Source of the DNA: a virus
DNA length: 64,000 bases
Virus record (IMG/VR): IMGVR_UViG_3300037258_000375
Span: 41,299-105,298 of that record
Direction: 5' to 3' (one strand)
A program made the translations under genes and the position numbers. The notes under the pieces are model-generated. The model saw only the letters and a list, made by a program, of their open reading frames with translations, was not told the origin of the DNA and ran no database searches. This document shows, one piece after another, positions 1-64,000 of the stretch. Within the stretch, counting starts at the first letter, position 1. The number at the start of each line of letters is the position of its first letter.

Positions 1-381
1 GATATCCATCGAGTGGAAAACGTGAATGTCATCTACGCTTCACGGCCTGTCACGATGGAGAATCTCAACCGTCCAGCGGAGGACTGCACGCACCACATCA
101 CAGACTTCCCGGTTGGTGGCTTCTGGAAGCCGCAGAAGGGTATCTTCGTGATCCCTGAAGCGCAGTGCAAGGCATTGTCTGGCAATGGCGCGCCCAAGCA
201 GGGGAAGGAGTTTGTTGCATCGATCCTCCCCGAAGTGGTATGCAGCGACGAAGTCAATGGTTGGATGATCCTCGCCGCTCCGGGTGCTAAATGCGCCTTG
301 CTATCTGGAGCAAAAACTGAAGTGGCCGCATGGAACAGAGCCGCTCGAATGCTCGGCTGTACCGCTTATTAAGGAGGGCCT

Positions 382-786
382 ATGCCAGCGCTAGGATCAG
401 AGTGGATCAAAGTACGACCGGAACTCGCCGCAGGCGGAGAGCATTTCACGTTTAAGACGGAGATCAGCGTGGACCGTGGGGGAATGTTCACGTTCACGAT
501 CCCGGAAGAATTGGAAGATACCGCCAGGGCGAACGCGAAGGGTAAGGTCGATGTATCGGTCGGCAAGATGCGCGTGAATTACTACATTATGACGCGGACG
601 AAAGACCAAGGTATGGAATTCCTTCGCTCGGTCGCGCAAGATTACATCAACTGCGACGTCACTCGTGAGACAGTGATTCTCTACACGACACGTGCGAACG
701 TAAGCTATTGGAAGAAACAAGACGGTGCCATCGTTCCGAACGGAGCCTACGATCCAAACTACAGCAAGATGGACATGGCACGGTAA
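382..786 (+). CDS. hypothetical phage protein (possibly N-half of a frameshifted gene with 725..1168)
   Basis: ORF with AGGAGG RBS; overlaps next ORF in another frame. Confidence 0.55.
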   Translation: MPALGSEWIKVRPELAAGGEHFTFKTEISVDRGGMFTFTIPEELEDTARANAKGKVDVSVGKMRVNYYIMTRTKDQGMEFLRSVAQDYINCDVTRETVILYTTRANVSYWKKQDGAIVPNGAYDPNYSKMDMAR

Positions 787-1168
787 GACTTCGAACGAAT
801 GGAGGTTTGATAGGGATATAACTTATTCGGTGGGCTTGATGGCTCATGCGTATATCAAGGTCACGGCACACCGCAAGTCCGGGGATCAGATTGGATGGGA
901 ACGCGCCGGGGAGAACTGCCACTCGGAGCCAGACAACTACCTGGACAAGCTCAACTCCTTCATCGGCGGTCTTTCCATAAGTGACATGGGAGAGTACCAG
1001 GAGATTCCGTACACCGAAGAAGCGGCCAAGTTCTTCTATGAGGCTATCCTCTCGATCTGCAAGCTCTCGGATCGAATCGAATCCTTCTTCGGTAATCCGG
1101 GGAACGTACAGAAAGCCATTGAGAGCCGCGCAAGCTTCATGCTCGGGGCTGGGAAGGAAAAATCATGA
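725..1168 (+). CDS. hypothetical phage protein (start uncertain)
   Basis: protein-like ORF; ATGA overlap with next gene. Confidence 0.5.
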   Translation: MPSFRTEPTIQTTARWTWHGKTSNEWRFDRDITYSVGLMAHAYIKVTAHRKSGDQIGWERAGENCHSEPDNYLDKLNSFIGGLSISDMGEYQEIPYTEEAAKFFYEAILSICKLSDRIESFFGNPGNVQKAIESRASFMLGAGKEKS

Positions 1169-1371
1169 CTACTCGCTTGAAGGGGTTCACGGTCGTACTC
1201 GACCATGACATCCGCGATGACGACGCCGAGACAATCAAGCAAGCGATCCTCGCGCTTCGCCACGTACAAGACGTTCAACCGGTGCCGGTGGACGTCGCAG
1301 ACTTTATCATCCGCGCTCGCGTCCGGCGTGAACTATTGGAAAAAGTTCTCAAGGTCATTGAGGAGAACTAA
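1165..1371 (+). CDS. small hypothetical protein
   Basis: translationally coupled ORF. Confidence 0.6.
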   Translation: MTTRLKGFTVVLDHDIRDDDAETIKQAILALRHVQDVQPVPVDVADFIIRARVRRELLEKVLKVIEEN

Positions 1372-1437
1372 GCCGGATTCAACCGTCCGAACTCTGGACG
1401 GGTAACCACAACCATCAACCAAAGGGAGAAGAACATC

Positions 1438-1743
1438 ATGAGTGATATAAGAGCAGCAGTCAAAGAAGTCGAGGGGCAGATTGAGACGCGTATGCGTTTC
1501 CTCCAGGCTCTTGCGTTTCTCGAATCGCTGGGCAAGACCATCGGGATACATCTTGTGGCACAAGACATCTCGGGGCGAAAGGTCAAGTCTGCGAAGGTGA
1601 GCCATCACAAGAAGGCAGCCCAACCAGCCAAGCGCAAGCTGAGCACAGCGGGCCGCAAGGCAATCGCAGCAGCAGCAAAGAAGCGCTGGGCAAAGGTCCA
1701 CGCCGCACAGCGGGCAGCAAAGAAGAAGAAGGCCGCGAAGTAA
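1438..1743 (+). CDS. histone-like K/A-rich basic DNA-binding protein
   Basis: RKLSTAGRKAIAAAAKKRWAK motif; GGAGA RBS; hairpin after stop. Confidence 0.7.
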   Translation: MSDIRAAVKEVEGQIETRMRFLQALAFLESLGKTIGIHLVAQDISGRKVKSAKVSHHKKAAQPAKRKLSTAGRKAIAAAAKKRWAKVHAAQRAAKKKKAAK

Positions 1744-1802
1744 GCGGCCCTTCCTGGACTCCCTCCCCCTCACCCTCTCACACACAGAAAGGTATTCGAG
1801 CG

Positions 1803-2903
1803 ATGGCAAAGACGAAGGTACCCACGATCACGACCACTGTAGAAGCATTCGTAGCAGCGCTAAAGAACACGGTCACGGAAAGAGGCTCTGTCACCATACC
1901 CATCCTTGGCTACGCGCGCGTACAAAACGCGACAGTGATCGGCACGACTCTCGATGTGTTCACTATCGTGAAGTTCGAGGGCAAGGGGCAGGGAGACTTC
2001 CTCATCCACCCACGTCGCGCTATCGATGTATTGAGCGGAGAAAAAGGTCCGCTTGTGATCGAATTTCACGACACAAACGAACCGAGGGGCGAGCGCAAGG
2101 TAAAGCTCAAGGTGGGCACGCTTGAGTTCACGCTTCCGACGCTGGCGGTCGAGAACTTCCCTCACATGCCGGAGCCGATAAAGACGACTCTCGCCATAGA
2201 TGGTGCCGCGCTCAAGACGATGATCGACCGCACCCGCATCGCAGTCTCAGCAGACGAATCGCGCTACACGATCAACGGCACACTCCTATCAACTGAAAAT
2301 GGAACTGTCACGATGGTAGCGACAGATGGGCACCGCATGAGTGTCGTAACCGCACCTGGAGAAGGAGAGCTTGAGAATGTCATTCTCTCGAAGAGCACAA
2401 CGGAGTGGCTTCGCAACAACTGCCGGGGCAAGGTACAGATCGGCAGAGATACCAGTGGTAACATCATCTCCACGGATACGGGAATTGTGATATCGAAGAC
2501 GCTGAGCGGCCAATTCCCGAACTATCAGGCTGTGATCCCAACAAAGTCTTCAGTCTCCGTACGCTTCTCTTCCTCCAAAACAGCCGCCGCCTTCTTGAAG
2601 CGCGCTTGCAAATGCGCGAGCCGAGAGAGCGGCACGATCAAGCTGTTTCTCGAAAAAGGAAAGCAAGAGGTAGTGATTTTGGCTGAATCGTTGGAGCGCG
2701 GATCGGCGCGTGTTCCAGTCCCCGCAGCTATTGAAAACATGCAGACTACGGGAATGACGATTGGATTCTGCGGAGAGTTCATTCTCGATTTTCTTGCCGT
2801 GCTCCCCGACCAGGAATTCACCCTCTCTCTCACCAAGGCAGACATGGCCGGAATGTTCGAGGTGGAGAACTTCAAGTACATTGTCATGCCGATGCGCCTC
2901 TGA
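1803..2903 (+). CDS. dnaN: DNA polymerase III beta sliding clamp
   Basis: 366 aa; VATDGHRM, GQFPNY and C-terminal YIVMPMRL motifs. Confidence 0.93.
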   Translation: MAKTKVPTITTTVEAFVAALKNTVTERGSVTIPILGYARVQNATVIGTTLDVFTIVKFEGKGQGDFLIHPRRAIDVLSGEKGPLVIEFHDTNEPRGERKVKLKVGTLEFTLPTLAVENFPHMPEPIKTTLAIDGAALKTMIDRTRIAVSADESRYTINGTLLSTENGTVTMVATDGHRMSVVTAPGEGELENVILSKSTTEWLRNNCRGKVQIGRDTSGNIISTDTGIVISKTLSGQFPNYQAVIPTKSSVSVRFSSSKTAAAFLKRACKCASRESGTIKLFLEKGKQEVVILAESLERGSARVPVPAAIENMQTTGMTIGFCGEFILDFLAVLPDQEFTLSLTKADMAGMFEVENFKYIVMPMRL

Positions 2904-3009
2904 CAATAACCTCACTTGTGTACGATTATTCTTGACACCGAATAAAAAGGAGCGCAGAGTAACAAAGAACCGCTCATGCGGGCAATCAATCTCCGGGAGG
3001 AATAACGCT

Positions 3010-3822
3010 ATGGCAGTTGAATGGGCATCGGAAGATATAAAGCGGGCGGGGGCACTTTACGTTGCATTCCCGGAAGACATCACCATTGTCGAGGAACTCA
3101 ACGGACGGCATGATCCGACCGACATCGAGGCTCTTGCCGCTGACATCGAAGCCAACGATCAGCACACGCCGGTTGGCCTTCGCAAGAATGACGACGGGCA
3201 ACCAGTGCTTGTGTACGGTCACCGCCGCTGGGAAGCGGTCGCGTTGCTCAACAAGAAGTACCCGCATAGCAAGCGCAAGCTTGTCGGCACCTATCTGAGC
3301 GTGGATGAGAACGGCGCGTTCATCGCCGCGATCAGCGAGAACCGTTTCCGCAAGGACGTATCCCCCATAGACGACTGTGCGAATATCAACACGCTGCGCA
3401 AGCGGCTGAAGTTCGCAGATGAGGACATCGCTAAGGTCTATTTCCCCGAAGCCAAGAGCAAGGAAGAACTCGCAGCGGCTCTCCGCTTCGTGAAGCAACG
3501 CGGATCGCTCATTGAACTCGCGCCCGAGGCAGCTACCGCCGTCCGCGAGGGCAAGGTCAAGGTAACCGCTGCCGTCAGGCTCGCGAAGCTCTCCAAGAAC
3601 TTGCAGCGCGAGAAGCTGAAAGAGCAGCCAGCCAAGATGAAGGCAAAGGACGTGCCCGCGCCGAAGCCGAAGCGTGAGAGCATTCCCGCGACCATGCTTC
3701 CCCTGGTGAAGAAGGCAATCAAGGACTTGCTGTTGAAAGACCTCGAAAACACGCAGTATCCCTACGTCGAGGTCAAGCGGGAGCCTATGCTTGCTCTCTA
3801 CCGTCTCATCAACCCTAGCTAG
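3010..3822 (+). CDS. ParB/Srx N-terminal domain protein
   Basis: LVYGHRRWEA and ISENRFRKDVSP motifs; GGGAGG RBS before ATG 3010. Confidence 0.85.
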   Translation: MAVEWASEDIKRAGALYVAFPEDITIVEELNGRHDPTDIEALAADIEANDQHTPVGLRKNDDGQPVLVYGHRRWEAVALLNKKYPHSKRKLVGTYLSVDENGAFIAAISENRFRKDVSPIDDCANINTLRKRLKFADEDIAKVYFPEAKSKEELAAALRFVKQRGSLIELAPEAATAVREGKVKVTAAVRLAKLSKNLQREKLKEQPAKMKAKDVPAPKPKRESIPATMLPLVKKAIKDLLLKDLENTQYPYVEVKREPMLALYRLINPS

Positions 3823-3853
3823 TCCGAGCTTCGGATAGGTCAAGGAGATATCG

Positions 3854-4408
3854 ATGAAGCTGAGCTATGCTGAACGCCATCGCTTCGACAAGGCCGCTCC
3901 ATTCAAGATCGATGGTGTTTACTGTAAGCTGATTCCTTTGACGAAGGGGCAGTACGCAATCGTGTGGGAATCCGATTACGAATGGTTAATGTTTTGGAAC
4001 TGGTGCGCTAGATGGAACGGCCATCCCAAGACGTACTATGCCGTTCGTGGCGTACAAAAAGACGATAGACAGCAACTGATTTATATGCACCGCTTTATCA
4101 AAGGGCTTGCCCCCGGTGATTTACTCCAATGCGATCATAAAAGTCCTGGGAGCGGCTTGGATTGCCGACGCTCTAATTTACGCATTGCCTCTAACGCGCA
4201 GAATCACTGGAATCAAGGTGTACGCAAGAATAACAAAAGTGGCTATAAAGGCGTATATCTTCGGAAAGATACAGGGAAATGGACGGCACAGATTACAGTG
4301 AACGGACGATGCAAGACACTCGGTTCATTTCGCAGTAGACGCGTAGCTTTTCTCGCGTATTGTAAGGCAGCAGAACTTTACCATGGCGAATTCGCACGAG
4401 TCGCTTAA
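3854..4408 (+). CDS. HNH-AP2 homing endonuclease
   Basis: MHRFI..DH..LDCRRSNLR, NKSGYKGV..W.AQI..LGSF, HGEFAR. Confidence 0.88.
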   Translation: MKLSYAERHRFDKAAPFKIDGVYCKLIPLTKGQYAIVWESDYEWLMFWNWCARWNGHPKTYYAVRGVQKDDRQQLIYMHRFIKGLAPGDLLQCDHKSPGSGLDCRRSNLRIASNAQNHWNQGVRKNNKSGYKGVYLRKDTGKWTAQITVNGRCKTLGSFRSRRVAFLAYCKAAELYHGEFARVA

Positions 4409-5363
4409 GATAAGGAAAATTGCATGAGTGTCAAAATCAAAGGGCATCGCCTTCTTCCCGCTGATCCACAACAACCGCGCAGAGCCACATGTGGATGTGG
4501 CGCATGGTGTAACTTAATCACCGGAGTCGGGTCCGCGCTTATTCTCAAGGCAAGGTCCGATTGGCACCTGGAGCATAAGCTCAACGTCCTCCACAGCCAG
4601 GGTAAGCTCGACGAAGAGGAGGATAAACCGATATGGGCGGACATGCGATAGGTGCTGTGATCTTTGGGATATTTTTCCTTTCGGCTATCAGCGTTGCATT
4701 GATCGGTCTTATTCGGCTTGACGATAAGAGCGGGCGGAGTGTTGACTGGCACAGACGCAATGGACGCTGGCGTGTACAGTATCCAAACGGCGGTGTCTCG
4801 CAACCATTTACGCGCTCCGTGGCTAAGGATTACGCGAAGTTGTTCGGCGGTGTTGTCGTTCGAAAGGAGAAGGAACCAAATGAATCTGGACAAAGCGAAC
4901 TGGAGGAAGGGTCTTCATCCGGAAGACATTGAAGCGGACGGTCAGCGCTATGGCCCAGCATTCGTGTTTGGCACACGCATGTACCATTCGCATAAACCTA
5001 TCAACTACACGGCAATTTTTGTCGTCTTCTTTTTCATCTCTTTCGTTCTCTCGTTTCTTGGATTCCGACTCGGCTGGTGGTAATGAGGTGCTGCTGTGAG
5101 CATTAAAGAAATCGTAATTCACACGTACAGTTGCCGGTGCGATTTACCAGAATGTCCGGGGAAGGGAAAGCCTTGGATCGCAACAAAAGGAGTACCGAAG
5201 CGATGCCGGTACTGCAAGAGACTGGCCTGGAACGGCAAAGGTCGGGAGGTACGAAAGAACGCACTCCCCATCAAGTACGACGACATGACCGACGAAGAGC
5301 GTCGTGAATACAACCGCAAGAAGAAAACTGAGTCGAGAGCCAGGATAAAAAAAGAGGCTGGGG

Positions 5364-5681
5364 ATGACGACTAACAAAAAGACGCTGCCTCTCCGAATCC
5401 TTGAGGCTCTAGCCGCGTTCGAAGATGGGCGCGCCGCGTACGTCCATCTCATGTGGAAGGTGTGGCCACCGAAGGATTACCCACGAGCTTATCGGCACTC
5501 AGGCAAGGGTGGTCCTCCGGGAGTGTCACGAGTTTTCAGTGGGGCTCTCAACCGGATGCGGCAACAGGGGTTGATTGCACGTACGCGATATTCCATTGGA
5601 TACGAGCAGCGATATGGACAGCCAGATGTAATCATTCTCTCCACCGGAAGAAAGGCGCTCAAAGATGATCTTCAAGCGTGA
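5364..5681 (+). CDS. hypothetical protein, possible winged HTH
   Basis: coupled ORF; L.RM...GLI pattern. Confidence 0.45.
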   Translation: MTTNKKTLPLRILEALAAFEDGRAAYVHLMWKVWPPKDYPRAYRHSGKGGPPGVSRVFSGALNRMRQQGLIARTRYSIGYEQRYGQPDVIILSTGRKALKDDLQA

Positions 5682-5868
5682 ACGCAGAACCTATCCAACT
5701 GTACATTGGCAGGGCGGACGCCTGCCAGGAAGTATCCGTACGTTCTGCGGACCTCTCATCACCGACAAGACGGCGCATTCGCCCGACAAAGCAAAGGTGA
5801 ACTGCAAGCGGTGTCTCCAGTGCATGAGGCGGCACGGGCATCTTCCGACAGAATAAGGAGGTCATGGG

Positions 5869-6525
5869 ATGGAATTCCCCGATCTTGAAAAATTGGACGA
5901 CATAGCGCTCATGAAAGAAGTCGTTGCTGAGAACGGCGATGCGCTCGCGGTATTATTTGACCGTTACCACAACAGGGTTCTTAGTGTAGGGCTCAGAATT
6001 CTCAAGAATCGCGAAGAAGCTGAAGAAGTAATGCAGCAGGTATTTTTAGAAGTTTGGCGTGTAGGAGCAAAGTTCGATCCCGCAAAGGGAAAGTTCTACA
6101 CGTGGTTGATGCAATACGCTTATCATCGAAGTCTTAATCGGAGGCAGAGCCTTATCTCTCGACGTTTCTGGAGTCATTGCGGCTTCGACATATTCGCCGG
6201 GATGCGTGCAGGGAGCGACGATAAGGTTAATCGGCGATTCCGCGATGGCACCTTTGAGCCGCCCGAGGAGTTAATGTTGCGGCCTCAAGGTGAGTGCAAC
6301 CGGCTCGTGGAGGAAGTGCTGAAGGCATTGAATGAAGAACAGCGACATGCAATTCGCCTTGTCCACTACGAAGGCATGAGTTTGAAAGAGGCTGCTGAAG
6401 TAGCTAACACGCCTTTTCACAATATGCGTCACCATTATTACCGGGGTTTGCAAAAGATGAAAAAGCATCTTTCTATACTTGCTCAAAAAAACAAAAACTT
6501 GGACACTCTCGGAGGAAAATCGTGA
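5869..6525 (+). CDS. ECF-type sigma-70 RNA polymerase sigma factor
   Basis: region 2 (LFDRY..AEEVMQQVFLEVW..FDP.KG.F.TWL) and region 4 (L.HYEGMSLKE.A). Confidence 0.9.
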   Translation: MEFPDLEKLDDIALMKEVVAENGDALAVLFDRYHNRVLSVGLRILKNREEAEEVMQQVFLEVWRVGAKFDPAKGKFYTWLMQYAYHRSLNRRQSLISRRFWSHCGFDIFAGMRAGSDDKVNRRFRDGTFEPPEELMLRPQGECNRLVEEVLKALNEEQRHAIRLVHYEGMSLKEAAEVANTPFHNMRHHYYRGLQKMKKHLSILAQKNKNLDTLGGKS

Positions 6526-6854
6526 GCGAATTTATGACCGTGGACCATCCGCGAGCTTTCGAGGGTATGACTCTCGATCCTCACAAAGAGTTGCGGATCA
6601 AGCACTATCCGGAAGAGACGCATCTATGCCCGCTCTGCAAGGGCTACGGCGGATGGCATCTCCAGTTCGACGCCTACGGTCCAGGCAAGCACTTTGACTC
6701 TAGTTGCTTCCAGTGCAACGGGTGGGGATACGTCTCGGCAAAGGATGCAGATCACATACATAAGTACGGTCCAGGCACTACGGTAGGGCACTGCCTGAAT
6801 AACTATACCTGTGAGATTTGCAATCAAGTACGCACTGTCGATTCGAGCGACTGA
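6522..6854 (+). CDS. CxxCxGxG zinc-finger protein
   Basis: CPLCKGYG, CFQCNGWG, CEIC. Confidence 0.6.
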   Translation: MSEFMTVDHPRAFEGMTLDPHKELRIKHYPEETHLCPLCKGYGGWHLQFDAYGPGKHFDSSCFQCNGWGYVSAKDADHIHKYGPGTTVGHCLNNYTCEICNQVRTVDSSD

Positions 6855-7366
6855 AATGAAGCGGCGGGTCGTCATCGAAGTGTGGGAGTGTGAGTGCTCG
6901 CAGTGCGGGCATCCGCGAGACCGATACAAGCCTTGGTACAGTCTCGCGAAGCGTCCTCCGCAAGAATGCCCTGGTTGTGGATCGCGTGAATGGGACGGCA
7001 AGAAGATCAAGCACAAACCGGGGGCGAAGCCGAAGATCGAATTACCAAAACCAGTTCGAGTGAGAGCTACCGAGGGGGACGAATGCTAAAGAGTGTTTTC
7101 TTGATGCTTCTATTGGTCGTTGGATGTGAAGTGACGGACGAATCCAAGGCCATTCACGTGATCGGAACAATAACAGCCGTGGAAAATGACGGCTCCTTCG
7201 ATCTGGAGAATAGCCAGTCCAAAATTATCCATTTCGATAGGTGCTGGGAACAGATCGGCCACTTTGATGTATGGAAAAATGAGCGCGTCGATCTCAATCT
7301 GCAAATCAAGGTAATGAATGGAGGACAGTGCGCCTTTATTGTTTCCTCTACTGATCTGCACTGAAA

Positions 7367-7954
7367 GTGAGGATAGCTATGATTAAAAGCTGGAAGCAAG
7401 ACCACGGTATAAGCAACGGCCCTGGAATCATCCTTGTCAATTCCAAGTACGTCCACAACGTCGCGGCGGCGATCCGCGCGGCGTCTTGCTTTGACGTGAC
7501 TCGGCTTGTGTGGACGGGCAGCCGCGTCAATCCCGATCTACTCGACCGCCTGCCTCGCGAAGAGAGGATGAAGGGCTACAAAGACATCCTGTGGACACAC
7601 GACGTCAAGGACCGGCCCTTTGATTTATTCTCGCCTCGCGTCGTTCCGGTGTGCGTGGAGTTGCTCGAAAACTCCGAACCGCTCACAACCTTCGAACACC
7701 CTGATAACGCTGTGTACGTGTTCGGACCTGAAGATGGGGGAGTGCCGCAAGTGCTGCGCCGCTTCTGCCATCGCTTCGTTCACATTCAATCGAACCACTG
7801 CCTCAATCTTTCGGCAGCGGTGAATGTGGTTCTTCATGACAGAAAGTCTAAACGGCAGATCGCGGGCCTTGAGCCCATCTTGCCAACCGGCGAAATGCTC
7901 AATGAACACAGAGGCCCGATGGAGATTGCCATAGCGGGATGGGATGGGTACTGA
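7367..7954 (+). CDS. SpoU/TrmH family RNA methyltransferase
   Basis: NVAAAIRAA, VFGPEDGG, CLNLSAAVNVVL SPOUT motifs. Confidence 0.88.
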   Translation: MRIAMIKSWKQDHGISNGPGIILVNSKYVHNVAAAIRAASCFDVTRLVWTGSRVNPDLLDRLPREERMKGYKDILWTHDVKDRPFDLFSPRVVPVCVELLENSEPLTTFEHPDNAVYVFGPEDGGVPQVLRRFCHRFVHIQSNHCLNLSAAVNVVLHDRKSKRQIAGLEPILPTGEMLNEHRGPMEIAIAGWDGY

Positions 7955-8369
7955 ATGCTGACCAAATTCTGGACGGTATGCAAACCATGCAACGGACGCG
8001 GTGAAGTCAATCCAAACTCTCCACATGCGCGCAAGCCGCCGAAGATGACCGGAGAGATTACGGATCGCACCACGAGCGTTTGTAAGAAGTGCTCCGGGTG
8101 CGGGATGCAGTGGAATATGACGAGGGGGAAATGATGAGAACTTGGTGGATTGCTCCTGGTGACAATGAAAAAGTGATGCGCGGTGACGAGGTGATCGCTA
8201 CCATCACAACAATGAAAAGCGGGAACTATCGCTGGGACGGAATGAATATGTATCGTGAAAACTTCTTAATGAAGGACCATATCTTGGAGGACGTCAAGTA
8301 TTTTTACCGCTACCCGCACCGTCGCAAAACTGTCATCACATTTAAGAGCGGCAGAAAGGTCGTGCTCTG

Positions 8370-8588
8370 ATGAGCGACCGCTGGTATAAGAATCACCGCC
8401 TGGAGTGGATCGCCGAGATGCTCCGCATTTATGGCTTCATCAACCGCGAGCACGTGATGCGGAAGTTTGGCATCTCGACACCGCAAGCTTCGAAAGACCT
8501 GAACGACTTTCAGAAGAAGAATCCGAACGCGGTGAGTTACGATCTTAGCGTTAAGAAATTTATTGCTCGGGATGGACGGAAGATATGA
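8370..8588 (+). CDS. small HTH protein resembling N-terminal HTH of WYL regulators
   Basis: G.INR..VM.KFGISTPQASKDL..F...P....YD.S.K. Confidence 0.7.
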   Translation: MSDRWYKNHRLEWIAEMLRIYGFINREHVMRKFGISTPQASKDLNDFQKKNPNAVSYDLSVKKFIARDGRKI

Positions 8589-9283
8589 CTGCATCGAATG
8601 AATCCGAAGTTTACCGCGCGGTCTGTTACATGCGCTGCTCAGGCGATGGCCAGATTCTCGGAGACACCTGGGAACGCCAGCGCGAGGTGATCTTCAAACA
8701 CGCCTTGGCGAACGACTTTGACGTGGTTGAGGAGTTCCGAGACGAGGGTGTCACCGGCAAGATGGAACTGGAGAATCGCGCAGGGCTGTCCGCTTGTATG
8801 CAGTTCATCCAGGCGAACAGCATCAAGTTGGTCTTGGTCGAGTCCAGCGACCGGCTCGCCCGCGACATGATCGTGGCTGAGGTCATCGTGCGCGAGTTCC
8901 AGAAGATCGGCGTCAAGGTGATCGCGGCCTCGGGGGGTGTGGACCTCACCGCAGGCGACGATCTGAATCCAACCGCCAAGCTGATCCGGCAAATCCTCGC
9001 CGCAATCGCCGAGTTCGACCGCTGTGTCACCGTGCTCAAGCTGCGCGGCGCGCGCGAGCGCATCCGAAGCAAGAACGGGAAGTGTGAAGGCCAGCACGCC
9101 TTCGGCGAGAAGCCCGAAGAGCATGAGACCATGGAAGCGATTAGAAATTTCCGCGCCATCGGATGGACCTGTAAGACGATTGCCGACACCCTCAATGAGC
9201 GTTCTTTCCGGACCCGCTCCGGACGGCCTTGGCACCGATCCACGGTCGCGAAGATTCTCGCGCGTAAAGCTACCACCAACTAA
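8585..9283 (+). CDS. serine recombinase/resolvase with C-terminal recombinase HTH
   Basis: YMRCS, DEGVTG, R.GL, DRLARD motifs. Confidence 0.9.
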   Translation: MTASNESEVYRAVCYMRCSGDGQILGDTWERQREVIFKHALANDFDVVEEFRDEGVTGKMELENRAGLSACMQFIQANSIKLVLVESSDRLARDMIVAEVIVREFQKIGVKVIAASGGVDLTAGDDLNPTAKLIRQILAAIAEFDRCVTVLKLRGARERIRSKNGKCEGQHAFGEKPEEHETMEAIRNFRAIGWTCKTIADTLNERSFRTRSGRPWHRSTVAKILARKATTN

Positions 9284-9947
9284 TCTTCAGATTGCTTACC
9301 AGGATCGACCAAGGCGCGCCAGCCGGTAGACTTCCCAATTGCACCTGGACGTACACGCCCGGAGTCCAGTTGCTGGCCGTGGCGGGCATGTTGCCCAGCG
9401 ACGTCGGAACCTGGGACACCATCTTGTCGCACTCGTAGCTCACCACAGAGCAAGTCTTCGCTGTGAGGTTGAACGAGTACGCCCACTTCACTTTGTGCTG
9501 CACGTTCGGCTTGAGCGCACCCAAGAGCAGCCCGGTCGAGGTCCAGTTCCCGATGTCGATCTGGCCGGTCGCCACGTGGCGCTGGCCGCTCAGGTTGTAC
9601 TTCATCCCACCCGTGACAATCAGGAGATCGGTCTCGATCACGTTCGCGTTGGTCGGGGTACCGGCGTCGATATCCAGGCCGTACGACAGAGACACATTGC
9701 CGGTGTTGACAGGAATCTGCCGAGGCTCGGCCACGCCGTTGAGCACACCGGCCTGCGCCGGGTAAAACTCGACGGCAGGGTACGACCCAGGCTGGCTGTT
9801 TCCCGAGGTCCAGCAGAGCAGGGTGGTTTTCTTGGCGGGCACTAGACGGGACCCGTAGGCGAGAGGGGGAACGCCCCCTATCGGGGTCGCCGCAGTGTTG
9901 ACATGGACACCCCACAAAGTGGTCGGATCGAGCCGGTCGATGAGCAT
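9270..9947 (-). CDS. hypothetical beta-rich (lectin-like) protein
   Basis: AGGAG RBS; beta-strand-rich composition. Confidence 0.55.
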   Translation of the reverse strand: MLIDRLDPTTLWGVHVNTAATPIGGVPPLAYGSRLVPAKKTTLLCWTSGNSQPGSYPAVEFYPAQAGVLNGVAEPRQIPVNTGNVSLSYGLDIDAGTPTNANVIETDLLIVTGGMKYNLSGQRHVATGQIDIGNWTSTGLLLGALKPNVQHKVKWAYSFNLTAKTCSVVSYECDKMVSQVPTSLGNMPATASNWTPGVYVQVQLGSLPAGAPWSILVSNLKISWW

Positions 9948-10111
9948 AAAGTCTCCTGGACTTTATGATGCACCCAAATCGATCCAAAAACACCCTAAAA
10001 GCGACCGTGGAGCGGCACATGAACTGCGCTTACTCTGCGCTTTTCGACCCCGTTTCGCCGAAGAGACGTGTATGTCACCTGTAAAGCTATCTACGTGTAA
10101 TTTCTATCGCT

Positions 10112-10606
10112 TCACTCCGGGAACAGGCCGTACTTTGGCTCTGTGGAAAGCAGCCCGCTCGACGCTTTTCGCAACTCTTCAGTCGGAACGTCGAAAAAGC
10201 TCTGCTTTCCGGCCCACGGGATGGGGTTTCTGAGCTTGATTGGATCGCGCAGAACAAACGCATAGCGGAGCTTTCTGTCGTCTCCATATTGCCGGTAGTC
10301 GCCCCACACGATCTGCCATGGTTCCCTCGCCGGAGCGACGTCGCAAGCGGGCTGGCAACGCACGAGATCGACGGTGCCGATGATGCACCCAAAGGGTAGC
10401 TGAGACCACTTCATACCCAGCATCGTGAGCTTCGGCTCGTAGAACGCGCGAGTGCTTTTGTCCTGGTGCTTGGCCGCGTGGATCGCGATCCGGCCCCGGA
10501 CGGCGGTCGGCCAGCCGCGCGTTTCGTCCGGCTTTACCATCCGGCCCTGGTCGTCTTTCTCGAAGATGACGGACGCCCACGGCTGCCATAAGCTGAGGCA
10601 CTTCAT
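10112..10606 (-). CDS. ASCH domain protein
   Basis: LSLWQPWAS..K.ETR.W....RG.IAIHA, G.IIG.V.L, G.Q.FF. Confidence 0.88.
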   Translation of the reverse strand: MKCLSLWQPWASVIFEKDDQGRMVKPDETRGWPTAVRGRIAIHAAKHQDKSTRAFYEPKLTMLGMKWSQLPFGCIIGTVDLVRCQPACDVAPAREPWQIVWGDYRQYGDDRKLRYAFVLRDPIKLRNPIPWAGKQSFFDVPTEELRKASSGLLSTEPKYGLFPE

Positions 10607-10616
10607 ATCAGGCTCC

Positions 10617-11381
10617 TCACGTTTTCCGACTCCACCGCTGGATGGGATTGATTAGCTCGATGTCGTCCGGAATTCTTTTGCCGAGGTAGAGCGCTTCGTC
10701 TGTGCGCGCATAATCCGTAATGGGGATCGGCGTACAGTGTGGAAAGGTGCCAACCGCCGCGATGATCTTAAAGTGGTTTTTGAGCGTCTCTCGCGCCTTC
10801 TCTGAAATCTGGAACCAGTCATCAACCATAACCTCTTGACCGCATCCTCGGAGGCTGTGAAGCTCCTCACTCCCGACGAAGTCAAGGCGGGCGAACTGAT
10901 GGGGGCGTCCTTCGCGGAGACGGCGGCGGGCAGCTTCGGCGATGATGTTCTCTTTGTGCGGAGAGATGATCGTGATGTGGCTCTGCGTTTGACTTGCGAC
11001 CTCTTCCGCGCTATCGAACAAGGCGGTGGTCTTTCCACTGCGGCGCTCGCAGTGCAGAACTGTTCCCTGCCGAAACGCGTCACGCATCATGCCGGTGCGT
11101 ATTGTCACAAGCTCAGGCGAGGGGCTTGTGCAAGATCGCATGTGATCGTCCAGCCTGTCGATGATATTGTGCGCGTACGTATGGAACCGCCGTGCATACT
11201 CCACGAACATCTCGCGCGCAACTTCGACCGGGATCGCGTCACATCTATGCTGCGCTTGCTCCTCGTAACTGTTGAGCATCCGGTTAAAGTGTTCTTCATC
11301 TGGATCGCGGCGTCGCGAAAGAGGAAGCATCGCTGGCTCAAATTTCTCGAACGGGCTTATTGAAAAATACTCCATTTGCAA
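10617..11381 (-). CDS. hypothetical protein with P-loop-like segment
   Basis: RRSGKTT and LRG...VMVDD. Confidence 0.5.
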   Translation of the reverse strand: MQMEYFSISPFEKFEPAMLPLSRRRDPDEEHFNRMLNSYEEQAQHRCDAIPVEVAREMFVEYARRFHTYAHNIIDRLDDHMRSCTSPSPELVTIRTGMMRDAFRQGTVLHCERRSGKTTALFDSAEEVASQTQSHITIISPHKENIIAEAARRRLREGRPHQFARLDFVGSEELHSLRGCGQEVMVDDWFQISEKARETLKNHFKIIAAVGTFPHCTPIPITDYARTDEALYLGKRIPDDIELINPIQRWSRKT

Positions 11382-11425
11382 TTATGGAACTATCGAGGTC
11401 GCCGATTTTCAAGCAGTCCTCTTGT

Positions 11426-11962
11426 TTATGCCCCGCGCGAAACAGTGAGAGAATCAATTTCGCCGAATAGTTCATATATATCATCCCAGTCTGGTGGATC
11501 GTAATCTTCTTTCTCCTCGTTCCATTTACCGCAAAACGGATTCACGCTCACTGATGTGCAGTGCAAACCAATCCCCGGTACATCCGGATTCGACAAGAAA
11601 AGCTCTCGCAGCGCTGGCCAGTGATTGACATTATCCGATGGAATCGAAAAGTCTTCGAGAAATACCTTGATCGCGTCGGCCATGCGCGGGTAGTCCTTCT
11701 TCGCGACATAAGCACGATCAAAGGTAAGCATGAAAACGGCTTTGTGCTCCGTTTTTACGCGCGGGTCTTTCCAGAGATTCCACAAGGTGTCCCCGAGTTG
11801 CATGTAGCCCTTGTTCGGGTGGTCATAAGACCTCGTTACGCTCAGATAGCGAGCGGCCATCAGTTCCCAAATTATCGGAGCCGACCCCCAGCTATTGCCG
11901 TATTCATCCAGCACGTCCACCCTATCTCCTGGATAAACTGCTATAACATCCGTCTGGCTCAT
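11426..11962 (-). CDS. hypothetical protein
   Basis: coupled ORF starting MSQTDV after GGAG. Confidence 0.6.
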   Translation of the reverse strand: MSQTDVIAVYPGDRVDVLDEYGNSWGSAPIIWELMAARYLSVTRSYDHPNKGYMQLGDTLWNLWKDPRVKTEHKAVFMLTFDRAYVAKKDYPRMADAIKVFLEDFSIPSDNVNHWPALRELFLSNPDVPGIGLHCTSVSVNPFCGKWNEEKEDYDPPDWDDIYELFGEIDSLTVSRGA

Positions 11963-12195
11963 GTCGTCATCTCCCCGAGCTTCTCCTTCGTCTCGTTGAA
12001 CTGCTTTCTGTTGTAGAGCAGCAGACAAGCTATAAGCTCTCCGGTTACGAGGCTGCCAACCACATCCCCGGCAATGCCCATCGTGACCTGGGTGCCCAAG
12101 CGGCACTTCGTCGCTTGCACAACGTCTACGCCAAGGCGGATGTCCAGATTATCGTCGGCCATCTTTTTCAGTACATCGAAACTGTTCACTGGCAT
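11959..12195 (-). CDS. small hypothetical protein
   Basis: GGAGG RBS; coupled to next gene. Confidence 0.55.
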   Translation of the reverse strand: MPVNSFDVLKKMADDNLDIRLGVDVVQATKCRLGTQVTMGIAGDVVGSLVTGELIACLLLYNRKQFNETKEKLGEMTT

Positions 12196-12382
12196 CCTAT
12201 TCCTCCGTCAGAGCCCGAGCGTCTTCCCAGCGTACGGCTCTTTCTTGTCTTCTGACTCTTCATCGTTCACGTGAATATCTTCAAAATACGTGGCCACGCA
12301 CTTGATGATTCCAATGACCAAACAGAGCGTGAAAATCGCGGCTGGGAATAACAGTTCCCAAGCGATCCGAACCTCGATATAT

Positions 12383-12880
12383 TCACGCCAAGTGATTGCG
12401 TGATCCACTCAGACTCCTGGGCGGTGGTCGTAGCCCCGCTTTACGTTCGTCGCGAAATCTTTGTTGCTTTTGCCGCTCACACTCTCTACATCTACGTGAT
12501 CCTTTTCGCGAGTCGATTATTAGATTCTCTCCCTCATAGGGATGACCGCGTGGACAGTGAGTTTTTCTGCTCTCTTTATTGTTTGTCACTAGGTCAGCAT
12601 TAAGAGCCTGCTCCCGAGGAGTTGCCCACCGACAGTTTTCAGCGGTGTAATCTCCATTATTGTTTTCACGATCTAATGTCTTCCCTGGTGGTCGTTCGCC
12701 CATGTCTGCATAAAAATTCGCGAAACTGTTCTGCCAGCGTTCACAAATCTTTATCCCACGTCCGCCATAGCGCGGGTATTTGTGGGATTTTGAATTGAGG
12801 CATCGTTCTTTCATTGCGCGCCACGAACGATACGTCCGCGTTTCTCCCTGCTTTCGCGTGCTGTGCCCATGTTTCTTCAT
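12383..12880 (-). CDS. HNH-type homing endonuclease
   Basis: Y.SW.AMK.RC..YGGRGI.IC.RW..F..F..DMG.RP...TLDR.NN.G.Y...NCRWA; KTHCPRGH. Confidence 0.88.
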   Translation of the reverse strand: MKKHGHSTRKQGETRTYRSWRAMKERCLNSKSHKYPRYGGRGIKICERWQNSFANFYADMGERPPGKTLDRENNNGDYTAENCRWATPREQALNADLVTNNKESRKTHCPRGHPYEGENLIIDSRKGSRRCRECERQKQQRFRDERKAGLRPPPRSLSGSRNHLA

Positions 12881-13647
12881 ATTGCCGACATCGGATCATC
12901 AAGTGTATGCTGCTGAGCGCGTTTCCAAAAGTCATGCTCATCTGCCCTGATAGCCAATAAGTCCGCCAACACTTGGTCTGATGGCGGATATACGCCCACG
13001 TGGGTGCCTTGATACCAGCCGAGACAATGGGAACACAAGGCTGCGAGAAAATGGAAATAGACCTTGTCCGCTTTTTTCTCCGGCTTCAGCGCGAGAGTGG
13101 GAAGGCCCTTGCGCAGGCAGTACATCACGCCAGAGCGCTTGCTCTTCTCCAGAAAGGCCCCGGCGAGAATGTAGCTGTCATGCTGCACTTCGTTGAGACG
13201 CCGGAGCAGTGCGCCCATGGCCTTCCACTCCGCAACGGGCTTTACCGCTCCGGCTTGGCAGATCATCGAAGTGATGTACATGTCGAGACGTTCGTTTGTG
13301 GTCACGAACTTCTCCACGATTGCGCCCTTCGAATGCTTCGCCACCGCGATTGTTTTTGGCCGCGTCGTCCAGACATTCACGACCATAGGCGAGTCGTCCT
13401 GCTCATCGACGTCCGAGGTGGAGCACACGCGCACTTCAGGAACGCCATTCATCGAGACAGGCACATCGTGACCGTGCTTGTCGGCAAGCGGGCAGCCCTT
13501 CGCAAGAACGATCTTGCGATCCTGGTCGAAGATGCTCACGATGGGCACGCCGTGGTGCCAGCCGCGCGCTTTGCAGAGTTCATGCACGCCGGATCGGAGA
13601 GATTCCCAGGTGAGTTCTCCCTTGATGGGCAGTAGGTCTGTGGCCAT
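12877..13647 (-). CDS. conserved LCxH protein, paralog of 20470..21123 (candidate Ubl partner enzyme)
   Basis: shares AE..A..L...L...Q...Y...G.F, LCxH, P..D....LL..R.DE..F...A with 20470..21123. Confidence 0.7.
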   Translation of the reverse strand: MATDLLPIKGELTWESLRSGVHELCKARGWHHGVPIVSIFDQDRKIVLAKGCPLADKHGHDVPVSMNGVPEVRVCSTSDVDEQDDSPMVVNVWTTRPKTIAVAKHSKGAIVEKFVTTNERLDMYITSMICQAGAVKPVAEWKAMGALLRRLNEVQHDSYILAGAFLEKSKRSGVMYCLRKGLPTLALKPEKKADKVYFHFLAALCSHCLGWYQGTHVGVYPPSDQVLADLLAIRADEHDFWKRAQQHTLDDPMSAI

Positions 13648-13648
13648 A

Positions 13649-14014
13649 CTATCCTCCACTTCGCGGCGCAATCGCCACCGTTCGTCCAGATTCCGGACTC
13701 ACTCTCCCATACGATGCCCTACGTGGCAGCCCCTTCGGCCTGCCACGGCCTTTCTTGCGAGGCACTGTCTCCACGGCTTCATCGGGAGTTTCCTGTGTGT
13801 CCAGGCGAATCATGAGCTTGTTCGTCACCGGATCGTAGCCCAACACCCTGTACGTGTGAGTCACATCGCCGATTTCCCTTTCGAGAAAGACGGCGGACCC
13901 GGACTTGATGAGATCGCCGACGAGCTTGGCAGCTTGCTTGCGGCCATCCTCGTTCGTTGTGTCGATCTCTGAGTTGTCATCGCCGGAAAAGCTATTGAGG
14001 ATTTGGATATTCAT
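13649..14014 (-). CDS. Gly-Gly-terminated small protein with AT-hook insert, paralog of 21564..21818
   Basis: ends APRSGG; KKGRGRPK; aligns by eye to 21564..21818. Confidence 0.7.
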   Translation of the reverse strand: MNIQILNSFSGDDNSEIDTTNEDGRKQAAKLVGDLIKSGSAVFLEREIGDVTHTYRVLGYDPVTNKLMIRLDTQETPDEAVETVPRKKGRGRPKGLPRRASYGRVSPESGRTVAIAPRSGG

Positions 14015-15147
14015 ATGACCACCTCTGAGTACAACACCCGTTCTATCGCGCTCGGTCCATGTGCCGTGATGGCCACAGGCACACGTAGGTTCGCCGCCAT
14101 CGAGTAGAGAAAATCAACTTCCGACTCACCGATACGTGGCAGGTAGTCTAGGTGGCTCACTGCGAGGTAATCGACACCGCCGATGATTCGGAGAGCCCGC
14201 CGCGCCATGTTGAAATCGAACTGCCCCACCCGAAACTTTCCCTGAAGCGAGCTATCGGAGTTGTGTAGCTCTGGCAAATCGAGCGCTGGGTCTTCGCTCG
14301 GGAACGGACCGGCACCGTGGCGCGTGTAATAGCTGCGCAGGCAGCCGACGCGGGTACGCTCTTTGACTTTCGCTTCATCGAGAAGTGTATTCGCATTTTC
14401 GAAGGTAGTGTTCGTCCAGGTGTTGTGCGGCGCGGTGCCGTACGTCTCATCGAGCATCACGCCCTGTGCGCCCTCAAAGACCATGCATTCTTCCGGCTTG
14501 AAGTGATCGACGATCTTGGCTGGCCAACTCTCGAAGTCGGCCATGGTCCGGCTGAGAACTGCTATGTCTTTGCTGCGATGAATGACGATGCCCAGTTCTT
14601 CCCGAAGCTTCACGATCTCATCGAGAAGCATATCCGAGATAAATGTGAGCTTACGGCGGAGCGTGACCAGATTCTGCGTGTCACCAGCGTAGGGAACATA
14701 GAGCGGGTGCTTTATCTGCATCTCTCGCGCCACACCGATGCCCATTCCGCAGCTTCCATGTCTTGCATCGCCGCGCGCCATCTCGCGAAGTTGATTGAGA
14801 TGCTTATGAAACGGCGTGACCAGGAGCGCTCTCTGATCGACTGTGGTGCGGTCCCATACGTCTCCCGCCAGATTTGAAAGCTCTTCTGCCTCTCGCATCA
14901 TCGACACCGGATCGATAACCATGTAGCGCGAGAGAAATGTCTTCACGTGCGGGTTCGCCAGTGTTCCCGCTCCAAACTGCGCGAAGGTGTGGTGGTCTCC
15001 CTCTGGAGTAACCACGTTGTGCGCCGCCTGAGAGCCGCCGTTATAGCGCACCACTAGATCGACCGGATATTCACGACATAATTTATCGACACATGCCCCC
15101 TTGCCTTCGTCTCCGAAGGCAAGTCCTGCCACAAGAAATGCTTTCAT
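14011..15147 (-). CDS. adenylosuccinate synthetase-like (PurA family) protein
   Basis: GDEGKG, RYNGGSQAAHNV, GSCGMGIG, EGAQG..LD, TRHGAGPFP. Confidence 0.9.
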   Translation of the reverse strand: MKAFLVAGLAFGDEGKGACVDKLCREYPVDLVVRYNGGSQAAHNVVTPEGDHHTFAQFGAGTLANPHVKTFLSRYMVIDPVSMMREAEELSNLAGDVWDRTTVDQRALLVTPFHKHLNQLREMARGDARHGSCGMGIGVAREMQIKHPLYVPYAGDTQNLVTLRRKLTFISDMLLDEIVKLREELGIVIHRSKDIAVLSRTMADFESWPAKIVDHFKPEECMVFEGAQGVMLDETYGTAPHNTWTNTTFENANTLLDEAKVKERTRVGCLRSYYTRHGAGPFPSEDPALDLPELHNSDSSLQGKFRVGQFDFNMARRALRIIGGVDYLAVSHLDYLPRIGESEVDFLYSMAANLRVPVAITAHGPSAIERVLYSEVVI

Positions 15148-15426
15148 TTATTCCCCCAGGTTCTTTATACACACCGTAAATGCAGTGAGCGGGCGGTTCG
15201 GCCTCCCGTCCGGGCGAAGCGGATGCGTGTCGCTGATCTGACGGTAGAAGGTCATAGCCTGCGCCCCATCGTCGAATCGCTTCGCCTCGGCGAGGTTGAA
15301 GGTCGTAGTGAGATCGCCATGGCCGTCGTGACCGTTAGGGTCGTACGTTTTCACATACGACCCCTCCAGTTCGGACGGCAATGACTCAAGCCCGCCAAGC
15401 CGTTCGATTTGGATAACGGCGCTCAC
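15148..15426 (-). CDS. hypothetical protein
   Basis: coupled ORF within operon. Confidence 0.55.
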   Translation of the reverse strand: MSAVIQIERLGGLESLPSELEGSYVKTYDPNGHDGHGDLTTTFNLAEAKRFDDGAQAMTFYRQISDTHPLRPDGRPNRPLTAFTVCIKNLGE

Positions 15427-16361
15427 AGACGTGCGGCCTTGCCTGCTCCGGACGTCGTCAGCGCAGCCGCCGCGTGCGCGCTGTGCTTCACCAGGGCATG
15501 TGCTTCGTGATCGCTCACGCCGACCGCAACCAGATCGTCAACGACCGAGTCTGCCGACTTCTCTTCACAGAGAGCGACGGTAGAGGCGATGAGTTCGCAA
15601 ATCAGGTTCGCGTGCTGCAACACAAGAACAGACTCTTCTCCGAAAAGCTTCTTGTATTGCTCAAACGAGTGCTGATAGGAACCGTGCGGCCAGATCACGA
15701 AAATGGTAAAGTTGCGGCGTGCTTCTTCGATGATCTCTGCGATGGGGATGTCGGCCTGGATGGTATCGCCGAACACAGCGTGGACATGCTTTTTCCCCAC
15801 TTGATCGAAGATCGGCTCGTCTGCGAACATGAAGAAGTATCCCTTCTTGTCACGCTTCTCCAGGCAATCGAGGCTGACCTTGCGCGCCGCCGCATAAAGC
15901 AGCAGATCGTAAGACTCGCCGTGATTAGAGCCGCCTTGGCCGACAAGCCAGATGTTCCGGATGTGCTCATCCACGCGGATATCGCTCTCGAAGTCCGAAA
16001 TCTGGATGCAGTTCTTGCCGACAGAAAAGAAGTCGTCGTTCGCGGCAACGGCAACTTGCGGGTCCGGCAAATACTTATTCAAGAGGTCCATGAGGTTCGG
16101 GAGCTTCTTCTGCGCATCGACGGCGCGGTCGTAGTTCGAACCGGTTACGTCGAACGCGACCAGCACTGCATTCGATGTCGGATGCTCAGCGGAATCCCGC
16201 GATTCAAGCTTGCCGACAGGCTTTGTGTTAATACGCATCGGGTCCAGGTTCGCATGAACCGAACTCGCGGTTGTTGTGTAGGCAAAGTCTGGCGTGCCTG
16301 AAGCACGACGACTTGAAGTTGTACTGTGATATGTACCTGAGTCCCAGCGGCCACCGCCCAT
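15423..16361 (-). CDS. vWA-like domain protein
   Basis: MGGGRW start; FDVTGS MIDAS-like motif; GGSN.GESY; KKGYFF...DE. Confidence 0.8.
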   Translation of the reverse strand: MGGGRWDSGTYHSTTSSRRASGTPDFAYTTTASSVHANLDPMRINTKPVGKLESRDSAEHPTSNAVLVAFDVTGSNYDRAVDAQKKLPNLMDLLNKYLPDPQVAVAANDDFFSVGKNCIQISDFESDIRVDEHIRNIWLVGQGGSNHGESYDLLLYAAARKVSLDCLEKRDKKGYFFMFADEPIFDQVGKKHVHAVFGDTIQADIPIAEIIEEARRNFTIFVIWPHGSYQHSFEQYKKLFGEESVLVLQHANLICELIASTVALCEEKSADSVVDDLVAVGVSDHEAHALVKHSAHAAAALTTSGAGKAARL

Positions 16362-16373
16362 GATTTCCTCCGC

Positions 16374-17417
16374 TTACGTCGGCAAGTTGAATGCGATCCA
16401 CTTCGGAGAGCCGTACTCCTTAGCAGCCGCCTCTTTCCAGTCCTGCAAAACATCTCCAGCTTTCTGGTAGCGTTTCTTATAGTCAGAATCGAGGCACTTC
16501 ACAAGAATTTTTCCCAAGGCGGGCATCCACAACGATCCGCAAAGATACACCATCAACTTCGCGGCCATGTAGATGTCCGAAGCAGGGCCGATGTACTTCT
16601 TAGACAGAAGCTCTGGCGCATAATGGTCCTGCCACGCCGGAATCCAGGATGACAGTCTTGTCCGCTCTTCGTAATTGACTGAATAGCACCAGTCGATCAT
16701 CCGGATGGAGTGCTTGCGTGGATCGACACCGGAGCCTCCGTCGTTATCTGGATAGAACATAACGTGTGGCGGAAGGATCGCCCCATGCACCAGCCGGAAG
16801 TGATGTGTCCATGTCAGTACAGCCAAAATCCTCTTAAACATCCAGACGCCGGTTCGCGTGTCAACATTCTCGATCTTCACGTGAACTTGCTGCGCGGTCA
16901 CGAATCCTGAGAAATTCGTGATGACGTTCGCCTCGCGCTTCATCGTTGCCTCGATCCAGAAGTTGTCGATTAGCACAGGTACGCCTTCGCGGATCGGCCC
17001 GTCAATCTTGCTCAACGCTTTGAGTGCGACGATCTCCGCCCTAAGAAGGTCGTTGTCATCGTGATTTCTCGCAACCTTGATGAGTTCCTTGCCGCCTTCC
17101 GTTGTGTAGAGATCGGCGATGTCGCCGATGCGTGGGTGCGGCTTGGCGTTGTACTTACCGATCTTCAGAGGAACGCAGTGGGGGAGCGGAAGACGCTTGC
17201 CCCAATTGCCTTTCCTTACTCGAATATCGGCCTCATTCTTCAACGCGGAGAGTTGCTGGAACACTTTCGCAGCGAGCGGCTCTGTCGGATGAAAGTCGGG
17301 GTGACAAGACCGCGCGAGCTTCCTGAAGACCACAGACGGATCATCTCCCGATCCGAATACATCCTCCGGACAGCACGCGCTCTCCAGCTTATCGTGCATC
17401 AATTGCAATTCGCTCAT
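16374..17417 (-). CDS. J-domain / Ser-Thr kinase-like fusion protein
   Basis: FRKLARSCHPD; HGAILPPHV, IDW, YAPE, SDIYM. Confidence 0.8.
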   Translation of the reverse strand: MSELQLMHDKLESACCPEDVFGSGDDPSVVFRKLARSCHPDFHPTEPLAAKVFQQLSALKNEADIRVRKGNWGKRLPLPHCVPLKIGKYNAKPHPRIGDIADLYTTEGGKELIKVARNHDDNDLLRAEIVALKALSKIDGPIREGVPVLIDNFWIEATMKREANVITNFSGFVTAQQVHVKIENVDTRTGVWMFKRILAVLTWTHHFRLVHGAILPPHVMFYPDNDGGSGVDPRKHSIRMIDWCYSVNYEERTRLSSWIPAWQDHYAPELLSKKYIGPASDIYMAAKLMVYLCGSLWMPALGKILVKCLDSDYKKRYQKAGDVLQDWKEAAAKEYGSPKWIAFNLPT

Positions 17418-18049
17418 GCAGCTTCGTCCATGAACTTGCGCCGGGGCAAGATCGGTCCACTTGGCTTCACGCCTAAAGGATTTTCCGTGTAGCCCTCATA
17501 CCACGGTGCGGTTGAAGGAAGCGATAGGCGAATGAACTGGCGATCCACGTCGCCAAGCTGGCGGGTCGATTCATGCACACACATCCCGTCCACCCAATAG
17601 ACCATGCCTGGAGCGAAGATGGTGCCCGGAGAGCGTAGCTCGCCCCGCAGATGCTCGCAGCTTCCCTCTTCTCCCACTTCACCGTGGAATTGCTGCGCCC
17701 AGGCGCAACAGCCCGCGTGCGAAGACACAGTGAGCATCCCAGTCGCTCTGCTCGCCCAAGGCGCACCTCCACCCCATCCGCGACCCTCCCCGCCATCTAC
17801 GTGCAGTCCTGCGCGCCGATGCGTTCGTCCGAGGGCAACCGTCTTCTCATCGATGGTGAGGTAGCCGACTTTCCCCAAATGCTTCGCGTCCATCATCCGG
17901 AAAAGGCACCACGCCACATCCCAGTAATGTAAAACAAAATCGGGAAAGGTCGATACGCCCCCGAGAATAATCGGAAGCATCATGACCCGTGTGCCCGAGA
18001 ACGGCGGTAATTTAACTTCGCCGACTTCGCGAAAAGTGCTTGTAAACAT
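17414..18049 (-). CDS. putative 2OG-Fe(II) oxygenase-fold protein
   Basis: LHVDG...VHES...RQFIRL (HxD..H..R). Confidence 0.6.
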   Translation of the reverse strand: MFTSTFREVGEVKLPPFSGTRVMMLPIILGGVSTFPDFVLHYWDVAWCLFRMMDAKHLGKVGYLTIDEKTVALGRTHRRAGLHVDGGEGRGWGGGAPWASRATGMLTVSSHAGCCAWAQQFHGEVGEEGSCEHLRGELRSPGTIFAPGMVYWVDGMCVHESTRQLGDVDRQFIRLSLPSTAPWYEGYTENPLGVKPSGPILPRRKFMDEAA

Positions 18050-18077
18050 ACCCTTCCCCCTTTTACTCATACACGAA

Positions 18078-19409
18078 CTAGAAGCTACCGCTATCGCCTC
18101 CGAAGCTACCGCTATCCCCGCCTCCGAAGTCCGATGAAGATGACGAGTCGCTGAAGCTGCTACTGCTGCTGTCGTCAAAGCCGCTCGATGACGATGAATC
18201 GCTAAAACTACTGCTACTGCTGTCATCGAAGCTGCTCGATGACGACGAGTCATTCCAACTGCTGCTCGATTCCTCTCGAACCGCGACCGGCTCCGGCTCT
18301 GGAACGAAGACGGGCTCGATGATGGGAACAATGACCGGGCTGGGGCCATAATAACCATCGTCGATGTACGCTGGCCGAGCAGGGGCCTTATTGATGATCG
18401 TCGTATTCGTCACAGACGGAGACGCTGCCGGAGCGGCCTGCGGAGGGGTTGGAGGTGTAGGGCCGGGTTTCGGAACGTCGGGATCAGGATTGCCCGCAGG
18501 AGCGGTAGAGTGGCCGTCGCCGGAATGCCTCGAAGCACTACGATCAAACCGGAACTTGCGCGAAGCTTGAGCTACTTCCGCATCGACTTTGTCGGCAATC
18601 CACTTATAGCGCTTCCCGATCTCCTCGTACTCCTCGATGTCGAGACCTTTCGTATCCGGATTGAAGGTCTCGCTCTGGTTCAACCGGGAGAACTCCTCCG
18701 ACAATGCGTAGTTAGTGCTGTTGATGATCTTCCCCGCCGCCTCGTTCCGCCATAGCACCGCTTGTTGCTGCGCCAGGAGACGCTTGCGCCGGAAGTTAAA
18801 CAGGGCGAGAATACCGATCACGCAACAACCGAGAAGGATCGCGCCAAGCAACCAATCCAGCCATCTCCAAAGTCCGGACATGTCTGTTGCTTGCTTGGTA
18901 ATAACGGTGGTGGCCGGATGTAGAGCCGCCGTTTGAAATGCTTCGATCTGCACTGCGGCTTGAGACATACCGGCAATCATGCCCCGTGTCCAGTCGCCGT
19001 CTCGGAAGGCGGGAGCCATGAACTGCGTGCGGATCACAGACGTATTGAGTGCCCGTCCGAACTCGTTCCCCACAAACAACCCCGCCGCGTGCCGCTTCGG
19101 GAACACGAGGAACACGATCAGGTTGTTCTTCACTCCTCCGCTGGCCGATTGCCACGATGGACACTCCTTCTGTAGTGTGGCGACGTACTGCTCGGGCGTG
19201 GTCTTGGAGGTGTCATCCAAGATCACGCGCGGGTCGGCACCCTTCGCCGCGAGCATAGAAGCAGAATGAACAAGCGCATCACCCTGACCGCTCCTGAGAA
19301 GCGATGACGGGTCCGCGAAAACTGGCGAGTCGCACGAATGCGAAAACACTTGACTCCAGCCCATGGAGGCCAGAGCCACAAATATGCAGGCGATCAAAAC
19401 TCGTCTCAT
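18078..19409 (-). CDS. TPM (DUF477) domain membrane protein with Pro-rich linker and Ser/Gly-rich tail
   Basis: signal peptide; M.PAFRDGDW..G; TM helix; DSSSSS repeats and FGGGDSGSF end. Confidence 0.8.
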   Translation of the reverse strand: MRRVLIACIFVALASMGWSQVFSHSCDSPVFADPSSLLRSGQGDALVHSASMLAAKGADPRVILDDTSKTTPEQYVATLQKECPSWQSASGGVKNNLIVFLVFPKRHAAGLFVGNEFGRALNTSVIRTQFMAPAFRDGDWTRGMIAGMSQAAVQIEAFQTAALHPATTVITKQATDMSGLWRWLDWLLGAILLGCCVIGILALFNFRRKRLLAQQQAVLWRNEAAGKIINSTNYALSEEFSRLNQSETFNPDTKGLDIEEYEEIGKRYKWIADKVDAEVAQASRKFRFDRSASRHSGDGHSTAPAGNPDPDVPKPGPTPPTPPQAAPAASPSVTNTTIINKAPARPAYIDDGYYGPSPVIVPIIEPVFVPEPEPVAVREESSSSWNDSSSSSSFDDSSSSSFSDSSSSSGFDDSSSSSFSDSSSSSDFGGGDSGSFGGDSGSF

Positions 19410-19459
19410 GGAACTTCCTTTCACATCGAGCATTCGAGGGAGGGTTTCCGTGTGGTCGT

Positions 19460-20119
19460 TTATTTCAGTGACGCGAGAAGGGCATCCACTTCAGGGCTGT
19501 TCGCGTTCGATGGTTGAGGCGTTGTGGTGAGTGCCCGGTCAAACTCAGCGCTGGCTACATCGTTGTGGCGGCGCATTCTTTGCTCCACATCATCGACGGA
19601 TTGATTGCCATCAAAGCCAAGTGCGGCATTCGCTTGGGTCAACGCGGAAGCGGCCTGATGCTTTGCCTTCGTGTCCATATCCAGGCGTTCGAGTTCACGC
19701 ACGCGAGCAACCATCAACTGATGCTTCGCGTTCAACAAATCGGCGGACTCCTTCAGCTTGGCCACCACGGTCTGTTGGTCGGTGATGTCGGTACCCATCT
19801 TCGTGAAGTGCGTCGTCTCTTCGACGATGTTTGCGGCCTTCATCCGCGCTGCCTGAGAATTGGGATCGGCAATGAGAATGGCCTTGACTTCCTTCTTCTG
19901 TGATTCAATTTGATTGCCGAGGTCCTGGTATTCGCGGGTGAGCGTACGCAGTCCGCCATCCTGCGCAGCGATTTCGGTATTCATCTTGCCCATCGCGTCT
20001 TCGAGATCACGGCAATACTGACGCACGGCAGATGGTGAGTTCGCGTCAATCTCTTTATCCAGCAGATCATGTGCTGCACCCAGCGTGACGACGCGAAGCT
20101 TTTGCAGAAAACCAGTCAT
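19460..20119 (-). CDS. PspA/IM30 family coiled-coil protein
   Basis: 219 aa coiled coil; D.NSP....QY.RDLE; C-terminal VDALLASLK. Confidence 0.75.
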   Translation of the reverse strand: MTGFLQKLRVVTLGAAHDLLDKEIDANSPSAVRQYCRDLEDAMGKMNTEIAAQDGGLRTLTREYQDLGNQIESQKKEVKAILIADPNSQAARMKAANIVEETTHFTKMGTDITDQQTVVAKLKESADLLNAKHQLMVARVRELERLDMDTKAKHQAASALTQANAALGFDGNQSVDDVEQRMRRHNDVASAEFDRALTTTPQPSNANSPEVDALLASLK

Positions 20120-20159
20120 AAACTCTTCTCCTGGAGCGCCACGCAGTGGCCGGTTGCTG

Positions 20160-20438
20160 TTACAGTGCCGCTGCTAATTCGTAATCTTCCGCCAGTAGAT
20201 CACTCTGAGAGCACGCCCACGGTACGACGGTTCCCTGATAAGTCATCATGTCTACGTGCGACTGATACTGAATCTCCGTCCCTTCGGGATAGATACCCAA
20301 AAGCGGAAGTCGGTTCACCTGGAACTTAGAGCCCGGAACCAGGAACAGATACATTCCCTTCCCGTTCCAGCCAGCCCGACATACCCGCTCGCCGCTTTGC
20401 AACTGTTCGAGTGCCCATCCTAATCCTTGCTTCTCCAT
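20160..20438 (-). CDS. DUF2829 / Tad2-like anti-defence sponge protein
   Basis: AL..L..G..V.R.GWNGKGM.L.L ... VPW..SQSDLLAED. Confidence 0.85.
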   Translation of the reverse strand: MEKQGLGWALEQLQSGERVCRAGWNGKGMYLFLVPGSKFQVNRLPLLGIYPEGTEIQYQSHVDMMTYQGTVVPWACSQSDLLAEDYELAAAL

Positions 20439-20469
20439 TGATTTTTCCTTCCGCCACAACTGTGGCTGG

Positions 20470-21123
20470 TTATGCTGCTAGTCGAGTGCGATTTGCTATT
20501 TCAAGAAATTTCTTCTCATCGGTGCGCAGCATCAAAAGCTGCGATACCATGTTATCCGCATCCGGCATCCACTCCGACGGATGCGCACACAACCGCAAGA
20601 TCGGTTTGCCCTTCTCGATCTGCTCGATGTTTTGCGACCGCTCCTTCTTGATCCGGTAGATGCGCTCGTTCACATGGGTCTCGAAATAGCCATGGTCTCG
20701 ATACTGCCGAACCTGTTCTGGCTTGAGGATCGTAAACATCAACTGCTCGGCGCGCGCCTCCGCGATCTTTCGCTTTTCGGCTGCCTCGAAACGTGCCGCT
20801 TTCTCTTCGGCTGACTCGGGCGGTTGGCATCCAAGCCCAAGAATGGAAATCATTTGGTTATGATTGTTATTCATCATCTGGCTGTACATCATCTGGCTGT
20901 ACCAGATATTGGCGTTCGAGACGGTTACATAAGACATAGATGTGCCTGTCCCCCCACCTATTGCATAGGCAGAGTCCGCACTCTTCGACGCGCCCCCGAG
21001 CAGCTTTGACCAGTTATTGCTCATTTGATCCACCATCGCTTGCGCGCCATAGGCAGTCCTCGCGCCCTTCACATCCGATCCGTTCAACGCTTTTGAAATC
21101 CACGACTCCGATTTATATGGCAT
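20470..21123 (-). CDS. conserved LCxH protein, paralog of 12877..13647
   Basis: AEARAEQL...L.PEQ..QY...GYF; LCAHP..P..D.M..QLL.L..DE..FL..AN. Confidence 0.72.
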   Translation of the reverse strand: MPYKSESWISKALNGSDVKGARTAYGAQAMVDQMSNNWSKLLGGASKSADSAYAIGGGTGTSMSYVTVSNANIWYSQMMYSQMMNNNHNQMISILGLGCQPPESAEEKAARFEAAEKRKIAEARAEQLMFTILKPEQVRQYRDHGYFETHVNERIYRIKKERSQNIEQIEKGKPILRLCAHPSEWMPDADNMVSQLLMLRTDEKKFLEIANRTRLAA

Positions 21124-21556
21124 TGTCGCTCGCCTTCATCATTCTTTTTGCTTTGTCGAGGAAGGTTTGCTCATCCTTCTTGGGAGGCCATCCGTTGGGA
21201 TCGGACGGTACGAACATCTCCTGGGCCACGACAACCTGCTTGCTAGTTTGTATGCCAAGACATGTGATCTTCCGCACGAAGACGCGCCTCAGACCGCCCA
21301 TCTCCTTCAACTCCTGCTCGTTGTAGAAGACGTGAAATCCGGGAGCATACGGCTTCGAGTCTAATGCGGTGATTTTTTTCCCTGGAGTGTGTTCGTCTGT
21401 GGCGGTGATCCATTTATCCAGCGGCACGTCTGCCGATTTGGCGATGGTGAACTGCTGGAAGGTCGGCTTCCTCGCGGTGCCGCCGAATTCCTTCCAGGCA
21501 TCCATGATGAGGCCCGAAGGATTATCGTATGTCTCTTTGACTATGGAGAGGCACAT
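21113..21556 (-). CDS. hypothetical protein (Y..GFH motif)
   Basis: operon-embedded ORF. Confidence 0.6.
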   Translation of the reverse strand: MCLSIVKETYDNPSGLIMDAWKEFGGTARKPTFQQFTIAKSADVPLDKWITATDEHTPGKKITALDSKPYAPGFHVFYNEQELKEMGGLRRVFVRKITCLGIQTSKQVVVAQEMFVPSDPNGWPPKKDEQTFLDKAKRMMKASDNAI

Positions 21557-21563
21557 AGCTCAA

Positions 21564-21818
21564 CTAACCCCCGATCATGCGCGCATGAAGAATTATGCGT
21601 TCGGCGGTCGGATCGAACGCATTGAGAACCTCACCCTGGTCGCCTTTTTTGCTGACCGAGTAAGCGAGGTAGCCTTTGGCTTTTAGCTCATTGAAACGCG
21701 CTTCCGCCTTGGAAACTTCGGCTGGGTTGTTGCGATCCCATTGCATCCGGGTATCGCCTGTGTCATCGAGTATGTTGAGTTCTCCCCCGTGGGCGCGGTC
21801 AATGATTTCTAGTTCCAT
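21564..21818 (-). CDS. Gly-Gly-terminated small protein (ubiquitin-like candidate)
   Basis: 84 aa ending MIGG; GGAG RBS; first gene after TTGACA promoter near 21896. Confidence 0.72.
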   Translation of the reverse strand: MELEIIDRAHGGELNILDDTGDTRMQWDRNNPAEVSKAEARFNELKAKGYLAYSVSKKGDQGEVLNAFDPTAERIILHARMIGG

Positions 21819-21921
21819 TGTCTGTCTTCTCCCGAAGATTGAACGATTTACCTATAGCTTCCCAATAGTCTGCGCTATCCGGGATGGGCTGTCAAGAAAA
21901 ATTGCGCCCATGATGCGGATG

Positions 21922-22392
21922 CTAGATCGCCGTCGAAATATCCTCTGGCGGTGCGATTCTACGGCTCCCTTGCAAACTATTACAAAAAGGGCAGATGGCA
22001 TAATTATGTGGCTTTCCGTCCACAACGATGCGGTCGTCTCTGCTGCCCCCGCCCATGCCACGCGATGACTCGTGCCCGAAGACCACTTCATCGAACGGCC
22101 ATTGGCCTTGACGCTTCTTGCATTCGTCTGAAATCTGGAGAGCACAGCGCTTGCCCTGCTGATCCCACCGCGTCCGCTTGCGGCTGATATATTCGTCCAT
22201 GCCCTTCTTGCTGTCGAGCTTGCAGACCTCGCGGCCATCGGGATAGCGAAAGACGCCGTCTTCGCATAGGAACTTTGGCACGTGCTTCACTTGAGATGGT
22301 CTCCCGAATGCCTGTGCTTCTCTTTTCACGCCGCGAGGCTCGGGGCGTTTAGGACGCAGCGGAGTCTTTCGGCGGAGTGGCGTTCGTTTCAT
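21922..22392 (-). CDS. NinG/HNH-like nuclease
   Basis: MKRTPLRRKTPL; C.....C, H..SRG.GG, N..ICPFCN. Confidence 0.6.
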   Translation of the reverse strand: MKRTPLRRKTPLRPKRPEPRGVKREAQAFGRPSQVKHVPKFLCEDGVFRYPDGREVCKLDSKKGMDEYISRKRTRWDQQGKRCALQISDECKKRQGQWPFDEVVFGHESSRGMGGGSRDDRIVVDGKPHNYAICPFCNSLQGSRRIAPPEDISTAI

Positions 22393-22678
22393 TAGTCTGC
22401 GAGTGTTGCAAGAACTTCATCGGGAATACTTGAATGACTGAAGCCCACACGTTCGAGCACTATGTCTTCCCGCCCGTCGTCCGGCTTGGGAGTCCACATC
22501 GCCCTCATCCCCTGCCACCATAGTCTATCGCCAACCTTCATTTCTTTGGTGTCTCTGATCCGGATTGCACATGTCTGATCTGCATACGTCGTATCCAAAC
22601 ATTGGACCCCAGGTACTCTCCGTAAGCTTCACGATGTTAATGACTACGCCGCCGACCATTATGTGACCTTTCCTCTTG

Positions 22679-23410
22679 TTAAGTGCCGACCTTCGGCCCA
22701 TCCGTTCCGTTCATCTCATACCATACAAATTCGCCGTCTTCCCCGATAGGGAAGTGGTCACGGCATGTAGAGCAGAAAGTTCCCTGGTAAAAATATGGAT
22801 CGCGCGCGTACGTTTCCGCAATTGCGCGACTCATGATCGTGATCCTCCCGCAACCCATACCTCGCTTGTTCAATTGCTCCTGTGTCCAGAAACGACCGAC
22901 GGTATTACTGCCCTTGTATGACTCCGGGTAGGACTCAAACTTCACATACCCATAGTCGCTATAGCGTTGCCGCTCCTCTTCCGTCAGATCACGCACGGAG
23001 AACTGAGGCCCAGGTGGTCCGATGTGCTTGTAAGCATCGCGGTACGGTCTCACAAAGCCCTTGGCGCGTTCCTCAACGGTCAGGACTACATATCCCTTCT
23101 GCTGCCCATCGTCGCGCAGTTGAGTGTGGCTCCGGTCTTCAGGAACCGGAGCGCCACTGGCAAGAACCTGAGCGCTGCGATCCACTGGAGGTACATTCTT
23201 CAATCTCTCAGCTTCTCGCTTGGCCGCTAATTCCTCGTAAGCTTCGTGCGCTTTTCCCGATAATAAGCGGGCAAAATTGTGCGCCTGCTCAACGGAGAAG
23301 ACGATGTGCCCGACGCCGTTCTCGTCTGGTTTTAAATCTGAATGGACAACGACAACCTCGCCTTCCCCGTTCGTGCCAATCTCCAACGTTCCCGCTACCT
23401 TATCTGTCAT
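22679..23410 (-). CDS. hypothetical Zn-binding phage protein
   Basis: CG..T.M...IAETYARDP.FY..TFC..C..HFP. Confidence 0.65.
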   Translation of the reverse strand: MTDKVAGTLEIGTNGEGEVVVVHSDLKPDENGVGHIVFSVEQAHNFARLLSGKAHEAYEELAAKREAERLKNVPPVDRSAQVLASGAPVPEDRSHTQLRDDGQQKGYVVLTVEERAKGFVRPYRDAYKHIGPPGPQFSVRDLTEEERQRYSDYGYVKFESYPESYKGSNTVGRFWTQEQLNKRGMGCGRITIMSRAIAETYARDPYFYQGTFCSTCRDHFPIGEDGEFVWYEMNGTDGPKVGT

Positions 23411-23688
23411 GCCGATAGCCCTCCCTCTTTGCGTAACAACGCCATGCTTTCAGCCTCACTCAAAAGGCGCAACTCTATGCCTTTCGTATCGTCGAAGCGT
23501 ACCGTGATGTTCTTCCCCTCAAGGCCCATAATCTCTTCCGGCGAAATGATGACATGATTTGTTCCCATCTTCGCCATGAGAAGAGCCGCGATCTTGTGCC
23601 AGTGGTCATGGGCTGCCTTGGTGGCAGGATGATTTGGGTTAGCTTCCATCGATTCCTCCGCGCATCGCCAAAGTACGGCAGGCTTCAT
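23407..23688 (-). CDS. hypothetical protein
   Basis: coupled ORF. Confidence 0.5.
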   Translation of the reverse strand: MKPAVLWRCAEESMEANPNHPATKAAHDHWHKIAALLMAKMGTNHVIISPEEIMGLEGKNITVRFDDTKGIELRLLSEAESMALLRKEGGLSA

Positions 23689-23838
23689 TGATTCCCTGCG
23701 AGATGATGTGATAGTACGTCTTTTCGATATAGCGCAGCATCAAATTCAGTTTCTCAATGCCATGGCAAGGAGCGTATGCCCTGCGCACGTATTCCTCAGC
23801 GGCGTGCGCAAGCTGGTCGTCGCTGAGAAACACATGGC

Positions 23839-24603
23839 TCACGCGCTTCTCTCTTCTTCCGTCTCACCACAGCAAAGATCGATCTGCTTCTGAATTCCTA
23901 TCACGTAATTCGCAACGTAGAGCTTCAGTTGGGCGAGGTCATCGGATGTCTTGATCTGCTCGACTAGATCAGAACGTGATTGCAGTAGGAAGCCGACCAA
24001 GGTCGGGCGTGAGTGGATTTCGGCGAGCATGGTCTCCAGCGCAAACACGTCGTCCTCGATTCCGTGCTCTTCTTTCCATGAGGCGAGAGCGAGTTCGATC
24101 ACCTTCCTCTGCTCGACGCGCATGAGCCACTTCACCTGGACCCAGTGTTCGCGCTTCGGCCTGCCGTCCCGATGCGCACCACGGGTTGTCATCTCATCGT
24201 CGAATTTTTCCGCTGTCATCTCCGCTGCGAGTTGAAGCACGGTGGGATCGAGACGAATCTCTGGCGGCTCGATGCTGAGGCGCTCCGCGTTCTCCATGCT
24301 CATTGCGACGTACACTTCGCGGTCGATTGTGAGGAACTTCGAAGCCACACCGACAACCCGGTACCAGTTCGATCTACCGATCCCCTCCGCAATCCGGAAG
24401 TCGTGCTGGTTGTGAAAACCAAGGAACGTCCACGATCCACGCTCGGCAAGACTGTCGATCACCGCACCGTCATAGCCGATGGCCATAGCCGCCTTGCGAA
24501 GGGTCACTTTGTTGTTGCGGATGCGGCCCGCGCATCCCAATACAACCGCTTGCAGGCTCTCATCCAGGGCGTGCGCCGGTACCATTTCGATGATGTTGCT
24601 CAT
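23839..24603 (-). CDS. hypothetical protein
   Basis: GAGGAGG RBS; long ORF. Confidence 0.6.
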   Translation of the reverse strand: MSNIIEMVPAHALDESLQAVVLGCAGRIRNNKVTLRKAAMAIGYDGAVIDSLAERGSWTFLGFHNQHDFRIAEGIGRSNWYRVVGVASKFLTIDREVYVAMSMENAERLSIEPPEIRLDPTVLQLAAEMTAEKFDDEMTTRGAHRDGRPKREHWVQVKWLMRVEQRKVIELALASWKEEHGIEDDVFALETMLAEIHSRPTLVGFLLQSRSDLVEQIKTSDDLAQLKLYVANYVIGIQKQIDLCCGETEEERSA

Positions 24604-24834
24604 AATTCCTCCTCTGTCTTCTCCCGGAGGGTTAAATGTACTTGTCTTTGATGTCGCGCAGATAGAACAATTGTTTGACCGAGACGGAAGTCGCATCATT
24701 CATGCGCGTGATGAAGTTGAATTCGCTGGGTGTGAAAGTACCTAACGTTTCTTCATTCAGAATCTTCAGAATGCGCCCCGCTTCCGCAATCCGCTCGTCA
24801 TCGGTCAATGTGCATTCAGATAGATCGTGATAGC

Positions 24835-25335
24835 TCATGGAAGCTCCGTTCCTTTCGGAAAAAATAGCTGTGGTGCATCCGTGTACGCTTCGCGGACCGG
24901 ATGCACCGGATTCCCTGCTTTTGAACGACGGATGCAGTAGAGATCGCGATAGTTCAACATGTTCACCACGTCTCTATCCCGCGAAGTCATCCACTGCGAA
25001 AACGCATCCACATTATCACCCCACGCACACACAACGCTATGGGCCATCTTGGCTTCACGGTCGAGATGGGCTGTATTGTCTTCACCAATCGCAAGGCGGA
25101 ATCCGCCTTCACGCATAAGAAGCGTCTTCAGGTCTTTGGGATTGGTCGCGCGATAGGCGAAAAGATTGGTCACGACCAAACCGCAATAGCCCCACCGTTT
25201 CGCAAACCCCACACAGCGGCGGATTGTAGGATCGTCCGTCACATCGTCGGCAGTTGACGGATTGAGCATGATGAAGTTCACAACCCCGCCGTTGCCCATC
25301 CAGCTACGACGCAGTGTGTACCGGTGCTCGTTCAC
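24835..25335 (-). CDS. DUF1643 family protein
   Basis: RY.L.R.W, FIMLNPSTAD...DDPTIRRC..FA..WGY, NLFA.RAT.P, AWG, P.HP. Confidence 0.9.
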   Translation of the reverse strand: MNEHRYTLRRSWMGNGGVVNFIMLNPSTADDVTDDPTIRRCVGFAKRWGYCGLVVTNLFAYRATNPKDLKTLLMREGGFRLAIGEDNTAHLDREAKMAHSVVCAWGDNVDAFSQWMTSRDRDVVNMLNYRDLYCIRRSKAGNPVHPVREAYTDAPQLFFPKGTELP

Positions 25336-25766
25336 TTTTTTGACTCCTGGCCGCGCCGAAATGCTTCGCGAAGCCGTTCATTGAGCACCTCCGGCTTGAA
25401 AAAGCCGCTCTCGATATCAGGAAGGATCAAGTCTTTGATCTCCTCCGACACTTCCGGTTTCGGCGCGTCGTATCGCTCGTAGAGTCGATTTCCGCAGAAG
25501 ATCAGGATATCGACGAAACTTATGTCGCTTAATTCGCTCCATTGCGCCGTAAATTTATTCCACTCTTTGAGTGAGCGGGTATACCACGGTTCAGGCATCC
25601 GCTCCGCGTTTGGCGCGGTGCTCCAATTCTCTTTCTGCCAGCGCAAAGCATCGTAAAGAGCGCTTTCCGCAATCATCTTGTCGTGAAAATTATCCCTCAC
25701 TTCAGACAAGACCGCTCTCAACATTCCTTGGGGAACATAGACGTTTGGTTTTTTTGATTCACTCAT
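25332..25766 (-). CDS. hypothetical protein, paralog of 54921..55406
   Basis: shared VP..ML, YDAP.PE...EI.DL, EAFRRGQ. Confidence 0.65.
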   Translation of the reverse strand: MSESKKPNVYVPQGMLRAVLSEVRDNFHDKMIAESALYDALRWQKENWSTAPNAERMPEPWYTRSLKEWNKFTAQWSELSDISFVDILIFCGNRLYERYDAPKPEVSEEIKDLILPDIESGFFKPEVLNERLREAFRRGQESKK

Positions 25767-27232
25767 GCCACATCCTCCTCGTCGTCATTGCTCTGATAGG
25801 AAAGGTGCCCCTGGTAGTCTGGCGTCGGCTTCGCCCCGGAGCACCATAGCGCAGTTTTTGGGTCCTTCCAAAGAGCCACATTGCAGGGCACACCGAAACG
25901 CTGTTTGGGAATGATCCCCGCGCCTTCATCGGTGAAATGACCTTGCTCCTCGTCGTACTTCAAATGCAGCAGGAGAACAGTCGCGGCGTCGTTCTCGATC
26001 TGGCCACTCTCGCGAAGCCGGTCCATCGTCGGCAAGGTGCTCATACCACCAGACCGGCTCAACTGCGACAGGATGACATTGCGGCACTTCGTGCCCTTGA
26101 CGAGATCGGCGTTGCTTGTGCTCACACGTCCGATCTTCAGACGTGTGTCATCGTTCTTGTCCGCGTTCTTTACCTTCATGCGTTGGAGGTAGTCAATCGC
26201 GCTCAACTCAATTCCATGGCGGTGCATCGCTAGCCGTTGATGCGCCAGTTGCTCGTCGAGCGTCATGTTGCTGTTGTCGTAGATGAAAAGGTCCCACTCG
26301 GCCACTTGGTACTCCGCCCAGGTCAACTGATCTCGCTCGGCCTTTGTGGCCAGCCACGGCTTGATCGCTGCGGTATAGCGCACGTTGCCGACAATCGACC
26401 ACAGACGGCGCAGAAAATCATGCCGTGTTGGCTCAATCAAAAACAAAGCTGTGGGGTGACCCTTCGGACAGTTAGCGGCGACGATCTGTGCCAAGATGGT
26501 GGTCTTACCGACGCCTGAAAAACACCCGATAACAACTTGCTCGCCCTCTTGAATTCCACCTGTGGCATCGTCGATGGCAGGCACGCCGTAGCTGAATCCA
26601 GGAGATTGCGTCAATTGCGCTTGAGCGAGGAAACGGTCCATCACCTCTTGCGAAAGCTCGGCGGCAGAGACAAGGCCGCGTTGAATGCCGCCCGCGATGA
26701 TCCTCTCAAGCTCGGCGGCGTGCCACGTAGCCACGGAGAGCGCCGTCTCGGATTGATCCGCAGCTTTGGCGATAGTTAAACTCGAAAGACCCATGATCTG
26801 GCGCGCGAGGCTCTTGTCTTTCACGATGCGGATGTATTCCTCAATCACCGGGCGGCGCGGCATCCCTTCTGTGAGGGATGCAAGATAAGCGACTCCTCCA
26901 ATCGCCTCAATCTCCTTGTTGACCCGAAGCTCGTTAGCGAGCGTCACAATGTCAACCGCGTGATTGGCATCCATCAGGTCTTTCATGCGAAGAAAAATAC
27001 GCCGATGTGAATCCAATGAAAAGTCATCGGCTTTGAGTTTCTCGGATGCTTCGAGATATGCTTCATTGTCGAGTAAGATCGCACCGAGAATTGTTGTTTC
27101 CGCCTCAATGTTTGCGGGGAGCCCAACTTCAAGTGTGAGATCAGGTATGGAGTTGGAGTAATTCTCCCGCTTCTCTTCACGCGGCGGCTCCGGAGCTTTA
27201 TCTGGAACCCGATAGTTGTTAACGTCTTCCAC
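25763..27232 (-). CDS. dnaB: replicative DNA helicase
   Basis: P.N.EAE..ILGAILLDN N-domain; GVGKT, IDYLQ, LSQLSR, LRESGQIE.DA, KQR.G. Confidence 0.93.
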   Translation of the reverse strand: MEDVNNYRVPDKAPEPPREEKRENYSNSIPDLTLEVGLPANIEAETTILGAILLDNEAYLEASEKLKADDFSLDSHRRIFLRMKDLMDANHAVDIVTLANELRVNKEIEAIGGVAYLASLTEGMPRRPVIEEYIRIVKDKSLARQIMGLSSLTIAKAADQSETALSVATWHAAELERIIAGGIQRGLVSAAELSQEVMDRFLAQAQLTQSPGFSYGVPAIDDATGGIQEGEQVVIGCFSGVGKTTILAQIVAANCPKGHPTALFLIEPTRHDFLRRLWSIVGNVRYTAAIKPWLATKAERDQLTWAEYQVAEWDLFIYDNSNMTLDEQLAHQRLAMHRHGIELSAIDYLQRMKVKNADKNDDTRLKIGRVSTSNADLVKGTKCRNVILSQLSRSGGMSTLPTMDRLRESGQIENDAATVLLLHLKYDEEQGHFTDEGAGIIPKQRFGVPCNVALWKDPKTALWCSGAKPTPDYQGHLSYQSNDDEEDVA

Positions 27233-27245
27233 TTCATCTCCCCCG

Positions 27246-28076
27246 TTACTTGTTTACAAATTTCATTTTTTCCAAAGGATCGGCTTTCTTTTTCTTTTTT
27301 TCTTTAGGCAAGTAACGCTGATCGGTGATCCAAAAACGGTTGATCGTCTCGCCGTCTTGCTTCGCCTGCTTCGCGGCCTGGAGAATGAAATCTGCGGCCA
27401 TCTTGAGATCGCCGCCTTCTTTCGCCAGCGCGCGGAATGCTTGTGCTGTGACGTCGCGTGTCCCGAAATCGGCGGGCACCCCGAGTTCTTCGTAGAACCA
27501 CGTGGCAAGTGCTATCTCTACGCCAGAGTCGGGATTGACTGGTTGAGTGGGGGGAGCGCTGCCGTTGTTCCCCTCTGCATCTGCTCTCTGCTTTCTGCCT
27601 CTGCTATGCGTAACGTTCGGGGGTACCGTTACGCCGTTACGCCGAACATCATCTTCTTTCCTTCGCTCCCGGAGCTTGCGCATCCGGTCGGCTGCGCCAT
27701 GATCGTAATCGCGGAAGCGCATGTAGTTCAACACAATGTAGCCACCATTCACGCGAGCCATACGTCGCCCGTCGTACTCCTGGCTCCGGCTCTCCGATTC
27801 CGGCTCCCCAAGCTGTCTGAGCGCCTTCAGACCCGCGTCTGGCTCGACCATGGCCCGCCGCACAATCCCCGGCCCCGAGGCCGGGACGAACCCGTACCAG
27901 CCTGGAGGAACCATAAAACCGGTCTCCTTCAAAGCATCCACTTCAAGCTGCGGAATAGGCGCATCAAACTCCTCCGGCTTCGCCATCAAGAGCGCCGTGA
28001 TGAAAATATCCCGTTGGTCTTTTTGCAGCCAAAGGGTCGAGTCGAGAATTCCAGTATCCAACTTAACGAAGGCCAT
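27246..28076 (-). CDS. phage replication initiator-like protein
   Basis: MAFVKLD..IL.ST.W; LNY..FR; RMR..RER; directly upstream of dnaB. Confidence 0.7.
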   Translation of the reverse strand: MAFVKLDTGILDSTLWLQKDQRDIFITALLMAKPEEFDAPIPQLEVDALKETGFMVPPGWYGFVPASGPGIVRRAMVEPDAGLKALRQLGEPESESRSQEYDGRRMARVNGGYIVLNYMRFRDYDHGAADRMRKLRERRKEDDVRRNGVTVPPNVTHSRGRKQRADAEGNNGSAPPTQPVNPDSGVEIALATWFYEELGVPADFGTRDVTAQAFRALAKEGGDLKMAADFILQAAKQAKQDGETINRFWITDQRYLPKEKKKKKADPLEKMKFVNK

Positions 28077-28464
28077 TAACCGCCTCAAAAAAGACACACT
28101 TCTCCTGTCAGCGCAAGAGCCTTAAATTGCGTAGGAAGAATGCCGTTGATGATCCAAGCCTGAAGCTCGCGGGGCGGCTTTGGGACCGCCCCGGACCTTT
28201 TCAACGGCGAGGAATCGAGGAGCTACCCCGACACTGGCAATGATAGCGGCCTTGAAATCGAAGTCAAGCGGTTTTCCACAAAAAGTGGGTGTGGAGAATC
28301 AGGAAAACTACTACCGTTGTCTGCAAAACAAAAGCCCGATCATCGGGGGAGAGATCGGGCCTTCGTTGGGGGCGCACTCCCTCGGAGGAAAGAACGCGCA
28401 ACCCGGCGCTGCACCGCGCCATTCGACTATTGAAGAATAAACCGCGCTCTCTGTCAAGCGGAAA

Positions 28465-29586
28465 CTATGGCCGGTCGAACAACCCCTCCGGGTCCGAAGG
28501 AATAGAACCGTCACTCTCTGCTTCTTTCGGTCCGAAGTTCTTGAGCAGAGTGTCGAGGATGAGTTGAAATTGGTCCTGCCGGATATGAGGCCGATGCTGA
28601 ATCTCGAACTCACGGTCGAGCATATCTTTCACTTTCTGATCTCCCTCAGCGCCCTTCAATCCGAGCTTCTCTTCGATTCCCTTCATCTGAAGAAACTCGT
28701 TGAACGAGATGTGAATCTTGGGATCATGTCCCTCGTAGTTATCCCAAATCTCACGCGTCTTCTTCTTCCCTCCAGGTTTATTTTTTGGATTCAGCTTACA
28801 GTCGTCAGTGTGGCCGTTCGTCTTGCGACACTCCGCGCAGATCGTGGATTCATTCTGCTGCGTGCCTTCCTTGCCGTGGCCGCGATTGGGCTCGCTCGAC
28901 GTCTTCATGGTGCCGAGTTCACGCTTGGTCTTGTCCTGCTTCGGCGGCTCCGCTTGCGGAGGCAGATACTGTGGACTGTCGGCGTGCTGCATCTCCTCAT
29001 CGACATAGATGCCGCCAAGCTCTTCTGGCCAGCCCTTGCGCAAGGCGAGCGCCTCGGCGCACTTTGTCAACTGGTTGACCGGCATCTTCTCCCACATTGA
29101 ATTGGGAACTGGCTTATTGCTCTCGTCTTTACGTGTTTGCACAAACTCGCGGTAGTAAGCTGTTGCCGAAAATTCATGCCACGTGTTCGAAAGCAAGTGA
29201 AACTTCTTCACGTGCATCGTGATGCGCATCGTCTCCGATCCAGCGCCCTCAATGATTGCCGGTTTATCGGATGGCATGTACACGCCGGTACGATTCGCGA
29301 TGGAGCGATAACCGTCGATCCCCGTCTGAATCGTCATCTTCTCTTCGTAGCCGCCCTTGCCGCCATTCAAAGATGAATTCCACGACCGACGCTTCACCGC
29401 GTGAATCTGGCGCTGCAATGGGTCCAGATGTCGGACGCGCGCGACATAGCAGAAGAGTTGAAACTCTTCCGCGTTTAGGCCCGGAGCCACGGTTTTGGCG
29501 ACGAGATCGAGTGAGTCTTCCCAGGCGTTCCTCGGGATGATCGCAGCCGGTTGCTGCGGTATGACTGCAAGGTTTGATTCAGGCAT
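28465..29586 (-). CDS. bet: Bet/RecT-family single-strand annealing protein
   Basis: LDPL.RQI, QTGIDGYRSIA.RTG.Y, W.KMP..QL.KCAEALALRK..P..L.G.Y..EEM. Confidence 0.9.
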   Translation of the reverse strand: MPESNLAVIPQQPAAIIPRNAWEDSLDLVAKTVAPGLNAEEFQLFCYVARVRHLDPLQRQIHAVKRRSWNSSLNGGKGGYEEKMTIQTGIDGYRSIANRTGVYMPSDKPAIIEGAGSETMRITMHVKKFHLLSNTWHEFSATAYYREFVQTRKDESNKPVPNSMWEKMPVNQLTKCAEALALRKGWPEELGGIYVDEEMQHADSPQYLPPQAEPPKQDKTKRELGTMKTSSEPNRGHGKEGTQQNESTICAECRKTNGHTDDCKLNPKNKPGGKKKTREIWDNYEGHDPKIHISFNEFLQMKGIEEKLGLKGAEGDQKVKDMLDREFEIQHRPHIRQDQFQLILDTLLKNFGPKEAESDGSIPSDPEGLFDRP

Positions 29587-29602
29587 TATTCCCCTCCGTG
29601 TG

Positions 29603-29854
29603 TTATGCGTCCAGCGGCATATCTGGAACTTGCTTGCCGAATTGTTCCTGGTAGACACGCATGGCGCGTGCGTGGGCTCGGGCGGTTTCCACAATAGCCT
29701 CGGAAGCCCCCGACGCTTCCGCTAAAGCCGCCCAAGCTTCCACCGCTGCCGGAGCAGCGATGTCCTTACCTCGAATCAAGAACACCGGTTCATCAGCCGG
29801 GATTATGCCTTCCGGGTCTTGGATGCGTTCGTAGTCTTTACGCGCGTGCTTCAT
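29603..29854 (-). CDS. small conserved phage protein
   Basis: DEPVFLIRGKD..AP..V..W motif; GAGG RBS. Confidence 0.65.
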   Translation of the reverse strand: MKHARKDYERIQDPEGIIPADEPVFLIRGKDIAAPAAVEAWAALAEASGASEAIVETARAHARAMRVYQEQFGKQVPDMPLDA

Positions 29855-30113
29855 AACCTCTCCATTTCTCGTTCGATGATTCTCGAACCTTCAATTTCTT
29901 CGTGCGTAATCATACAGCCGAGGTCTCGGAAAATTGAGTTGCAACACCTGAATAAGATCGCCCGCGCTTCCAAATTCGACCCCGCCTCTACACGGTCCAT
30001 GTCTATGTCGAACTGCTTCTTGATGTAGACACACGCATTGTGCAGCATACCCAAAGCTACCAATTGACCGGGCGAAGCCGACGCAGACAAATCATTCATA
30101 GCGATTCTCACTG

Positions 30114-31178
30114 TTACGGGACGGGCACTTGCGCTGTGATCTGCACCAGCTTCGGTTTCTTCGAGTACGGGCAGATGTCGAACCAGCCGCACCACTTCTG
30201 CGAGCATCCCCACCAACTCTGGTTCGCAGGAACAAATACCCCGGTCTTCATTGCGTGAATCAGATTGGTGAAGCGATTGAGAAACACATTCACGTCGTCC
30301 AAATCCCGGTGAGTTGCCGTGGGGACATACTTCACGGTCGGCTTCGCCGCATTCGTGCGTATGAGGTAATCGAGAACCAGCTTGTCGGGGAGCTTACCGT
30401 CAACAACGTAGCTGGCAGTCGCATAGGCCGTGAGTTGTTCCGACTCGTCGGCGGCTCCAGCCCTCGTGCCACCGTCCATAAACGAAGGGGTAGGAGATTT
30501 CGAGGAAGTCTTTGTGTCGCGGATCACCAGAGTCTGGCCGATGATCTCTTGAATATCTTGCTCTCCCACGAAGTCGATGCCGGTGCGCGCCACTGCGTTC
30601 AATGCGGTCGCTTGGCCATGCAGGAGCTTCGTGCTGAATTTATCTCCGGACTCATCTCCGGCCTTGTGAAGCTCCTTGGCCCTGCCGCGCAGGAATGCAT
30701 CCATGTTGATCGAGAACTTGCGGCGTGTACGCACAGCCTGGATGTTCGGGGCAGCCTCGTCATGGTGAAGACCGGAGAGGCAGACAGCCTTGTCTTTGGC
30801 GTCGCCGAGAACGTCCTTCAGAGACTTGCCCTCGGCCTTTTCGTCAGCATCGAGTTCGATAGGCTCGTTCTTCTGCTCTTCCTCGAACTTGGTTGCTGAA
30901 ATATCGAGCACATCTTTGCGAGCCAAAAGCTCGCCAGTCTCGATCTTGTGGTCGAGATCGCGAGTCACAGATTCATCGGTGGACTTGCCGACCAGGAGAA
31001 AAGCGTTCGGTGGGCGTTTGATGCCCAGCAGGTACCGGAAAATATAGCGCTGACCGCAATCGTTGGCCATATTGACACCGGAAACGTGAATCTGTTGACG
31101 CTGTTTGCTCTTGGAGATGAGGTCCCGCATATCAGGGACGATGGGATCGTGCGGCATTGGTGGGGCTCCATTTGGCAC
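30114..31178 (-). CDS. PD-(D/E)XK Cas4/RecB-like exonuclease
   Basis: S......CG..Y.F.Y, D..TKT, QL..Y, C...WC.W...CP; near bet. Confidence 0.85.
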   Translation of the reverse strand: MPNGAPPMPHDPIVPDMRDLISKSKQRQQIHVSGVNMANDCGQRYIFRYLLGIKRPPNAFLLVGKSTDESVTRDLDHKIETGELLARKDVLDISATKFEEEQKNEPIELDADEKAEGKSLKDVLGDAKDKAVCLSGLHHDEAAPNIQAVRTRRKFSINMDAFLRGRAKELHKAGDESGDKFSTKLLHGQATALNAVARTGIDFVGEQDIQEIIGQTLVIRDTKTSSKSPTPSFMDGGTRAGAADESEQLTAYATASYVVDGKLPDKLVLDYLIRTNAAKPTVKYVPTATHRDLDDVNVFLNRFTNLIHAMKTGVFVPANQSWWGCSQKWCGWFDICPYSKKPKLVQITAQVPVP

Positions 31179-31213
31179 TGGACTAGCAGCGACTTTCCGC
31201 CTATCATACGCTC

Positions 31214-31426
31214 ATGAAGGCCGCAAATAAAGCAGCAAAACCAGCAGAAAAACTGACGAAGGCTGATCCGGATTTTTACCGCAAAATTGCCAAGATCGCT
31301 GGCCGTAAACTTAAACGCAAAAGAGGTAACAAGTATTTCTCGGAACTAGCCAAAAAGAGCCATCCACGAAAGGTCTACAACGGCGGTCGCCCCAAAAAGA
31401 AATCTGCTAGTAAGACGAAGCCTTAA
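31214..31426 (+). CDS. small basic protein, leaderless
   Basis: TATCAT -10 six nt before ATG; K/R-rich. Confidence 0.6.
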   Translation: MKAANKAAKPAEKLTKADPDFYRKIAKIAGRKLKRKRGNKYFSELAKKSHPRKVYNGGRPKKKSASKTKP

Positions 31427-32019
31427 TCAATCGTCATTGCCAACTTTTGTACGGACATATCCATCGATCCAAAACTAGCTCTGCGCGCCAAAAAGTTGAT
31501 AACTGCTTTGGTCTTTTTCTCTAGGTTGCCCTCAGTCGAATCGATGACCTTCTTCAACTCTTCCTTCGCTAACCAGAATCCAGGAAGGAACCAGATTTCC
31601 CAAAATCTCCCATCTGTGCCGCGCTTAGATCGTAGACAGTGAAACCCCCACCTTGTCAATTTTTCCGCTTCACTCTTGTATCTGAGCGGGGTATAGTCAT
31701 AGCCGCACAAGTGCTGGATAGATATGCTCGGCTCATGCCAATTCGGTAAAGGCTCGAAATCATCGAGCTTGAGTGCGGTTTGCGCTTCCTGATGTTTACG
31801 CCAGAACGGCTCCATGCCCTCGTCTGTTACCGGAGGTGGAGGTGTAAGTTTATTCGATTTAACCAGCCGTCCATTTTGGCTTACAGTCACCCATCCTGTT
31901 CCGTTCGAGGCGGACTCCATCATGGTGACCTCGGCTGGCGTCAAGCCAGTGAACTCCGCTTTGCCAGCCCCATAGCTAGATAGTCTGACACGCTCTTCTT
32001 TTTTGTCTTCCAGGCTCAT
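31423..32019 (-). CDS. hypothetical protein
   Basis: GGAG RBS before MSLEDK. Confidence 0.55.
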   Translation of the reverse strand: MSLEDKKEERVRLSSYGAGKAEFTGLTPAEVTMMESASNGTGWVTVSQNGRLVKSNKLTPPPPVTDEGMEPFWRKHQEAQTALKLDDFEPLPNWHEPSISIQHLCGYDYTPLRYKSEAEKLTRWGFHCLRSKRGTDGRFWEIWFLPGFWLAKEELKKVIDSTEGNLEKKTKAVINFLARRASFGSMDMSVQKLAMTID

Positions 32020-32081
32020 TCTGTCTCCCCGACACGAACACTTAGCAAATAAACACACTGCAAATTTTGAGCACTTCCTTG

Positions 32082-32519
32082 TCACTTCTCTGGCTGGATT
32101 CTGAATTTCACTCCACGGTCATGAAGCTCTTTCTTCGACAGGTAATCGCATACATCGTTCTCGTCACGAGGTACCCAGGTGAGTTGCGCCCTGTGCTTGA
32201 GCTTAGCCCACAGCGTTCGCGCCTTCTCGTAAAACGGTAGATATAGGCCACCGTTCACGTTCCATGTGCCGTTTATCTGGTTGATGACGAGCTTCGAGTC
32301 CCCGCGTATGATCGCTACACCTGGATGCTTGAGTATCTCCGTCGCCACGGCGATGAAAGCTGAGTATTCGCTGACGTTATTTGAGATATGCTTACCGTGA
32401 CCGATGTACCCACCTTTCTCAAAAACCGTTACGCCATCTACGCGAACGACTCCTCCCCATGCGCCATGCCCCCCTGGATTGACCGGCTCCGCGACGCCAT
32501 CGAACCAAGCTTCAATCAT
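32082..32519 (-). CDS. rnhA: ribonuclease HI
   Basis: WFDG...NPG, SNNVSEY, GDSKLVINQ, WVPR..N..CD.L. Confidence 0.9.
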   Translation of the reverse strand: MIEAWFDGVAEPVNPGGHGAWGGVVRVDGVTVFEKGGYIGHGKHISNNVSEYSAFIAVATEILKHPGVAIIRGDSKLVINQINGTWNVNGGLYLPFYEKARTLWAKLKHRAQLTWVPRDENDVCDYLSKKELHDRGVKFRIQPEK

Positions 32520-32916
32520 GATCCTTTTGACCTCCGATCTCTTCGGCAACTGTGATGCAATGGTCTTCCTTGTTCGTATCGGCTCCCCAGGCCCCATCTC
32601 GAATTCTTTGCTCGATGCCTCGCTCCGCTCCGGTGAACCCGAACAGGCCAGCGATAGCACTCACGGCTATCGGGTTCGGATAGAGCGTTTCAGACGGAAT
32701 CGAAATGGAAAGGTGCCGAACGAGTTTGTCCGGGTACTCCTTCACTTTTGTGAACGTGAACACGCAGCGATAGGTATTTAACTGGGTGACGAAGTTTGGG
32801 TTGCCGCCAGGGATGGGATCGCCAGTATCCGGTTCGTAAATGTGACCTTGTGCATATTCCAACACCTTCTCAACTTTCGCAACCGCCTCATCGTCAATTA
32901 CTAAAACTCTCGCCAT
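32512..32916 (-). CDS. hypothetical protein
   Basis: RHLSIS motif; coupled ORF. Confidence 0.55.
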   Translation of the reverse strand: MARVLVIDDEAVAKVEKVLEYAQGHIYEPDTGDPIPGGNPNFVTQLNTYRCVFTFTKVKEYPDKLVRHLSISIPSETLYPNPIAVSAIAGLFGFTGAERGIEQRIRDGAWGADTNKEDHCITVAEEIGGQKDHD

Positions 32917-34026
32917 ACTGCCTCACTTTGTCTCGATGCTCGCCTTGAGTTTGTCGTACCGTTCTCTCCACGATAGATCGGCATCCACTTCCGAATAGAT
33001 CACGGTGGGGAGGAACGGCTCAACACCGGAGGCGCGCTCAACTATCGCTTCCGCCGCCTTGCCGACGCTGATCTCACCATCCGCGAGCAGTGTCATGATG
33101 TCGCGAAACTTCTCGTGTTTCAAGTCCTGGAAGACGTCGGAAGCGCAAACGTGTTTCCAGTTTTCGGACTCGCGCTGATAGAGCTTGCGAGCGTATTCGT
33201 CACGCTCCGTCTTCAGATTCGCAGCCATATCGGCAAATTTGGACGCAAACAACTTCGGCAAATATTGGCCGAGACTCTCCCGGTGACCATCTGGATGTTG
33301 GACCTGGGTTGTATCGAAGAAACAGACTACGTCGTCGTAGCTCATCAGATATGGAGCCTTCGGCTTGTCGCTCATGGCTTCTGTTCCTCCGGTTTTCCGA
33401 CGTTCGTCATCACCACGCCAGACGGCGGTTTCACTTCCACAAGACGCCTGCGCCAGACGAGCGTACCGGTGATCTTTTCGGCATCGCGAGACTCTTCTAC
33501 GAACTCCAGTTCCGGAGGATCGTCCGGAAGTCGGACATCGATATATTCCCCCGGTGTAACCAGCACGACCGTCCCCGGAGGCAGAGAAGCATTGGCGCGG
33601 AGTTTCGGGAAAGTCATGTGCTTTATCCCTCCGAATTCTTCTCTATCGAGCGAAGTGTCTCGCTCTCCTCATGCTCCAACTTACGACCGATCTGGAGTCC
33701 CCAATAGAAGAACTCAAATGGAATATTGAAAGCTTGCAGATTTCCAAGAATGATTTTTGCGAATGCCTCTTCCTTTTCCTTCTGACTCGTTCCCCGGTGG
33801 GCAGCCATCTCCGTCGCTATCGTTCGCCCGCTCAAGCCTACAGCAACCAGCATGAGCATCAAGAGTCCCGATACAGTCGAACTCTTCATCAGTTCACGCA
33901 CAATTTCTGGATACCCGTCTCCCGTAAGCAGTCCGAAATTATCTTGCGTAAACTGGTTGCTGGCCTTGATCTGCTCTTCGAGCATCGTGCGTATTTGCTG
34001 CATCTCCATCTTTCCTCCAAATCTGT

Positions 34027-34635
34027 TTACGGTTTTAGTTGCGGGGCTTCCGGCACTTTCGGCATGAGTTGGTCAGCGATGTATCGGCTCACCGATTCCT
34101 GAATCTGTGTTTTCGCTGTTGCCGCCACCTTGCCGACTTGTTCCTTGATGGCCGCGTTGAGTGGATCGATGGCGAGTAAACGCAGGAAGTAGACGGCGCG
34201 CGGTATGCTGTCGTTATAGTTGGCCTCGTTGCCGGAAGTGTTCACTTTCTGGCTGAGATACTCTCGAAACATCTGGCCAAACATCTCGACGACCGATATC
34301 TTTTCGCCGCTTCTCTGTCCATAGTTATTTGTTTTATAGAAATCTTTTTCAAAGAACTCAGCAGTGAGTTTCTGTGCGTGCTTTTCGAATTCTCCCCTAG
34401 CTGCGGCTAAGACCGTTTCTTCGACGCGCTTCTGAATCACTTTTTCTAGCGAAGAACTGATTTGCCGACTCAGATTATTGGCAATCAAATCTTCAAGCTT
34501 GCCTCCGCTCAAGTATTTGTCGAGTTGAAGTGTGATGGTGATCGTTCCGGTTGGCAACTCGGTCGGCGGCTGTGTGCCCGCATCGAGTTCAGTCCCTTCG
34601 TCTTCATCTTCCTGGTATGACATTCTTTCCTCCAT
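34027..34635 (-). CDS. hypothetical protein
   Basis: long ORF behind TATTCT -10 element. Confidence 0.55.
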   Translation of the reverse strand: MEERMSYQEDEDEGTELDAGTQPPTELPTGTITITLQLDKYLSGGKLEDLIANNLSRQISSSLEKVIQKRVEETVLAAARGEFEKHAQKLTAEFFEKDFYKTNNYGQRSGEKISVVEMFGQMFREYLSQKVNTSGNEANYNDSIPRAVYFLRLLAIDPLNAAIKEQVGKVAATAKTQIQESVSRYIADQLMPKVPEAPQLKP

Positions 34636-34675
34636 GCGCGCAAGAATACCATACTCTGCGCTCCATGCGCGCAGT

Positions 34676-35329
34676 TTATTTCGGTCTCATCCACTCTGCC
34701 AAACGAACCCGCAGCAACCGCCAAATGCTCATCGATTTGATACGCTCATCTAACTCTTGAACAACCGCTTCACGGAATTTATGCTCCTCGCGAAGTTGCG
34801 CGAGTTGCTCAGCTACATCCTTCAGTTTGATCCGTTCGGCGTTGAGTGCGGAGAGAGCTTGATCGCGCTGCTCCAGCAGCACATCTTCTCGTGAGCGCTT
34901 CACGGAGGGAATGTAGGTGCCAGCCATGATCTGCTTCTTCTCATCACCTGTGAGCGCGACATGTCCATTTGCCTTAGATTTTTTGGTGTAACCACGTGGG
35001 AAGTAGTCGCCAAGAAGTGAGCCTTCCGGGAGCCCGCGCATGTCCTCGTGCGCGCGCCGGTTATTGCAGAGACGGCAGGCGCAGACGAGATTGCTGTCAT
35101 CGTTGGTCCCGCCTCTGTGCCGAGGCACGACGTGATCGATGGTCGCTAAATCCCACGCTTCGAGGTTGAAGGTTCCATCAGGCTTCGGTATACGCAGATG
35201 CGTCGGGCTCTTGCACCAGAAGCAGACATGTCCGCCCTTCTCCCACAGCACGGCGCGGCGCGGCAATGCCCCTGCTTCTAGCAGCCACGATATGGCCGGA
35301 GGTTTGATCTGGTCGGCAGAATCTACCAC
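34676..35329 (-). CDS. HNH endonuclease with coiled-coil tail
   Basis: CFWC, ATIDHVVPR..GG....NLV.AC..CN..R. Confidence 0.85.
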   Translation of the reverse strand: MVDSADQIKPPAISWLLEAGALPRRAVLWEKGGHVCFWCKSPTHLRIPKPDGTFNLEAWDLATIDHVVPRHRGGTNDDSNLVCACRLCNNRRAHEDMRGLPEGSLLGDYFPRGYTKKSKANGHVALTGDEKKQIMAGTYIPSVKRSREDVLLEQRDQALSALNAERIKLKDVAEQLAQLREEHKFREAVVQELDERIKSMSIWRLLRVRLAEWMRPK

Positions 35330-35919
35330 GAGTCTCCCACACGTTCGGGGCCATCGAGGATGATACTTTCGTGGACAGTGGTTTTAGGGAAGCGTATGTT
35401 GACTTGATCGACGAACCAGCGGATCATTTCACGGCCCTTGGAGGGCGTGCAGGAATCGATGATGGAGAACAAGAGAAGTAAGTCTTTGTCCTCGACAGCG
35501 TCAAGGCCCTGCATGAGCTTGGCTTCGTCGAGCTTGCCGGTCTGCTGGAACTTGCGGTACACGGCATATCCTAAATCGTGGTACTGGACGATGTTGAGTA
35601 AGTCCGGATCGTCGAGGAACTCAGCAAGGAACGCGCGAGCGAGCGAAGCATGACTCTTGGGATCAAGGATCGCACTGCCATGCTTCGCGACCGCTTTGAA
35701 GGAGTCATGCACGTGAATCAAGATCATCAACTTCCAGCGCTCGTCGTCGCTGACTCGCCACTTCCCATCGATGGCGCGAAGGTTCGCTTCGAGGTCGGCG
35801 ATGTGCGCCTTGATCGTTCCTTCCGCATGGCCACGGCGCGGCTTTCCGTACTCGATGTTTAACTTGTAGCGCGCATCGGCAGTGATTCGCTGAAAGATTT
35901 CAAGATAATTTGCGCCCAT
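35323..35919 (-). CDS. HD-domain phosphohydrolase, leaderless
   Basis: H.EG....H, IHVHDSFK, H, YHD, D; TATACT six nt before ATG. Confidence 0.75.
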   Translation of the reverse strand: MGANYLEIFQRITADARYKLNIEYGKPRRGHAEGTIKAHIADLEANLRAIDGKWRVSDDERWKLMILIHVHDSFKAVAKHGSAILDPKSHASLARAFLAEFLDDPDLLNIVQYHDLGYAVYRKFQQTGKLDEAKLMQGLDAVEDKDLLLLFSIIDSCTPSKGREMIRWFVDQVNIRFPKTTVHESIILDGPERVGDSW

Positions 35920-36137
35920 GGAGAAAGTATATCCCGAAGCGCGCAATTTTTAAACGGAAGATTCCTCTCCCGCTTGTTGCGGCCAGCCGGACATAGATAG
36001 GACAGGGTGGTTTGCTAGATGGGTTACTTTTGGGTAGGATGGTGTTACGCAGACATTCGCAGGAACTGGCCAATTAGGAATCACTATATACAAAAGGCTG
36101 GCATCGCGCCAGCCCTTTGTGGGGATGCCTTGAAAAG

Positions 36138-36635
36138 TTAGGGCGTCGGTGTGGAGAACTCCACCGCGACCGACTGGGTAAGTTGGGTTGGCGGAGGCGG
36201 AGTAACGGCGCTGGTTGTGATCGTAAACGCCTGGGTCCACGTCGAGACAGCGCCATCGGTATCGGTCACGGTGCAAGACGCCGCTCCGCTTACCGCGCCG
36301 GACGACGCAGCCACGCCGGTACAAGTAGCCGTGACCCCATCGGAGTTCAAGGTGACAGTGGCGGATGGGTCGTTAAACGAATAGCTGACATTCGAGAGGG
36401 TGCCTCCCGAGTTGGTGACGCCATCGGCCTCAAGAGGGACGATGGACGCCTGCGAAGTCTGGCCTACGTTAAAGACCAGGGCATTGTTCGGCATGGGGGA
36501 TTCTCCTGTGAAGCGAATTGTGATGCTTTTAGTGAGGGTTCGGGAGCGAAGCTCGTTCTTGATCTCGCGAAGATCGTGCGCGATCTCTTTGAGGAGACCA
36601 ACTATTTCGTGATCGTGGTCATGGAACAAACTCAT
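36138..36635 (-). CDS. Ig-like domain protein
   Basis: T/S/V-rich beta-sandwich-like sequence. Confidence 0.55.
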   Translation of the reverse strand: MSLFHDHDHEIVGLLKEIAHDLREIKNELRSRTLTKSITIRFTGESPMPNNALVFNVGQTSQASIVPLEADGVTNSGGTLSNVSYSFNDPSATVTLNSDGVTATCTGVAASSGAVSGAASCTVTDTDGAVSTWTQAFTITTSAVTPPPPTQLTQSVAVEFSTPTP

Positions 36636-36968
36636 GGCACCATCCTACACCGGATTGCAATGGGCCTGGATTGTAAATTTTTGACTAGAACCGGGGGCGT
36701 TGATTGAGGGGCGGGACACATGGCGAGGGAACGATCCGGAGACCCGGATTCAGCGAATGCTTTAGGATGAGCGTCCGGAATCCGGACTTGATCCAGTCGG
36801 CTCGGCGCGCCTCGGCTGTCCGCCGCAGCATGAATCCCTGATCCACCCAGTGAGCGCCGCTCTTCTCTTCGACAAGTAGACGCACCAGGGCGATCCGGCT
36901 GAATGGAGACTTCTTGACGATGTCAGCGATGGATGCGCGGTAGATGAGCATGGGAAGCATCATGTTTA

Positions 36969-37044
36969 TGGAGCGGGCGGCGGGACTCGAACCCGCGATC
37001 AACTGCTTGGAAGGCAGAGGTCTTAGCCGCTAGACGACACCCGC
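36969..37044 (-). tRNA. tRNA-Gly(UCC)
   Basis: cloverleaf; loop CUUCCAA; encoded CCA. Confidence 0.92.
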
Positions 37045-37565
37045 TAAAGTTTCAACCTTTCGATCTCCTGCTCTACGAACCCGCGCGTGATGGGATGGAG
37101 GATTATCCGGTCACGTCGTTCTTTGTACCAACCGCTCACATCCCACACGCCGCGAATGGCCCGTCCCGCTCCCGCCCAGTCGGCGATCATCTCGCGAACG
37201 TATTTGACCGGCATCGGCAGCGCTGCCGTATTGTCATCTGTGTTCGACGCTGGATCGTCAAGCAGAACCCAGTATTGCCAGTGATGCTTGTTCCAGTGAA
37301 TGTGATGGAGCCACGCTGTCTGGAACTCCGACGCAACACTTTCTTTCGTCCGACCGCAGTAGCCAGAGCATTGAATCTTCGCCGCGTCCCACTCTGGATA
37401 ATCACCGTAAAAGTAGCGCAGATAGGGGAACCATTCGCACGGCAGCAACTTGCTCCAATCGTGAATCACCAGCCGCCACAGCGAAGCTTTGGTTCTGAGC
37501 CCAGCTTGAAAGACAAACAGCTTGTGGCGGAACAGGTACCGAACGTACTGCAAGTTCTTCGTCAT
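37044..37565 (-). CDS. DUF5662-like HD-fold protein
   Basis: RHK..V, HDWSK, AWLHH...NKHHWQYW, MP..Y..EMIADW. Confidence 0.8.
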   Translation of the reverse strand: MTKNLQYVRYLFRHKLFVFQAGLRTKASLWRLVIHDWSKLLPCEWFPYLRYFYGDYPEWDAAKIQCSGYCGRTKESVASEFQTAWLHHIHWNKHHWQYWVLLDDPASNTDDNTAALPMPVKYVREMIADWAGAGRAIRGVWDVSGWYKERRDRIILHPITRGFVEQEIERLKL

Positions 37566-37891
37566 GCGAAAATTTTAGCGCCAAATTCCTTAGTTACCGG
37601 CGAAATTTTAGTAACGTTTCTGGAAAACTCGATGTTGCCCTTGCATCCGCTTGCGTTCTTTATTGCGCCATTTCTCGGTCGGCATCTTGTTAAGCCTCAG
37701 CGAGAGGTGTTCCGGATTGAACTTACTTCTGCGGATTTTGCGCAAGTTGAATTCGTGACGAGTGCAGAACGTGAGGCGATTCCCTTTTCCGTCATGTCCA
37801 AGAAGCGAGCAGTCTGGATAAAAACACCCACAATCGCTTGCTTGTTGATTTTCGAAATACGGTCCTTTTTTCATGTCCGCAATTATAGACT

Positions 37892-37968
37892 TGGTGGCGA
37901 TGGGAAGCATCGAACTTCCGACCTCACCCTTATCAGGGGTGCGCTCTGTCCAACTGAGCTACATCGCC
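37892..37968 (-). tRNA. tRNA-Ile(GAU)
   Basis: cloverleaf; loop CUGAUAA; CCA. Confidence 0.93.
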
Positions 37969-37972
37969 AAAA

Positions 37973-38048
37973 TGGGGCCGGGAACCGGGATCGAACCGGT
38001 GACCTCTCCCTTACCAAGGGAGTGCTCTGCCAACTGAGCTATCTCGGC
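37973..38048 (-). tRNA. tRNA-Thr(GGU)
   Basis: loop UUGGUAA; CCA. Confidence 0.92.
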
Positions 38049-38108
38049 AAACGTCAGTGAACTTTCGAAACGTCATACAAACGTCAGTGAAAAGTCATTG
38101 ACAGAAGT

Positions 38109-38184
38109 TGGTGCGGAGTGAGGGACTCGAACCCCCGGCGACCTGCTTGTAGGGCAGACGATCTAGCCGCTGATCTAACTCCGC
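38109..38184 (-). tRNA. tRNA-Val(UAC), C33 variant
   Basis: loop CCUACAA; CCA. Confidence 0.82.
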
Positions 38185-38189
38185 AAAAC

Positions 38190-38266
38190 TGGTGCGCGTG
38201 GACGGAATCGAACCGCCGACCTCAAGTTTCGGAAACTTGCGCTCTCTCCAACTGAGCTACACGCGC
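38190..38266 (-). tRNA. tRNA-Arg(CCG)
   Basis: loop UUCCGAA; CCA. Confidence 0.92.
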
Positions 38267-38478
38267 ATTTGACTTCCAACCCATTAAACATGGAAAACAT
38301 GTTCTCTTCCATGCCACTTCGCTGCGATTAAAACATGGCTCGACGTCTCCACATATCTTGCACCGCACGTTAATCAGGAGATTGGATGCATCAGCATTCG
38401 CAAGGTCCACTTCTTCATCCGTCAGTGGATCGCTCAATGACGACGCTCGAATCACAATCTCCTCCGACAAACCCGGTG

Positions 38479-38580
38479 CCGACCCGAAGATCGGGAAGGA
38501 GTCGAACCTTCCACCTCGTCCACGATTCTCCGCGTCGGAGATTCCCGCCGAGGACCCGACCCTCGGATGTGCGACGTGGT
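38479..38580 (-). ncRNA. unknown structured RNA with T-loop and UUCG hairpins
   Basis: GGAAGG-UUCGACU-CCUUCC, GAUC-UUCG-GGUC, CCACG/CGUGG, CCGAGG/CCUCGG. Confidence 0.5.
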
Positions 38581-38586
38581 GCAAAC

Positions 38587-38663
38587 TGGTGACCCCGGCG
38601 TGAGTCGAACACGCGACCTGTCGTTTAGGAAACGACCGCTCTATCCGTCTGAGCTACGGGGTC
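38587..38663 (-). tRNA. tRNA-Arg(CCU)
   Basis: loop UUCCUAA; CCA. Confidence 0.92.
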
Positions 38664-38922
38664 GTGACTTACTGGACACTTATCATTCGGCGCAGGCATC
38701 CAACAAGTACACTGTGGGTCGATGAATGTCTCCAGCACCCGATCACACTCTGCGTAGTCGCTGCCCACTGCCTGGAACATGCATTTCTGAAGTGCTTCGA
38801 AAGCTCTCACTCTGGACGCAACGCGTGTCTTAATAAACACCGTTTTTCCGTCGCGTTCGTGCGTGCCGCGTTCCAATGCTTCTTCTGCCCAGGTTCTCAT
38901 GGCGACCATCATACATCTAAAC

Positions 38923-38999
38923 TGGTGCTGGCGACTGGAGTCGAACCAGTGGCCTCAAGCTTAGAAGGCAAGTGCTCTATCCGTCTGAGCTACGCCAGC
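38923..38999 (-). tRNA. tRNA-Arg(UCU)
   Basis: loop CUUCUAA; imperfect anticodon stem; CCA. Confidence 0.85.
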
Positions 39000-39004
39000 A
39001 AAAT

Positions 39005-39079
39005 TGGTGGGACCGGTCAGAGTCGAACTGACATTTCAACGCTTAAAAGGCGTGGCCTCTACCATTGAGTTACGATCCC
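39005..39079 (-). tRNA. tRNA-Lys(UUU)
   Basis: loop CUUUUAA; CCA. Confidence 0.9.
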
Positions 39080-39480
39080 AATTTCCTTTTCCTTTTCCAC
39101 TCGTTGACGTATCCGTTGTGCGCCTTCTTACATAAATCACATCGGCAATACCGATAGGAAGAAATCGTGCCGTGCGTACCTTTTGCCTTGGTGAAGCCCA
39201 GGTCCACGATACTCTTATCCTGGTGGCACGGCCTGCAAAGCAATTGGCATTTCGCAACTTCCTCCCAAAAACGCCGGTCGCTATACGACCATATCCTGGC
39301 GATATCGGCGATCTTGGATGTTCGGGCTTTATGATCGAACTCAAGTTGTTTTTTACTGCCGCACCTGACGCACTTGCCGCCGAGTTTTCGAATTGCCGCC
39401 TTGCGCCTGCGGTGATATCTTTCCTTGATATACACGCGCATGTACGCATTGTATTCGGCTTTGTTTTTCCCGACTGGCAT
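39070..39480 (-). CDS. HNH endonuclease inside tRNA cluster, leaderless
   Basis: LGGKCVRCG...LEFDH...KCQLLC..CH; TATGCT six nt before ATG. Confidence 0.85.
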   Translation of the reverse strand: MPVGKNKAEYNAYMRVYIKERYHRRRKAAIRKLGGKCVRCGSKKQLEFDHKARTSKIADIARIWSYSDRRFWEEVAKCQLLCRPCHQDKSIVDLGFTKAKGTHGTISSYRYCRCDLCKKAHNGYVNEWKRKRKLGS

Positions 39481-39505
39481 GGATTAAGCATACCATGCTT
39501 CAACT

Positions 39506-39581
39506 TGGTGGGCGCGGAGGGCATCGAACCCCCGACCTTATGGTTAAGAGCCATCTGCTCTCCCAACTGAGCTACGCGCCC
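39506..39581 (-). tRNA. tRNA-Lys(CUU)
   Basis: loop CUCUUAA; CCA. Confidence 0.93.
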
Positions 39582-39585
39582 AAAC

Positions 39586-39777
39586 TTACCGGATCGGACG
39601 TACCAACGGACCGCCCGTCAACAAACCGAATGCACTTAGAAGCCACAGCACCACTGCGACGAGAACCACGATGTTCAAGATAGTCTTGATCTTCGGGTCC
39701 ATCGGAATGAACTGGTTTATCAACCACAAAAGCAAACCAACGACCACCAAGGTGACGATCAATCCAATCAATGTCAT
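39586..39777 (-). CDS. small two-TM membrane protein (Thivi_2564-like)
   Basis: LIVTLVVVGLLLWLIN.IPM...IK.ILN.VV; AGGAGG RBS. Confidence 0.8.
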   Translation of the reverse strand: MTLIGLIVTLVVVGLLLWLINQFIPMDPKIKTILNIVVLVAVVLWLLSAFGLLTGGPLVRPIR

Positions 39778-39808
39778 GAAGTTCCTCCTGCTGATTGGAT
39801 GCAACCTT

Positions 39809-39886
39809 TGGTGGGGCTGGTGACGACTCGAACCCACAACCGGAGAATTATGAGTTCTCTGCTCTGCCGACAAATCTTACAGCCCA
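39809..39886 (-). tRNA. tRNA-Ile2/Met(CAU), degenerate D/T arms
   Basis: loop CUCAUAA; CCA; mismatched T stem. Confidence 0.65.
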
Positions 39887-39888
39887 TT

Positions 39889-39965
39889 TGGTAGACGTGC
39901 GGAGCATCGAACTCCGAACCTTGCTCTTATAAGGAGCATGCTCTAGCCGATTGAGCTACACGTCT
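39889..39965 (-). tRNA. tRNA-Ile(UAU)
   Basis: UGCUC-CUUAUAA-GAGCA; canonical arms; CCA. Confidence 0.9.
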
Positions 39966-39976
39966 ATAAAACTTGT

Positions 39977-40136
39977 TTCACAGCGGGATGGCGTTGCGCC
40001 ATCGGAGTAGACAAACTCCGCTGTGAACTTTTTCGTAGTGGCCCACTGCAACGGCTAACCTTTCGGTGAGTTCTGCACGTCTCGGTAGTCTTAGCTTTCC
40101 GATACCGCCAGTGAATTATGCGCCGCCGCTACGAAA
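39977..40136 (-). ncRNA. two unknown structured RNAs (39977-40027 and 40031-40136)
   Basis: closing stems UUCACAGC/GCUGUGAA and UUUCGUAGCGGC/GCCACUACGAAA; internal hairpins. Confidence 0.55.
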
Positions 40137-40138
40137 CT

Positions 40139-40207
40139 TGGTGGCACGCCCGGAGTCGAACCGGATTACGTCCTTATGAGAGACGCTTCCCGCCTTGGGT
40201 ACGTGCC
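40139..40207 (-). tRNA. short tRNA-Met(CAU)
   Basis: loop CUCAUAA; T arm; CCA; reduced D arm. Confidence 0.65.
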
Positions 40208-40212
40208 AAATC

Positions 40213-40286
40213 TGGCAGGGGATGAACGATTTGAACGCTCAAATTCCGGGTTGGAGCCGGACGGTTTGCATTAAGCCTAATCCCCC
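40213..40286 (-). tRNA. tRNA-Trp(CCA)
   Basis: UCCGG-CUCCAAC-CCGGA; CCA. Confidence 0.85.
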
Positions 40287-40622
40287 AAAAGTTATCTTTC
40301 GATGACAATTAGCGCAGATGAGATCGCATTTTTGAATCTCGGCATAGATACGCGTCTTAGAGATACCCATCACCGCAATTGCATACGACACATCAAAGCA
40401 TTTTTCCTCGTCGGGTCGGTGATGGAATTCGAGGCACGCCCAAAATGACTCCTCACAATACAAGCAGTGCTTATCCTTTTTTAAGGACCGTGACCATTCA
40501 ACCCGCTTTGCCTTTTGAGCTATGGCGCGATCAATATAAGGCTGCTTATTGTTCCGGTAATGTTTCCTCCGGTAGCCTCGCAGTTTTTCTTGATTCGCGT
40601 CACGCCACGCTTTCGTAGACAT
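40239..40622 (-). CDS. HNH endonuclease inside tRNA cluster, leaderless
   Basis: C..C....CLEFHH...EI.KC.LICANCHR; TATACT six nt before ATG. Confidence 0.85.
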   Translation of the reverse strand: MSTKAWRDANQEKLRGYRRKHYRNNKQPYIDRAIAQKAKRVEWSRSLKKDKHCLYCEESFWACLEFHHRPDEEKCFDVSYAIAVMGISKTRIYAEIQKCDLICANCHRKITFGGLGLMQTVRLQPGI

Positions 40623-40638
40623 ACAAAAAGTATAGCGC

Positions 40639-40677
40639 TTTGGAGACCGGCAGTGTAGCCGCTGCGCTTACTCCCCT
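40639..40677 (-). pseudogene. 5' half of a tRNA-Trp truncated at the anticodon loop
   Basis: AGGGGAG-UA..GCCGGU-CUCCAAA then HNH promoter. Confidence 0.65.
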
Positions 40678-40695
40678 ATGATGTCAAAGACCAAC

Positions 40696-40720
40696 AAAAA
40701 ACCCTCTCCTGAGAGAGGGT
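40696..40720 (-). terminator. intrinsic terminator of attenuator 1
   Basis: ACCCUCUC-UCAG-GAGAGGGU followed by UUUUUG. Confidence 0.85.
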
Positions 40721-40743
40721 CCGGATTCCAATCTGTCTACAGA

Positions 40744-40830
40744 TTAGGAACCACAACCCTCACGCACGATTCCCCAAATGACCCGCTTGGTCCCGGTCAT
40801 GGTTCTCGCCGATTTGGTTATGGTCAGCAC
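40744..40830 (-). CDS. leaderless attenuator leader peptide MLTITKSARTMTGTKRVIWGIVREGCGS
   Basis: GTG 7 nt after -10; codons match downstream tRNAs; overlaps antiterminator. Confidence 0.8.
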   Translation of the reverse strand: MLTITKSARTMTGTKRVIWGIVREGCGS

Positions 40831-40837
40831 GAAAATA

Positions 40838-40866
40838 AGCGTACACCTGTTCGCATTTCGATGCAA
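40838..40866 (-). promoter_or_regulatory. sigma70-type promoter of tRNA operon 1
   Basis: TTGCAT-17 bp-TACGCT. Confidence 0.75.
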
Positions 40867-41009
40867 GCGGAAAATGGAAATATTCTTGTCAAGCGGAAAA
40901 TCGACACAGGCTTATCAGTGACTTGCAGACGAAGAAATGCGAAAACCCCTGTATTTATGCATGTTTGCAAATGCTCGCAATTAAAATTGACGTATCGGAG
41001 GAAACAACT

Positions 41010-41361
41010 ATGGATGGACAGATCAGCAAGTACGACCGGGTACGCGGCGGTCTTCATAACGTCGCGATGTTTACCAGGGCGAGCACAGTCAAAGACCGTG
41101 CAAGCCATCACCGGCAAGTCAGAAACGTTCGTCGTCGAGACAGCGCGGTTCGAAGACGAGGGAGATACCATCTTCATTGAGGCGCTCGATGAGAATGGCC
41201 TCACACGGCTCGCACTTCCACCAAAGGTTGCTGCGCTCATTGCTTCCCAGCGTGACAGTTTGACGGCGCGCCGCCGCTCGAAGGCCGCACAGCGAATTGC
41301 CCAGGAGCGCAAGGACCGAGGTGAGCTACCAGGGTTCATGCGCAAGAAGAGTACTGAATAA
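41010..41361 (+). pseudogene. hypothetical gene with apparent +1 frameshift at 41091-41093
   Basis: GGAGG RBS plus MDGQISKY..ASTV continues as KTVQAITG.. in next frame. Confidence 0.55.
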
Positions 41362-41403
41362 AAGTACCGTTGCCTCCCCCCAAAAGCGCGGTATCATGGG
41401 CGC

Positions 41404-41940
41404 ATGACAAACATTGAAGAAAAGGCGATGGTGTTTGCCACGCGAGCCCACAGAGGGCAGTTGAGAAAGTATACGAACGATCCGTACATTGTGCATCCAC
41501 TGACGGTCGCGGAGATCGTACGCGCCGTTCCCAACCACACAGAAGAGATGATCGCCGCCGCGTGGCTGCACGATGTCAAGGAAGATTGCGGCGTTCAACT
41601 GCCGGAGATCGCGGTAGAGTTCGGCTGGCCGGTCGCCACCATGGTTGATGAACTCAGCGACGTCTCGACCCACTTCGATGGCAACAGGAAGGCACGGAAG
41701 GCCATCGATCTACGACACACAGCGAAGGCGTCTCCGCAGAGCAAGACGATCAAGCTGGCCGACCTCATCGACAACACATCGAGCATCGTGCAATTCGACC
41801 CGAAGTTTGCGAAGGTCTACCTGCCGGAGAAGCTGGCCCTTCTCGAAGTGCTCAAGGATGGCGATTCCGAACTCTGGAAACGAGCCTACAGGTTGGCGCG
41901 GAGAAACGTCTCCCACACCGCGATGTTCTCCAGCCGATAA
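41404..41940 (+). CDS. HD-domain (p)ppGpp hydrolase-like (SpoT/Mesh1 type), leaderless
   Basis: FA..AH.GQ.RK....PYI.HP..VA, AA.LHDV.ED, IKLAD..DN. Confidence 0.88.
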   Translation: MTNIEEKAMVFATRAHRGQLRKYTNDPYIVHPLTVAEIVRAVPNHTEEMIAAAWLHDVKEDCGVQLPEIAVEFGWPVATMVDELSDVSTHFDGNRKARKAIDLRHTAKASPQSKTIKLADLIDNTSSIVQFDPKFAKVYLPEKLALLEVLKDGDSELWKRAYRLARRNVSHTAMFSSR

Positions 41941-42140
41941 CGCCGCCTCTGCCTGGAGCCTGGGACGAACCCCACGGCGCGCACGTCCAGGCCGTAAGCT
42001 CGGCATCGAGTGACCGAGTCGGCTCCCTGGAAGTCACCGAGAATCTCTGCGATCTGCGTGGACACCACCGCATCGTTGCTTCTGAAAAGCTCGATGAGCA
42101 CAGGAAGAGAACTCTCCACGGACTGCTTCATGCTTCCCTC

Positions 42141-42172
42141 AAAAAAAGGGCTGCGGGGATTGGCCCCGCAGC
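42141..42172 (-). terminator. terminator of Y-RNA/Ro60 operon
   Basis: GCUGCGGGG-CCAAU-CCCCGCAGC followed by CCUUUUUUU. Confidence 0.8.
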
Positions 42173-42197
42173 GAAGTTGATCGGTGTTGTTGTAATA

Positions 42198-42488
42198 CTA
42201 GATCGACTCGCCAAGGTCTGCCAACTCCTTGTCGATCTGCGCGCGCTTCTCCTGAGCAGTCTTAAGGCTCTCGCGCTCTGACTTCAACTGACGAATACGC
42301 GTCGCACGACGGTCTTCCATACGTGAAGAAATCTCACGGGAAATGGTATTCAGGTTATCGGAAACGTACTCCGGAACCGTGACCTTCTGTGCCTCGAACT
42401 CGCTACGAAGCTGCTTACCGAATGCTGACAGTGCGACAAGCTCATCGATGTCAGACTCTACATTGAAGTTCTTGAAATCCTGAAGCAT
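42198..42488 (-). CDS. small coiled-coil protein downstream of Ro60
   Basis: AGGAGG RBS before MLQDFK. Confidence 0.7.
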   Translation of the reverse strand: MLQDFKNFNVESDIDELVALSAFGKQLRSEFEAQKVTVPEYVSDNLNTISREISSRMEDRRATRIRQLKSERESLKTAQEKRAQIDKELADLGESI

Positions 42489-42601
42489 GGTCTTCCTCCT
42501 TTCCGCGATCCTCTGCTTCGAGAGATCGACAAAGATATTCTTCTTCGGAACCCTATTGCGGCTCGGGTTCTCATGCTTCTTGTTGTGGTAGTTCACTGCC
42601 A

Positions 42602-44110
42602 TCACACACCTACCAGTTCCGTATCCTTCAGCACATCGCTGAGCGACTTCAACGGCGTCGCCATGATCTCGTCAACGAGGCTGTACTGGTTCGACCGCAT
42701 CGTCTGCACAAGGTTCGGGATCGCATAATAGTCCGTCTTGCCGTCGCGAAGATCGAACGTCTGCATCTCGATACCCAGTGCATTCATGCGGTAGCTCAAG
42801 TTATCTGTACCGCCAGCGCAGTGGTAGAAGTAGACCGGCACGTCCTTATCCACGAACGTCGCATACTTCTTATACACATCCGGGAAGTGAGGTGCCCTAT
42901 TCTCCTCGCCGTCCGACACGATGGCAATGCCGTCAACCGCGATCTTCTCCGCCAGCATCCGATTCAGACCGCAACCGATGGACGTCGCCGAGCCAGTCTT
43001 GATGTGCTTCGTCGCGGCGATGACCTGATCCAGCGAGCAACCGGTGACATCTACAGTCATCGGAGTTTCGTCGAAGAACACGAGATACACCTTGCCCTTC
43101 ACGAACTGCGCCAGAGACGCCGCCACATGCTTACCGAACTCGATGCTCTTCTCCATGCTCGGGCTGCGATCCACCAGCACAAGCCAATCGCCAGCCGGAC
43201 CGCCAGCCTTCGCGATCTGCTTCGCCTGCAAGCCGCGCAGCTTCTCCTTCAGGCCCTCATCCGTGACGCCCTCGACTGCCTGGGTCGTCTTGAGCGTGTT
43301 CTGCGTAGACGTTGCCGCCTTCTGAAGTGCCTGCTCAAGCGCACCACGCAAAGCTGGGTTGGTCTTGACGCCGAGCTTCTCCAACATCTTCATGCTGGTC
43401 GCTAACTCGGTTGCCGTCATTTGGCCGATGAGGGCCAACACAAGGTCCGGCTCCTTCGCCTTCGCACCAAGAGCACCCGCAGCGATCAAGAACGGCACCT
43501 TGAACCTGATGATTGCGCCCGCCGCCTCAACCGGAGACATGTCCTTGAGGTGTGCCACTGCTTCGAAGACAGAGCCCTTCGGCAAAGCCAGCTTGGTCAC
43601 AACCACGGTACCGTCGATCTTCTCCTTCCACTGGCCGGAGATGACCGCAGCGACGCGGCGGTTACCAGGACCGGTACGTGAGAGCGCGTACAGCGCCTTG
43701 AGCACGCTGCGGTGCTGGATCGCGATGTGATCCCAGTTCCGTGACTCTTCCTTCTGCCGGAGATAGGCGCGAATCACGCGATCCATCTGCGACATCTTGC
43801 CCTTCGGACGAATCTCACGCACGAAATCGAAGGCGCGGCGCAACTCACGCGGGCCGAGCGCAGCCATGTGCGCGACGCTGTTGTCGAGTAATTCGAGATC
43901 ACTCTCGAACGCGAGGCCGAGAACCGGCAACGCGACCTTGCTGTCACGAATCTGACCATGCCGCGCGTTCCAGGCGATCAAATGCTGGAAGAACTCGCCA
44001 TCCTGCGCAATGGCCTGCTTGCCAACCTCGACATACTCGCCGAGCTTGCCGTGAGGAGACTTACTCAACTCGCTAAAAACCTTGGAGCGCGTTAAACCCT
44101 GCTTCTCCAT
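42602..44110 (-). CDS. Ro60/TROVE-vWA RNA-binding protein (divergent)
   Basis: helical N-domain (R..GQIRD) plus vWA with LVDRSPSM, T, IVSDGEEN; adjacent Y-like RNAs. Confidence 0.8.
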   Translation of the reverse strand: MEKQGLTRSKVFSELSKSPHGKLGEYVEVGKQAIAQDGEFFQHLIAWNARHGQIRDSKVALPVLGLAFESDLELLDNSVAHMAALGPRELRRAFDFVREIRPKGKMSQMDRVIRAYLRQKEESRNWDHIAIQHRSVLKALYALSRTGPGNRRVAAVISGQWKEKIDGTVVVTKLALPKGSVFEAVAHLKDMSPVEAAGAIIRFKVPFLIAAGALGAKAKEPDLVLALIGQMTATELATSMKMLEKLGVKTNPALRGALEQALQKAATSTQNTLKTTQAVEGVTDEGLKEKLRGLQAKQIAKAGGPAGDWLVLVDRSPSMEKSIEFGKHVAASLAQFVKGKVYLVFFDETPMTVDVTGCSLDQVIAATKHIKTGSATSIGCGLNRMLAEKIAVDGIAIVSDGEENRAPHFPDVYKKYATFVDKDVPVYFYHCAGGTDNLSYRMNALGIEMQTFDLRDGKTDYYAIPNLVQTMRSNQYSLVDEIMATPLKSLSDVLKDTELVGV

Positions 44111-44139
44111 AGTGTCACCGTCTCTTTCAGTTGTGGTAG

Positions 44140-44691
44140 TTATGGGAGTGTACGAGTTCTGAGATATTCGAGAAGGTCGATATAGCTGATCTTCTTCAAC
44201 TGGCACCACGCCACCGCCGACATACCACCTTTGTCTTTGTTGCATTTTCGGCACGCAGACAGGTAGTTACTCGGATCATTCAAGCCGCCCATCTCCAACG
44301 GATTGAAGTGGTCAATGGTCAATTGAACCTTGCCCATCGGCAGACTACAGTACACACATTTACAGCCGTCAGCCATCCATACTTTCTGCTGGACGGCACC
44401 GGAAATGTCGTAGCGTAGCTTCCGATGGAAAATCTTCTCCATCGAGCCTTGGACAAGAATCTCAGGATCGTCCGATCTCTGGAGCCAGTCCGACCATTCT
44501 TCGGTGGTAAGAATTCGAACTGACGCTACAGTAGAAAGACCACGCGCGTTCGGCAATAAGAACACGGCTTGCGCGCCTTCGCCGCCGATCACGACACCTT
44601 CAATTTTGAGGATGGAGCCTACGTCGCCGTGGAGAGCGGGACGATGGCGCAATTCTAGCTGATAAAATCTTGAGTCACTCGCCATCGTCAT
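44140..44691 (-). CDS. HNH nuclease with extra N-terminal domain
   Basis: DG.KCVYC, LTIDHF.P...GG....NY.SAC.KCN..K. Confidence 0.85.
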   Translation of the reverse strand: MTMASDSRFYQLELRHRPALHGDVGSILKIEGVVIGGEGAQAVFLLPNARGLSTVASVRILTTEEWSDWLQRSDDPEILVQGSMEKIFHRKLRYDISGAVQQKVWMADGCKCVYCSLPMGKVQLTIDHFNPLEMGGLNDPSNYLSACRKCNKDKGGMSAVAWCQLKKISYIDLLEYLRTRTLP

Positions 44692-44709
44692 CCCCCCGGA
44701 TCGAACTTA

Positions 44710-44843
44710 CGTGCTGTAGTCGATATGGCTTAGATTTTGCAGAGCCTTTCGGCCCGCGCCCCCCGTATATGAAGCCGGTATGGTGGTGGAAGGGGCCGGG
44801 GTTTCCCCCGGAACAAGATCATGTACCCATGTCAGTCAGCACG
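44710..44843 (-). ncRNA. Y-RNA-like unit 1
   Basis: GUGCU-GACUG-ACAUGGG-UACAUG...CCAUAU-CGACUAC-AGCAC. Confidence 0.8.
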
Positions 44844-44850
44844 AACTTAA

Positions 44851-44965
44851 TGCAGCGGCCAAGGAGGCAATTCGTAGCGGTAAAACCTGCTGTTGAGCTT
44901 CAGAGAGTCACTCGGCTCCGCTACACCCTTCTATTCCAGCCTCGGTAGGTCACCCCGCCGCTGCA
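44851..44965 (-). ncRNA. unknown rod-like structured RNA in Y array
   Basis: nested stems UGCAGCGGC/GCCGCUGCA, GAGGC/GCCUC, GUAGCGG/CCGCUAC. Confidence 0.6.
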
Positions 44966-44977
44966 AAACAAACTTGA

Positions 44978-45055
44978 TCGCGGTACCTTCTATGGCTCTC
45001 GAAGAGTACCTGTTTGGGATCGCATCCTTCTAAAGCCTTCCCTCGGGCACCGCGA
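44978..45055 (-). ncRNA. unknown four-way-junction RNA in Y array
   Basis: UCGCGGU/ACCGCGA closing three hairpins. Confidence 0.55.
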
Positions 45056-45058
45056 ACT

Positions 45059-45172
45059 TGGCTGGGGAACTCGGTTACGAGCCGAGAGCCTTCTTGCGAA
45101 GGCGCAAAGACATGTATCCAAGTCAGTCGGCAGTAACGCCGTAGTCGATCTGGAACTTCTTCAGTTCCCCAG
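45059..45172 (-). ncRNA. Y-RNA-like unit 2 (permuted; acceptor stem, T arm, CCA end)
   Basis: CGACUAC-GGC-loop-GCC-GACUG..UACAUG inside CUGGGGAA/UUCCCCAG-CCA. Confidence 0.8.
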
Positions 45173-45180
45173 TAAAACTT

Positions 45181-45241
45181 GCTGGCGGGAGTTGCCTCGG
45201 CACCTTCCACTCCCGGATCGCCTCGCGGCTGTCGAGCCAGC
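45181..45241 (-). ncRNA. unknown small three-way-junction RNA in Y array
   Basis: GCUGGC/GCCAGC, CGGGAGU/ACUCCCG, GCC-GCGA-GGC. Confidence 0.55.
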
Positions 45242-45249
45242 TAAATTAT

Positions 45250-45368
45250 TGGGGGCGGGTCTTGGATTCGAACCAAGATGCTCAGTTGATGAGACTTCGC
45301 TTTGCCATGTACCCGAATCTGTCAGCGTTTCCGCTGTAGTCGCTCCGGATTGTTTCATAACCCGCCCC
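45250..45368 (-). ncRNA. Y-RNA-like unit 3 (permuted; tRNA with D arm replaced by Y stem)
   Basis: GGCGGGU/ACCCGCC-C-CCA; CUUGG-UUCGAAU-CCAAG; CGACUAC..GACAG..UACAUG. Confidence 0.82.
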
Positions 45369-45375
45369 AACTTAC

Positions 45376-45498
45376 TGACCTGTAGTCGAAGTGCTATTCC
45401 CTTTCGGGAACGGAGTTGGAATTGAACCAACAACCTTCTGCTTAAGAGGCAGATGCTCTACCAAGTGAGCTATCCATGTAAGCACTTCAGTCAGGCCA
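45376..45498 (-). ncRNA. Y-RNA-like unit 4 carrying a tRNA-Lys(CUU) body
   Basis: Y stem enclosing D arm, UCUGC-CUCUUAA-GCAGA, T arm, GAAA hairpin. Confidence 0.85.
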
Positions 45499-45511
45499 TT
45501 CTCAAACTTAC

Positions 45512-45648
45512 TGGGCTGTAGTCGATCTGCTTGTGTTGCTAAGCGCTCTACCACTGAGCTAATCCCGCATAAAATTATGGGGCGGGATGAAGGATTCGAA
45601 CCTCCGACCTCTGCCTTGGAAGGGCATGTAAGCAAATCAGTCAGCCCA
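45512..45648 (-). ncRNA. Y-RNA-like unit 5, YrlA-type (T-acceptor-D order) from tRNA-Gly halves
   Basis: Y stem enclosing CUUCCAA arm, T arm, AUCCCGC-CCCA-spacer-GCGGGAU, D arm. Confidence 0.85.
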
Positions 45649-45655
45649 TACTTAC

Positions 45656-45731
45656 TGGCTTGTAGTCGTTCCGCATTGCCTTTCGGCGTGTTCGTGTTCA
45701 AAGCGATCATGTATGCGAAACAGTCAAGCCA
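45656..45731 (-). ncRNA. Y-RNA-like unit 6 (minimal)
   Basis: UGGCUU-GACUG-UUUCGCA-UACAUG...UGCGGAA-CGACUAC-AAGCCA. Confidence 0.8.
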
Positions 45732-45744
45732 TACTCAAAATTTC

Positions 45745-45861
45745 TCCGCTGTAGTCGTCTGGCAACCCCTTGCGGGGACACGGTCGGATTTGAACCGACT
45801 GCTTTTCATCCAAATTGAAATGTGGGACCAACCCACACATGTAAGCCAAACAGTCAGCGGA
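45745..45861 (-). ncRNA. Y-RNA-like unit 7 with degenerate tRNA body
   Basis: Y stem enclosing D-like arm, AUUUGGA loop arm, GUCGG-UUCAAAU-CCGAC, GCAA hairpin. Confidence 0.82.
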
Positions 45862-45881
45862 AACTCAAACTCAACTTCACA

Positions 45882-45910
45882 ACCTTACCACAACCCTGTC
45901 ATGCGCGCAA
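45882..45910 (-). promoter_or_regulatory. promoter of Y-RNA/HNH/Ro60 operon
   Basis: TTGCGC-17 bp-(TGG)TAAGGT with upstream A-tract; same TTGCGCGCAT as promoter at 48911. Confidence 0.65.
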
Positions 45911-46564
45911 TTTCTTTTTCTGCGCCGATCTATGGAGGGGCCGGAGGGAGTCGAACCCACGACCTGTTGATTCGTAGTCAACCGCTCTATCCGTCTGAGC
46001 TACGGCCCCGTGGTCGGGACTGTGGGATTCGAACCCACGACCACCTGTTCCCAAAACAGGAGCGCTACCTGACCGCGCCCAGTCCCGATACTCTAAGTCT
46101 TGGTCGGGGAGAGGGGATTCGAACCCCTGCATAGCCGAGCTACCTGCCCTTTGGTACGCGCCCAAGGATTCGAACCTCGGACCTCCGTCAGACTGCAACG
46201 GCGCTCTGACCACTGAGCTAGGCGCGTATGAAACATTCTTCTCACTCCACAGTTTATAGTTCTGCAAGACCGCGCGCTGTTCCTCATCGAGGGGCACGGT
46301 CACGACCGCTGTGAGACCAAGGTCATTGTCCGGCTCATAGAAAGCGGACGCATCGATGTGATGCAGCTTGAGCTTGGCAATGACTCTTTCGAGAGCTTTT
46401 TTGTTGGGGACGCCGATCAACACGAGGGACGGAACAAGATCATCCACACTCTGTGAAAGTGTGTAGGCCATCTCAAATGTCGCATGATTGGTCTGAATGA
46501 TCTGCTGCGCCAAGGTCAGGTCTTGGCGGACGAACAAGAAGTAGTATGGATTCCCCTAATGCAT
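45899..46564 (-). CDS. peptidyl-tRNA hydrolase 2-like protein with in-frame UAG at codon 3; ORF runs through downstream tRNAs
   Basis: YFLFVRQDL...QQIIQ..HA, LVL..V, F.EPD...GLTAV...P, L..Y.LW. Confidence 0.75.
45933..46009 (-). tRNA. tRNA-Arg(ACG)
   Basis: loop CUACGAA; CCA. Confidence 0.92.
46011..46087 (-). tRNA. tRNA-Pro(UGG)
   Basis: loop UUUGGGA; CCA. Confidence 0.92.
46101..46149 (-). pseudogene. internally deleted tRNA remnant (T arm plus CCA)
   Basis: AGGGG-UUCGAAU-CCCCU, CUCCCCG-A-CCA; no anticodon arm. Confidence 0.6.
46152..46227 (-). tRNA. tRNA-like RNA with non-canonical anticodon loop
   Basis: intact acceptor/D/T arms and CCA; loop GCAGUCU lacks U33 and purine 37. Confidence 0.7.
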
Positions 46565-46570
46565 GTGAGT

Positions 46571-46599
46571 ATCTTTCACCTGTTCTAAAATTTTGTCAA
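46571..46599 (-). promoter_or_regulatory. promoter for leaderless pth-like mRNA
   Basis: TTGACA-17 bp-AAAGAT, six nt before ATG 46564. Confidence 0.7.
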
Positions 46600-46859
46600 G
46601 GGGAATTTTCTAAACACGCCCTCATGAATCACATCTAGCTGGTAGCAAGTGATACCTATTTGTCTCGCTTTCACTTTCATGATGAGGGTTCGGCTGTTGG
46701 AATCCCATTCTCCGACATCGATGCCGATGACGTACTTACTTGGAGGCGGGAGCGTGACCATGCCCGCACTCACCGGTTCCAATGCCGCGACAGCAGCCAA
46801 GGGCGCGAGAGCTTTCGCGCCAGCAAGACCAGCTATCGATCTGAGAAAGCCGCGCCGAT

Positions 46860-47099
46860 TCACGACGACATCCCAATTCCTACTCTCACATCGGGCAGTT
46901 TGCGCAAATTCTCAGCAGCATTCACGGCCTGCGCAGCGTCCTCGTAGCGGAAGACAAGATCACGGGTATAAGTGCCCGAGAGCATACAGCCGGAGTCACA
47001 CTTCACTGGGCCATCAGGCACGTAACCGGCAGCTACGAAGATCGCTTCATCGGTCGCACTCTTGATGCCGCCGTCGTACTCGACAATTACGTTGTGCAT
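46860..47099 (-). CDS. small hypothetical protein
   Basis: GGGAG RBS. Confidence 0.55.
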   Translation of the reverse strand: MHNVIVEYDGGIKSATDEAIFVAAGYVPDGPVKCDSGCMLSGTYTRDLVFRYEDAAQAVNAAENLRKLPDVRVGIGMSS

Positions 47100-47117
47100 G
47101 AAGACTCCCGGAGAGAT

Positions 47118-47192
47118 TGGTAGAGCGTGCGGGACTCGAACCCGCGTCTTAGCCTTGAAAGAGCCATGTCCTAGCCGCTAGACGAACACTCC
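47118..47192 (-). tRNA. tRNA-Glu(UUC)
   Basis: loop CUUUCAA; CCA. Confidence 0.87.
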
Positions 47193-47398
47193 ACAACTTA
47201 CTCTTCTTTGTTTAAGGCATCAAGCGCCTTCGACGGAGCCTGCTTGATCCTCAAACGGAATCTGCACCATGCCTCGAATGCGCTACCGGCCATCAGCATA
47301 ATAAACTCGGCACCGATGCAGATGAACATCAAATCAATGAGGCCGTTAAAGAGCCATTTCTGGAAATAAGATACGTCCATGCTTCACCCCCGTGAACT

Positions 47399-47473
47399 TG
47401 GTAGGGAGTACGGGAATCGAACCCGTGTGGCAAGATTGAGAATCTTGCATCCTAGCCGCTAGATGAACTCCCC
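47399..47473 (-). tRNA. tRNA-Glu(CUC)
   Basis: loop UUCUCAA; CCA. Confidence 0.9.
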
Positions 47474-47689
47474 AAAAATCAGGCAGAACCAGTATATCCC
47501 GAACCTGCACTTGTAATCACAACGGAAGCAATCCGGCCATTCGCATTGAGGGTTACCTCGGTCCCAACCCGGCGAGCCTCCCAGGCACGAGCCGATCTCA
47601 GAAAGATATTCCGGATCAGAGCCGCTTTCCGCCGCCTCTGAATCCGCGCCAAGACCTTCTTGCGCTTGTGCTTCTTTTTGCGATTCTCG

Positions 47690-48050
47690 GGCATAAAAAT
47701 CGAGGCCGGGTATTGCTTTGCATGGAACCCGGCGAACCACGGATAGCTGTTTTTAGGCAGCCATCGGCAACGCATTATCCTCAGCGTTTATTGGTCTGCA
47801 TCCCTTTTGCGGGCGGTAGCAGGGTTCCCGGCACGAAGCTGGAGTTCATTGATCTCGTCGAAACCTTGACGCCCCCACCAAGAAACACTGATTGAGAAAT
47901 GTCTAGCCTGTCCACGAAGCTTTTTGACCAGCTTCGCCCTCGTAGCGCCGGAATCGAACCGACGACGCAATTAGTGCTTCTTGGTGGAGGCGGCGGGAGT
48001 CGAACCCGCGTCCGAAATCAACTTCCTTCAGTGTTGACGTGCGTAACTCA
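47690..48050 (-). ncRNA. ssrA: circularly permuted (two-piece) tmRNA, tag (A)AEDNALPMAA*
   Basis: acceptor piece ending GGUUCGACUCCCGCCGCCUCCACCA (47982) precedes 5' piece GGGGGCG..UUCGAC (47876); G3-U pair; tag at 47785-47753; outer ends approximate. Confidence 0.88.
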
Positions 48051-48075
48051 AATACTGCTCTCCTTTTCTTGAAAA

Positions 48076-48618
48076 TCATTGGACTTGAATATACACCGTC
48101 TTGTCTTCTGACGGGACGATTAAAAAGCTCCGGTCTGGTAAATCCGGAATCCCATGGATCAATCGCTGTCGTAGGGATTCGTGATGTACCCCATAATTCT
48201 TAGCTACCGACCGCATGGACTCACCAGACCTGATCCGCTCTCTCGCGATAGCAAGCTGGTCTTCTGAAAATCTCCTGGTCACCTCGCGTCTTCTGCGCCC
48301 ACGCGCCGGGTCATACGAGGTAATCGCTTTATCTATCTGCGATTGGCGACGAATCGACATCAATGGCCTGAGCAACTGCATCATCTGCAATATCCTCAAG
48401 CCGCCAATGTTGACAACCCAGGAATCTTTCCACTGAGGCTTACGCTTTTTCTTTCGAACTTTGTGATACTTCGCGTTTAACAACCTTGCGATTCGCGCGA
48501 TCACATCTTCATCTGTCATATTGCATGATATGCGTGGGCAATTTGGCTTAGAAGGAGGGCTACATAGAAATGACCCCTCCCCTTCAAGAATGCCAGCAAG
48601 CCAATGAAGATCATGCAT
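48076..48618 (-). CDS. LAGLIDADG-family homing endonuclease
   Basis: WLAGILEGEGSF, MTDEDVI; C-terminal HTH. Confidence 0.85.
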   Translation of the reverse strand: MHDLHWLAGILEGEGSFLCSPPSKPNCPRISCNMTDEDVIARIARLLNAKYHKVRKKKRKPQWKDSWVVNIGGLRILQMMQLLRPLMSIRRQSQIDKAITSYDPARGRRRREVTRRFSEDQLAIARERIRSGESMRSVAKNYGVHHESLRQRLIHGIPDLPDRSFLIVPSEDKTVYIQVQ

Positions 48619-48626
48619 CAAAATTA

Positions 48627-48702
48627 TGGCGCGACCGACCGGGGTTGAACCGGCGACCTCTTGATCGACAATCAAGCGCTTTTCCATCTAAGCTACGGTC
48701 GC
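48627..48702 (-). tRNA. tRNA-Asp(GUC)
   Basis: loop UUGUCGA; CCA. Confidence 0.88.
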
Positions 48703-48706
48703 GTGT

Positions 48707-48794
48707 GCCCAAATAGGTTCAAGCTTTCGCCGCTCCAATATGCGTTCGCGGAAACGCCTAAGCGCTCCAGACCCTACTAGCATTACCCTTGGGC
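48707..48794 (-). ncRNA. unknown structured RNA between tRNAs
   Basis: GCCCAA/UUGGGC closing stem; fills the whole spacer. Confidence 0.4.
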
Positions 48795-48799
48795 TTAAT

Positions 48800-48876
48800 T
48801 GGTTGCGGGCGCACGCTCCGACCGTGCCGATGTGGTGGTTATGAGCCACCCGAGACGCCTTTTCTCCATGCCCGCG
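48800..48876 (-). tRNA. initiator-like tRNA-Met(CAU)
   Basis: C1:A72 mismatch; loop CUCAUAA; atypical T loop; CCA. Confidence 0.75.
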
Positions 48877-48882
48877 TTTCAT

Positions 48883-48911
48883 AATGTACCACGGAATGGG
48901 AATGCGCGCAA
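48883..48911 (-). promoter_or_regulatory. promoter of fMet-Asp-tmRNA-Glu operon
   Basis: TTGCGC-17 bp-(TGG)TACATT. Confidence 0.7.
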
Positions 48912-48912
48912 A

Positions 48913-49407
48913 TTACTCCAGCCCTGGACCCTGGGACAGATCGAGCGCTTCGCCTCCCGCGCGACGCTGAATGCCGTACTTGCTGAAATCGATGTGCCAC
49001 GATGGCCATCCCTTCTCAATGCGCTCCAATGCTCCAGCCCATGCAGCTTCCATCGTGTCGTAGAACGTTTGGCTCGCACTCACGACAAGATAGCTACCGC
49101 CTTGGACGTTTGGCGGGATTTCTTCGCCGAGGATGACAAATCCAAGTTGTCCGATTTGCTTTGCATGGGCTTGTGGAAAGTCATTTGCTACTCGGTTTGC
49201 AGCCGCGATGGACAGCTTTTGTTTGACAAAGTCTGGATCACAAACGTGAGGATGCCACTCAGTGTTGGGATAGATGGAACCTTGAGGATTGGTGAACGCG
49301 GTGCCGCCCCACTCAGTACCCATTTTGACGATTAGGATACCGCAGTTCGGGCAATCGTGGGGACCGTAGTAGACGATCCTAGAGTTACGAAAGGTGATGG
49401 GTGACAT
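48913..49407 (-). CDS. hypothetical protein
   Basis: AGGAG RBS; CPNCG..H.C. Confidence 0.6.
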   Translation of the reverse strand: MSPITFRNSRIVYYGPHDCPNCGILIVKMGTEWGGTAFTNPQGSIYPNTEWHPHVCDPDFVKQKLSIAAANRVANDFPQAHAKQIGQLGFVILGEEIPPNVQGGSYLVVSASQTFYDTMEAAWAGALERIEKGWPSWHIDFSKYGIQRRAGGEALDLSQGPGLE

Positions 49408-49608
49408 AGATTTTCTCCTGCGTAAGTAGTTCCGCTTTCACGGAATGACAGGAGTCTAGCACAAAAGGAAAGACCCCGCCGAAGCGAGGCCGTTCCTTTG
49501 CCCAATAGGTTGTAGCTACCTAACCGGATCAGTCGTTTGTGTCGTTGTCCATCCCCATTTTCTGCCGGGTTGACCGACCCTTCTGCGAATCATTCTATCA
49601 CGTATTTT

Positions 49609-50805
49609 CTACGTCTCAAGAATTTTCCCGATCTTTACGGCGGTCGGATGGTCGCCGATCTCCAGCGAGATCGAGGATGAATCCGTCATCGTCAGCGGAC
49701 CTTCTTGAGCGAATGGTTCATAGACGGCGACATAGCAATTCGACGGCAGCGTGAGGATCACTGAGACATTCGGATTGGTGATGTCCGTGTTCGTCGTCAA
49801 GTTGTAGCAGCTAATCTCCTGCCACAAGAACAATAGCCATGTGCCGTCCGATTGTTGGAGTAGAAGGCTCGAAACAGATGCACCGCTTAACGTATAATTC
49901 AACGCGGTCAAGGCCGGACTCGTGTTGGTCGGAAGCAGTGTGAGCAAGTTTCTCACTGCTCGATATACTGGCTTCACGGTACCATCCCAGCGGATCATGC
50001 CCCAGGCATAGGTCGCATTCGTGAGAGTGGGATCGCTGCCTTCGTCCTGCAACTCGTAGAGATAAGTACGCACGATACCGCGTGAGAAGTTGTTGAGCAG
50101 CAAACGCAGTATGTACTTCGCGGCGGCGATCTCGGAGACTCCGGGCTGTCCACCTGTCTGGTGAATCGCGTTGTGATATCCACTCTCGGTTGCCATGATC
50201 GGCTTGGTTCCGTTAATGGCTTCGAGTTGTGTCGGCTGGGCTGGAGTGCTCGTAAAGCCGACCGTGGGCATGTTTCCAGCCGGGTAGTAGTGCCAGTTCC
50301 CGAAATCGCACTCCATTAGACCCGCCGCCGCAGCGCTTGAAGGATATGCCATCGAAGGAGCGATTACCGGCATCGCAATGCCCTGAGCCATGGTCTTGGC
50401 GAATCCATATAGCGGGGTCTGGTAGGCAGCGAGTACGGCTGGCCAGTTCGCTTCACCGCTCACGTCCATCTCGTTCGGGCCTTCGAGGCATTCGATGCTC
50501 ATTCCGCTCTTCCAATAGAACTGGTTCAATAGGTCGGCGGTGAGTGTACCGAGGTCTGAGCGCGGATCGACGACCGCATCGAACGAGATGCCCTGCCTTG
50601 CGATGAGTGTCCAGGTTGTGAAGAGTGTGTTGTCGTAGTCGTCGTTCAACGTGTGAAGGCCATCTCGCACGTGGACCAGACCGAGGGCCTTGAGTTGTGT
50701 CGCTACGAGAAGAGCATTCCCATAATTCAGATTGAAGTAGTTTAAGTGTGTGTTGACGCCAACACTCTGGAAGAGCGCGGTAGAAGTGGAAAACGGAACC
50801 GGCAT
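49609..50805 (-). CDS. clan GH-A glycoside hydrolase-like protein
   Basis: GVNTH, LG..HVRD, EGPNE, H.Y, ATESGY, YLYEL.D, WG....DG..KP. Confidence 0.8.
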   Translation of the reverse strand: MPVPFSTSTALFQSVGVNTHLNYFNLNYGNALLVATQLKALGLVHVRDGLHTLNDDYDNTLFTTWTLIARQGISFDAVVDPRSDLGTLTADLLNQFYWKSGMSIECLEGPNEMDVSGEANWPAVLAAYQTPLYGFAKTMAQGIAMPVIAPSMAYPSSAAAAGLMECDFGNWHYYPAGNMPTVGFTSTPAQPTQLEAINGTKPIMATESGYHNAIHQTGGQPGVSEIAAAKYILRLLLNNFSRGIVRTYLYELQDEGSDPTLTNATYAWGMIRWDGTVKPVYRAVRNLLTLLPTNTSPALTALNYTLSGASVSSLLLQQSDGTWLLFLWQEISCYNLTTNTDITNPNVSVILTLPSNCYVAVYEPFAQEGPLTMTDSSSISLEIGDHPTAVKIGKILET

Positions 50806-50837
50806 AGGTCACCTCCGATGCCGGTGATTATAGCTTA

Positions 50838-50928
50838 TGGTGCGTCGGACAGGATTCGAACCTGCAATGTCATCAAAGATGATCCAGATTTACAGTCTGG
50901 TAGTGTCCACCGTCTCACCAGCCGACGC
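50838..50928 (-). tRNA. tRNA-Tyr(GUA)
   Basis: loop CUGUAAA; long variable arm; CCA. Confidence 0.9.
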
Positions 50929-51390
50929 ATCTCTTAATCTTGTTTTGTAATTCGCTTTATTCCTTGCTTTGCTTCTGCAAAACTTACATTCGGTCTGAAG
51001 GCCGCGTCGTTTATGTTTATTCTTCGTAAAATGTCCAACCGGAGCAAAATGTTCACCAAGACAGCACCATGCCATTCCCGGAGGATCAACTACTCGCAGG
51101 TGCGCCTGCGAGTCTAAGACTTTACGTTCTCGCAGTGTCTTTTCCAGATGACAACGATGGCACCGCACCCTACATTTTGCTAATTCAATTGTTCTTTTTC
51201 TTTCTCCCCAACTCCAGATCGCAGAACTGATTTTTGTTTTTGGATTGTTGTGATCTAGCTCAAGATTGTCCCATGATCTACAGTCAGTGCAAGGGCCATT
51301 TTCTACGAACCATTTCCGTCGTCTCTTCTTTACGACTTCTTCGTACCACCGCTTCTGCGCGGCGCGCTGTTTTTCAATATCTCTCGCCAT
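50890..51390 (-). CDS. HNH endonuclease inside tRNA cluster, leaderless
   Basis: C..C....LELDH..P..K..EL.KC...C..CH; TATAAT six nt before ATG. Confidence 0.85.
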   Translation of the reverse strand: MARDIEKQRAAQKRWYEEVVKKRRRKWFVENGPCTDCRSWDNLELDHNNPKTKISSAIWSWGERKRTIELAKCRVRCHRCHLEKTLRERKVLDSQAHLRVVDPPGMAWCCLGEHFAPVGHFTKNKHKRRGLQTECKFCRSKARNKANYKTRLRDASAGETVDTTRL

Positions 51391-51432
51391 ATTGTCATTA
51401 TAACAAAACTGGCGGATACTTAACGAACTAAC

Positions 51433-51525
51433 TGGAGGAAGCGGCGAGATTCCAACTCGCGGTGCCGATCTCTCGGACACTCCCGTTTTCAAAACGGGTG
51501 GTTTAACGCACTCACCCACGCTTCC
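51433..51525 (-). tRNA. tRNA-Ser(UGA)
   Basis: loop UUUGAAA; long variable arm; T loop UUGGAAU. Confidence 0.87.
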
Positions 51526-51530
51526 AAACT

Positions 51531-51617
51531 TGGCGGTAGCGACAGGAGTTCAACCTGCAAAGGCTTTCACCTTGTCCCGTTTCGAGCGGGGTGGGCCTAG
51601 CAATGCCCAACGCTACC
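51531..51617 (-). tRNA. tRNA-Ser(CGA)
   Basis: loop CUCGAAA; long variable arm. Confidence 0.87.
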
Positions 51618-51618
51618 G

Positions 51619-51705
51619 TGGCGGGAAGCAGACCACTCGAAGGCCACTCCTTGCGGAGCCATTCGGTTTCCAACCGATGCCGCAGACCTCTGCGGTTTAC
51701 TTCCC
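51619..51705 (-). tRNA. tRNA-Ser(GGA)
   Basis: loop UUGGAAA; long variable arm. Confidence 0.85.
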
Positions 51706-51709
51706 TAAT

Positions 51710-51796
51710 TGGCGGAGAGCCGAGAACACGATTCCCAAACCCGAAGGTTCCATCTGTTTAGCAAACAGCGCCGTCAGCCTCAACGGTTGACTCTCC
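51710..51796 (-). tRNA. tRNA-Ser(GCU)
   Basis: loop UUGCUAA; long variable arm. Confidence 0.85.
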
Positions 51797-51803
51797 ATAC
51801 AAC

Positions 51804-51881
51804 TGGTGCTCCCGGTCGGATTCGAACCGACACTGTCTTCGTTTTGAATGAAGCGCCTCCTGCCGATTGGGCTACGAGAGC
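51804..51881 (-). tRNA. tRNA-Leu(CAA)
   Basis: loop UUCAAAA; short variable arm. Confidence 0.88.
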
Positions 51882-51883
51882 AT

Positions 51884-51962
51884 TGGTGCCTGCGAGGGGA
51901 TTCGAACCCATACTGTTCTGATCCTAAGTCAGACGCCTCCTGCCAAATTGGGCTACGCAGGC
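51884..51962 (-). tRNA. tRNA-Leu(UAG)
   Basis: loop CUUAGGA; short variable arm. Confidence 0.88.
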
Positions 51963-51971
51963 ACATAAAAC

Positions 51972-52049
51972 TGGTACACGGGGTGAGATTTGAACTCACA
52001 CTGCCACGCCCCTCAAGCGTGTGCCTCCTGCCGTTTGGGCTACCCGTGC
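51972..52049 (-). tRNA. tRNA-Leu(GAG)
   Basis: loop UUGAGGG; short variable arm. Confidence 0.88.
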
Positions 52050-52193
52050 ATGGTACTCCGGATGGGATTTGAACCCACACTAACACGGACCTGAACCGTG
52101 TGCCTCCTGCCGTTTGGGCTACCCGTGCATGGTACTCCGGATGGGATTTGAACCCACACTAACACGGACCTGAACCGTGTGCCTCCTGCCGTT
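52018..52193. repeat. 79-bp perfect tandem duplication
   Basis: unit starts recur at 52018, 52097 and 52176. Confidence 0.9.
52051..52128 (-). tRNA. chimeric tRNA-Leu(CAG) from tandem duplication, mismatched acceptor
   Basis: 5' half from Leu(GAG), 3' half from Leu(CAG). Confidence 0.65.
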
Positions 52194-52206
52194 GGGCTAC
52201 CGGAGC
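52130..52206 (-). tRNA. tRNA-Leu(CAG)
   Basis: loop UUCAGGU; CCA. Confidence 0.88.
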
Positions 52207-52216
52207 AAATTAAATT

Positions 52217-52293
52217 TGGACAGCCGAGGGAGAATCGAACTCCCGCATGATCTGATCTGCAATCAGACGCCTTACCGTCTTGGCTATCGGCTG
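52217..52293 (-). tRNA. tRNA-Cys(GCA)
   Basis: loop UUGCAGA; U73-CCA. Confidence 0.9.
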
Positions 52294-52294
52294 T

Positions 52295-52371
52295 TGGTAC
52301 CCGTCGAGGGATTCCAACCCCCATCCAAGCCGTCTTAAGCGACTCCGCTCTTGCAATTGGCGTACACGGGC
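52295..52371 (-). tRNA. tRNA-Leu(UAA)
   Basis: loop CUUAAGA; T loop UUGGAAU; CCA. Confidence 0.82.
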
Positions 52372-52378
52372 ACAAACT

Positions 52379-52404
52379 AAAAACCCCCCGAATCATCGGA
52401 GGGC
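52379..52404 (-). terminator. intrinsic terminator of attenuator 2
   Basis: GCCCUCCGA-UGAU-UCGGGGGGU followed by UUUU. Confidence 0.85.
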
Positions 52405-52430
52405 TGGAAACTTTCGACCGTGCTCAGTCG

Positions 52431-52493
52431 CTAGTCAACCCAACCCTCAGAAGAGGAGAGATACAGGCACGAACTGAGTGACAAGGTCTTCAC
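52431..52493 (-). CDS. leaderless attenuator leader peptide MKTLSLSSCLYLSSSEGWVD
   Basis: 12 consecutive Leu/Ser/Cys/Tyr codons; overlaps antiterminator GAGGGUUGG. Confidence 0.82.
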   Translation of the reverse strand: MKTLSLSSCLYLSSSEGWVD

Positions 52494-52500
52494 GAAAATG

Positions 52501-52529
52501 ATGCTCTCACAAATCTATTTTGCTGTCAA
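52501..52529 (-). promoter_or_regulatory. promoter of Leu/Ser/Cys/Tyr tRNA operon
   Basis: TTGACA-17 bp-(TG.)GAGCAT, 7 nt before GTG. Confidence 0.65.
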
Positions 52530-52958
52530 CGCCAATTTTCTGCGCTCCAGCCATTGCTCAAGAGTCAAGCCGCCTGGATGGTCCGGATCGTAATGCATCC
52601 ATACAGTCCATCCTCCTTTGGCTTTTTCGGGAAATGGGTGGCACGGGCATTCCGGCGAGAGTATATGCAGACATGACGGAACACGCTGTCCATCTATCTC
52701 GATCAAAGGAACCACGTGATTACATCCGGTGCCGTCGTCATCCTCACTGCGAACAACGCCCCAATGTTGCATCACTGCACCTGTGGCACTCTCGTCCTTG
52801 AATTCGGCGGCGGCGGCGGCGGACCCGGAATTTCATGCACATGCACATCGTGGCCCGCGTAGCGAAGATCGCCGAGCTTGCGTTTACATGCCTGCCCCTC
52901 GTCTGCGCCGCAGCAAGGGCACCAGAGGGATAACCGATTGGGTACGTACCGGGAGTGT

Positions 52959-53210
52959 TCATCCATTTTGTTTTTTCGCCTTCGTCAGTTCATCGAGTGC
53001 CTGCACCAAATCTTCCATCGAGACCGGCTCAGAATCTTCGGCAAGATAGGCGTCGATCTCTGTCTCTGCTTCCTCGCCGGAACAGTTGACGACGTGACCT
53101 TCAAGCGCGCTCTGTCCCACAAAGAAAACACTGCACGTGTTGTCGTCGATATCCTTGATTGCCGTGACATACTGTGCAGCGATTCGGAAGCCTTTGACCA
53201 AGTGCAGCAT
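52959..53210 (-). CDS. small acidic hypothetical protein
   Basis: coupled to downstream small ORFs. Confidence 0.5.
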   Translation of the reverse strand: MLHLVKGFRIAAQYVTAIKDIDDNTCSVFFVGQSALEGHVVNCSGEEAETEIDAYLAEDSEPVSMEDLVQALDELTKAKKQNG

Positions 53211-53261
53211 GATGCCAATCTACACCCAGCGGTCACGGTCGGCAATGATTTTGGTGATACC

Positions 53262-53642
53262 ATGGCTCCGATGCCGCAAGAATCAAAAGCTGAAAGAGAA
53301 GCGTGGACCGCACTTGTCGAAGGCCGCGCGCCCAAGAAAGAACCGAAGTACCACAATGAACGTAAGGGCAAATACGCCTCTGGCTACGAGGCCGAGGTCG
53401 CGGCCAAGCTCTGGACACTTCTCGAAGCTGGCAAGATCGAGGGGCTCCGCGAGCAAGTTCCCTTCGAGCTTGTGCCGCGTCGCGGCAAGATGGGGCCGGT
53501 GATCTACGTCGCTGATTTCACGTTTTACGAGGACGGGAAGTGGCGCGTCTGCGACGCAAAAGGTTTCGCGCACAATCGGGTTTACATGCTCAAAAAACGG
53601 ATGATGTACCTCGTCCACGAGATCGAGATTGAGGAACTGTAA
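53262..53642 (+). CDS. DUF1064-family endonuclease
   Basis: KY.N, S..EA, L.EQV.FEL, YVADF.F, DAKG, Y.LKK.MM. Confidence 0.85.
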   Translation: MAPMPQESKAEREAWTALVEGRAPKKEPKYHNERKGKYASGYEAEVAAKLWTLLEAGKIEGLREQVPFELVPRRGKMGPVIYVADFTFYEDGKWRVCDAKGFAHNRVYMLKKRMMYLVHEIEIEEL

Positions 53643-53685
53643 TTTCTCCTTGCGTTCGCCGATACTCTGCGCTAGTCTCTTCTGC

Positions 53686-54924
53686 ATGGCCGCAATTAAA
53701 CCACTTCTCATTATTTCAGATGCAGTCTCGGCCCCTACAGGGCTCGCCCGGATCACCCGCGATCTCTCAACACGTATTCACCAGAATCTCAAGGATGTTT
53801 ACCGTGTCGCCACGTTTGGGTACGGCGCGCCCGGATCATGCAGGTTCGGTTTTACACAATACGCTGCGAATGACGTTGACAACTTCGTTTTGGGTCAGTT
53901 GCCCGAGGTGTGGCATGACTTCGCCGGACAGGAGCAAGGGGTCGTGCTGTGCATTTGGGACCCGAGCCGCCTCGGCTGGCTCTCCACACCACATACGAGT
54001 GACTTCCTCAAAGATTTGAAGTATCAGGCTCTCCGGGTCTGGCTCGAACGCGCTCCTTTTAAGAAATGGATTTACGCCCCCGTAGATGCGGAAGGACCGA
54101 ATAACCGGCTTACTTTTTCGATCATGAAGTCGCTGTTTGGATTCGACCGCATTCTTGCCTATAGCGCGTGGGGAGCGGGAGTGATCGAACGCACGATGAG
54201 TACAGGCGAGGCACGCAGTCGCAACCTCACTTCACTACCTCACGGAATCGATGGAGGCGTGTTCTCTCCATCTCCGGATCGTTCTCTGGCACGCTCTGTG
54301 TTTAACAGCATCACGGGAGCGACATCGATCATTACGAAATACAAAGAGATCGAGGCAGACGAGGTGCTCGTCGGCATCGTCGCAACCAACCAAGCACGCA
54401 AGGATTGGGCACTCGGTATCGAGACCGCCGCGATACTGTCAAAAGAGATGAAGGTGCGGTTGTGGATTCACACGGACGCCCTAGCGCGCAACTGGGATAT
54501 TCTCGGCCTTCTTATCGATCATGGGATGCTCGGAGAGCAGACTGTCTTGTCGAGCGGGTACATCGCGGATGAACAAATGGCCGAGGCTTATTCTGCTTGC
54601 GATGTCACTTTGGGTATCGGACCGGAAGGTTTTGGCTATCCGATTTTCGAATCGATCTTCTGCGGAACTCCATGCGTCCACGGTAACTACGGCGGCGCTC
54701 CAGAACTCCTGACACCTGAGCTTTTAGTGACACCCATCGCCTTCCATAAAGAGGGACCTTATTCATCGAAGCGGCCCGTCTATGCTCCGGAGGATTTCGC
54801 CGCCGCAGTTAGAGGCGTAATCGGGAAGCGCGCCAGTCATAACGCTCAACTCGATTGGAAGCACCTATGGCCGCGTTGGGAAGCGTGGTTCCGGCAGGCT
54901 GCCGGTGATCTGGAGGAAGCGTGA
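53686..54924 (+). CDS. GT-B (GT4-like) glycosyltransferase, leaderless
   Basis: TGLAR, PHGID..F, NQ.RK, Y.ACDV, EGFGYPIFES..CGTP.V. Confidence 0.88.
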   Translation: MAAIKPLLIISDAVSAPTGLARITRDLSTRIHQNLKDVYRVATFGYGAPGSCRFGFTQYAANDVDNFVLGQLPEVWHDFAGQEQGVVLCIWDPSRLGWLSTPHTSDFLKDLKYQALRVWLERAPFKKWIYAPVDAEGPNNRLTFSIMKSLFGFDRILAYSAWGAGVIERTMSTGEARSRNLTSLPHGIDGGVFSPSPDRSLARSVFNSITGATSIITKYKEIEADEVLVGIVATNQARKDWALGIETAAILSKEMKVRLWIHTDALARNWDILGLLIDHGMLGEQTVLSSGYIADEQMAEAYSACDVTLGIGPEGFGYPIFESIFCGTPCVHGNYGGAPELLTPELLVTPIAFHKEGPYSSKRPVYAPEDFAAAVRGVIGKRASHNAQLDWKHLWPRWEAWFRQAAGDLEEA

Positions 54925-55406
54925 ATAGGATTGTAGTACCAGACGAGATGCTGCACGCAGCAACGCAGGCCGACACCACGTTTTGCGGCAAAGTTGCATT
55001 CCCTCCCCGTGTGCTTGCCATCGTCGGAGCTGTCCTACGTTACCAGTCTGAGCACGTTCCGCTTCCGCGAGACGAGCAAGAGTTAAATCAGTTACCCTTG
55101 CAACGCCATGAAGCGATCCGCGAATGGGTGGCGCACATGTACGATGCACCCGAGCCTGAGCCATTTAAGGAGATCGAAGATTTACTTCAATGCGCTGCTG
55201 GAACGCATCGCGTCTCTGACTATCAAGATTATGTCATGGAAGCTTTCCGCCGTGGTCAAAAGTATCTATTCCTGAAGCCAGGGCAAACGAACCCTCTCGA
55301 ATCCGTCATCTTCGAAGAGAGCGAACATCCAACCATCGGCAGAATCAATCAAGCGGTCATGCAAGCTTATCGCATCGGCCTGGAGCTTGGAGAGTCCGGA
55401 GAGTGA
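54921..55406 (+). CDS. hypothetical protein, paralog of 25332..25766
   Basis: VP..ML, YDAPEPE..EI.DL, EAFRRGQ. Confidence 0.65.
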   Translation: MNRIVVPDEMLHAATQADTTFCGKVAFPPRVLAIVGAVLRYQSEHVPLPRDEQELNQLPLQRHEAIREWVAHMYDAPEPEPFKEIEDLLQCAAGTHRVSDYQDYVMEAFRRGQKYLFLKPGQTNPLESVIFEESEHPTIGRINQAVMQAYRIGLELGESGE

Positions 55407-55722
55407 TTCTGATCGATATTCTCGATGGAAGTCCCGGACCGAAGCGCGGGGACATCGTACAAACCAATGTAGGAAATCGCAAGGAGAGGACATGGTTGGT
55501 CCTGAAGTCGAGAAAGATTTCCCGCAAAGCGTCCACTTCTTATCCGCGCTATCAGGTGTGGATGGCCCGCTGGTGGCACTTGGAGACGGAATTGCGGCTC
55601 GCTCTTTATCGGAGCGCCGAGAGGAACGGGGGACAGCAAGTCATTTCCTTCAAACGCTACCCGGCAAAAAGGCGGAGAGGGTTTGAAGATTATATGAAGG
55701 GCCAGTGACTCCGGGAGGGAAT

Positions 55723-56859
55723 ATGGCAAAGACGAAAATTGAATGGGCATCCGATGTCTGGAATCCGATCAGAGGTTGTTCTCGCGTCAGTGAAGGATGC
55801 CGTCATTGCTACGCTGAGCGCATGGCTGCCCGGTTCTCTCAGCCAGGAATGTGGGGAGAAGGGCTCGCCGTCATCAAGAATGGGGTTGCTCACTGGACCG
55901 GCAAAATCACCTTCGACAAAGACAAACTCCTCGAACCTTTGCACTGGAAGCGTCCGCGACGTGTTTTCGTCAACTCTATCAGCGATCTCTTCCATGAGAA
56001 CGTAGAAGATGGGTGGGTTGATAAGATTTTCTCGATAATGGCACTGTCATGGCGGCATCAGTTTCTGATTCTCACCAAACGTCCCGAGCGGATGCGCGAT
56101 TATATGAAGCGGATGCATAACGATCCCGGGGAATTTATCGCGTCGGCTCTTCTTGATATGCATATAGACGACGACTATAGCTGTCATGTCGCCAATTACA
56201 TCAATGGATGGTCCCGCTGGCGAGAGATGCCCGAAGATGGTAATCCTTTAAACGGCGCTGTGAGACGCTGGCCTCTTCCTAATGTTTGGCTCGGCACCAG
56301 CGTGGAGGATCAAAAGACAGCCGATTTACGAATTCCCTTTCTTCTCCAAACACCAGCAGCGATTCGCTTCATCAGCGCCGAGCCACTTCTAGGATCGGTC
56401 GATCTAACAACAATTCCCAATGCTCCCGGACTGGCGGAAGGGCAGCACTACCTTAATGCGCTCAAAGGATATGCCTGGGAGACTCATGGTGCAGATTACT
56501 ACGACGTCTGCAATATTGACGGACGGCTGCACTGGGTGATCGTCGGGGGCGAGAGCGGACCCGGCGCGCGTCCGATGAATCCAGACTGGGCAAGACTACT
56601 ACGGAATCAGTGTTTGGCGGCAAATGTTCCCTACTTCTTCAAACAGTGGGGAGAGTATGGCCCCTGCGAGAACGGTGAAGTGACTCCAAATCCCGAGGAT
56701 TGGGATAATCAACCGCACGCGCACACGTTCCCTGACGAAACAAGACCGCGATCTGGCTGGGAAACTGTCTACCGTGTCGGCAAGAAGTCTACCGGCCATA
56801 TCCTCGACAGCAAGGTTTGGCAGCAGTATCCAGAGGTCGTCCATGAAAGTCATCTGTAA
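55723..56859 (+). CDS. Gp37Gp68/DUF5131 family (radical-SAM-like) protein
   Basis: TKIEW, WNP..GC..VS.GC..CYA, VFVNS.SDLFH, SAEPLLG, WVIVGGESG, FFKQWG. Confidence 0.92.
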   Translation: MAKTKIEWASDVWNPIRGCSRVSEGCRHCYAERMAARFSQPGMWGEGLAVIKNGVAHWTGKITFDKDKLLEPLHWKRPRRVFVNSISDLFHENVEDGWVDKIFSIMALSWRHQFLILTKRPERMRDYMKRMHNDPGEFIASALLDMHIDDDYSCHVANYINGWSRWREMPEDGNPLNGAVRRWPLPNVWLGTSVEDQKTADLRIPFLLQTPAAIRFISAEPLLGSVDLTTIPNAPGLAEGQHYLNALKGYAWETHGADYYDVCNIDGRLHWVIVGGESGPGARPMNPDWARLLRNQCLAANVPYFFKQWGEYGPCENGEVTPNPEDWDNQPHAHTFPDETRPRSGWETVYRVGKKSTGHILDSKVWQQYPEVVHESHL

Positions 56860-57036
56860 ATACTGTCTTCGCAAGATCGACAAGCGGGGGATGAATGCCC
56901 ACATGCATTTCAAGCATTTGGGCCAATACCTGACCGAGTTTCGCCTCAATCCGATGATCTGCTTCTTTGCCGACAGATGGCCTCCACGCTTCCAGCACAA
57001 GCAACTTCCCGCCTCGTGCGATCCGGAGGTTGGACG

Positions 57037-57780
57037 ATGAAAGGTCGTCCTATCATCTTCACCGACCATTCCGTCGAGGGCATTCTTGCTGGGCGCAAAA
57101 CGCAGACGCGGCGCGTCATAAAACCGCAGCCCAGCGACGAATGGCATCCGGAAGTATGCCAATACGCACCCACGCGTGTGAATCGGCAAGGCGAAGAATA
57201 TCCAGGCGAGGAAGTATTTGGTGCGGCAGACGAAGATGAGGGGCGCGTGAGTTCCTATGGACGGCCCGGTGACCGGCTTTGGGTGCGCGAGGCTTGGCGG
57301 ACATTCGAAGACTCAACCATGCTCGATGGTGTTCTATTCCGCACAGACAAAGAGTTTGTCCCAATCGAGAATTGTCCACGCGCCGCAGATTTATGGGTAG
57401 TCGCTCACAATAACGGGATTCACGGAACGAAGTGGCGCTCTCCAATGTTCATGCCACGCTGGGCCAGCCGGATCAAGCTGGAAGTCACGGAGATTCGCGT
57501 ACAGCGAGTGCAGGATATCAGCGAGGAAGATGCCAGAGCGGAAGGCGTGCAGCCTAGTTCGATGACCGAGGAAGATATCGCCGACATGCAGATCAGCGAT
57601 TACAGCCCACAATTGAAGAAACTTTCGCAATTACTCGGTCCTGGTAGCTTTTCTCACAAATTCACGTATCAGACGCTTTGGGATGAGATCAACAGCAAAC
57701 GCGGGAAAGGTGAGTTCGCGTGGAAGAAGAACCCGTGGGTATGGGCGATCACATTTAGAAGGCTGGAGAGTTATTCATGA
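57037..57780 (+). CDS. ASCH/PUA-like phage protein
   Basis: RPI.F....IL.GRKTQTRR, GDRLWVRE, W.SP.FMPRWASRI.LE, NPWVW.I.F. Confidence 0.85.
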   Translation: MKGRPIIFTDHSVEGILAGRKTQTRRVIKPQPSDEWHPEVCQYAPTRVNRQGEEYPGEEVFGAADEDEGRVSSYGRPGDRLWVREAWRTFEDSTMLDGVLFRTDKEFVPIENCPRAADLWVVAHNNGIHGTKWRSPMFMPRWASRIKLEVTEIRVQRVQDISEEDARAEGVQPSSMTEEDIADMQISDYSPQLKKLSQLLGPGSFSHKFTYQTLWDEINSKRGKGEFAWKKNPWVWAITFRRLESYS

Positions 57781-58415
57781 AAATTGAAGTTAAAGAAGAA
57801 GCCAAACTTCGTTGGCCGGATGGATGGCCGCGCACGCTTGTTACTGCGTGGAAGGCCAATTCCTCCTGGAGGAAATCAAAGTCTGAATACCAGACTTCGC
57901 TCATCAAAGAGCTACAACTTTTGGGAGCAGTCTCCGTCCTCATCACGACATCCGAGAACGAGCGCACCGATCCAGGCGTGGCCGTCTGGTTCTCCATGGA
58001 GAAGTCGAAAGAGGACTGGCAAGGGACGCTCGGGCTCGAAAGTCCTGCCCCGACATTCGCCGAGATCGACAGCGCCTTTCGGGAAAAGGCGAAAGAGGTC
58101 CATCCCGACCGCACAGACGGCAAAGGAGACGTTGCCGTCTATCAGAAATTGGTTGCGGCACGCACTGCGGCGAAAGAATGGATTCGCGGGACACACGATA
58201 AGCAACACGACTTCGTCATGGCCCTCGATCTTTTCAAGGAGACGCGGCACAATATCCACGGGATCAAGCTTGCGATTGCGAGTCTCCGATCTCTGAAGCG
58301 GCTGGGAATGCCGTCCATCCTCGAACGTACACTCAATAAAGCATTCAAAGCATCGTTGGAAGCCACGACGGGAGGCGCAAATGGAGAACCCACCCAAAGC
58401 CAGAAATCGGGATGA
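57777..58415 (+). CDS. phage J-domain protein
   Basis: L.WP.GWPRT, DPGVAVWF, AFR.KA..VHPD. Confidence 0.8.
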   Translation: MKIEVKEEAKLRWPDGWPRTLVTAWKANSSWRKSKSEYQTSLIKELQLLGAVSVLITTSENERTDPGVAVWFSMEKSKEDWQGTLGLESPAPTFAEIDSAFREKAKEVHPDRTDGKGDVAVYQKLVAARTAAKEWIRGTHDKQHDFVMALDLFKETRHNIHGIKLAIASLRSLKRLGMPSILERTLNKAFKASLEATTGGANGEPTQSQKSG

Positions 58416-58562
58416 TTTGGGACTCGGACTGATCCAAGTACGAACATTCAGCACTGCTTCGGTCTTAGTTGACGTTATGTTTACAAAAGATCAGGTTATC
58501 AATTTAGCCAAGTTGGCAGAGGACCGCTCTCTTGTTCGATACGATGAGCCGTGGAGGCAGCT

Positions 58563-59051
58563 ATGAGCTTGTTGCACAGTCCAACAATCCTTCCCCCACC
58601 GCATAACCGCATCGCCGAACTCACGCGGGAGAATGACGCGCTCAAGGCGGAAATCAGAGAATTGAAGTTCAAGCTTCAGCGCGCCGACGAGAGCTTGATG
58701 GCTGTCGAGAATGGTGCCTCGCGTGTCCGCACGGTTCTCACTCCTCTCTATCAAGCGCTCCAGCAACTATTCGGTGACTTCGAAGTGATGGGTGTTGGGG
58801 AAGGTGCGCAAGCGGAGGCCGATCCGCGCAAGAGCCAAGCCTGGGAGAACTGGAAGGCTCGTCTCGGTACCATGCCCGGTCGCTTTATCGACGCTCTCCT
58901 CGTCCACGGTGCAATGACTCAGACGCAGCTTCGCATCGCTGTAGGTTGCAATAGAAGTTCGGTCGCACCAACAGTCTGCCGTCTCAATAAGGCTGGGCTA
59001 ATCGACAAAGAAAGCGGCAAGGGCGGTAAGATCAAGCTCAAAACTTTATAG
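58563..59051 (+). CDS. coiled-coil plus winged-HTH protein
   Basis: GGAGG RBS; LL.HG.MT..QL....G....V..L...GLI.K. Confidence 0.7.
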   Translation: MSLLHSPTILPPPHNRIAELTRENDALKAEIRELKFKLQRADESLMAVENGASRVRTVLTPLYQALQQLFGDFEVMGVGEGAQAEADPRKSQAWENWKARLGTMPGRFIDALLVHGAMTQTQLRIAVGCNRSSVAPTVCRLNKAGLIDKESGKGGKIKLKTL

Positions 59052-59864
59052 TGCAGAGATCATGATCGGAATAAGTCTCAACTCACCCACGACGTTACGG
59101 AAGCTGCCCGTCAATGGCTCGACAATCATGGCTTTAAGCCGGTCGAGACGGAAGTGGGGATGCCGTGGACAGCCGTCAATGAAACCGGGTGGATCGCCGA
59201 CATCGCGGGCGTCATCGTCCCAACGCAGACCGAATTGATTGAGATGAAGATGATCCCCCGTCCTCCACGCTGGAACCATGGCGGGAACAACGACGGGTAC
59301 GAGGTAAAACATGCTGCCTGGAAGGCACTTTATGAGCCGATCAATCGACTCATGACATGCTTGGTTGAAGTCAAGGCGACACGGTCGGATTTTCGAGGCG
59401 ACCGAAAGTGGAAGCTGACTCCGCCTGTCGATCTTGCGTATCTCGCAATACCTCCAGGAATCGTCAAAAAGGAGGAATGGCCCGAAGGGTGGGGCATCTT
59501 GGAACTGCGTGGCGATACGGTTGCACAGATACGCATACCGACAGTTCGTGCGGCAACGCTTCAGCAGCATTTCTCGTTCATCTATCAACTTGCGCTTTGC
59601 TGCGACCATCGAGTCCGGCGTGCGGTTATGCGTGAAGAGCAAAAACTGACCAGGATTAACGATGCGGAGCGAATCTTGATCTCTCGCATCGACAAGATAG
59701 TTTCTGCGGTCCACGACATCGCTGCTGGACACGTTTGGTGGTCCGAGAAGCCTCTAACTTCGGTCGAGCAAGTTCTGACATATCACGGCATAAAAAACGT
59801 GCGAGCGGCGCAGCTTGAGCAACTTGCCACATTGTTTAAAATTGCCGCGCGAAAGGATTCCTAA
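59052..59864 (+). CDS. MmcB-like PD-(D/E)XK nuclease; open in-frame from the preceding UAG
   Basis: H....A..WL...G...E.EV, IAD, VEVK.TRSDF..D.KW, Y.A.P, P.GWG.L. Confidence 0.75.
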   Translation, partial: CRDHDRNKSQLTHDVTEAARQWLDNHGFKPVETEVGMPWTAVNETGWIADIAGVIVPTQTELIEMKMIPRPPRWNHGGNNDGYEVKHAAWKALYEPINRLMTCLVEVKATRSDFRGDRKWKLTPPVDLAYLAIPPGIVKKEEWPEGWGILELRGDTVAQIRIPTVRAATLQQHFSFIYQLALCCDHRVRRAVMREEQKLTRINDAERILISRIDKIVSAVHDIAAGHVWWSEKPLTSVEQVLTYHGIKNVRAAQLEQLATLFKIAARKDS

Positions 59865-59865
59865 G

Positions 59866-60144
59866 ATGAACATCACGAAGCGGCAAGCAGATATTCTGCG
59901 GTTCATCGACGACTTCACAAATAAGAATGGATACTCTCCCACCTATGAAGAGATCGGGGCGGGCGCGAAGCTCCGCTCTCTGGCTTCGGTCCATAAACAT
60001 GTGACGAACTTGATGAGACGCGGACGTCTGTCGCGAGAGCCTGGGCGGAGGCGCGGGATCACCGTTGTGCCGGAAGGAAAGCTGGAACGCTTTCGGTTGG
60101 ATAGTCCGGAACGCATCTATGATACATTTCTCGATTGCTATTAG
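59866..60144 (+). CDS. LexA-type DNA-binding domain protein
   Basis: T.RQ..IL.FI......GY.PT..EI.....L.S..SV..H...L...G.L. Confidence 0.85.
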   Translation: MNITKRQADILRFIDDFTNKNGYSPTYEEIGAGAKLRSLASVHKHVTNLMRRGRLSREPGRRRGITVVPEGKLERFRLDSPERIYDTFLDCY

Positions 60145-60161
60145 GTGAAGGAGATTAGGCC

Positions 60162-60938
60162 ATGATACCCTGGAGGTGTCAGGTGTTGGAAGCACCCGGC
60201 TCACGCCTCATCGTTCGGAGGAACGACGTGACACCCCCCAATAAAATCCTAACACTTGGAACCTTCTACACGTACCTTTGGCTGCGCGAGGATGGAACGC
60301 CGTTCTACGTTGGGAAGGGAAAATGGAAGGCACAACAGCAACGCGCTTTTAGGAATGGTGCTCCGTCACCGGACAGGATCATTATCGAAGCACATCCATC
60401 GGAAGACGACGCGCTTTTCGCAGAAGTGTTTCTCATCTCTTACTACGGACGCAAAGACAACGGCACTGGCTGTCTCAGAAATCGCACGAACGGCGGAGAG
60501 GGTCTTTCGGGTACAGCATTTACAAAACAGCACCGAGAGCGAATAGCACATTCACTTAGCGTCAGCAAAAAAGGTAAACCAATTCCACATTACGATCCAG
60601 TCGAACACGGCAAGAAGATAAACGGCCCAAAGAATTTCTGGTATGGCAAAAAGAGGACTTTCAATGCAGAATGGTGCAAGCGTTTAAGCTTGGGAAAAAT
60701 TGGACATGTTAAGGCCGAAGAGACCAAACGCAAGATTGGTGCTGGAATAAAAAAGCATTCCCAAGAACATCCGCGTACCCACTGTCGGCGCGGTCATTCA
60801 TACGAAGGATTAAATCTTAAAATCAACAAATCTGGCTACAAAATCTGTTTGACGTGCAGCCGCGAAACAAACAGAATCGCTTCCCAAAAGAGGCGGGATC
60901 GCAAGAAAGCGAGGGCAGAATGCCATTTTTCGGAATAA
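60162..60938 (+). CDS. GIY-YIG/NUMOD homing endonuclease
   Basis: FYTY...R.DG.PFYVGKG, E..LI..YGR, L.N.T.GGEG, NUMOD repeats; start uncertain. Confidence 0.85.
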   Translation: MIPWRCQVLEAPGSRLIVRRNDVTPPNKILTLGTFYTYLWLREDGTPFYVGKGKWKAQQQRAFRNGAPSPDRIIIEAHPSEDDALFAEVFLISYYGRKDNGTGCLRNRTNGGEGLSGTAFTKQHRERIAHSLSVSKKGKPIPHYDPVEHGKKINGPKNFWYGKKRTFNAEWCKRLSLGKIGHVKAEETKRKIGAGIKKHSQEHPRTHCRRGHSYEGLNLKINKSGYKICLTCSRETNRIASQKRRDRKKARAECHFSE

Positions 60939-61498
60939 TCACTCCGACTATCCAAAGGGAAAGTCTGCTTAAAACTTGCCGGTCAATTGAGACTCAATCT
61001 TTTTCTGGATGGCAGCATGTCGTTGTAGTGGACTGTGAAGAATACAACGCTGATCTCATAAAAACTATCGAGCATCCGCAGCGCATAATTTACAAATGTG
61101 ACCACCCGCACCGCAACGGCGGAAACACTTGCCGCCACCAAGCTTGGAACTATGTCACGAGCGACTACTTAATTATGTGCGATGACGACAATTTTTTAGC
61201 CGATGATGACGTGCTCGAATCGATCAGAAAGGTTTTGCTTTGGAAGCGTCTGCCATTGGTCGCGTTCTTCCCGATCTTGCGCCTCGGCAGCATCTTTATG
61301 CCGGAAGGCAGACCGAGAATTTGCCACGTCGATACCGCTAACCTTGTGGTCGCGCGAGCGGTTGGCCAGTGGCCTGACATCGAGGAGTATACCAGCGATG
61401 GAATTTTCATTGAAGAACTTGTAAAGAAATACGAGTATGCCACATTCCCGAACGTCAATCCTATCGTCGTTGTCCCGGTTATTAGCGGTGGAAGATGA
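60920..61498 (+). CDS. GT-A (GT2) glycosyltransferase
   Basis: IITPT..R..L....SI..Q, VVVD, DDDN. Confidence 0.85.
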   Translation: MPFFGIITPTIQRESLLKTCRSIETQSFSGWQHVVVVDCEEYNADLIKTIEHPQRIIYKCDHPHRNGGNTCRHQAWNYVTSDYLIMCDDDNFLADDDVLESIRKVLLWKRLPLVAFFPILRLGSIFMPEGRPRICHVDTANLVVARAVGQWPDIEEYTSDGIFIEELVKKYEYATFPNVNPIVVVPVISGGR

Positions 61499-61845
61499 AC
61501 CTGTTGGAGCGGTTGGAAGGGATACTGAAAAATGTGTCTTATAAGCCGGGTTGGACGATCACGGTCGCCCCCTTCCGGATCGGCATGAATGGCCCCTTCT
61601 TTTATGCTTCCTGCAACTTGATGGTTATGTGGACCGCGAAAGACGTGGAGCGTCCTGGAGAAGATGTGTCTCTTTGTCTGGTTAAGCCTGTACATGGATT
61701 CCAGATCGAGAGGCTGTCTGATGAAGAGATTGTTGACCAATACGTCCGGAGCTTAATAAGGGAAGCTGAGCTTCACGAGCTTGATGAGTGGCTTAAGTAC
61801 AACAACGTATGCGTCCACGAGCCGCACCCAAAGGAGAGGGAATGA
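61495..61845 (+). CDS. hypothetical protein
   Basis: E.HE..EW motif; coupled ORF. Confidence 0.6.
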   Translation: MNLLERLEGILKNVSYKPGWTITVAPFRIGMNGPFFYASCNLMVMWTAKDVERPGEDVSLCLVKPVHGFQIERLSDEEIVDQYVRSLIREAELHELDEWLKYNNVCVHEPHPKERE

Positions 61846-62564
61846 ATCCAGTCGTTATCGTGACCCACAATTGTCTTGACTTGACGAAGCTTTGCATCGG
61901 ATCACTACGCTCGCAAGATATCCCTACCAGGATCACAGTGTTTGACAACGATTCGACAGACGGTACGGCAGAATGGCTAAAGGATGTGTATCCAGAAGTA
62001 TTTTCGATACAGAGTTATCGGAACTCCGGAGTTAGCCATGCGTGGAATCAGTGCCTCAATTTGGCTTTCGGACTCGACAAGGCCGACCACGTGCTCGTAG
62101 TCAATAACGACACCGTATTCCCACCATGGTTCTACGAGAGACTTCTCAGCTACGACATTCCTTTCGCCACTGGAGTGAGCGTCGGATCGATGGCGGAGAT
62201 TCAGACCAAGCCGCCCGTATCGGAGCCCATCGAAGCTCCGGACTTCAGCGCGTTCTTGATTACTAAGAACGTGTGGGAGACTGTTGGCTCTTTCGACGAA
62301 AAGATGGTAATGTACGTCCAAGACCTGGACTACCACATTCGCGCATATCGCGCCGGAATTCATCTCTGGAATACGCAGACGCCTTTCTACCACGCCCGAA
62401 GCTCGACCTTGGCGCAGTGTGATCCTCGCGAGCGGCGGCTGATTGAGATGCGCGCAGACGCGGATCGGGCAGTGTTTGCCACAAAGTGGGGATGCGCGGC
62501 TTGCAGTAAGGACTACGAAGCTATGTTCACGCAAGAGATGTTTGGAGTCGATAAAAAGTCATGA
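61842..62564 (+). CDS. GT2 glycosyltransferase
   Basis: VIVTHN, DN.STDGT, N.G...AWN, NND, G.FDE, D.DY..R. Confidence 0.9.
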   Translation: MNPVVIVTHNCLDLTKLCIGSLRSQDIPTRITVFDNDSTDGTAEWLKDVYPEVFSIQSYRNSGVSHAWNQCLNLAFGLDKADHVLVVNNDTVFPPWFYERLLSYDIPFATGVSVGSMAEIQTKPPVSEPIEAPDFSAFLITKNVWETVGSFDEKMVMYVQDLDYHIRAYRAGIHLWNTQTPFYHARSSTLAQCDPRERRLIEMRADADRAVFATKWGCAACSKDYEAMFTQEMFGVDKKS

Positions 62565-63781
62565 ACGATCTGATTGTGGTAGCCGGAGCTACGCATCGTG
62601 CTGGGTTCATCGATGAGTATGAGCAGCAACTCGCGGCTGCTGGAATTGAGTTTTATCTAGCGCCACTACAAAATCTCGCTTCGGGAGCCAATAGTATCTC
62701 GATGCTAAGGCGAATCGCTTACATGCGCGAAGTGGCAACTAAATTTAGCAGCTACGAAAGAATCGTTATGACCGATGCATGGGATGTATTGTTTTATGGC
62801 ACTAAAGAAGAAGTTTTTCGCAAAGTGCCAGAAGCGTTGATCGTTTCTGCCGAGCGCAATTGCTATCCAGAACCTGATATTGCGCTGCGATTCACTAGCA
62901 GCAGTCCATGGCGTTACGCCAATAATGGCATGGTCGCTGGATCACCCCGATCCATCATCGAATGGTTGAAGTGGGCTGAACAGATGCCAGACCTGGGATT
63001 ACTAGATCAGGCGTGGTTTAATCGTCGCGCCGCCGAAAATCAGCGTGAAATGCTTCTCGATGAAACTACTGATTTGTTCTATGTTGTATCTTCAACCCTC
63101 GAAGACGGGTCATTGCAAATGAAGGCACGGGTACCGTGGAATCAACGTTTTGGCACGTCACCGAATTTTTTCCACTTCTCTGGCGGATGTTCAACTGATA
63201 ATTTTCGCAGAATGATTGCCGGTGCAGTCAATAATGAGATAAAAATAGAACGCGCCTCATCTATCAAAGGATGGATGAATATTGTCGAGTTACAATATCT
63301 CGCTGAATCCGCAAACAAATCTACTGATATTTGTGAAGTAGGATCGTGGCTTGGACGCTCTTCGTGCGCAATAGCAGAAAACACATCAGGACATTTAACA
63401 TGTATCGATACTTGGCTTGGAACTGAGGAACAAGAAATTAACGGTGAGGAGATCGGTAAAGACGTGTTACCTAAATTTCTGATTAACCTCTCCCATCTAG
63501 ATAACGTCACCGCAATCAAGACCAAATCTCTTGACGCAGCAGAAAGATTTTCAGCGGAAGGCAGATCATTCGATATGATCTTTCTTGATGCCAAGCACGA
63601 TTACGCCAGCGTAAGCGAGGATATCCGTGCTTGGATACCGCTGTTGCGTAGCGGCGGCATATTTTGTGGCCATGATTATCATAGAAATTGGCCGGGGGTG
63701 ATGCGGGCAGTGCAAGAGCAAATACAAACTTTCCGGGTCGTCGATACGATCTGGACGACAGAAATCGCAAAACACGAGTAG
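62561..63781 (+). CDS. PLOD-type glycosyltransferase fused to class I SAM methyltransferase
   Basis: TDAWDV, SAERNCYP, Y.N.G, DQ, HF.G; EVGSWLGRS, FD.IFLDA.H.Y, GG...GHDY. Confidence 0.85.
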   Translation: MNDLIVVAGATHRAGFIDEYEQQLAAAGIEFYLAPLQNLASGANSISMLRRIAYMREVATKFSSYERIVMTDAWDVLFYGTKEEVFRKVPEALIVSAERNCYPEPDIALRFTSSSPWRYANNGMVAGSPRSIIEWLKWAEQMPDLGLLDQAWFNRRAAENQREMLLDETTDLFYVVSSTLEDGSLQMKARVPWNQRFGTSPNFFHFSGGCSTDNFRRMIAGAVNNEIKIERASSIKGWMNIVELQYLAESANKSTDICEVGSWLGRSSCAIAENTSGHLTCIDTWLGTEEQEINGEEIGKDVLPKFLINLSHLDNVTAIKTKSLDAAERFSAEGRSFDMIFLDAKHDYASVSEDIRAWIPLLRSGGIFCGHDYHRNWPGVMRAVQEQIQTFRVVDTIWTTEIAKHE

Positions 63782-64000
63782 GAGAAGTATGAAATGAAAA
63801 AAGTGACGCTCACGCTCAGCTTCGTCTTGATGATCGTTCTCGGAATGACCATCAAGAACCGCTATGTCCATGCAGATGTTTACAGCCCACCGTTGCTTGA
63901 CGCAGAAGTGTTCGCCACCGGGGGGAACGGATTCGGCAGCGGAAACTCAATCGCCAGACGATTCAGCACCGTTCAAGTTAGTGTTGGAACAGCGATTACT

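What the first reader, a model, noticed from the sequence alone, without database searches (positions are those of the whole stretch)
46500..46599. Pth2-like gene gated by a leaderless AUG-CAU-UAG minigene
Seen: TTGACA-17-AAAGAT, 6 nt, then ATG CAT TAG GGG AAT CCA TAC TAC TTC TTG TTC GTC CGC. The amber is in frame with the hydrolase, whose first strand (YYFLFVRQDL) begins before any alternative start, and there is no well-spaced SD. Established: two-codon minigenes (lambda bar type) cause peptidyl-tRNA drop-off, and prfB uses an internal stop as a release-factor sensor. Inference: the hydrolase is made only by UAG read-through when termination is impaired, a feedback sensor that complements the tRNA attenuators.
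Basis: partly seen in the sequence, partly recalled or inferred. Interest (0 to 1): 0.8.

Follow-up and report, generated by a model that had tools for sequence, protein, structure and literature searches.

The report
Amber-gated leaderless phage Pth2-like gene
A small phage gene for a tRNA-hydrolase-like enzyme keeps a UAG stop as its third codon, as do dozens of distant phage relatives that mostly carry a UAG-reading tRNA just downstream. The enzyme therefore seems to be made only when the stop is overridden, but this phage shows no such tRNA.

Summary
On the minus strand, TTGACA-17-AAAGAT-6 precedes ATG CAT TAG (46564-46556). The TAG is in frame with a 109-codon domain whose first strand starts before the only nearby start, TTG 46537.

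The domain has a Pth2/Bit1 fold (AF2 pLDDT 93; Foldseek TM 0.73-0.78).

The early stop is not an error:
- About 60 homologous loci, in cultured jumbo phages, IMG/VR contigs and soil metagenomes, nearly all keep ATG, 1-9 codons, then an in-frame TAG.
- In 26 of 31 TAG-gated IMG/VR contigs a tRNA(CUA) lies downstream on the same strand.
- The two loci gated by TGA carry tRNA(UCA) instead.
- Ungated relatives have neither tRNA.

So the family is gated by a phage suppressor tRNA rather than by release-factor shortage.

The leaderless reading is supported for this clade. Eight of ten loci examined (the window and nine relatives) keep the -35 box 29-30 nt before the ATG and have no Shine-Dalgarno.

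The twist here is that the window's 105-kb contig and a collinear 122-kb relative have no CUA tRNA. Yet the gene is under purifying selection (dN/dS about 0.14).

This scan has already reported the same module on other genomes. I found no published description.

The parts
46594..46599 (-). -35 box TTGACA
   Evidence: Read. A TTGACA (TTGCAA in L118) lies 29-30 nt before the ATG in 8 of the 10 clade loci examined; L124 has TTGACG 33 nt upstream and L119 has no such layout.
46571..46576 (-). -10-like hexamer AAAGAT, 6 nt before the ATG
   Evidence: Read. Relatives have NANNAT-type hexamers (CACTAT, AAGTAT, CAATAT, TATAGT, AAACAT) 6-7 nt before the ATG and no Shine-Dalgarno. The match to consensus is weak and the scanner did not call it.
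46556..46564 (-). ATG CAT TAG: start codon, His codon and the in-frame amber gate (TAG 46558-46556)
   Evidence: ATG CAY TAG is present in L113-L118. ATG NNN TAG is present in most of about 60 homologous loci.
46228..46555 (-). Pth2-like domain frame (109 codons, GNPYYFLFVRQDL... to ...QNYKLWSEKNVS), with no stop codon of its own
   Evidence: AF2 pLDDT 93.1. Foldseek top hits are Bit1 and archaeal Pth2, TM 0.73-0.78. Profile against a PDB peptidyl-tRNA hydrolase gives E 4.8e-5. dN/dS is 0.08-0.19 against relatives. There are 898 related clusters.
46535..46537 (-). TTG, the only canonical start codon near the N-terminus; it lies inside strand 1
   Evidence: It is not conserved in G002/L024, L113, L117 or L118.
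46152..46227 (-). tRNA-like gene abutting the frame, called 'Thr(AGU)' by ARAGORN, with anticodon loop GCAGUCU (C33, C37)
   Evidence: ARAGORN and Rfam tRNA at 52.1 bits. It is identical in G002. L118 has the same anticodon arm with compensatory changes elsewhere. It occupies the place that tRNA(CUA) holds in many other loci.
46101..46150 (-). Mini tRNA-like element (acceptor, D-like and T arm, CCA end, no anticodon arm)
   Evidence: Read from the sequence. Similar elements follow the odd tRNA in L118 and G002. It was not modelled.
45899..46227 (-). Continuation of the open frame through the odd tRNA, the mini tRNA-like element, tRNA-Pro (46011-46087) and tRNA-Arg (45933-46009), to the TGA at 45899-45901
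   Evidence: The same lack of a stop before the abutting tRNA is seen in every clade member with a called abutting tRNA and in roughly 15 of 33 loci family-wide.

Best explanation
This is a leaderless, amber-gated gene for a Pth2-like enzyme (fold of peptidyl-/aminoacyl-tRNA hydrolases).

Proposed mechanism:
- Transcription starts at or next to the A of ATG 46564. This is inferred.
- A ribosome reads AUG-CAU and meets UAG.
- Only if that UAG is decoded as an amino acid is the 109-residue domain made.

The gene belongs to a widespread phage module. In it, an early in-frame stop is paired with a tRNA carrying the matching anticodon: usually UAG with CUA at codon 3-4, rarely UGA with UCA. The tRNA lies downstream on the same strand. 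Enzyme output would therefore follow suppressor-tRNA activity. A plausible purpose (inferred) is to match the hydrolase supply to the load of aberrant peptidyl-tRNA or stalled ribosomes that read-through creates.

In this phage lineage the matching tRNA(CUA) is not on the available DNA, so the decoder of UAG here is unknown.

Shown: the gate, its conservation, the fold, and the association and covariation with suppressor tRNAs.
Inferred: read-through itself, the transcription start, and the enzyme's substrate.
For: 1. Anatomy of the locus.

2. Conservation of the start, 1-9 codons and an in-frame TAG:
- 9 of the 10 loci from the GenBank phage hits and the first IMG/VR search, including Arash, ME3, CBB, RsoM2USA, fHe-Yen9-04 and RAS14.
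- 31 of 35 IMG/VR contigs.
- All 10 new metagenome loci.
- 2 of 4 MAG contigs.

3. One homolog, P0113, has Lys exactly where its near relatives L035/L036 have TAG, so leader and domain form one reading frame.

4. Suppressor tRNAs:
- tRNA(CUA) is present in CBB, fHe-Yen9-04, RsoM2USA and G001.
- It is present in ME3 and Arash.
- It lies downstream on the same strand in 24 of 31 TAG-gated contigs by ARAGORN, plus 2 found by eye.

5. Covariation:
- The two TGA-gated loci, L029/G006 and L064/G032, have tRNA(UCA) and no CUA tRNA.
- L029 sits inside the window's own leaderless clade.

6. Ungated members have no suppressor tRNA: L092, L102, L127, L129 and RaK2.

7. L118 is 73% identical to the window's protein. 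It has the same ATG CAT TAG, the same odd tRNA, and then tRNA(CUA) 220 nt on.

8. Purifying selection: dN/dS is 0.14 for window against G002.

9. The rest of the genome uses TAG as an ordinary stop (26 of 129 genes), and no other gated gene was found.
Against: - No tRNA(CUA) was found in the window's 105-kb contig by ARAGORN, by Rfam tRNA at a loose threshold, or by my own stem-loop scan.
- None was found in the collinear relative G002 (121.7 kb, CheckV 100%, 36 tRNAs).
- The defining partner of the module is therefore missing here, although the TAG has been kept in both genomes.
- Nothing is experimental. Read-through, the inserted residue, the transcription start and the enzyme activity are all unproven.
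- ARAGORN missed four CUA tRNAs elsewhere, so absence calls are imperfect.
- Many loci are related, so the counts are not independent events.
Confidence: 0.6

Rival explanations
1. There is no dedicated suppressor. The very short leaderless AUG-CAU-UAG terminates poorly. Host or phage near-cognate tRNAs read UAG at a rate set by RF1 activity, or by peptidyl-tRNA drop-off. The hydrolase would then be a sensor of termination or recycling stress.
For: - No CUA tRNA was found in G000 or G002.
- Yet the TAG and the frame are kept, with dN/dS 0.14.
- The leaderless two-codon layout is conserved in the clade.
- That two-codon minigenes cause drop-off and that prfB senses RF2 are established knowledge. 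I did not test either here.
Against: - Sister loci with the same leaderless layout do carry the matching suppressor: L115-L118 have CUA, and L029 has UCA with a TGA gate. That switch of stop codon together with anticodon is hard to explain by RF1 sensing.
- Elsewhere in the family the leaders are up to about 10 codons long and have strong Shine-Dalgarno sites.
- There is no evidence that basal read-through would give useful amounts of enzyme.
Confidence: 0.2
2. Termination followed by re-initiation. The minigene is translated and terminated, and the same ribosome restarts nearby, at TTG 46537 or at the codon after TAG. The TAG would then be a coupling device and not a gate.
For: - In a few relatives an ATG or GTG directly follows the TAG (L049, L059, L062, L065, L115).
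- The codon after the stop is mostly ATH or GTN.
- The window has a TTG six codons on.
Against: - No restart codon is conserved. Examples are GGG in the window and L114, ATC in G002, GTA or GTC in L117 and L118, and AAY in Arash and CBB.
- TTG 46537 lies inside strand 1 and is absent in relatives.
- Residues directly after the TAG are conserved in the clade (GNP/VNP).
- This model does not explain the covariation with suppressor anticodons.
Confidence: 0.1
3. The gene is a relic or an artefact in this lineage. Either the suppressor was lost and the gene is now silent and decaying, or the TAG is an assembly error.
For: - The suppressor is absent in G000 and G002.
- The only reads available come from the probable source sample.
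Against: - The frame is intact and the conserved R10, D12, Q21, H24, P75-D76 and T86 are all present.
- dN/dS is 0.08-0.19, with saturated synonymous change between the window and G002.
- TAG is kept in both despite different flanking codons (ATG CAT TAG GGG against ATG ACG TAG ATC).
- A re-assembly agrees with the window sequence.
Confidence: 0.05

Closest known systems
Pth2 / Bit1 peptidyl-tRNA hydrolases (archaeal-eukaryotic type), already noted in jumbo phages by Iyer et al. 2021 (PMC7824862)
   Same: - Same alpha/beta fold (Foldseek TM 0.73-0.78 to 1q7s, 3erj, 2zv3, 1xty).
- Same N-terminal R-x-D-L ... Q-x-x-H-A motif in profile alignments.
- Sits among tRNA and RNA-repair genes.
   Different: - Too divergent for Pfam PTH2 (no hit).
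- Only 13-20% identity to solved structures.
- The cited paper does not mention an early stop codon or a link to suppressor tRNAs.
Stop-codon-recoded phages with their own suppressor tRNAs (code 15, TAG read as Gln; crAss-like, Lak and others)
   Same: A phage-encoded tRNA(CUA) lets in-frame TAG codons in phage genes be translated.
   Different: - Here TAG remains an ordinary stop: 20% of genes end in it.
- Only one gene carries a single early TAG.
- So this is a one-gene gate, not a change of code.
- This particular phage shows no CUA tRNA.
prfB (RF2) autoregulation through an in-frame UGA
   Same: An early in-frame stop makes the output of a translation-related gene depend on how well that stop is read.
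   Different: - prfB needs a +1 frameshift and senses its own product.
- Here the frame is continuous, the product is a hydrolase and not RF1, and the partner that covaries with the stop is a tRNA.
Lambda bar-type two-codon minigenes
   Same: An AUG-NNN-stop unit of the size known to provoke peptidyl-tRNA drop-off, here placed next to a peptidyl-tRNA hydrolase-like gene.
   Different: - bar minigenes are free-standing and toxic when Pth is limiting.
- Here the unit is always in frame with the downstream domain.
- Leaders can be up to about 10 codons long.
- One homolog has a sense codon at the stop position.
Suppressor tRNAs of standard-code phages with no known target (XacN1, PMC5852040; Summit, PMC9022506; RsoM2USA, PMC8504454)
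   Same: Same kind of phages. RsoM2USA itself carries the gated gene and a tRNA(CUA).
   Different: - The XacN1 authors and the Summit abstract report that no target genes were identified; the RsoM2USA authors name none.
- The gated Pth2-like gene is a candidate target that gene callers truncate or skip.

Membership tests
Pth2 (PF01981) peptidyl-tRNA hydrolase family | Pth2 alpha/beta fold | tested here: met
   AF2 model pLDDT 93.1. The top 13 Foldseek PDB hits are Bit1 and archaeal Pth2, at E 5e-6 to 3e-4 and TM 0.67-0.78.
Pth2 (PF01981) peptidyl-tRNA hydrolase family | Sequence match above Pfam's gathering score | tested here: not met
   No Pfam family at E up to 1. PHROG 3668 'hydrolase' scores only 2.3e-4. 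A family profile reaches a PDB 'peptidyl-tRNA hydrolase' (24bt_A) at E 4.8e-5 and 2zv3 at E 0.58. It is best called Pth2-like.
Pth2 (PF01981) peptidyl-tRNA hydrolase family | Hydrolysis of peptidyl-tRNA | not testable with these tools
   This needs an enzyme assay.
Suppressor-tRNA-gated Pth2-like module (recurrent in this scan; no publication found) | Early in-frame stop after a real start, with no conserved alternative start | tested here: met
Suppressor-tRNA-gated Pth2-like module (recurrent in this scan; no publication found) | tRNA with the matching anticodon on the same strand nearby | tested here: not met
   None in the 105-kb contig or in the collinear G002. It is present in sister loci L115-L118 and L029.
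Suppressor-tRNA-gated Pth2-like module (recurrent in this scan; no publication found) | Standard code elsewhere in the genome | tested here: met
   Genes pack well under table 11. TAG ends 26 of 129 genes.
Leaderless mRNA | Promoter placed so that transcription starts at the AUG, with no Shine-Dalgarno | tested here: met
   In 8 of the 10 clade loci examined the -35 box lies 29-30 nt before the ATG and a -10-like hexamer 6-7 nt before it; L124 is spaced differently and L119 has no such layout. None of the loci with an ATG start has a Shine-Dalgarno. The -10 is weak in the window itself.
Leaderless mRNA | Mapped 5' end at the start codon | not testable with these tools
   No RNA run was listed.
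Lambda bar-type minigene | Free-standing two-codon ORF whose effect is peptidyl-tRNA drop-off | tested here: not met
   The unit is always in frame with the domain. Leaders of 5-10 codons exist. One homolog has a sense codon at the stop position.
prfB-type autoregulation | Stop read by the gene's own product, with a +1 frameshift site | tested here: not met
   The frame is continuous. The product has a Pth2-like fold, not that of a release factor.
Recoded (code 15) phage | Many in-frame TAG codons in phage genes | tested here: not met
   Reading TAG as Gln does not rescue genes. Only this gene is gated.

The most novel reading that the evidence does not exclude
The gene and the tRNAs behind it form one self-limiting circuit.

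- The frame has no stop of its own and runs straight into the abutting tRNA.
- A ribosome that passes the UAG would therefore plough through the tRNA precursor and block its folding and processing.
- Alternatively, it would end on an RNase P-cut, stop-less message and be handed to the phage's own tmRNA.

Read-through would thus feed back on the maturation of the downstream tRNAs, including the suppressor where one is present, and on the lifetime of the hydrolase. The result would be a homeostat for stop-codon suppression.

In the suppressor-less lineage of this window, the same device would instead report read-through that comes from the host.
Probability: 0.15. Interest if true: 0.85.

Novelty: new variant of a known kind. 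Interest (0 to 1): 0.68.

Why it matters
Suppressor tRNAs are common in large phages that keep the standard genetic code. Two genome papers report that no target gene could be identified (XacN1, Summit) and a third names none (RsoM2USA).

A small, conserved gene whose early stop codon matches the neighbouring suppressor's anticodon gives those tRNAs a concrete target. It also suggests a natural tRNA-operated translational switch. Several carriers are cultured phages (GAP32, CBB, ME3, Arash, RsoM2USA, fHe-Yen9-04), so the idea can be tested directly.

The finding also exposes a systematic annotation error. Gene callers truncate or skip this gene.

This window adds a leaderless version without a resident suppressor. 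That version can separate gating by a dedicated tRNA from gating by termination efficiency.

Tried and rejected
- **Amber recoding of the whole phage:** rejected. ORFs pack well under table 11, and TAG is 20% of stops.
- **Other gated genes in the contig:** none convincing among 52 ATG-(0-3 codons)-stop-ORF candidates.
- **The odd tRNA as the amber reader:** I found no register of its loop GCAGUCU that pairs with UAG. Sister loci replace that arm with a GCAA-capped stem, a 9-nt loop or a UUU loop, and L118 has both the odd tRNA and a CUA tRNA. It is therefore probably not the decoder, though this is not excluded.
- **Amino-acid identity of the suppressors:** similarity to co-resident tRNAs gave no consistent nearest isoacceptor.
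- **Stop completion by A-tailing after RNase P cleavage (U + AA):** U at position -1 is frequent (6 of 8 phase-1 junctions) but not universal. It is also the usual RNase P preference, so I dropped the idea.
- **Broad alignment A1:** too diverse for the search for related loci, so A2 and A3 were used instead.
- **The look-up of encoding contigs:** The DNA behind P0003 (74% identical, apparently a normal Met start) could not be inspected.
- **RNA evidence:** no RNA holder was listed.
- **Small-share DNA runs:** they held only tRNA parts, or a relative's gene end plus the odd tRNA.
- **Promoter scanner:** it lists no site here.
- **Megablast of the region against GenBank phages:** only a 45-nt tRNA match.

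Full report
**What is there.** The feature lies on the minus strand.
- TTGACA at 46599-46594, then a 17-nt spacer.
- AAAGAT at 46576-46571, then 6 nt.
- ATG 46564-46562, CAT, and TAG 46558-46556.
- Then an open frame: GNPYYF-L(TTG 46537)-FVRQDL and onward.

The window is part of a 105-kb phage contig with 30 tRNA genes and a permuted tmRNA. Its genes pack normally under the standard code. TAG ends 26 of 129 long ORFs, so TAG is an ordinary stop here. A Logan re-assembly of the probable source run matches the stretch exactly.

**What the protein is.** Pfam gives nothing and PHROGs gives only a weak 'hydrolase' match.
- An exhaustive search finds 898 related clusters.
- An AlphaFold model built on 53 of them is confident (pLDDT 93.1). 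Strand 1 spans residues 4-10, so it starts before the TTG.
- Foldseek places the model with Bit1/PTH2 and archaeal Pth2, TM 0.73-0.78.
- A family profile aligns its R-x-D-L ... Q-x-x-H-A opening with that of Pth2 chains.

I call it Pth2-like. The fold criterion is met, Pfam membership is not, and activity is untested. PTH2 genes in jumbo phages were noted by Iyer et al. (PMC7824862), without any mention of a stop codon or a suppressor.

**The early stop is a conserved, programmed feature.** tblastn hits in cultured jumbo phages start upstream of the annotated genes, or lie where no gene is annotated at all. Reading the DNA gives the following.

| Phage or locus | Opening |
|---|---|
| Arash | ATG CTG TAG |
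| ME3 | ATG ACT TAG |
| CBB | ATG GCA CAA TAG |
| RsoM2USA | ATG TTG TAG |
| fHe-Yen9-04 | ATG TCT CAC TAG |
| 595-kb metagenomic phage | ATG ACT CAC TAG |
| RAS14 (283-codon fusion protein) | ATG AAG TAG |

- Each opening is in frame with the domain, and most follow a good Shine-Dalgarno.
- Of 35 distinct IMG/VR contigs, 31 have TAG as the stop just before the domain, 2 have TGA, and 2 have TAA and are ungated.
- All 10 new soil metagenome loci are TAG-gated, as are 2 of 4 MAG contigs.
- Some leaders are longer, for example MRKAIVGDL-stop and MKLQLEGL-stop.
- One homolog (P0113) has Lys exactly where its near relatives have TAG.
- No restart codon is conserved after the stop.

This rules out a sequencing error, a sense codon in most homologs, and a TTG start.

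**What reads the stop in the family.** tRNAs with anticodon CUA are present in several genomes.
- CBB, fHe-Yen9-04, RsoM2USA and the 360-kb contig G001 all have one.
- ME3 has one 450 nt upstream, and Arash has one about 1 kb downstream.
- Within 10 kb of the gene, 24 of 31 TAG-gated IMG/VR contigs have a tRNA(CUA) downstream on the same strand.
- Two more contigs have such tRNAs that ARAGORN missed.
- In a dozen loci the tRNA abuts the gene.
- The two TGA-gated loci have tRNA(UCA) instead and no CUA.
- Ungated members, RaK2 among them, have neither.

This covariation is the strongest argument that a dedicated suppressor tRNA opens the gate, rather than failing termination. The XacN1 authors and the Summit abstract report that no target for those phages' suppressor tRNAs was identified, and the RsoM2USA authors name none.

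**The window's own clade.** Relatives at 63-80% protein identity are G002/G003, L029 and L113-L118.
- None of them has a Shine-Dalgarno.
- Eight of the ten loci examined keep TTGACA (TTGCAA in L118) 29-30 nt before the ATG.
- They keep a NANNAT hexamer 6-7 nt before the ATG.
- L124 (TTGACG, 33 nt upstream) and L119 depart from this layout.

The layout is gene, then an odd tRNA, then a mini tRNA-like element, then tRNA(CUA).
- The CUA tRNA lies 165-494 nt on in L115-L118.
- In L029 the gate is ATG CAT TGA and the next normal tRNA is UCA.

The window and G002 stop short of this: no CUA tRNA follows.
- ARAGORN, Rfam at a loose threshold and a stem-loop scan find none in the contig.
- None is found in G002 (121.7 kb, CheckV 100%, 36 tRNAs).
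- The two genomes are collinear and circularly permuted. Each covers the other's missing part, and neither part has tRNAs.

Yet the window and G002 both keep ATG-NNN-TAG with different flanking codons. The domain shows dN/dS 0.14 with saturated synonymous sites. The gene is evidently still used, and I could not identify its UAG decoder in this lineage.

**Mechanism and rivals.**
- *Best reading (0.6):* a programmed amber gate of the suppressor-gated family, with the decoder here unknown.
It remains possible for this lineage only. The stop-anticodon switch within the same leaderless clade argues against it as the ancestral logic.
- *Termination and re-initiation (0.1):* it lacks a conserved restart codon and would truncate strand 1.
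- *Relic or artefact (0.05):* purifying selection contradicts it.

**A second conserved oddity.** The frame has no stop before the abutting tRNA.
- In the window it stays open through four tRNA or tRNA-like genes to 45899.
- The same holds for every clade member with a called abutting tRNA and for roughly 15 of 33 loci family-wide.

Processing at the tRNA 5' end would leave a stop-less message. The phage carries its own tmRNA 1.5 kb away. This suggests feedback between read-through, tRNA maturation and the fate of the product. That is speculation, and I give it as the novel case.

**Relation to earlier work.** This scan has already reported amber-gated Pth2-like genes with tRNA(CUA) on other genomes. 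I reached the association independently before looking. Those notes agree with mine but are not independent evidence.

**Verdict.** It is a new variant of known kinds (programmed stop read-through, phage suppressor tRNAs), apparently unpublished and testable in cultured phages. This window is an unusual case that is leaderless, lacks a suppressor and lacks its own stop codon.

Noticed in passing
window 46152-46227 (-): The tRNA abutting the gene has a non-canonical anticodon loop, GCAGUCU (C33 and C37; ARAGORN calls it 'Thr AGU'). It is 100% identical in G002, although the neighbouring gene is only 78% identical. L118 keeps the same anticodon arm, with compensatory changes in the acceptor and T stems. 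In sister loci that arm is an 8-bp stem capped by a GCAA tetraloop (L115-L117), a 9-nt loop (L029) or a normal UUU loop (L113). It may be a non-decoding tRNA-like RNA.
   Followed up: partly
window 45899-46227 (-): The Pth2-like frame has no stop before the tRNA and stays open for 109 more codons, through the tRNA and tRNA-like genes. The same absence of a stop recurs in roughly 15 of 33 related loci, often with tRNA(CUA) starting 0-12 nt after the last conserved residue.
   Followed up: partly
window 46101-46150 (-): A mini tRNA-like element with acceptor stem, D-like arm, T arm (GGTTCGAATCC) and CCA end, but no anticodon arm. Similar elements follow the odd tRNA in L118 and G002.
   Followed up: no
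window 47662-48093 (-): A phage-encoded circularly permuted tmRNA (Rfam RF04321, 101 bits) with tag peptide AEDNALPMAA. It lies 1.5 kb from a gene that would yield a stop-less message.
   Followed up: no
window 45540-45613 and 45778-45842 (-): Weak YrlA (29 bits against a gathering score of 69) and sub-threshold tRNA matches, inside the array that other first-reader notes call Y-RNA-like units.
   Followed up: no
window 46585-46863 (-): The ORF just upstream of the promoter starts MNRRGFLRSIAGLAGAKALAPLAAVAALEP. This looks like a twin-arginine signal peptide, judged from the translation only.
   Followed up: no
L085, L089 (IMG/VR contigs G018, G022): Each has two CUA-anticodon tRNAs with unusual T loops, and one has a long variable arm. 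ARAGORN missed all four. Many neighbouring phage tRNAs have 6- or 8-nt anticodon loops (ARAGORN 'anticodons' tc, aa, ca, gcaa, ttta, ctag).
   Followed up: partly
L001 (Salmonella phage Arash, OQ632216.1 49176-49247): This tRNA is annotated as tRNA-Phe, but ARAGORN reads the anticodon as CUA. The Pth2-like gene is annotated only from an internal Met. In CBB it is truncated, and in RsoM2USA, fHe-Yen9-04 and several Erwinia and Serratia phages it is not annotated at all.
   Followed up: partly
L009 (Stenotrophomonas phage RAS14, locus 943-1803): Here the domain is the C-terminal part of a 283-codon frame. That frame also opens with a Shine-Dalgarno followed by ATG AAG TAG. The annotated CDS starts 22 codons after the TAG.
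   Followed up: no
run X2 (permafrost metagenome), laid on window 46170-46315: A 2955-nt contig at word depth about 496 carries a relative of the gene's 3' end plus the odd tRNA (21 differences in 146 nt). A related phage was therefore very abundant in that sample.
   Followed up: no

Follow-up and report, generated by a model that had tools for sequence, protein, structure and literature searches.

A putative leader-peptide transcription attenuator in front of a phage tRNA operon

The window (i.e., the whole 64,000-nucleotide stretch of viral DNA that was analysed, positions 41,299 to 105,298 of IMG/VR record IMGVR_UViG_3300037258_000375) carries an array of 12 tRNA genes on its minus strand, comprising six Leu, one Cys, four Ser, and one Tyr gene in 11 anticodon classes (Table 1). 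Default ARAGORN together with Rfam yielded nine of these, relaxed ARAGORN settings added Ser(cga) and Ser(gct), and a cloverleaf fold added Ser(gga), which bears out the twelve Leu/Ser/Cys/Tyr tRNAs counted in an initial annotation of this DNA. The HNH endonuclease ORF located within the array is a passenger and lies outside the switch described below; a homolog occupies the same site in one relative (L006) and is missing from other relatives. Immediately upstream of the array is a compact element of about 160 bp containing a promoter-like sequence, a 20-codon ORF, and a terminator. The interval originally assigned to it, 52295-52529, does contain all of its elements, but also takes in the first tRNA gene, Leu(taa), at 52295-52371.

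Table 1. Coordinates of the leader elements and tRNA genes in the window.
Feature	Position	Strand	Evidence or remarks
-35 hexamer TTGACA	52524..52529	-	Identical in 13/13 homologous leaders; DNA upstream unrelated
-10 hexamer GAGCAT	52501..52506	-	Preceded by TGA (extended -10 type); 17 nt from -35
Leader ORF, GTG to TAG, 20 codons, MKTLSLSSCLYLSSSEGWVD	52431..52493	-	Homologous ORF in all relatives
Sensor run, codons 4-15	52449..52484	-	Twelve consecutive Leu/Ser/Cys/Tyr codons
Region 1, UCCUC, end of run	52453..52457	-	Minimum-free-energy fold; equivalent 1:2 hairpin in group B consensus
Region 2, G-rich antiterminator strand GAGGGUUGGG, codons 16-19	52439..52448	-	Duplex energies; 9-bp register checked
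Middle hairpin between regions 2 and 3	52409..52436	-	Masked-ribosome folds
Region 3, UCCAGCCCUC	52399..52408	-	Overlaps 5' arm of terminator
Intrinsic terminator hairpin GCCCUCCGA-UGAU-UCGGGGGGU, -15.9 kcal/mol	52383..52404	-	Followed by U-run
U-rich tail UUUUAGUUUGU	52372..52382	-	Too short to hold a tRNA promoter
tRNA genes 1-7: Leu(taa), Cys(gca), Leu(cag), Leu(cag), Leu(gag), Leu(tag), Leu(caa)	51804..52371	-	ARAGORN, Rfam
tRNA genes 8-11, all Ser	51433..51796	-	Mixed evidence, gene by gene
Ser(gct)	51710-51796	-	Relaxed ARAGORN
Ser(gga)	about 51619-51705	-	Cloverleaf fold
Ser(cga)	51531-51617	-	Relaxed ARAGORN
Ser(tga)	51433-51525	-	Default ARAGORN
HNH endonuclease ORF	50890..51390	-	PHROG 4234, E = 8e-20; between Ser(tga) and Tyr
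tRNA gene 12, Tyr(gta)	50838..50928	-	ARAGORN, Rfam

Twelve further leaders come from related uncultured phage contigs, giving 13 distinct leaders in total (window, L105, L005, L167, L014, L001, L002, L171, L006, L115, L113, L116, and L176). The homologous leaders precede a syntenic array of Leu(taa), usually Cys(gca), and further Leu, Ser, and Tyr genes. They have kept the promoter, a near-leaderless start, an in-frame run of Leu/Ser/Cys/Tyr (L/S/C/Y) codons, a G-rich strand, and a terminator abutting the first tRNA gene, whereas neither flanking sequence nor residue order is kept. Leaders of this family occur widely in viromes from soil and peat.

Both hexamers of the promoter originally described as TTGACA-17-GAGCAT were confirmed together with the 17-nt spacer, which has the same length in every homolog. 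The -10 hexamers fit NANNNT, with an invariant A at the second position and an invariant T at the sixth. In the window, the ORF begins with a GTG at 52493, 7 nt from the -10 hexamer and without a Shine-Dalgarno sequence. The initial annotation had called this ORF leaderless; the ORF was located as described, but a transcription start at the GTG is only inferred from promoter geometry, there being no 5'-end data. Across the 13 leaders, the start codon (GTG in the window and L005) lies 7-16 nt from the -10 hexamer and is never accompanied by a Shine-Dalgarno sequence. The predicted 5' UTR is 2-9 nt in six leaders, rather than 0, and therefore efficient Shine-Dalgarno-free initiation has to be assumed for a host that is unidentified. 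Directly in front of the Met/Asp tRNA block, a conserved promoter of this type ends 6 nt before the tRNA +1, which makes the promoter-to-start spacing of the leader plausible. Since that promoter is bare, with no ORF and no terminator, the leader ORF and terminator constitute an extra control on the Leu/Ser/Cys/Tyr array. No leader ORF with a terminator was found upstream of the Met/Asp, Thr/Pro/Arg, or Trp/Met/Ile blocks in the window, and this absence from the other tRNA blocks counts against the attenuator reading. A 9-codon ORF (MGMDNDTND) between a promoter-like site at 49619-49592 and a terminator at 49491-49472 was considered as a second, Met/Asp-matched leader and is not claimed; no counterpart was seen in L001, L014, L173, and G001, and the Met block has its own promoter.

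As first noted, codons 4-15 of the ORF (TTG TCA CTC AGT TCG TGC CTG TAT CTC TCC TCT TCT) form an uninterrupted L/S/C/Y run. It is the longest such run over all six frames of the 105-kb genome, in which the runner-up has 8 codons and L/S/C/Y codons make up 19.5% of the long ORFs, and no run of 12 arose in any of 60 simulated second-order Markov genomes. The run is also frame-specific, with p = 0.0002 when compared with its own bases shuffled. Homologs lacking the ORF or its codon bias had been named in advance as a refuting observation, but the ORF is present in all of them, and L/S/C/Y codons account for 127/140 of codons 4-17 in the first ten leaders, compared with 49/130 and 32/130 in the other two frames. 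Every tested leader exceeded shuffles of its own bases (p ≤ 0.00035), although these per-leader statistics are not independent because the homologs share ancestry. Between the window and L105, the leader ORF differs by six synonymous and one non-synonymous codon changes, while the adjacent spacer is only 9/31 identical. L006 and L115 differ by six amino-acid replacements, and all four that fall within the run end on an L/S/C/Y residue. These changes support coding selection on the leader ORF. The same observations bear upon whether the ORF could be incidental to a non-coding RNA element or to a plain terminator region at the 3' end of an upstream small-ORF operon. An 86-codon ORF ends at 52515, within the promoter, and thus the hairpin could also terminate that transcript; both the modest z-score of the whole-leader fold (only -1.9) and the absence of an Rfam match are compatible with this explanation. 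It does not account for an open frame retained in all 13 lineages, a fixed short promoter-to-start distance despite differing upstream genes, a frame-specific bias with mainly synonymous substitutions, or a run that is the longest in its genome, and we find it hardly tenable.

The initial annotation had placed an intrinsic terminator just before the first tRNA gene, and the stem of the predicted hairpin, which is followed by a U-run, indeed ends 11 nt from tRNA-Leu(taa). A GC-rich hairpin (-13.5 to -20.3 kcal/mol) followed by a U-run is predicted in 13/13 leaders. It ends 1-13 nt from the first tRNA gene in 11 leaders, whereas the distance is 42 nt in L002 and 48 nt in L171. The end of the ORF can also pair with a segment overlapping the 5' arm of the terminator, as had been proposed: GAGGGUUGG and CCAGCCCUC form 9 bp with a duplex energy of -18.7 kcal/mol, compared with -11.0 +/- 2.4 for dinucleotide shuffles (p = 0.01). 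Region 1 at the end of the run would pair with GAGGG of region 2 in the absence of a ribosome stall, as an anti-antiterminator. The last four or five run codons lie too near region 2 to serve as sensors. Folding of the free window leader, a check suggested at the outset, predicts bistability between terminator (-42.2 kcal/mol) and antiterminator (-41.9 kcal/mol) conformations. A modelled ribosome mask at codon 6 leads to the antiterminator and one at the stop codon to the terminator, as the attenuator model predicts. In these masked-ribosome folds, the stop codon falls within the 5' strand of the middle hairpin, which stacks beneath the antiterminator.

Among the first ten leaders, the terminator 5' arm always finds its best partner in the G-rich stretch immediately downstream of the run (codons 14-23); in two of the three later leaders, too, the best partner lies immediately past the run. 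The antiterminator duplex outperforms dinucleotide shuffles in 6/10 leaders (p ≤ 0.012) and is weak in L001 (p = 0.14) and L002 (p = 0.56). Because the MAFFT register shifts by one among L006, L113, and L116, column-wise antiterminator covariation was left uncounted, and per-sequence duplex energies with shuffles were used instead. The group B consensus structure has compensatory changes at 7/33 pairs, including changes in its equivalent of the middle hairpin. In folds with a masked ribosome, the window leader switches as expected, and most homologs do so clearly or in part. In equilibrium folds, a modelled stall clearly abolishes the terminator only in the window, L006, and L113, while the terminator is still favoured in L001, L002, L005, L014, and L105; for these five leaders, a kinetic (co-transcriptional) argument is thus needed.

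A very unlikely reading, in our judgement, is that the locus is a self-contained small gene, with its own promoter and terminator, for a functional peptide of 20-33 residues (e.g., membrane or signal-like), and that the tRNAs are made only by constitutive leaky read-through or upstream transcription. A conserved MK(T/N/Q) N-terminus, an RWRGI C-terminus conserved in one subgroup, and purifying selection on the amino-acid sequence between close relatives would all be expected of such a gene. However, it is composition that is kept: residue order varies, as does the position of Cys (4, 5, 9, 10, or 13, and missing in L171), and consequently no lipobox with a fixed Cys after a hydrophobic core and no fixed motif could be recognized among the homologous leaders. 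Moreover, the short terminator-tRNA gap in most relatives contains no promoter, so tRNA expression depends upon getting past the terminator. The G-rich codons that follow the run also show covariation with the terminator arm, and a peptide gene would leave unexplained why the run matches the tRNA identities.

That match was apparent in the original reading, in which the codons were said to sample nearly every isoacceptor, and the window leader does cover 9/11 anticodon classes of its array. The first ten leaders cover 9-11 of the 11 classes, always more than the null mean of 7.4-8.1, and L176 covers 11/11. On average, a leader has ~5 Leu and 6-7 Ser codons, and the arrays have 3-6 Leu, 4 Ser, 1 Cys, and 1 Tyr tRNA genes; at least one TGC (Cys) and at least one TAT (Tyr) codon occur in each of the first ten leaders. 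The L171/G001 leader has no Cys codon and there is no tRNA-Cys among its ~30 tRNAs; its array is reduced to five genes and its run to 8/14 L/S/C/Y codons. A single lineage has lost tRNA-Cys and the Cys codon together. The expectation that leader codons would co-vary with tRNA content in related phages is supported in that codon composition held and Cys was co-lost, but array composition is nearly invariant and the co-variation test stands on this one lineage. From these results, we consider it possible, though far from settled, that the leader is a roster-type sensor with approximately one codon for each array isoacceptor, such that the loss of any single host tRNA species would turn on the whole replacement set, which would then shut itself off. 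With the same reserve, this roster might cover about eleven tRNA species, as could be depleted by a host anticodon nuclease or by phage-induced tRNA decay.

A translation-coupled attenuator might instead report on translation capacity in general (loading or speed of ribosomes, antibiotics, host shut-off) and not on the supply of particular tRNAs, with the L/S/C/Y content being secondary (e.g., arising from a pyrimidine-rich strand that pairs with the G-rich region 2). It is in keeping with this idea that a stall frees region 2 from only about codons 4-11, that the late run codons are at the same time region 1 of the switch, and that an inducible tRNA array in Anabaena responds to general translation stress (PMC8421152). 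We nevertheless regard it as improbable. A pyrimidine-rich strand predicts Phe and Pro, but we observed one Phe and no Pro in 140 core codons, and the L/S/C/Y bias is confined to one frame. Cys and Tyr codons occur in every full-array leader, with Cys being lost along with tRNA-Cys, and isoacceptor coverage is greater than expected from phage codon usage.

A leader-peptide attenuator should have a short ORF near the transcription start and upstream of the regulated genes, enrichment for codons cognate to the end product of the regulated pathway, an intrinsic terminator separating the ORF from those genes, and an antiterminator that excludes the terminator, with ribosome position deciding between them. 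The first three are met here (the transcription start being a predicted one), and the fourth is met in the modelled folds, with L001 and L002 being weak. The trp/his/leu-type attenuation logic initially invoked is thus supported by 13 homologous leaders and by modelled ribosome positions. What the sequences show are the elements and their conservation, a frame-specific codon bias matching the array, and alternative pairings with their energies. Transcription start, ORF translation, and read-through are all inferred because no RNA data exist (the only sequencing run listed as containing this DNA is a soil-metagenome DNA run, possibly its source), and terminator efficiency, regulatory outcome, and natural trigger are inferred as well. 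With an L/S/C/Y test ORF coupled to a switchable terminator, this uncultured soil phage probably makes its 12 tRNAs only when those codons are read slowly, and we consider it likely that a ribosome-mediated transcription attenuator gates this tRNA operon.

In the proposed mechanism, transcription would start at or beside the GTG, and a ribosome would load on the leaderless 5' end and translate the test ORF, whose run offers roughly a single codon per isoacceptor of the downstream array. With quick decoding, the ribosome would pass over region 2 to the stop codon inside the middle hairpin, leaving region 3 free to pair with region 4 as the terminator, and RNA polymerase would stop in the U-run ~10 nt before tRNA-Leu(taa). 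If any cognate aminoacyl-tRNA were scarce, a stall within the first seven or eight run codons would cover region 1 and free region 2; by forming 9 bp with region 3 and stacking on the middle hairpin, region 2 would block the terminator. The polymerase would then read through into the 12 tRNA genes, and probably also the gene beyond, and the new tRNAs would relieve the stall, creating a negative feedback loop that holds their supply.

No match to the region was found by megablast and blastn against 50,697 phage records, the 86-aa and 398-aa neighbour proteins had no relatives among viral contigs, an exact leader word search returned no relatives, and the glycosyltransferase gene had just remote matches in cultured phages. 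A search of 596 Gb of prokaryote genomes with the leader pattern gave nine chance matches and no true leader. Chance matches to the search patterns, which serve as negative controls, had 2-8/14 L/S/C/Y codons and no tRNAs. An Rfam cmscan of 50000-53500 (E ≤ 1) detected no leader family (Leu_leader, His_leader, Thr_leader, Trp_leader, or others) and no T-box riboswitch, its output consisting of nine tRNA matches and three weak, sub-threshold Plastid-ycf2 5'-UTR matches on the opposite strand of tRNA genes.

It is usual to regard phage tRNA genes as a fixed supplement that matches codon usage or provides escape from tRNA-cleaving defences, and to our knowledge the control of their expression has been little studied. 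The logic of leader-peptide attenuation is known; our literature searches found no published trp-operon-style attenuation acting on tRNA genes, in agreement with the initial annotation. If the attenuator reading is true, phages can gauge host decoding capacity separately for each class of codon and produce tRNAs as needed, the trp/his logic has found a second use in which tRNA is both signal and product, and leaderless translation is able to drive an attenuator. If the roster reading is also true, the phage counters tRNA depletion with a device that regulates itself and that naturally reads out decoding speed from several inputs. The compact element might find use as a reporter of isoacceptor-specific decoding speed.

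Multivalent leader attenuators are familiar from enterobacteria, such as ilvGMEDA (Ile/Leu/Val) and thr (Thr/Ile), alongside trpL, hisL, leuL, and pheL. The phage element resembles them in its promoter-proximal short ORF rich in regulatory codons, the sensing of more than one amino acid, the 1:2, 2:3, and 3:4 pairing regions, and the intrinsic terminator directly before the regulated genes. Unlike them, it is phage-encoded, matches no Rfam leader family, starts leaderless or nearly so without a Shine-Dalgarno sequence, and would sense four amino acids through approximately one codon per isoacceptor with no homopolymeric run. It would also regulate tRNAs rather than biosynthetic enzymes, and consequently the product itself would relieve the stall. 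The pheST operon of E. coli, with its pheM leader, is a case of leader-peptide attenuation of an aminoacyl-tRNA synthetase and thus, similarly, of a translation-apparatus component; however, pheST is a protein-coding operon for which one amino acid is sensed, whereas four would be sensed for the phage tRNA genes. T-box riboswitches also read the state of a specific tRNA pool through a terminator/antiterminator switch, but they need no translation to bind uncharged tRNA, which they contact directly via a specifier codon and the T-box sequence, whereas the phage sensor is inferred to be a translated ORF. Another parallel is the trn operon of Anabaena sp. PCC 7120. This inducible tRNA array is supernumerary and horizontally mobile, and it stays silent unless translation is impaired, which turns it on (PMC8421152). 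Its control is exerted at the promoter, where direct repeats are bound by the RHH repressor TrcR (PMC10272220), and no words starting with "attenuat" or "leader" occur in the main text of either article. The Anabaena array is cellular and the one described here phage-borne.

The window spans 64 kb at the right-hand end of a 105,298-bp virus record with a G+C content of 54%, and its 30 ARAGORN-detectable RNA genes (29 tRNAs and one permuted tmRNA) are encoded on the minus strand without exception. Upon re-reading this strand, we found the promoter, short ORF, terminator, and first tRNA where the initial annotation had placed them, and with the codons it had listed. Its count of 12 downstream tRNAs was likewise borne out: between 52371 and 50838, default ARAGORN and Rfam detect nine tRNAs, relaxed ARAGORN recovers Ser(cga) and Ser(gct), and folding of 51619-51705 gives a class II cloverleaf bearing the anticodon GGA. 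These twelve genes of eleven anticodon classes are arranged in the order Leu(taa), Cys(gca), Leu(cag) x2, Leu(gag), Leu(tag), Leu(caa), Ser(gct), Ser(gga), Ser(cga), Ser(tga), and Tyr(gta).

Features of the leader, the tRNA array, and their surroundings in the window
Feature	Position	Strand	Sequence or remark
Glycosyltransferase gene	53629-54921		divergently transcribed
-35	52529-52524	-	TTGACA
-10	52506-52501	-	GAGCAT, TGA just before; 17-nt spacer from TTGACA
Start codon	52493	-	GTG, seven nt after the -10
Leader ORF	52493-52431	-	GTG AAG ACC TTG TCA CTC AGT TCG TGC CTG TAT CTC TCC TCT TCT GAG GGT TGG GTT GAC TAG
Spacer, ORF stop to hairpin		-	26 nt
Terminator hairpin	52404-52383	-	GCCCUCCGA-UGAU-UCGGGGGGU, U-rich tail next
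tRNA-Leu(taa)	from 52371	-	array gene 1; low score, 29.4 bits
Six tRNA-Leu genes	51804-52371	-	only 77-79 nt, short variable arm (83-90 nt in L001/L005)
Three class II tRNA-Ser genes	51531-51796	-	not detected with default ARAGORN or with Rfam at E <= 1
HNH endonuclease ORF	50890-51390	-	PHROG 4234
tRNA-Tyr	50838-50928	-	anticodon loop cuGUAaa contains the HNH ORF stop TAA
398-aa protein gene	49609-50805	-	directly after tRNA-Tyr
Promoter-like TTGAGA-16-TAGAAT	within 49472-49619	-	overlaps end of 398-aa gene
Strong terminator	49491-49472	-	follows 9-codon ORF MGMDNDTND
Met/Asp promoter	48883-48911	-	TTGCGC-17-TACATT, TGG before -10; ends 6 nt before tRNA-Met +1
Permuted (two-piece) tmRNA	47662-48074	-	tag AEDNALPMAA

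Nucleotide searches, as well as searches with the two nearest small proteins, returned no relatives. With the divergently transcribed glycosyltransferase as query, we obtained 160 loci on viral and metagenome contigs (30-67% identity), which from their record names are apparently mostly of soil and peat origin. In every relative with tRNAs to the left of this gene, the array order is identical and a TTGACA promoter, a short ORF, and a terminator lie directly upstream of tRNA-Leu(taa). Two pattern scans based on the promoter and ORF again detected the contigs identified above; L167/L173, L176, and L171 were new from these scans. Invariant positions in the alignment are the entire -35 (TTGACA), A and T within the -10, TG of the start codon together with the following base, part of the terminator, and the U-run; upstream of the -35, the sequence is unrelated from lineage to lineage. 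The -35 and -10 are 17 nt apart in every leader, and the start codon follows 7-16 nt past the -10 with no Shine-Dalgarno sequence before it in any leader. Protein genes of the phage in the window do have such sequences, such as GGAGGTG before the 398-aa gene.

Leader peptides of the window and of homologous loci on related uncultured phage contigs
Leader	Peptide
Window	MKTLSLSSCLYLSSSEGWVD
L105	MKTLSLSSCLYLSSSEGWDD
L005	MKTLCLSSLSSYSSLLSGSGGS
L167	MKTVCLSSLSSYSSLLSGGGGS
L014	MKFLALSSLSLYCLSSAGMGASM
L001	MKLCLSSSRLYSSLLRMGSPFLDRGI
L002	MKQVLSSSSLSLCSLLYSYGGRV
L171	MKQLSLSSTLSSNATPQTKTYLRGPRYGEGSV
L006 / L111	MKNLLSNSYCLSSLSLSGGSLARWRGI
L115	MKNLSLSSYCLLSLSLGAGSLARWRGI
L113 / L114	MRTLSSLSCLYLSSLSLGAGRCVRWRGI
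L116	MKNFSLSLYCSLSSLSLSGGSVRTRWRGI
L176	MKNLCLSLSSYCSLSLSGREAMG

The twelve-codon Leu/Ser/Cys/Tyr run of the window ORF is the longest in six frames of the 105-kb genome (the runner-up has 8), and this length was reached in 0 of 60 second-order Markov genomes; base shuffles averaged 5.5 in-set codons vs. the 12 observed (p = 0.0002). Across the first ten leaders, these residues occupy 127 of the 140 codons at positions 4-17 in frame, compared to 49/130 in the +1 frame and 32/130 in the +2 frame, with each leader exceeding shuffles of its own bases (p <= 0.00035). It should be noted that, because the leaders are homologous, the P values speak to maintenance rather than independent origin. The same residues make up 19.5% of codons in the long ORFs of the phage. 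A merely pyrimidine-rich strand would also yield Phe and Pro, which account for only 1/140 and 0/140 core codons, respectively. If the region were simply a non-coding terminator, codon content that is frame-specific and identity-matched would remain unexplained.

The residue order of the run varies among lineages while its composition is constant. Between the window and L105, the ORF differs by six synonymous codons, one non-synonymous codon, and the start codon (GTG vs. ATG), whereas the spacer after the stop (26-31 nt) is identical at only 9/31 positions. Between L006 and L115, there are six amino acid replacements; four fall in the run (L>S, S>L, N>S, S>L), every one ending in-set, and the remaining two (S>G, G>A) fall in G-rich codons past it. 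From sequence comparison, this is the pattern expected if selection acts upon amino acid class rather than peptide sequence. An independent small peptide gene would not account for the frame-specific, identity-matched codons either.

All of the first ten leaders contain at least one Cys codon (always TGC) and one Tyr codon (always TAT), together with means of ~5 Leu and ~6-7 Ser codons, while the arrays encode 3-6 Leu, 4 Ser, 1 Cys, and 1 Tyr tRNAs. Assigning codons to anticodons as Watson-Crick or G:U cognates, the 12-16 codons of each of these leaders cover 9-11 of the 11 isoacceptor classes. Coverage exceeded the mean of 7.4-8.1 for a null with the same residues and codons drawn by phage codon usage in 10/10 leaders (individual P from 0.002 to 0.22), and L176 covers 11/11. 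A general translation sensor would likewise leave unexplained why codon content is specific to one frame and matched in identity. The sole departing lineage is L171, from a 134-kb virus with terminal repeats (G001). Its array is cut to five genes, Leu(taa), Leu(caa), Ser(gct), Ser(cga), and Tyr, and tRNA-Cys is absent among the roughly 30 tRNAs of G001; the leader has no Cys codons and only 8/14 in-set core codons. Half of its run is replaced by NATPQTKT, and the tRNAs of the G001 array (L177, G001:C1:52000-71300) are separated by 108-437-nt non-tRNA inserts. G001/L171 may represent the system in decay. The test for co-variation between leader codons and tRNA content, which the initial annotation proposed, rests on this lineage alone, where the joint loss of tRNA-Cys and Cys codons is a single event and only suggestive.

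Each of the 13 leaders closes with a GC-rich hairpin (-13.5 to -20.3 kcal/mol) and a U-run, located 1-13 nt from the first tRNA in 11/13 (42 and 48 nt away in L002 and L171, respectively). As this gap is too small for a promoter, transcription can enter the array only by passing the terminator. The ORF end had been proposed to pair with the terminator 5' arm, and indeed, when the entire leader is considered, this arm forms its best duplex with the G-rich stretch immediately past the run (codons 14-23) in 10/10 leaders, including the window. Compared to 500 dinucleotide shuffles, the duplex was significant in six (p <= 0.012), with p = 0.06-0.56 in the other four and 0.10-0.23 in the three added leaders; in L171, which has a longer ORF, the partner lies at the ORF end (codons 29-33). 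The G-rich strand and the terminator arm with its flank change together across lineages: GAGGGUUGG and CCAGCCCUC in the window, GGGGGUUCG and CGAACCCC in L006, GGGUCGGUG and UACCGACCC in L113, and GGAUCGGUG and CAUCGAUCC in L116. The RNAalifold consensus of L006, L111, L115, L113, and L116 has three helices. In the first, a 1:2 hairpin, the run end pairs with the beginning of the G-rich stretch; the second, a middle hairpin, has the last ORF codons and stop as its 5' strand; and the third is the terminator. Of the 33 consensus pairs, 7 are maintained despite substitutions in both partners, and extending the middle hairpin downward gives the antiterminator. Peptides of these five leaders share the ending RWRGI-stop (DRGI in L001). 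As the 5' strand of the middle hairpin consists of the RWRGI codons, their conservation may be at the RNA level, although a peptide-level role is not excluded.

In the free window leader, the terminator and antiterminator states are nearly isoenergetic (-42.2 vs. -41.9 kcal/mol). Masking nt 1-29 (A site at codon 6) yields the antiterminator as the minimum-energy fold, with the terminator absent, while masking nt 46-74 (ribosome at the stop codon) yields the terminator. Stalls at codons 2-7 give a terminator probability of 0.0, those at codons 8-12 give 0.6-0.8, and positions from codon 13 through to the stop give 1.0. At equilibrium, L006 and L113 switch like the window, whereas the remaining leaders favor the terminator despite a stall and the usual kinetic argument is needed for this part of the family. 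With the 3' arm not yet made, a stall in the run sequesters the 5' arm in L105, L005, L014, L115, and L116 (P 0.7-0.9), compared to 0.0-0.3 with the ribosome later or at the stop; this switch is weak in L001 and L002.

The next tRNA block, Met/Asp, provides an internal contrast. In the window, L001, L014, and L173, it has a conserved promoter (TTGCGC/TTGCAC, 17 nt, (TGG)TACATT-like) that stops 6 nt short of tRNA +1, with neither an ORF nor a terminator between it and tRNA-Met. This promoter type is therefore in use in the family at the expected start spacing, and the leader and terminator of the Leu/Ser/Cys/Tyr block are an added control rather than a generic feature. Upstream regions of the other inspected tRNA blocks follow protein genes. 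A separate promoter-like sequence precedes the ORF MGMDNDTND, a terminator, a 164-aa gene, and then tRNA-Met and tRNA-Asp; the Met/Asp content of this ORF is suggestive, but no counterpart was seen in L001, L014, L173, or G001.

Within the array, the HNH ORF is inserted between tRNA-Ser(tga) and tRNA-Tyr. L006 carries a 60% identical homolog at the same site and L002 a different 490-nt insert, while L001, L005, L014, L105, L111, and L115 have none; the ORF resembles a mobile homing endonuclease that spreads from one tRNA array to another. The 398-aa gene is probably cotranscribed with the array. Its product has no match in Pfam or PHROG, and by eye its NEMD and TESG motifs are reminiscent of a TIM-barrel glycoside hydrolase. 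Permuted tmRNA genes also lie inside the tRNA regions of L001 (202-617, with the same tag as the window) and L005 (2303-2728, AEPFALPMAA).

In the absence of RNA or protein data, the best reading is a leader-peptide attenuator in which what is sensed, the tRNAs, is also what is made. It would exert negative feedback upon the capacity to decode codons of four amino acids, each isoacceptor being represented by roughly one sensor codon. Possible triggers, on which there are no data, include decay or cleavage of host tRNAs, late-gene demand, and starvation. Amino acid starvation would also stall the ribosome, but extra tRNA would be no cure, and we therefore infer that tRNA depletion itself is the more sensible signal.

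Leader-peptide attenuation is established for the trp, his, leu, thr, and ilvGMEDA operons, and the phage leader shares their working principle. No Rfam family matches the leader, and a full-text literature search found no account of such attenuation of tRNA genes, in agreement with the initial annotation, which knew of none. Attenuation is not mentioned in the papers on the nearest published case, the trn array of Anabaena, which is induced by translation stress via promoter repeats and the repressor TrcR (PMC8421152, PMC10272220).
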